From Pseudoalteromonas sp. SSM20 (GTDB taxonomy: Bacteria > Pseudomonadota > Gammaproteobacteria > Enterobacterales > Alteromonadaceae), in the NCBI RefSeq assembly GCF_049257255.1, contig NZ_JBMMUG010000007.1, positions 237,535 through 253,534 of the forward strand: a stretch of 16,000 nt of DNA. Direction: 5' to 3'. Each line of letters begins with the position of its first letter. Position 1 is the first letter of the stretch. The notes beneath the pieces were generated by a model. It saw only the letters and a list, made by a program, of their open reading frames with translations. It was not told the origin of the DNA and did not search any database. The translations under genes and the position numbers were made by a program. Below are positions 1 to 16,000 of this stretch, one piece after another.

Positions 1-1058
1 TTGCCAACAGAAAGAGAAACAACTTGGCCTGTACCTTCTGGGTAAGTTGAATATACGTCTACACCTGGTGCTGCAATTTCAACTTGGCTGTTCTTTTGCG
101 AGAAATCAGCAAGTGCTTTGCTGCTGTCGATTGCTGCAACAGACATTACTGAATCATATGAAGCAGGGAAGCTTTCAATATCAGTTGTGTTTGAAGGGTT
201 ACCATCGTTACCAGCTGCAGCAATTAGTAATAAGCCAGCATCAGCAATTGCTTGAATACCGTTACGCTCAGTGGTGCTTGAACCTGAACCACCAAGACTC
301 ATATTTACAACGTCACTACCTGCGTTTTTACACGCATTAAGTGCAGAAACTAAATCTGATGAGTAGCCCCAACCACTTGCGTTGAATACTTTGATGATGT
401 GTAGTGAAGGATCAGAACCAATAACACCACGAACACCTACACCGTTATCGATTGCAGCAATTGTACCTGCTACGTGTGTACCGTGTGGACCACCTTCTTG
501 ATACCAGTTACCTGTGCCACTGTTGTTTGTGCCTGTTACAGTGCCACCATTCGAGCCCATATCTTCATGAGGTAAATCTAAACCAGAGTCAATAACACAG
601 ATTTTTTTACCGTTGTTAGCAGCAGAGGCAACAGAATCGTTTACTTGATCTGCTTGAACCATTGCAATGCCGTATGGCTGTGTTTGTGCCATTAAGCGGC
701 GAGGTAGATCTTCTTCAACGTAATCTACCATAGGGTCATTTTGTAATTGTTTTAATTGTGAATCGCTTAATTCAGCAATGTTTGCATTAATTGATGGGTT
801 AAATTTCGCATTGCGCACACCCATTTGCATGAGACGGTCTTTAGTTACAGAGTCAATGCTTGTTGTATTAGCAAAGTTCATAAAAGAAGAATTGTCTTTG
901 TATTTTACAATGTAACGTTTTGGTAATGGAGATTTTACTGCTGCACGGTTATCAGCAAAGTTTGCTTTCAATAAGCCTTCTGATTCACTTGCTATAGCTG
1001 TATTTACAGCAAGTGCTACTGCTGCAATTGAGCAAATCTTTAATGATTTGTTTGTCAT
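1..1058 (-). CDS. Secreted subtilisin-like (peptidase S8) serine protease precursor, N-terminal ~352 aa; the 3' end lies beyond the left window edge
   Basis: Absent from the ORF track because it is open to the window edge. Reverse-strand translation from ATG (1058..1056) gives MTNKSLKICSIAAVALAVNTAIA (signal peptide) and a propeptide-like stretch. It continues with ...NNGKKICVIDSGLDLPHED (catalytic Asp motif, ~nt 575-620), ...GGPHGTHVAGTIAAIDNGVGVRGVI (catalytic His motif, ~nt 420-500) and ...DVVNMSLGGSG (oxyanion Asn, ~nt 285-315). The GTSMA Ser motif would be off-window. Confidence 0.85.
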   Translation of the reverse strand, partial: MTNKSLKICSIAAVALAVNTAIASESEGLLKANFADNRAAVKSPLPKRYIVKYKDNSSFMNFANTTSIDSVTKDRLMQMGVRNAKFNPSINANIAELSDSQLKQLQNDPMVDYVEEDLPRRLMAQTQPYGIAMVQADQVNDSVASAANNGKKICVIDSGLDLPHEDMGSNGGTVTGTNNSGTGNWYQEGGPHGTHVAGTIAAIDNGVGVRGVIGSDPSLHIIKVFNASGWGYSSDLVSALNACKNAGSDVVNMSLGGSGSSTTERNGIQAIADAGLLLIAAAGNDGNPSNTTDIESFPASYDSVMSVAAIDSSKALADFSQKNSQVEIAAPGVDVYSTYPEGTGQVVSLSVG

Positions 1059-1175
1059 AATAGTTCCCAGGTTGTTGTCGTTTTAGGAACCCAGAATGTA
1101 ACAGTGTGTAATTGAAATTCACACTAATTTAACATTATTGCTGTAAATGAATGTTAACAAAGTATTAACTTTGGT

Positions 1176-2354
1176 TTATTTAAGCTTTAATTTTGCGCTA
1201 AGACCATGAAAAATAACACTTAAAATTATTGTTAAAATTGCACTGTCGATAATTAGCTCAGAAACTGATGTTAGTTCTTGGATTAAAATCAAGGTGAAAA
1301 CTACCGACGCCAAGCCTCTTGGGCCAAACCACGCCAGTAAAATACGTTGTTTAAAAGGTAATGCTGTAAATAGTAATGACACTAAAACAGGCAAAATGCG
1401 CATAATAGTTAACGCTAAAATTGCAAAGATAATGGCGTTTAATTCAACACCATTATGTAAATAGGTGAAGGCAAAATTAGCAAAAACAAACCAAATTATA
1501 AGTGCACAGGTATTTGCAAGAGCATGGGCATTACTTAAGCGCTGTGGTTTGAAGGCAGATTTAAATTTAATATCAAATAATAAACCAGCAATAAACGCGG
1601 CAAAAAATCCACTGCCGCCAAGGGATTGTGTTAGTAGATAAATTAAGACAGCAATAGCGACAAAAATAAAAACTTCATTATCTTTGTTATACAAACGGTA
1701 TTTTTCCGAAAATAACACGACTTTAAAAATAAGCGGACTAACAAAACCTGCTATTAAAGTCGCAATGCCTATTTCCTTTATTGCAATAATCATGGTTTTT
1801 GATAGGTCAGGTGTTTGTTGATTAATCGCTGAATAAAGCAGTAATAAGAATATTGGGACAGCTAAACCATCATTTAAACCACTTTCAACATTAACTGCCT
1901 CACGTGTTTGTTCAGGTATTTTACTATTCTCAATAAAGTTGCTGCTAAGTGCTGCATCTGTTGGAGTTAATATAATTGCAAGCAACGCAATATGAAGAAA
2001 TGGCAGCTCTGAAAAAAGCAGGCTTCCAAGTAGTGAGCCAAGTGCAAATGTAATGGGTAAAGCTACTAATAACAGTAAAAGGGGGTAAGCATAGCTGTGC
2101 TTTAAAACTGCTAATTTTGTTTTAGCAGCATCACTAAATAAAATTAGTGCTAATGTGAGTTCGATATAAATTTGAAATGATGTCAATTCAACATCTATTT
2201 CACTGCTGCCATAAAATACAAAAGAATAAATCAACCCTGCAGTTAACATAAACATGGGGCCAGTAATGCTTAACTGGTGTATGCGCTTGGCAAAGAGTGA
2301 ATAAGCGATGAGTACGCATGTAATTACGACAAATAAAGTGTATGCATTATGCAT
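1176..2354 (-). CDS. Cation:proton (Na+/H+) antiporter, CPA1 / Na_H_exchanger family
   Basis: 392-aa polytopic membrane protein, hydrophobic throughout. It has the ...LLAWFGPRGLASVVFTL... motif typical of NhaP/CPA1 exchangers. Its ATG overlaps the upstream ORF's stop by 8 nt (ATGCATAA on the minus strand). Confidence 0.75.
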   Translation of the reverse strand: MHNAYTLFVVITCVLIAYSLFAKRIHQLSITGPMFMLTAGLIYSFVFYGSSEIDVELTSFQIYIELTLALILFSDAAKTKLAVLKHSYAYPLLLLLVALPITFALGSLLGSLLFSELPFLHIALLAIILTPTDAALSSNFIENSKIPEQTREAVNVESGLNDGLAVPIFLLLLYSAINQQTPDLSKTMIIAIKEIGIATLIAGFVSPLIFKVVLFSEKYRLYNKDNEVFIFVAIAVLIYLLTQSLGGSGFFAAFIAGLLFDIKFKSAFKPQRLSNAHALANTCALIIWFVFANFAFTYLHNGVELNAIIFAILALTIMRILPVLVSLLFTALPFKQRILLAWFGPRGLASVVFTLILIQELTSVSELIIDSAILTIILSVIFHGLSAKLKLK

Positions 2355-3291
2355 AGGTATTTAACTCATTTTCGACAGCTTTAATCATTCTTCTCAATTG
2401 CCTGACTTCATAGCATCCCTCACCGCGTTGCTTATGTAAAAGAGGGGCATTTTTAGATGTTTGTGAACCACGTAACAGTACATATTGTTCGGCCATTTTT
2501 AAACCTAACGAGCATAACGTGAGAGATTGTAATTGCCCATTTTGATAAAAATAAAAAATCTCACTGGAAATATCTAAATGCGCTAATTGGGGATAAAAAC
2601 CATCACCTTGTAAAGAAAATGACTGGAGCATCACATTATTATGTTTTACAAAATAATAGAGAAGTAAATCACGCACACGATGAATGTCATTTTGCCACTT
2701 AGCAAACTGTGATTCGATACATTCATATGATACTTCATTAACCTTACTTGATGGCTTTGTTGTGTTGTTTAACACGCTATCGCGTTTTCTAAGTAACTTA
2801 ATTGGGTTGTCTTTAATTATCTTAGTATCACACAAGTGATTACAAAAATGATTAAGAATTGTATAGGTTGAGGCACGTGATTCGTAACAAGTTGTGGTTT
2901 TGATAAAAGGTCGCCAATGTGGGTTATATACCCTTACGTTTTCAATTAATTTAAAACGAGTTGCCTTTCGGTTCGTTTGCCAATCTTCAGGCGGTGTTTG
3001 TAAGAAGTGCAAATATTCTTTTAATAATGCTTCATCAATATGTGCTAATGTTTGTTTTTTTTGATACCAAAGCCACAACACTAATTTTTCAACTTCATTA
3101 CGATAGCGGTTGTAGCTATTTGTGTTTTGTAAACCAACTGACAATAAATAACGTAAAACAATCATTAAGTCATTGTATTGCTCATCACTAATTTTACTTA
3201 GATGATGATAGTTTTTGCTTTGAAAATGGCTTTGCGCGTAGTCAATTTGATATGGTAGCTGGCAAAAAGTATCAATTATCGGCTTTATCAT
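2347..3291 (-). CDS. Tyrosine-recombinase (phage/ICE integrase)-like protein, apparently catalytically dead and C-terminally short
   Basis: The N-terminal half shows the core-binding pattern of island-type integrases: SYNRYRNEVEKLVLWLWYQKKQTLAHIDEALLKEYLHFLQTPPEDW...NPHWRPF...SRASTYTILNHFCNHLCDTKIIKDNPIKLL. The C-terminal half is only faintly similar (RVRDLLLYYFV..., ...YVLLRGSQ...APLL...). I found no GKG-K hairpin, no HxxR and no terminal Tyr. The ORF ends at 314 aa where the antiporter starts. Confidence 0.5.
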   Translation of the reverse strand: MIKPIIDTFCQLPYQIDYAQSHFQSKNYHHLSKISDEQYNDLMIVLRYLLSVGLQNTNSYNRYRNEVEKLVLWLWYQKKQTLAHIDEALLKEYLHFLQTPPEDWQTNRKATRFKLIENVRVYNPHWRPFIKTTTCYESRASTYTILNHFCNHLCDTKIIKDNPIKLLRKRDSVLNNTTKPSSKVNEVSYECIESQFAKWQNDIHRVRDLLLYYFVKHNNVMLQSFSLQGDGFYPQLAHLDISSEIFYFYQNGQLQSLTLCSLGLKMAEQYVLLRGSQTSKNAPLLHKQRGEGCYEVRQLRRMIKAVENELNTYA

Positions 3292-3334
3292 TGCTGAGAG
3301 CTTCCATTTTACTCATTATTATTTTTGGAAATTT

Positions 3335-4741
3335 ATGTCGCTTAAACAACGCTATAGTGAACTACCTGAGGTGTTTTTTCAATCAATTTGCCCTGAACAA
3401 ATGCGCGACCCTAGTTTAGTTGTTTTTAATAATGATTTAGCGAAACATCTAGACTTACCAAACGAATTTAGTGATCGAGATATTGATTTTTTAAGTGGTA
3501 ATAAGGTTATATCTTGCAGTAATCCATTAGCACTAGGTTATGCAGGCCATCAATTTGGCAATTTAGTACCGCAGCTTGGTGATGGTAGAGCTCATCTATT
3601 AGGACAAGTTGCCTCTCACTTAAATTATGATGTGGACTTACAATTAAAGGGCAGTGGTAAAACACATTACTCTCGAGGCGGTGATGGTAAGTCAACATTA
3701 AGAGCTGCGTTACGTGAATATATAGTGAGTGAATATCTTGCTACTTTGAATATTCAAACATGTCGAAGTTTATATGTTATCGCTGGCAATGAAGCCATTA
3801 TGCGAAACGAGCCGGAACAAGTTGGTTTGGTTTGTCGGGTTGCGAAAAGTCATATTCGTATAGGTAGTTTTCAATTTGCTGCAATGCATCAAGACCCTTT
3901 GGTGTTAAAGTCACTCGCTGATTTCACTATTAACACACTCTACCCTGAATTAATTAAATCACAAAACCCATATCTATCATTATTTGAATCAGTAGCAAAA
4001 AAACTAGCAATACTTGTAGCAAGTTGGATGGCAAATGGCTTTATTCATGGGGTAATGAACACCGATAATATCCTGTTATCTGGTGAGGCTATTGATTTTG
4101 GACCTTGTGCTTTTATGGGCGAATACAATCCAAATCAGGTTTTCAGCTCAATTGATAGGCAGGGGCGTTATGCGTTTCAAAATCAACCCGGTATCATGCA
4201 CTGGAATTTAGCGCGCTTGGCTGAGAGTTTAATTCCGCTTATTGATGAAAATGAAGAAACTAGCATCGAATTACTCTCTGCTGTCCTTAACAAATTTCCA
4301 ACAGAATATGAAAAACACTATCATTTACTTATGTGTGAAAAACTCGCACTCGATTCAGAGAACCCAAATTCAAAAGATCTGATTGTTTCTTTATTAGCAT
4401 ATATGAAAGATGAGAAACTAGATTACCGAAATACGTTTACGGTTTTATCAAATCATCAGCTAAACAATTTATCAAACGATATAATCATCTCTTCCGATTG
4501 GTACAAATCATGGCAAAAGAATAAGAAGATAGACTTAATTGATAGGATGTGTCATGTTAACCCTAAGAAACATTTTTATAATGTTACAATCGAAAAATTA
4601 CTCGATTTATGTGTAGCAGAGCCTTTACAAGCATCTAATTATATTGAACTTTATTTTGCATCTCTTACACAAGACGATAGCGATTTATTGCAAGCAAATA
4701 ACGCATTTGATGATGCATATCGTACATACTGCGGTACCTAA
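3335..4741 (+). CDS. selO: Protein adenylyltransferase SelO (YdiU/UPF0061 family pseudokinase-fold AMPylase)
   Basis: Hallmark motifs are LGYAGHQFGNLVPQLGDGRAHLLGQV, LQLKGSGKTHYSRGGDGKSTLRAALREYIVSEYL, HGVMNTDNILLSGEAIDFGPCAF and RYAFQNQPGIMHWNLARLAESL. Length is 468 aa (E. coli YdiU is ~478). A Cys sits third from the C-terminus (..YCGT*), as in E. coli (..SCSS*). Confidence 0.9.
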   Translation: MSLKQRYSELPEVFFQSICPEQMRDPSLVVFNNDLAKHLDLPNEFSDRDIDFLSGNKVISCSNPLALGYAGHQFGNLVPQLGDGRAHLLGQVASHLNYDVDLQLKGSGKTHYSRGGDGKSTLRAALREYIVSEYLATLNIQTCRSLYVIAGNEAIMRNEPEQVGLVCRVAKSHIRIGSFQFAAMHQDPLVLKSLADFTINTLYPELIKSQNPYLSLFESVAKKLAILVASWMANGFIHGVMNTDNILLSGEAIDFGPCAFMGEYNPNQVFSSIDRQGRYAFQNQPGIMHWNLARLAESLIPLIDENEETSIELLSAVLNKFPTEYEKHYHLLMCEKLALDSENPNSKDLIVSLLAYMKDEKLDYRNTFTVLSNHQLNNLSNDIIISSDWYKSWQKNKKIDLIDRMCHVNPKKHFYNVTIEKLLDLCVAEPLQASNYIELYFASLTQDDSDLLQANNAFDDAYRTYCGT

Positions 4742-4829
4742 TATAAGTTCAAATTGTCATGTCGCTAACTGCTAAACTTACGTCACGGTATTTTATATTG
4801 TTTCATAAATAGTTAGTTAGCGGGCAGTC

Positions 4830-5519
4830 ATGATAGATAAAATCAAAGAGCAAATACGTAAACGTATGTTTTGGGATTTAATCTCACTTTTACTTTTGTT
4901 TGCTACAAGTTATGTTTTATTTTTACTTTTTGATGTGATTGATTGGCTTCACGTACTAAGTCATGAAGTTGGGATCTATGGTATTGCAGAGATAATTCCA
5001 ACACTTTGTATGTTAGCTTTTGGCTTTTCAATATTTTCATATCGTCGTTGGCAAGATACGCGAGCGTTATCTCTTTACGCTGAAGAACTTTCGATGATCG
5101 ACCCAATGACAAATTTACCTAATCGTCGTGCTGTTCAACGTATATTAAATCAAATTAATCAAAAGAAAGAGTACCCAGTAGGGGTGTTATTAGTTGATAT
5201 AGAAGGTTTAGAAAACATTCGCTCAACACTTGGTCAAACTGTTTTAGAACATGTGATGATTGAAATCCTATATCATATTTCTAAGCATCTAACTGGGGAA
5301 CAACTAGTAGCCTATTGGCAAGCTGGGCAATTTGTTTGCTTGTGCCCAGGGTTAGAGCACAATGAAACTGAACACTTAAAACAACAATTTGAAGCGATTT
5401 CGATAAACCGAGATAAATTGCTTGGGCAATCGTTAAAATTCACCTGTGCAGCAAGTTCGGTTTATAACAAAGCCGAGCTCGAAAACCTGTTTAGCGAACT
5501 TGAAGAGCAATTAATTTAA
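4830..5519 (+). CDS. Membrane-anchored degenerate GGDEF-domain protein (GGDEF motif replaced by QAGQF)
   Basis: Two N-terminal hydrophobic helices (LISLLLLFATSYVLFLLF; IIPTLCMLAFGFSIFSY) are followed by the GGDEF-domain entry motif DPMTNLPNRRAV. The domain then degenerates: LLVDIEGLENIRSTLGQTVLEHV replaces DxDxFKxxNDxxGHxxGDxxL, and YWQAGQFVCLCPG (aa 164-168, nt 5319-5333) replaces RxGGDEFxxxLP. There is no RxxD I-site. Confidence 0.7.
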   Translation: MIDKIKEQIRKRMFWDLISLLLLFATSYVLFLLFDVIDWLHVLSHEVGIYGIAEIIPTLCMLAFGFSIFSYRRWQDTRALSLYAEELSMIDPMTNLPNRRAVQRILNQINQKKEYPVGVLLVDIEGLENIRSTLGQTVLEHVMIEILYHISKHLTGEQLVAYWQAGQFVCLCPGLEHNETEHLKQQFEAISINRDKLLGQSLKFTCAASSVYNKAELENLFSELEEQLI

Positions 5520-5750
5520 AACAAGTACGATAATGTCTTTGTTTTTTAAAGCGTTACAACGATTTGGTAATGCATTATCATTGTTTTTTTTGAAAATACA
5601 CTGTTCAAAGCCAAGGGTTTTACACTTATCGTAACAGGCCAATTTTTCAGTCCAGCCTGAATACTCACTCACCATTACATTTAACACCAAGGCACTAAAT
5701 GCGATAAATGTTGCGCCAACAATGAGCAATTGTTTAGGTGCGGATTTCAT
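5511..5750 (-). CDS. Small (79 aa) membrane-anchored or secreted Cys-containing hypothetical protein
   Basis: The sequence is MKSAPKQLLIVGATFIAFSALVLNVMV, then a soluble tail with 4 Cys (CYDKC...C...C). I prefer the second ATG (5750) because GGAGA (rc of 5757-5761) lies 6 nt upstream of it but directly abuts the track's ATG at 5756. Its 3' end overlaps the convergent GGDEF-like gene by 9 nt. Confidence 0.4.
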   Translation of the reverse strand: MKSAPKQLLIVGATFIAFSALVLNVMVSEYSGWTEKLACYDKCKTLGFEQCIFKKNNDNALPNRCNALKNKDIIVLVLN

Positions 5751-5822
5751 TTGCATTCTCCAACCTTACCCACGTTATTTTAGTCTAGTACAAAGTGACT
5801 ATTTTGTGTTCAATAACTCTAG

Positions 5823-5837
5823 TGAAAATGATTTTCA
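5823..5837. promoter_or_regulatory. Fur-box-like perfect 7-1-7 palindrome TGAAAATgATTTTCA
   Basis: It matches the Fur 7-1-7 consensus TGATAATnATTATCA with one symmetric mismatch per arm. The 19-mer GAAAATGATTTTCAATAGC matches the classical GATAATGATAATCATTATC at 14/19. It lies in the divergent intergenic region between the small ORF (start 5750) and bfr (start 5972). Confidence 0.4.
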
Positions 5838-5971
5838 ATAGCCTTACAAATTGCTTAAACAATTTCTCTAGGTTATTGAAATTTTAATATAAAAACGGTC
5901 TTGCTGAAGGCTTGTATCTAAATCTGGATTAGCTAAAGTTAAATTACCAAGTAATGTATTGAGTAATCGAA

Positions 5972-6442
5972 ATGAAAGGAAATAAAGAAGTACTCTCAGC
6001 GTTAAATCAGGTACTTACCCATGAGTTAACGTCTATTAATCAATTTTTTCTACATGCTCGGATGTTTAAAAATTGGGGATTAGAAGAACTTAACGAAAAA
6101 GCGTATAAAAAATCCATCAAGGATATGAAACAAGCGGATGATTTAATCGAGCGAATTTTGTTTCTAGAGGGGTTACCAAACTTACAACACTTAGAGCGCT
6201 TACGTATTGGTGAACACTCGAAAGAAATGCTCGAATGTGACTTAGCAATGCAAATGGATCAAATTCCTTTGTTAAAACAATCAATTGCTTTATGTGAAGA
6301 AAAACAAGATTACGTTAGCCGTGAGCTATTAGAAGAAATTCTAGAATATGAAGAAGATTATATTGATTCGTTAGAAACGCAACTTTCTCTAATTAACAAT
6401 ATTGGTATTGAAAATTACCTGCAAAGTCAGATTGAGGAGTAG
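5972..6442 (+). CDS. bfr: Bacterioferritin subunit, heme-binding type (Met52 present, ferroxidase ligands substituted)
   Basis: Collinear with E. coli Bfr (MKG..V...LN..L..EL..INQ.FLHARMFKNWGL...ERILFLEGLPNLQ...NYLQSQI). E18, M52 and E127 are retained, but E51D, H54Q, E94Q and H130Y are substituted. Confidence 0.9.
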   Translation: MKGNKEVLSALNQVLTHELTSINQFFLHARMFKNWGLEELNEKAYKKSIKDMKQADDLIERILFLEGLPNLQHLERLRIGEHSKEMLECDLAMQMDQIPLLKQSIALCEEKQDYVSRELLEEILEYEEDYIDSLETQLSLINNIGIENYLQSQIEE

Positions 6443-6445
6443 GTT

Positions 6446-6928
6446 ATGAAAGGTAACCAAAAAATTATTGATTTGCTCAATAGACAACTAACGCTTGAGC
6501 TGACTTCAATGGATCAATACCTTGCACATAGCAAAATTTATGAAGATTGGGGTATTGAAAAACTTCACCACCAGTTGTCACATGAATATGAAGAAGAGTT
6601 AGAACACGCTAACAAACTCATTGAGCGTATATTGTTTTTAGAGGGCACACCAGATACAGCATCACGTAAGCCAATAAATGTTGGTAGCAATGTTAAAGAG
6701 ATGCTCGAGAACGATTTAGCTGCTGAACACACAGTGCAAAAAAGCCTAATCGAGATTATTTCTGTTTGTGAAACTGAAAAAGACTATGTAACAAGAGAGA
6801 TTTTAGAAAAACTACTCGATGATACCGAAATGGATCATATTTATTGGTTAGAGCAGCATCTTAACTTGATAAATTTAATTGGCTTGCCAAATTATATTCA
6901 ATCTCAAATGAAGCACGAAACACCATAA
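6446..6928 (+). CDS. bfr: Bacterioferritin subunit, ferroxidase type (all di-iron ligands present, heme Met52 replaced by Leu)
   Basis: Bfr-like throughout. E18, E51, H54 and E94 are retained, plus ExxH (E128/H131, shifted one residue by an insertion). Position 52 is Leu. A strong SD (GAGGAG) lies 6 nt upstream, and the gene starts 3 nt after the stop of the first bfr. Confidence 0.9.
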   Translation: MKGNQKIIDLLNRQLTLELTSMDQYLAHSKIYEDWGIEKLHHQLSHEYEEELEHANKLIERILFLEGTPDTASRKPINVGSNVKEMLENDLAAEHTVQKSLIEIISVCETEKDYVTREILEKLLDDTEMDHIYWLEQHLNLINLIGLPNYIQSQMKHETP

Positions 6929-6953
6929 AAAAGGGCCTAATTGGCCCTTTTTT
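6929..6953 (+). terminator. Rho-independent terminator after the bfr pair
   Basis: AAAAGGGCC-TAATT-GGCCCTTTTTT: a GC-rich stem with flanking A/T extension and a 6-T run, immediately after the stop codon. Confidence 0.8.
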
Positions 6954-7178
6954 AATCTTAAAAATTTTATAGCCTTAACCTTACAAGCTAAATAAACGAA
7001 CAAACTTTTCTAAAATTGCCATGAAAATTGCCTTTAAAAGCCGTTTCAGCGTACATGTGTATATAAATTTAAATTCAATAATTTCAGTAATATAACCCTA
7101 ATATGTAATAAAAATATTAATTTTTTTAAATAGAGCAATTGATCTAAGAGAAATTTTATGACGTAATGTATGAAAATT

Positions 7179-7195
7179 ATCTGGTCGGATGAGTA
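7179..7195 (+). promoter_or_regulatory. FadR-type operator immediately upstream of fadE
   Basis: ATCTGGTCGGATGAGTA compared with the E. coli FadR consensus ANCTGGTCNGAYNTGTT. The CTGGTC-N-GA core is intact, and the site closely resembles the E. coli fadD site AGCTGGTATGATGAGTT. It ends 3 nt before the fadE ATG. Confidence 0.55.
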
Positions 7196-7198
7196 GCC

Positions 7199-9439
7199 AT
7201 GAGTTTAAGAACAAGTTTGAAGAAAGTATTACCAAGTATCTCAATTACAGAGCAAGAAGCACTTGATGCAGGTGATGTATGGTTAGAAGGTTCAATTTAT
7301 CAGGGTAAACCTGATTTTGATGCGCTTCGTGCAGTGCCTGAAGCAAAGCTAAGCCAAGAAGAACAAGCATTCTTGGATGGCCCTGTTGCTCAATTACTTG
7401 ATATGATTGATGAGACTGAAATTCAGAGCTCAAATCACTTACCTGAAAACATTCTAGAATTTATCAAAGCAAATCGCTTTTTCTCGCTTATTATTCCAAA
7501 GCAATATGGTGGTTTAGAGTTTAGCCCTTATGCAAACTCAACAATTGTTGCCACAATTGCAACTAAAAGCACCGCTGTAGCAGTAACTGTTATGGTGCCA
7601 AACTCGTTAGGCCCTGGTGAATTATTAATGCACTATGGCACTGAAGAACAACGTCAGCAATACTTGCCTAAATTAGCTATTGGTCAAGACATTCCATGTT
7701 TTGCACTTACTAGCCCAGAAGCAGGCTCTGATGCCGGCGGCATTCCAGACCAAGGTATTGTTACCATGGGTGAATACCAAGGTAAGCAAGTACTTGGCCT
7801 AGAACTTACATGGGATAAGCGTTATATCACGCTAGCACCAATTGCTACAGTGCTTGGTTTAGCAGTTAAAGTAAAAGATCCTAACGGTCTTTTAGGTGAT
7901 GTAGAAGATTTAGGTATCACCTGTGCATTAATTCCAAAAGATCACCCTGGTGTTGAACTTGGTAACCGTCATAACCCTATGGGAATTAAGTTCTATAACG
8001 GCACAACACGTGGCCAAAATGTGTTTGTACCAATGGACTTTATTATTGGTGGTCAAAAGAATATTGGCCGCGGTTGGCAGATGCTAGTGAGCTGTTTAGG
8101 TGCAGGTCGTGGTATCTCATTACCAGCTTTAGGGTGTTCAACAGCACATGTTGCGCTGAAATCTGCTTCTGAATATGCAGCTGTACGTGAGCAATTTGGT
8201 TTAAGCATCGGCTTATTTGAAGGTATTCAAGAAAAGTTAGCGGATATTGCAGGTAAAACATACCTACAAGAAGCGATGCGTGTACTGACAACTGAAGGAC
8301 TAGGCCTTGGTTTAAAACCATCGGTTGTAACAGCGATTGCTAAATACCACATGACTGAGCTTGGCCGCGATGTACTTAATTCTGCGATGGATATCCAAGC
8401 AGGTAAAGCAATTCAATGTGGTCCACAAAATACATTGGCACAAGGTTATCTTGGTCAACCTGTTGCAATCACCGTTGAAGGTGCAAACATTCTTACGCGT
8501 AACTTAATGATCTTTGGTCAAGGTGTAATGCGTTGTCACCCACACCTACAAAGTATGGTTGAGTCAATTCACAGCACTGATAAGAACGCAGATGCAACGT
8601 TCCGTGGCTTACTAACGAAAACGATTGGTTACAGCGTAGGAAATAGCTTAAGTGCATTTACTAAAGGCTTACTGCCATTCACTGCAGGCGCAAAGTCAAA
8701 ACTTTCTGAAGTGCGTCAATACGAAAAAGCAGTTAACAAGTTATCTGCAAAACTTGCAGTGTATGCTGATTTCTCACTATTAGTATTAGGTGGCAAACTT
8801 AAACAAGCTGAATTACTTTCTGCACGTTTAGGTGATGTAATGAGTTATTTATACGCGGCAATGGCGTCAATTCGTTACTATGAGCAAAAAGTAGCAAGTG
8901 AAGACCGTGCACAAGCAGCACCTTATTTCCACTACGCGACACGCTGGGCGATTGCCCAAGCTGAAAACGCAATTGCGGATTTCTTAGCAAACTTCCCGTC
9001 AGGTGCAACACGTAAATTTATGCGTCTGATCACCGTAACGTATTCTGAAAAATCGATGCGTATCAGCGATGATTTAGTGCGTGAGCTTGCTCATCAGTGT
9101 CAGCTAAATACTAACTTCAAAAAGCAATTAACGCATTTAGTTCACGCATCAAATGGTGATGGTCACGATATCAACCAACAAGCATACCTAGCAAAACTAG
9201 ATTGCTTAGATATGTTAGCGAAGATTAAAAAATCGCTACGTAAAAAAGAAATCAAAGCAGGTGTTCGTTTTGCTGAAACGCTAGATAATGCACTTGTGGC
9301 AAACATTATCACGGCAGATGAATATAAAAAGCTGATTGATTATAACGTAAAACGTGAATTAGCTATTCGTGTAGATGAATTTGATTTTGATATGAACTTA
9401 TTAAAACCAGAACAAGCAACTTTGAAAAAAGTCAGCTAA
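7199..9439 (+). CDS. fadE: Acyl-CoA dehydrogenase FadE (long form, lacking the N-terminal membrane segment of E. coli FadE)
   Basis: Collinear with E. coli FadE from its ...[24 protein letters not shown] region onward. Shared blocks include EQEALDAGDVWLEGSIYQGKPDF, EEQAFLDGPV, QYGGLEFS, PNSLGPGELL.HYGT.EQ, IPCFALTSPEAGSDAGGIPD, KRYITLAPIATVLGLA, EDLGITCALIP, ITVEGANILTRNLMIFGQG.MRCHP and ARLGDV. Confidence 0.92.
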   Translation: MSLRTSLKKVLPSISITEQEALDAGDVWLEGSIYQGKPDFDALRAVPEAKLSQEEQAFLDGPVAQLLDMIDETEIQSSNHLPENILEFIKANRFFSLIIPKQYGGLEFSPYANSTIVATIATKSTAVAVTVMVPNSLGPGELLMHYGTEEQRQQYLPKLAIGQDIPCFALTSPEAGSDAGGIPDQGIVTMGEYQGKQVLGLELTWDKRYITLAPIATVLGLAVKVKDPNGLLGDVEDLGITCALIPKDHPGVELGNRHNPMGIKFYNGTTRGQNVFVPMDFIIGGQKNIGRGWQMLVSCLGAGRGISLPALGCSTAHVALKSASEYAAVREQFGLSIGLFEGIQEKLADIAGKTYLQEAMRVLTTEGLGLGLKPSVVTAIAKYHMTELGRDVLNSAMDIQAGKAIQCGPQNTLAQGYLGQPVAITVEGANILTRNLMIFGQGVMRCHPHLQSMVESIHSTDKNADATFRGLLTKTIGYSVGNSLSAFTKGLLPFTAGAKSKLSEVRQYEKAVNKLSAKLAVYADFSLLVLGGKLKQAELLSARLGDVMSYLYAAMASIRYYEQKVASEDRAQAAPYFHYATRWAIAQAENAIADFLANFPSGATRKFMRLITVTYSEKSMRISDDLVRELAHQCQLNTNFKKQLTHLVHASNGDGHDINQQAYLAKLDCLDMLAKIKKSLRKKEIKAGVRFAETLDNALVANIITADEYKKLIDYNVKRELAIRVDEFDFDMNLLKPEQATLKKVS

Positions 9440-9459
9440 TAGAATCCTAACGTACTTGC

Positions 9460-9488
9460 AAAGCCAATCCATGTGATTGGCTTTTTTT
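9460..9488 (+). terminator. Rho-independent terminator after fadE
   Basis: AAAGCCAATC-CATGT-GATTGGCTTTTTTT: a 7-bp core stem extended by A:T pairs, followed by a 7-T run. Confidence 0.8.
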
Positions 9489-9531
9489 ATGTTCTTGTTA
9501 AAATAGCGCCGATTTATTTAAGAGGTTGAAT

Positions 9532-9909
9532 ATGAAATTATTGTTTTTGGTATTTTTGCTAGTATTTTTGAACCCTATAAACGCAAAAGAGAGCGAACTT
9601 GGGCTTGTAATGAAAGAAATGGCGCTAAGCTACAAGCTTGCACGTAATGCCAACAGTTCAGAAGAGTTAATGACGCATCTCGCTAATATTGAAAGCGCAT
9701 TAGTAAAATCGAAGCAAATTGGTTTTAATCGAAAGCAAGAAGAGTCAATAAAAGGCATAGATGAGGTACTAAAACTGGTTAGTGAAATAAAAAATGCCGG
9801 TGGTGATTTAGAATTAGCACAGAAAAAATTGCTTAAAATTGATCAAGTAAGAAAGCAATATCACAAAATTCATGAGCCTAGTTTTTGGCAGTTAATCTTT
9901 GGTAACTAA
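9532..9909 (+). CDS. cybC: Periplasmic cytochrome b562-like four-helix-bundle protein
   Basis: Signal peptide MKLLFLVFLLVFLNPINA. The mature part aligns with E. coli CybC at both heme ligands: ..LGLVMKEM.. (Met7 equivalent) and C-terminal ..VRKQYHKIHE (RNAYHQKYR, His102 equivalent). I prefer ATG 9532 (AGAGG is 6 nt upstream) over the track's TTG at 9526. Confidence 0.55.
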   Translation: MKLLFLVFLLVFLNPINAKESELGLVMKEMALSYKLARNANSSEELMTHLANIESALVKSKQIGFNRKQEESIKGIDEVLKLVSEIKNAGGDLELAQKKLLKIDQVRKQYHKIHEPSFWQLIFGN

Positions 9910-10026
9910 TTGTTAATAAATGTAATAGCACTTGATTGCTAAGAATATTAAACGCATTATAGCGGCGCTTTAATTTACTAAGGTTCTTTTATCTTAGTTT
10001 TAATATATTTCATCAAAGGGACATTA

Positions 10027-10668
10027 ATGAAAAGCGCCTCATTTATATTTCTGTTATCTACTTTCATTTTTTCATCAAATCTTCATGCTAAAGATAAAAA
10101 TCAATTTATGTATTTTGGTTTAAGTGGCAAGAATCATAATTACAGTGATTTGAATTTTGCACCTACTGTTTCTAAGCAATCACTTGGACAGTTAAAACTA
10201 GAAGAATCAAATAACGCAATTGGCGCGAGACTGCTTTCAGGTTATCAATTTAATCGCTATTTAGCGGTAGAACTTGGCATAACTAATTTTGGTGAAGGGG
10301 ACTTCAAGCTTATCGAGCAAACAACGTCATCCGATGGCAAGAAAAAAACAAATACATTACATAAGGGCGAGTTTAAAACGATAGGCGCTGATATTTCAAT
10401 CGTCGCAACATACCCTTTTTCTGATTCGATTTTTGTTAAAGCATTAGTTGGTTTACAAGGCTGGGACAATCAATTTGATATGCTAGAAAAGGGCAACGAT
10501 AGTTTTAATGTCGTAAGCCAAGATGATCGCGGTGGATCATTACTAACTGGCTTTGGTATAGGTTATGGCGTTAGTAAATCAATGGCATTTACTTTGGATT
10601 TTGAACAAACTGAAATAGCTGAAATTAAAACAAATTCAGTAAGCATAAACTGGTTGTTTCGATTCTAA
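10027..10668 (+). CDS. Small outer-membrane beta-barrel protein (OmpA-like / OMP_b-brl type)
   Basis: Signal peptide MKSASFIFLLSTFIFSSNLHA. Alternating hydrophobic beta-strand pattern with aromatic girdle residues (GARLLSGYQF, AVELGITNFG, ISIVATYPF, LLTGFGIGYGV, FTLDFEQ). The C-terminus is ...INWLFRF with the terminal Phe typical of BAM substrates. Confidence 0.65.
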   Translation: MKSASFIFLLSTFIFSSNLHAKDKNQFMYFGLSGKNHNYSDLNFAPTVSKQSLGQLKLEESNNAIGARLLSGYQFNRYLAVELGITNFGEGDFKLIEQTTSSDGKKKTNTLHKGEFKTIGADISIVATYPFSDSIFVKALVGLQGWDNQFDMLEKGNDSFNVVSQDDRGGSLLTGFGIGYGVSKSMAFTLDFEQTEIAEIKTNSVSINWLFRF

Positions 10669-10671
10669 GAG

Positions 10672-10698
10672 GTAGCGTTACGTAAATTGTAACGCTAC
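10672..10698. terminator. 10-bp perfect hairpin between convergent genes (no clear U-tract)
   Basis: GTAGCGTTAC-GTAAATT-GTAACGCTAC. It lies between the stop of the OMP gene (10668) and the stop of the 201-aa ORF, with its right arm overlapping that stop at 10695-10697. It lacks a T-run on either strand, so terminator function is uncertain. Confidence 0.4.
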
Positions 10699-11300
10699 TG
10701 TGCACTGTTAAGGTTATTTAATAATGTGTGTGAATTAGACACACAATTAAGCTGCGCAGGTGGATAACTTAAAGATCTTTCTAATAAACGAATACACTTT
10801 TTAAGTTGGTCATCATTTAGCTCTGTATTTTTGGCTAAAAAGTCCACACTCTCTAATGCAACAATTTCATGGATAAAGCCGTTAGCTGTGATCACCCCGT
10901 ATTTTCCAGCTAAAAATAACTGCCAATGATCTTGGATACGTTCTTCTAAATTTTCAAAATAGTCTGAATTAAACTCTAAGCCCTTGAGTGACAGGTCGTT
11001 AACGCATTTAGCGTATTGTTGATAAAAAACAGAATACGCTTGTGCAGAACTTAAATCCGAATAGGGTTTTATTAGTTCAATCCACTTTGTGTAACCACGA
11101 GCAAAATATTCTTTTTCTTCATTAAAATCAGTAATGCCAAAAAAAGAACTTGATTGTACTTGGTTTTTTAAATGGTAGGCAGCATTTGGCAATATACATA
11201 AATCAATCCAATCGCTTAATTGCTGTTCTTTAACAAAGGTGTGTGACGCTAACTGTTTCAATGAATAAAAGTAGTTTTCAAAATACTCTGAGATAATCAT
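10695..11300 (-). CDS. Uncharacterised 201-aa cytoplasmic protein, putatively LexA/SOS-regulated
   Basis: Long uninterrupted ORF with no signal peptide or TM segment, and no motif I can place in a named family. No Shine-Dalgarno sequence is visible. The start codon directly abuts the 40-bp palindrome / LexA box at 11301-11340. Confidence 0.6.
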   Translation of the reverse strand: MIISEYFENYFYSLKQLASHTFVKEQQLSDWIDLCILPNAAYHLKNQVQSSSFFGITDFNEEKEYFARGYTKWIELIKPYSDLSSAQAYSVFYQQYAKCVNDLSLKGLEFNSDYFENLEERIQDHWQLFLAGKYGVITANGFIHEIVALESVDFLAKNTELNDDQLKKCIRLLERSLSYPPAQLNCVSNSHTLLNNLNSAQ

Positions 11301-11340
11301 AAGATATATTAACTGTATAAATATACAGTTAATATATCTT
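11301..11340. repeat. Perfect inverted repeat: 19-bp arms with a 2-nt spacer
   Basis: AAGATATATTAACTGTATA-AA-TATACAGTTAATATATCTT. Checked base by base: the reverse complement is identical except for the central AA. Confidence 0.95.
11311..11330 (-). promoter_or_regulatory. LexA (SOS) box
   Basis: AACTGTATAAATATACAGTT matches the gammaproteobacterial consensus TACTGTATATATATACAGTA at 17/20, with the CTGT-N8-ACAG core intact. On the minus strand a possible -10 (TATATT, 11331-11336) and -35 (TTGTAC, 11353-11358, 16-nt spacer) sit just upstream. That places the box at or just downstream of +1. Confidence 0.7.
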
Positions 11341-11444
11341 AATAAAAAAAAAGTACAAGAATTTTTGTATAAGGCCTTTTAGCTACTTACGATCGTCGGT
11401 GTTTATGGTTAAAATGTTGCAAAATTTAACAATGAAAAGAATTT

Positions 11445-12359
11445 ATGACGAACGTTGCCTCAATAAAAAAAGCCAGTTTAATCACCGCAATTAAAACACC
11501 TTATCTTGCTAATGGCGAAATAGACCTAGCAACATACGATGAGCTTGTTGAAAAACAAATTGCAGCAGGTGTTGACGGTATCATTGTTGGTGGTACAACT
11601 GGTGAAGGTCAATTAATGAATTGGGAAGAGCACCTAATGCTAATAGCGCATAGTGTTAACCAATTCAAAAATAAATTACTTATTATTGGTAATACTGGTA
11701 GTAACAATACCAAAGAAGCAATAAAAGCGACTGAATACGGCTTTGCAACGGGTATGGATGCAGCACTGCAAATCAATCCTTATTATGGCCGTACATCAAT
11801 TCAAGGTGTAATTGCACATTTTGAAAAAGTGCTCGAAATTGGTCCTGCATTTATTTACAACGTACCAGGGCGTACTGGTCAAGATTTAACACCTGAAATC
11901 ATTGAGCAACTTGCCCACAGTGAAAATTTTATCGGTGTTAAAGAATGTGCTGGTAATGAACGTATTGCTTATTACGAAAATAAAGGGATTGCCTGTTGGT
12001 CAGGAAATGATGATGAAGCGCACGATGCACGCCATAAAGCAAATGCCCATGGTGTAATCTCTGTTACGTCAAACCTGATCCCATCAGTATTTCGTGAGCT
12101 GATGGACAATGAAAATACTCAGTTAAATAATGAATGCCAACAGCTTATTTCTTGGCTGTTTTGTGAACCAAACCCAATTTCAATTAATACAGCGTTGGCC
12201 TTAACAGGTGCAGTAAAGCCTGTTTTCCGCTTACCCTATGTACCGCTGAATGAAAAACAAATTGAGTTCGGACTTGATTTAATGAGCCATTTTAAAGAGC
12301 ACTTAGTGGGAGATAAACTCACTAAACTTAACCAAAGCGACTTCATTATTACGCCTTAA
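11445..12359 (+). CDS. dapA: 4-hydroxy-tetrahydrodipicolinate synthase (DHDPS/DapA), plant-like sequence type
   Basis: Catalytic motifs are VGGTTGEG (Thr44/45 equivalent), YNVPGRTG (Tyr133/Arg138 equivalent) and IGVKECAG (Schiff-base Lys). Blocks that I recall as typical of plant DHDPS rather than E. coli DapA are LITAIKTPY, GEGQLMNWEEH, IGNTGSNNT, WSGNDDEAHD, GVISVTSNLIP, WLFCEPNPI and PVFRLPYVPL. Confidence 0.9.
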   Translation: MTNVASIKKASLITAIKTPYLANGEIDLATYDELVEKQIAAGVDGIIVGGTTGEGQLMNWEEHLMLIAHSVNQFKNKLLIIGNTGSNNTKEAIKATEYGFATGMDAALQINPYYGRTSIQGVIAHFEKVLEIGPAFIYNVPGRTGQDLTPEIIEQLAHSENFIGVKECAGNERIAYYENKGIACWSGNDDEAHDARHKANAHGVISVTSNLIPSVFRELMDNENTQLNNECQQLISWLFCEPNPISINTALALTGAVKPVFRLPYVPLNEKQIEFGLDLMSHFKEHLVGDKLTKLNQSDFIITP

Positions 12360-12373
12360 ATTCAAGTTTAAAT

Positions 12374-12400
12374 AAAAGCGATCTTAATGGTCGCTTTTAT
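12374..12400 (+). terminator. Rho-independent terminator after dapA
   Basis: AAAAGCGATC-TTAAT-GGTCGCTTTT: a 10-bp stem including one G:U pair, with a T-rich tail. Confidence 0.7.
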
Positions 12401-12426
12401 ATCACGTTTCCGCACAACACTATCCT

Positions 12427-12435
12427 TGTTATAAT
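12427..12435 (+). promoter_or_regulatory. Extended -10 promoter element (TGtTATAAT) for the helicase gene
   Basis: A perfect TATAAT at 12430-12435 is preceded by TGn at 12427-12429, ~32 nt upstream of the ATG at 12468. The -35 is weak (TTTCCG at 12407-12412). Confidence 0.45.
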
Positions 12436-12467
12436 GTAATTAACTCCCTCAAAAGGTCTTCAAAAAT

Positions 12468-13733
12468 ATGAACTTCAAATCCTTTAGCTTTGCCGATTCA
12501 ATACTTACGGCACTGGATAAAATGGGTTATGAAACACTCACGCCAGTACAAAAAATGGCGATTCCGCACGTTCGTCGTGGACACGATGTACTAGCAAGTG
12601 CGCAAACAGGTACTGGTAAAACAGCAGCCTTTGCATTACCAATTATTCAAAAACTGTTAGACAATCAAGCTGACGGTAGCACTATTCGTGCAGTTATTTT
12701 AGCGCCAACACGTGAGTTAGTTGACCAAATTGACCACAACATTAAGCAATATTGTGCTTTTAATAATATTAAATCAGTAGCGATTTTTGGCGGTGTTGAA
12801 CATGACAAACAGATTAACCGTATTAAAAAGGGTTGCGATATTTTAGTTGCTACACCTGGGCGTTTAATCGAACATTTACGAAAAGGTAATTTGGCACTGA
12901 ATAATGCATGCCATGTTGTTTTAGATGAAGCAGATCGTATGCTTGATATGGGCTTTCGCTCTGACATCGAAACTATTTTGGAGCAATGTGCTAAACAAAA
13001 GCAAACATTATTATTCTCAGCAACATATCCATCAGCTGTGAAACAATTTGCTACTAAAACATTAGTTCATCCTAAAATTGTACAAGTAAGCCGTGATAAC
13101 GAAACAGCAAGTACCATCACTCATGTTGCTTACCCAGTTTCTAACGAACGTAAATTGGAATTACTTTCAGAGCTTATTTGCCGTAAAGGTTGGAAACAAG
13201 TACTTGTTTTCGTAAATATGAAGGAAGATGTGCAACTTATTGTTGATGAGCTTACACAGTACGGAGTAACAGTTGGTGTAATTCATGGTGACAAAAGCCA
13301 AGGCAATCGCCGACGTGCTTTGCGTGAATTCAAAGAAGGTAAAACTACTATTTTAGTGGGTACTGAAGTTGCGGCGCGTGGTCTAGATATTGCTGGGTTA
13401 CCGCGTGTTATCAACTTTGACTTGCCTTACCTTGCAGAAGACTATGTTCACCGTATTGGACGTACGGGACGCGCTGGCCAAAAAGGCTTTGCAATCTCGT
13501 TAGTGAGTCGCGAAGAAGAACATGTACTTGCTCAAATTGAAGATTTAATCCGCGATAAAGTTAAGCGAATTTATTATCCAGGTTTCGAAGTGAGTAACCG
13601 CGAAGGTTTGATCAAAAAGATTGGCAAGAAAACATCGTTACAAAAGCGCATTCGTTCAAACAGAGCAACGCAATATGGCGCTGAAGCACAAATGCAAAAT
13701 CGTCAAAAGATCAGAAAAGCATTTAAGAAATAA
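12468..13733 (+). CDS. rhlE: ATP-dependent DEAD-box RNA helicase (RhlE-like)
   Basis: All helicase motifs are present: Q (F..L......GYETLTPVQ), I (AQTGTGKT), Ia (PTRELV), Ib (TPGRL), II (DEAD), III (SAT), IV (LVFV), V (ARGLDI) and VI (HRIGRTGRAG). The C-terminal tail is basic. Confidence 0.85.
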   Translation: MNFKSFSFADSILTALDKMGYETLTPVQKMAIPHVRRGHDVLASAQTGTGKTAAFALPIIQKLLDNQADGSTIRAVILAPTRELVDQIDHNIKQYCAFNNIKSVAIFGGVEHDKQINRIKKGCDILVATPGRLIEHLRKGNLALNNACHVVLDEADRMLDMGFRSDIETILEQCAKQKQTLLFSATYPSAVKQFATKTLVHPKIVQVSRDNETASTITHVAYPVSNERKLELLSELICRKGWKQVLVFVNMKEDVQLIVDELTQYGVTVGVIHGDKSQGNRRRALREFKEGKTTILVGTEVAARGLDIAGLPRVINFDLPYLAEDYVHRIGRTGRAGQKGFAISLVSREEEHVLAQIEDLIRDKVKRIYYPGFEVSNREGLIKKIGKKTSLQKRIRSNRATQYGAEAQMQNRQKIRKAFKK

Positions 13734-13785
13734 TCTTTAAATTTCGAATTTAGATATTCAAATCTAACTATCGTAAATTACATAC

Positions 13786-13814
13786 AAAAAAGGAGCATTA
13801 ACTGCTCCTTTTTT
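13786..13814. terminator. Bidirectional rho-independent terminator between the convergent helicase and AbgT-family genes
   Basis: AAAAAAGGAGCA-TTAAC-TGCTCCTTTTTT: a symmetric A-run and T-run flank a 6-bp GC-containing core stem. Confidence 0.8.
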
Positions 13815-13842
13815 ATGTCTAGTGCCTTAGTCGTAAAAATTA

Positions 13843-15432
13843 CTAAGGCGTGTAGTAAATTGGTGAGTTAGGACCAACAGGCATTCCTAGTACAAATACC
13901 CATAAATAGAATAAACACACCCAGCCAATAAAGAAGAACATAGAATACGGTAACATGGTGGCCACTAGCGTACCTATACCCATATCTTTCTTATATTTAG
14001 TGGCAACTGCTAGTATTAATCCAAAATAGCTCATCATTGGTGTAATTAAGTTTGTTACAGAATCACCAATACGATAAGCCGCTTGAATAGTTTCAGGTGC
14101 GTAACCAATTAGCATAAGCATTGGTACGAAAATTGGCGCTGTAATCGCCCATTGTGCTGATGACGAGCCAAGACTTAAGTTAACTACGGCACACATAAAA
14201 ATAAATAACACAAATACTTCAGGACCAGTTAGATTCAGCGCGGTTAACATCGCAGCGCCTTTAACCGCTAAAATGGTGCCTAGATTAGTCCACTTAAAGA
14301 AAGCAACAAACTGAGCAGCAAAAAACACAAGTACGATATACATACCCATCGAGCTCATACTTTTAGACATAGCATCGATGATATCACGGTCGTTTTTCAT
14401 TGAGCCTACAACTCGGCCATAAACAAAACCAGGAATTGCAAAGGTAACAAAGATAAATACAACGATGCCTTTTAGAAATGGAGAGCCTGCAACAAGACCT
14501 GTTTCAGGGTGACGTAAGATACCGTCTTCAGGCACAATTGTTGTAGCTAATACAGCACACGTGGCTAAAAATGCAAGACCAGCATAGCGTAAACCTTTAC
14601 GCTCAATGTCACTTAAATGGTCAATTTTGTTATCTGCTAAATCAATACTTGCTTCATCATTGTTGTATTTTCCTAAACGAGGCTCAACAATCTTTTCCGT
14701 AACCCAAGTACCCACAATAGCAATTAAAATTACCGAAACAGCCATAAAGTAATAGTTTGCTTCTGGGCCAACTTCATATGTTGGGTCGATCATTTGTGCT
14801 GCAGGCGTTGTAATACCAGCAAGAAGAGGATCAATTGTGCCTAGCAAAAGGTTTGCGCTATATCCGCCAGATACTCCGGCAAAAGCTGCAGCTAGGCCTG
14901 CTAGTGGGTGACGTCCAAGACTGTGGAATATCATTGCTGCTAATGGAATTAATACAACATAACCAAGCTCAGATGCAGTATTAGAAAGAATAGCCGCAAA
15001 AACTACCATAAAGGTAACTAACCTTTTTGGTGCACCCATTACCATGCCGCGCATCGCCGCAGATAACATGCCTGAGTGTTCAGCAACACTTACACCCAGT
15101 AATGCAACAAGTACCGTTCCAAGTGGTGCAAACCCTGTAAAGTTTGTAACGAGTCCGGTAACTATACGTTGTAATCCTTCAGCACTCATAAGTGAAACGA
15201 CTTCAATTACACCATCAGGAGCACGACCTTTAGCACCTTCAGGACGTGGATCGATGGCACTTAACCCCATCCAATCGGCTATGCCACTGAAAATAACAAT
15301 AGCAACACAGAACATTGCAAATAAAGTAATAGGGTGAGGTAATAAATTACCGAGAAATTCAACCGTGGCTAAAAAGCGATTAAATAGCCCTTTGTTTTGG
15401 TTTTCTTGAGAGTTTGCTTCTATCGTTGACAT
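13843..15432 (-). CDS. AbgT-family transporter (p-aminobenzoyl-glutamate / antimetabolite transporter family; AbgT/MtrF/YdaH)
   Basis: 529-aa polytopic membrane protein. The N-terminus has the family-typical ..FNRFLATVEFLGNLLPHPITLFAMF.. (E. coli AbgT has ..IERAGNKVPHPF.LF). Further family blocks are GFAPLGTVLVALLGVSVAEHSG and later regions. Confidence 0.85.
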   Translation of the reverse strand: MSTIEANSQENQNKGLFNRFLATVEFLGNLLPHPITLFAMFCVAIVIFSGIADWMGLSAIDPRPEGAKGRAPDGVIEVVSLMSAEGLQRIVTGLVTNFTGFAPLGTVLVALLGVSVAEHSGMLSAAMRGMVMGAPKRLVTFMVVFAAILSNTASELGYVVLIPLAAMIFHSLGRHPLAGLAAAFAGVSGGYSANLLLGTIDPLLAGITTPAAQMIDPTYEVGPEANYYFMAVSVILIAIVGTWVTEKIVEPRLGKYNNDEASIDLADNKIDHLSDIERKGLRYAGLAFLATCAVLATTIVPEDGILRHPETGLVAGSPFLKGIVVFIFVTFAIPGFVYGRVVGSMKNDRDIIDAMSKSMSSMGMYIVLVFFAAQFVAFFKWTNLGTILAVKGAAMLTALNLTGPEVFVLFIFMCAVVNLSLGSSSAQWAITAPIFVPMLMLIGYAPETIQAAYRIGDSVTNLITPMMSYFGLILAVATKYKKDMGIGTLVATMLPYSMFFFIGWVCLFYLWVFVLGMPVGPNSPIYYTP

Positions 15433-15459
15433 GAATACTAACGGTTAATATAAAAATGG

Positions 15460-15503
15460 CCGCAACATACCATAGTAGGGGCTTTTTACCAAGAATGTTG
15501 CGG
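15460..15503 (-). other. 9-bp inverted repeat (CCGCAACAT / ATGTTGCGG) with a 26-nt loop, between the upstream minus-strand ORF and the abgT-family start
   Basis: On the minus strand the hairpin is followed by CCATTTTTAT and ends ~28 nt before the transporter ATG. It could be a weak terminator for the upstream gene or a leader structure. Confidence 0.3.
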
Positions 15504-15531
15504 TTAATGGGTTATGGTAAGACCATGTATA

Positions 15532-16000
15532 TTATTTGATAGAATCTAAGTACAAAAACCATTCTCGTTGATATTGTGAAAGTTTTTGATGTTTTTTGCT
15601 TGCTAAGTGTCTCTTTCCATTTTCATCTGAACTATAAGGTCCAACACGACATAGCGCACAATATTTATCATTTATAAATTTAAAAGGTGTAAACACTTTC
15701 AAAATGTCATCGTCTTGCGGTTTATCAGAATAGGCATATATAAAACCTTCTGTGTCTTTTACTTTCTTATCTCTATCCACATTGCGAATTTGATAATCAG
15801 GGAAAAGAGCATAATCAAAAACCTGTTTGCCCATGTGGGTAATATTTGTATCGACAGTTAAATCGGTTTCAATTTGCCAATGAAGATAGGGTTTTACCTC
15901 TTTTGATGTGATGTAACTTAAACGCAATCCATTTTCATCAAGAAAATAATTAAAACACGCCTTTAGGTAATCTCTTAATAAAGCACGATTAACAATGTTT
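15532..16000 (-). CDS. C-terminal part of an uncharacterised protein ending in a C2H2 (U1/zf-met-like) zinc-finger motif; the 5' end lies beyond the right window edge
   Basis: The reading frame stays open upstream of the track's TTG (15927) to nt 16000: ...NIVNRALLRDYLKACFNYFLDENG-LRLSYITSK.... The C-terminus carries KYCALCRVGPYSSDENGKRHLASKKHQKLSQY, i.e. C-x2-C-x13-H-x5-H (nt 15589-15660). Confidence 0.55.
   Translation of the reverse strand, partial: NIVNRALLRDYLKACFNYFLDENGLRLSYITSKEVKPYLHWQIETDLTVDTNITHMGKQVFDYALFPDYQIRNVDRDKKVKDTEGFIYAYSDKPQDDDILKVFTPFKFINDKYCALCRVGPYSSDENGKRHLASKKHQKLSQYQREWFLYLDSIK

Follow-up and report, generated by a model that had tools for sequence, protein, structure and literature searches.

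The closest described counterparts of the element reported here are the LexA operators of E. coli-type SOS promoters. These operators are 20-bp palindromes of the form CTGT-N8-ACAG (for example AACTGTATATAAATACAGTT, which we take to be the E. coli dinD box), they are positioned over the -10/+1 region of the promoter, and the repression they exert is lifted by RecA-stimulated self-cleavage of LexA. Use of the E. coli-type motif by Pseudoalteromonas LexA is presumed from general knowledge of the Gammaproteobacteria, and the consensus applied here may not be that of the host. The window (the whole stretch of DNA that was analysed, 16,000 nucleotides from Pseudoalteromonas) carries a site that resembles these operators in its palindromic form, near-identical sequence and predicted position over the -10/+1 region, and presumably also in the way that repression is imposed and lifted. 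We interpret this site as a canonical LexA operator of the gammaproteobacterial type, predicted to lie on the promoter from which a monocistronic DUF6058 gene on a Pseudoalteromonas chromosome is transcribed, and assign this reading a probability of about 80%. The features of the locus are listed by position in the window.

10672 to 10698: probable 3'-end hairpin shared by two genes, with a perfect 10-bp stem GTAGCGTTAC / GTAACGCTAC and a 7-nt loop (sequence reading, presumed function)
10695 to 11300, minus strand: monocistronic gene for a 201-aa acidic protein of the Pfam family DUF6058 (ORF listing, PF19531, conserved M1, AF2 model)
11300 to 11341: perfect 42-bp palindrome that extends the operator, 20-nt arms with an AA spacer, lineage-specific (repeat search)
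11301 to 11310, minus strand: A/U-rich 10-nt stretch from the operator to the ATG, AAUAUAUCUU, without a Shine-Dalgarno sequence
11311 to 11330: predicted LexA operator (SOS box), read on the gene strand as AACTGTATATTTATACAGTT (motif, PWM and conservation)
11331 to 11336, minus strand: TATATT, a putative -10 hexamer that adjoins the LexA box on its 5' side and falls within the left arm of the palindrome (sequence reading)
11353 to 11358, minus strand: TTGTAC, a putative -35 hexamer separated from the -10 by 16 nt (sequence reading)
11445 to 12359: dapA, divergent from the DUF6058 gene (passes the TIGR00674 cut-off)

The predicted LexA operator and its conservation

The centre of the palindrome (11311-11330) was read directly as AACTGTATAAATATACAGTT and compared to the consensus TACTGTATATATATACAGTA. 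It matches at 17/20 positions with mismatches at positions 1, 10 and 20 and with CTGT-N8-ACAG intact, as the initial annotation of this DNA had stated. The box is the single occurrence of CTGT-N8-ACAG in the 16-kb window, where the chance expectation is 0.20 and at least one copy turned up in 37 of 200 shuffles. Sites were also scored with a LexA PWM made from 20 E. coli LexA sites. The box scored 22.8 bits, inside the range of the training sites (13.4-23.2 bits), and the runner-up 20-mer in the window scored 11.0 bits. In the shuffled-window control 1/200 shuffles got to 22.6 bits, so the window box taken alone appears strong but not decisive. Both shuffle counts, together with the very A/T-rich intergenic DNA, would be compatible with an A/T-rich palindrome that arose by chance and has no regulatory role, and this was evaluated using the conservation of the box.

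Pseudoalteromonas loci were recognised as positionally orthologous by the divergent dapA, the DEAD-box helicase and the cytochrome b562 gene that are common to all of them. A LexA box was found at the same place, 5-29 nt 5' of the start codon, in 16/16 distinct Pseudoalteromonas loci with a positional orthologue. PWM scores ranged from 19.0 to 24.1 bits (loci L001, L003-L005, L008, L087-L089, L091-L094, L096 and L097) with the next best site per locus at 10.1 bits or less, and in each of 15 scored loci the box led all other sites by a margin of over 10 bits. Direct reading of the sequence showed the box in L002, L003, L004, L005, L008, L087-L090 and L098. Identity of the DUF6058 protein drops to 26-35% where the adjacent dapA keeps 67-71%, and the box is still present, demonstrating that the operator is far better conserved than its gene.

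Distant DUF6058 loci were searched for using an 11-sequence alignment subset; a scan of genome contigs with the narrow-alignment profile returned 3 loci only. No LexA box was detected in the 250 nt upstream of the distant genes (0/68, best site 6.5 bits), and CTGT-N8-ACAG was absent from all 72 distant DUF6058 loci (315 kb). The one DUF6058 homologue on a Vibrio plasmid (n=1) likewise had no CTGT-N8-ACAG or LexA box. These counts (0/68 distant loci and 0/1 Vibrio plasmid) suggest that LexA control of DUF6058 genes is confined to the Pseudoalteromonas clade. A box at the same position in 16/16 orthologous loci as compared to 0/69 outside the clade, despite 65-74% protein divergence, argues strongly against a chance palindrome; the conservation data effectively refute that explanation, and we consider its likelihood negligible. 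The assignment of the gene to the SOS regulon, first made from the window alone, is therefore supported as far as can be judged from sequence, with the box kept in 16/16 loci and the flanking DNA and protein strongly diverged. Together these data suggest that the DUF6058 gene is very probably a genus-specific SOS-response gene.

The box is located in a 144-bp intergenic region common to dapA and the DUF6058 gene, and the pairing of these two genes is maintained genus-wide. This arrangement would also suit a box that mainly controls the divergent dapA and DEAD-box helicase, leaving the DUF6058 gene as a bystander. However, the dapA ATG is 115 bp from the box, and a separately conserved element that resembles the dapA -10 region, TTTATGGTTAAAA (11402-11414), stands about 70 bp closer to dapA than the box does. 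L087 has an intergenic region of about 430 bp, and its box is still 6 nt from the DUF6058 ATG. Control of dapA by the box was rejected because of the distance and because the L087 box stays with the DUF6058 gene, and we regard it as very improbable; the LexA operator is best assigned to the DUF6058 promoter. At the other end of the DUF6058 gene the 10672-10698 stem sits between this gene and the convergent OMP gene, overlapping the DUF6058 stop codon. It has no T-run and was not called by the terminator scan.

Putative promoter and leader, and the extended palindrome

A plausible -10 and -35 had been proposed upstream of the box. Both hexamers are present with a 16-nt spacer, but the -35 is poor (TTGTAC matches TTGACA at 3/6 positions only) and the consensus promoter scan called no promoter at this place. 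A -10-like hexamer ends 1-7 nt before the box in all loci, with TATTAT, TAAGAT, GATAAT, AACAAT, CACAAT and CAAAAT found in orthologues. Better -35 hexamers occur at the same distance in several orthologues (TTGACA in L088, TTGACC in L005, TTGATA in L008 and TTGAAA in L087 and L091). The order of predicted promoter, box, 5-29 nt and ATG is kept in every Pseudoalteromonas orthologue examined. Inspection of the 10 nt between the box and the ATG revealed no purine run, confirming that the ATG lacks a Shine-Dalgarno sequence as originally noted. In most orthologues the gap from box to start is only 5-14 A/T-rich nt; it is longer and contains purine-rich stretches in L005, L093 and L097.

In the mechanism that we propose, the operator, which starts 1 nt downstream of a -10 hexamer of the sigma-70 type, would cover the predicted transcription start and the first ~20 transcribed nt. 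In the undamaged cell a LexA dimer on the box would block RNA polymerase. Upon DNA damage RecA would be activated, LexA would cleave itself and the DUF6058 gene would be transcribed, giving an mRNA with an A/U-rich leader of ~25 nt and no Shine-Dalgarno sequence. As the -10 is inside the left arm of the palindrome, the transcript would start inside the box, and the leader is probably about this short and free of the full hairpin, lacking most of the left arm. The position of the proposed -10 would also make it unlikely that the mRNA is nearly leaderless or that a hairpin hides its start codon, the two outcomes envisaged in the initial annotation.

Folding of the full hairpin as RNA gave -23.5 kcal/mol (z -5.8) with the A of the AUG paired. 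Combined with the absence of a Shine-Dalgarno sequence, this fold would be consistent with action at the RNA level, in which a 19-20-bp leader hairpin hides the AUG and adds translational or stability control on top of LexA. We consider this unlikely, as the sole plausible -10 is inside the left arm and would yield a transcript without most of that arm, the full hairpin feature is absent in all other orthologues, and the Rfam matches were meaningless sub-threshold hairpins. Repression by LexA at the promoter is the reading that we retain.

The palindrome had been described as a perfect 40-bp repeat ending one base before the ATG. A perfect palindrome is indeed present, but its extent is different: the arms (11300-11319 and 11322-11341) are 20 nt each, 100% complementary and 2 nt apart, and they take in the first base of the ATG. 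No other long perfect palindrome occurs in the 16-kb window. Twenty consecutive arm pairs were found only in the window, L001 and L002, and the upstream region of L001 is identical to those of the window and L002 across the palindrome. Arm pairing was reduced to 13 pairs in L004 (86% protein identity) and to 10 pairs or fewer in the other loci, and at 77% protein identity or less the outer arms were gone, leaving the bare operator. With outer arms that are perfect in the window, L001 and L002 only, the weight first placed on the 40-bp palindrome was not borne out. The extension beyond the 20-bp operator is limited to the window strain and two genomes nearly identical to it, and is therefore taken to lie outside the conserved mechanism. 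A terminator or REP-like element was rejected as an explanation for the palindrome, whose stem is A/T-rich, has no T-run and sits on the promoter.

Comparison of the window to the 86%-identical orthologue showed 5 differences within the 6 nt that precede the ATG and 2 within the 54 nt upstream. With L003 as outgroup, this clustered change could not be polarised as either a gain by the window lineage or a loss by L004. The simplest account of the 10 extra pairs per side is a recent templated change in the window lineage, a template switch that would have turned an imperfect palindrome into a perfect one. In a second lineage, that of L094, the palindrome has an outer extension of independent origin, a hint that extension might be favoured and not neutral. 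The palindrome is a small, well-documented case of an operator growing into a long perfect palindrome in one lineage, and is of interest for template-switch mutagenesis and not for regulation.

The DUF6058 protein and its family

The ORF (10695-11300) opens with the first start codon that follows a stop in its frame. This start is genuine, as M1 is invariant in alignments of 7 and of 101 homologues. The protein was initially labelled an orphan, and this was wrong: it matches Pfam PF19531 (DUF6058) over residues 88-178 with 48.2 bits against a cut-off of 25, and 60/60 aligned relatives match DUF6058 as well. Word-based homologue searches (with the protein and with the 7-sequence alignment) returned six close relatives only, and it was an exhaustive profile search that revealed the family, which comprises 120 clusters at 50% identity. 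The companion claim that the protein has none of the classical SOS functions held up, with Pfam, NCBIfam, PHROGs and PADLOC yielding nothing but DUF6058. No match was found to the RecA, RecN, Uvr, UmuDC, ImuAB, DinB, DinI, SulA, YebG or SbmC families (Pfam at E <= 10 gave DUF6058 only, NCBIfam nil), and PHROGs and PADLOC gave no match at E <= 0.1 for the window protein and two relatives. To our knowledge the DUF6058 protein is on no list of SOS functions. A literature search on DUF6058 or on a Pseudoalteromonas LexA regulon found nothing relevant.

Relatives are called 'DUF6058 family natural product biosynthesis protein' by NCBI. In some genomes the DUF6058 gene has a ketosynthase / ACP / acyltransferase cluster beside it, which is absent from the window. 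The 'natural product' part of the name appears to derive from this adjacency, and the name may therefore mislead. The neighbours in 72 distant DUF6058 loci included no consistent partner; ORFs among them that were classed by eye comprised an ABM-like protein in 11 loci, a NIPSNAP-like one in 9, a PabB-like one in 8 and a GST-like one in 6. Genomic context thus gives no functional assignment.

Structure prediction with AF2 resulted in a confident model (pLDDT 95.2, pTM 0.89) with a MerR-like winged-helix domain at approximately residues 10-78 and an all-helical C-terminal domain at residues 85-200. Foldseek searches of PDB and BFVD with both models produced no significant match (E >= 0.09), so that the structural approach suggested at the outset delivered a good model but no significant structural relative. 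Sequence and profile searches of PDB returned only a marginal Ku segment and collagen NC1 noise. The N-terminal domain resembles the MerR superfamily, especially CbpM (PDB 3ucs) and RacA (5i44), in its predicted beta-alpha-alpha-beta-hairpin-alpha arrangement followed by a long helix. The CbpM and RacA folds recur among the best, non-significant Foldseek matches, and hhalign sets the helix-turn-helix of the protein in the MerR register. CbpM is a non-DNA-binding member of the MerR fold that binds CbpA, and the DUF6058 protein is acidic as CbpM is, with a pI of 5.0 overall and of 5.2 for the N-terminal 80 residues (7 K/R as compared to 10 D/E; family median N-terminal pI 4.9-5.4).

The protein departs from the MerR superfamily in having a much longer wing (residues 42-67) and an acidic surface without the conserved Arg/Tyr DNA contacts, and its C-terminal six-helix DUF6058 domain has no counterpart there. 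The basic DNA-contacting surface that marks the recognition helix and wing of MerR proteins was not found. Sequence and fold scores against MerR proteins were non-significant; the MerR and MerR_1 HTH models did not match the window protein even at E <= 10, and the matches in relatives were all sub-threshold (MerR_1 in 5/60, best E 8.5e-4; MerR in 2/60, best E 5.7e-4).

These observations bear on whether the full 40-bp palindrome could be the functional unit, with a second factor, possibly the DUF6058 protein as an autoregulator, binding the outer arms besides or instead of LexA. The palindrome exceeds what LexA needs by 10 bp on each side and L094 has its own outer extension, and both fit such a factor, as do the MerR-like beta-alpha-alpha-hairpin-alpha topology of the modelled N-terminal domain, the recurrence of MerR, RacA, CbpM, excisionase and AlpA folds among weak Foldseek matches and the sub-threshold MerR_1 Pfam matches in 5/60 relatives. 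However, conservation does not extend to the outer arms (pairing is down to 13 pairs at 86% protein identity, and the arms are absent at 77% or less), both the whole protein (pI 5.0; family medians 5.3-5.6) and its N-terminal domain (pI 5.2; family medians 4.9-5.4) are acidic, arginine is missing from the putative recognition helix and none of the MerR matches, by fold or sequence, is significant. An autoregulatory MerR operator was rejected on the lack of outer-arm conservation and the acidity of the protein, and binding of the outer arms by a second factor seems quite unlikely. A 20-bp LexA operator remains the preferred reading of the site.

The C-terminal motif of the family, A-V-x-L-L-D...F-A-P-H-E...S-S-R, has a local similarity of 41-43 residues to the alpha3 helix and next segment of B. 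subtilis Ku (PDB 9vnq; hmmsearch E 0.007; hhalign P 2.5e-4, probability 43%). The alpha3 helix of Ku is a poorly conserved dimer-dimer contact (PMC12784961). The similarity is limited to a helical hairpin, the Ku beta-barrel core is missing and the motif is degenerate in the window protein. A Pfam search of the window protein and 60 relatives did not find a Ku domain. We treat the similarity to Ku as a lead, not as homology.

Proposed role and comparison with known systems

With low confidence, the product would be a soluble, acidic, two-domain protein with no basic DNA-contact residues and no invariant catalytic-type residues. Its most likely role, again with low confidence, may be that of a CbpM-style modulator which binds a protein or small ligand once DNA has been damaged, rather than that of an enzyme or a classical DNA-binding regulator, a functional guess based on non-significant fold matches (E >= 0.09) and on charge. 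A wider and rather doubtful proposal is that the Pseudoalteromonas DUF6058 proteins could be an unrecognised genus-wide SOS effector. These would be fast-evolving, acidic modulators derived from the MerR fold, and their binding partner would be a protein or ligand with a part in the handling of DNA damage. Candidate targets include factors of repair or recombination, nucleoid proteins and chaperones (as in CbpM-CbpA), and the weak Ku-like motif of the family might reflect a real link to DNA-end metabolism.

New damage-response functions are still being found among lineage-specific members of SOS regulons. At the locus described here a LexA footprint that is very clean across the genus meets a protein family of confidently predicted fold but without an assigned function or a solved relative, and the locus provides the first regulatory context for DUF6058.

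Compared to the rest of DUF6058, the window protein has the family motifs W-Q-x-F-L-x-G-x-Y-G and S-F-F-G and the same length, but the FAPHE..SSR motif is lost in the window subclade and the LexA box is present in the Pseudoalteromonas clade only. Compared to E. coli-type SOS promoters, the predicted operator lies so near the ATG that most orthologues are without a Shine-Dalgarno sequence, and the palindrome of the window strain reaches a length of 42 bp.

LexA box upstream of the DUF6058 gene

10695-11300, minus strand: DUF6058 gene, 201 aa
11300-11341: perfect palindrome, 20-nt arms (11300-11319 and 11322-11341) around an AA spacer
11311-11330: LexA box (operator) at the palindrome centre, AACTGTATAAATATACAGTT
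11445-12359: dapA, the divergent neighbour

A repeat search of the 16-kb window returned a single long perfect palindrome. The initial annotation had recognized its perfect symmetry and AA spacer, but with arms one pair too short on each side; at full length the A of the DUF6058 start codon falls inside the repeat. Direct reading bore out the 17/20 match of the palindrome centre to the E. coli-type SOS box TACTGTATATATATACAGTA, including CTGT-N8-ACAG, a motif that occurred once in the window (at this box) against 0.2 expected. Scored with a position weight matrix (PWM) derived from 20 LexA sites of E. coli, whose motif may differ from that of the host, the box reached 22.8 bits, at the top of the training-site range, as compared to 11.0 bits for the runner-up 20-mer in the window.

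Conservation was assessed in the orthologous loci of 16 distinct Pseudoalteromonas sources; besides the window, these were L002, L003, L004, L005, L008, L087, L088, L089/L090, L091-L094, L096, L097 and L098. dapA was divergent from the DUF6058 gene in all of these loci, identifying them as positional orthologues, usually with a DEAD-box helicase past dapA and cytochrome b562 downstream. A strong LexA box was present 5-29 nt before the start codon in every locus (16/16 sources; for example TACTGTATATTTATCCAGTA, AACTGTACATATATACAGTT, CACTGTATATTTATCCAGTT and CACTGTATATTAAACCAGTA), with PWM scores of 19.0-24.1 bits and a lead of more than 10 bits over the second-best site in each scored locus. 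DUF6058 proteins of the window clade shared 26-35% identity with those of the main Pseudoalteromonas clade, as compared to 67-71% for the adjacent DapA. A box kept at a fixed position despite ~70% protein divergence is very unlikely to be a neutral operator, and as the operator has outlasted the protein divergence we accept the SOS-regulon membership proposed earlier: on these sequence comparisons the DUF6058 gene is probably under LexA control (probability about 0.8). Conservation of box and gene together held within Pseudoalteromonas but not in distant loci, as none of 72 distant DUF6058 loci (315 kb in total) contained CTGT-N8-ACAG, upstream PWM scores in 68 of them peaked at 6.5 bits, and no LexA box was found for a Vibrio nigripulchritudo plasmid homologue.

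A -10-like hexamer ended 1-7 nt before the box in all loci, with a -35-like hexamer 16-17 nt upstream of it. The putative hexamers named for the window, TATATT and TTGTAC, were both present, the -35 matching at only 3/6 positions; elsewhere the -10 hexamers were TATTAT, TAAGAT, GATAAT, AACAAT, CACAAT and CAAAAT and the -35 hexamers TTGACA, TTGACC, TTGATA and TTGAAA. A generic promoter scan of the window did not call the putative DUF6058 promoter, so its assignment is based on where it lies and on its conservation. Box and ATG are separated by 10 nt (AAUAUAUCUU) without a Shine-Dalgarno sequence, a conserved consequence of the architecture; the gap was 5-14 nt and A/T-rich in most orthologues and longer, with purine-rich stretches, in L005, L093 and L097. 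If the -10 assignment holds, transcription would begin in the first bases of the box and LexA would occupy +1 to about +20. With a leader of ~25 nt the transcript would not be leaderless, yet the leader would be too short to hold the left arm of the palindrome. The complete hairpin had a predicted RNA fold of -23.5 kcal/mol (z -5.8) and, since the leader would lack the left arm, should not form in the mRNA unless the start lies further upstream. On this -10 placement neither a nearly leaderless transcript nor a hairpin occluding the start codon, both raised by the initial annotation, is expected.

Origin of the palindrome extension

The extension past the 20-bp operator lost the significance first given to it, as it was confined to the window and to L001 and L002, two near-identical genomes that match the window exactly across the palindrome. 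L004, an 86%-identical orthologue, had 13 consecutive pairs and the other loci the symmetry of the operator only. The window and L004 differed at 2 positions over the 54 nt that run from the -35 through the box and at 5 of the 6 nt directly before the ATG (TATCTT vs ATGATC), and in the window these 6 nt are the exact complement of the left arm, where the -10 lies. Clustered, templated changes are what intramolecular template switching yields at quasi-palindromes. We infer that template switching is the simplest origin of the window's clustered change, the direction of which is not polarized by the available outgroup. An independent outer extension was present in L094 at 605-640 (AATAAACACTGT...ACAGTGTTTATT; AATAAACACTGTAT AT AAAAACAGTGTTTATT), so a selective or mutational bias towards extension is possible. 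The long palindrome is a strain-level by-product. The gene-caller GTG start of L094 lies inside the right palindrome arm and is probably mis-called.

The DUF6058 family and its predicted structure

The DUF6058 ORF opens at the earliest possible start codon, and the start methionine did not vary in an alignment of 7 homologues or in one of 101. The protein was 100% identical to that of a Pseudoalteromonas MAG locus and 98% identical to that of Pseudoalteromonas sp. G4. Although first described as an orphan, the gene encodes a member of Pfam DUF6058 (48.2 bits, cut-off 25), and when 1.84 billion representative proteins were searched exhaustively with a profile, 120 clusters emerged, nearly all 205-230 aa. 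The NCBI name for the relatives is 'DUF6058 family natural product biosynthesis protein', which probably derives from adjacency to a biosynthetic cluster: genes for a ketosynthase chain-length factor, an acyltransferase, two ACPs and an AMP-binding protein adjoin the dapA-DUF6058 pair in several Pseudoalteromonas genomes. The ketosynthase/ACP/acyltransferase cluster was absent from the window, and neighbours were inconsistent among the 72 distant loci, which are metagenomic. In L093, L096 and L097 this cluster lies beyond dapA and is an aryl-polyene-like set, its acyltransferase being a lysophospholipid acyltransferase. The DUF6058 gene has been changing much faster than dapA; relaxed constraint and an arms race are both conceivable.

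AlphaFold2 with the 101-sequence alignment gave a very confident model (pLDDT 95.2, pTM 0.89) consisting of a short strand, helices 14-21 and 25-33, a long beta-hairpin 42-67 and helix 70-77, followed in the C-terminal part by a long helix 85-105 and five further helices. The modelled N-terminal part is consistent, weakly, with a MerR-type winged-helix topology. Best Foldseek matches were recurrently of the MerR family (3hh0, BmrR, NmlR, CueR, SoxR, CvkR), with RacA, CbpM and phage MerR, excisionase and AlpA proteins also recurring; no match to the model was significant (E at least 0.09). MerR_1 matched 5/60 relatives below threshold, and hhalign placed a helix-turn-helix in the MerR register at a probability of 1%. 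The protein is acidic (pI 5.0; N-terminal domain 5.2), and no D, E, H, K, R or C was invariant or nearly so (90% or more) across the family. The acidity and the lack of invariant residues of catalytic type point to a role as a binding protein or modulator rather than to catalysis or to DNA binding with sequence specificity, a suggestion that we make with low confidence.

Over 41-43 residues, the family's C-terminal motif resembled the B. subtilis Ku alpha3 region (PDB 9vnq), with an E of 0.007 in hmmsearch and, in hhalign, a P of 2.5e-4 and a probability of 43%. The similarity falls at A2 profile positions 166-208 of the family (window residues about 166-201) and is degenerate in the window protein. 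The Ku alpha3 helix is itself poorly conserved (PMC12784961). This marginal sequence similarity may be intriguing in a DNA-damage context.

Neighbouring elements and comparison with known SOS systems

A conserved element at 11399-11436 (GTTTATGGTTAAAAT...AAATTTAACAATGAA), shared with L003-L005, lies directly upstream of the dapA start. It contains imperfect inverted repeats (11402-11413 / 11425-11436) and TTTTAACCATAAA, invariant in four orthologues, and is probably a dapA -10 region or operator unrelated to LexA. A 10-bp stem without mismatches (GTAGCGTTAC / GTAACGCTAC, 7-nt loop, 10672-10698) sits between the DUF6058 gene, whose stop codon it overlaps, and a convergent OMP beta-barrel gene (10027-10668); the stem was not called by the terminator scan because it has no T-run. 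Downstream, many Pseudoalteromonas (L089-L092, L094, L096-L098) carry paralogous L31 and/or L36 ribosomal-protein genes, annotated as type B in L096 and L097, together with an ORF of 83-87 aa without family, all absent from the window. Elsewhere in the window, ORFs 2347-3291 (minus strand, 314 aa) and 15532-15927 (minus strand, 131 aa) had no Pfam/NCBIfam match at E <= 0.001. The adjacent ORFs 5972-6442 (plus strand, 156 aa) and 6446-6928 (plus strand, 160 aa) are visibly similar and, from reading the translations by eye, look like tandem ferritin-like (bacterioferritin-type) paralogues.

In the literature library searched, we found no mention of DUF6058 or of a Pseudoalteromonas LexA regulon. 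The DUF6058 gene is a credible candidate for a genus-specific SOS gene, a reading that is cheaply testable. With its E. coli-type SOS operator, the regulatory device of the window is of the ordinary gammaproteobacterial kind; what is new is the gene under control and its probable recruitment to the SOS regulon in this clade.
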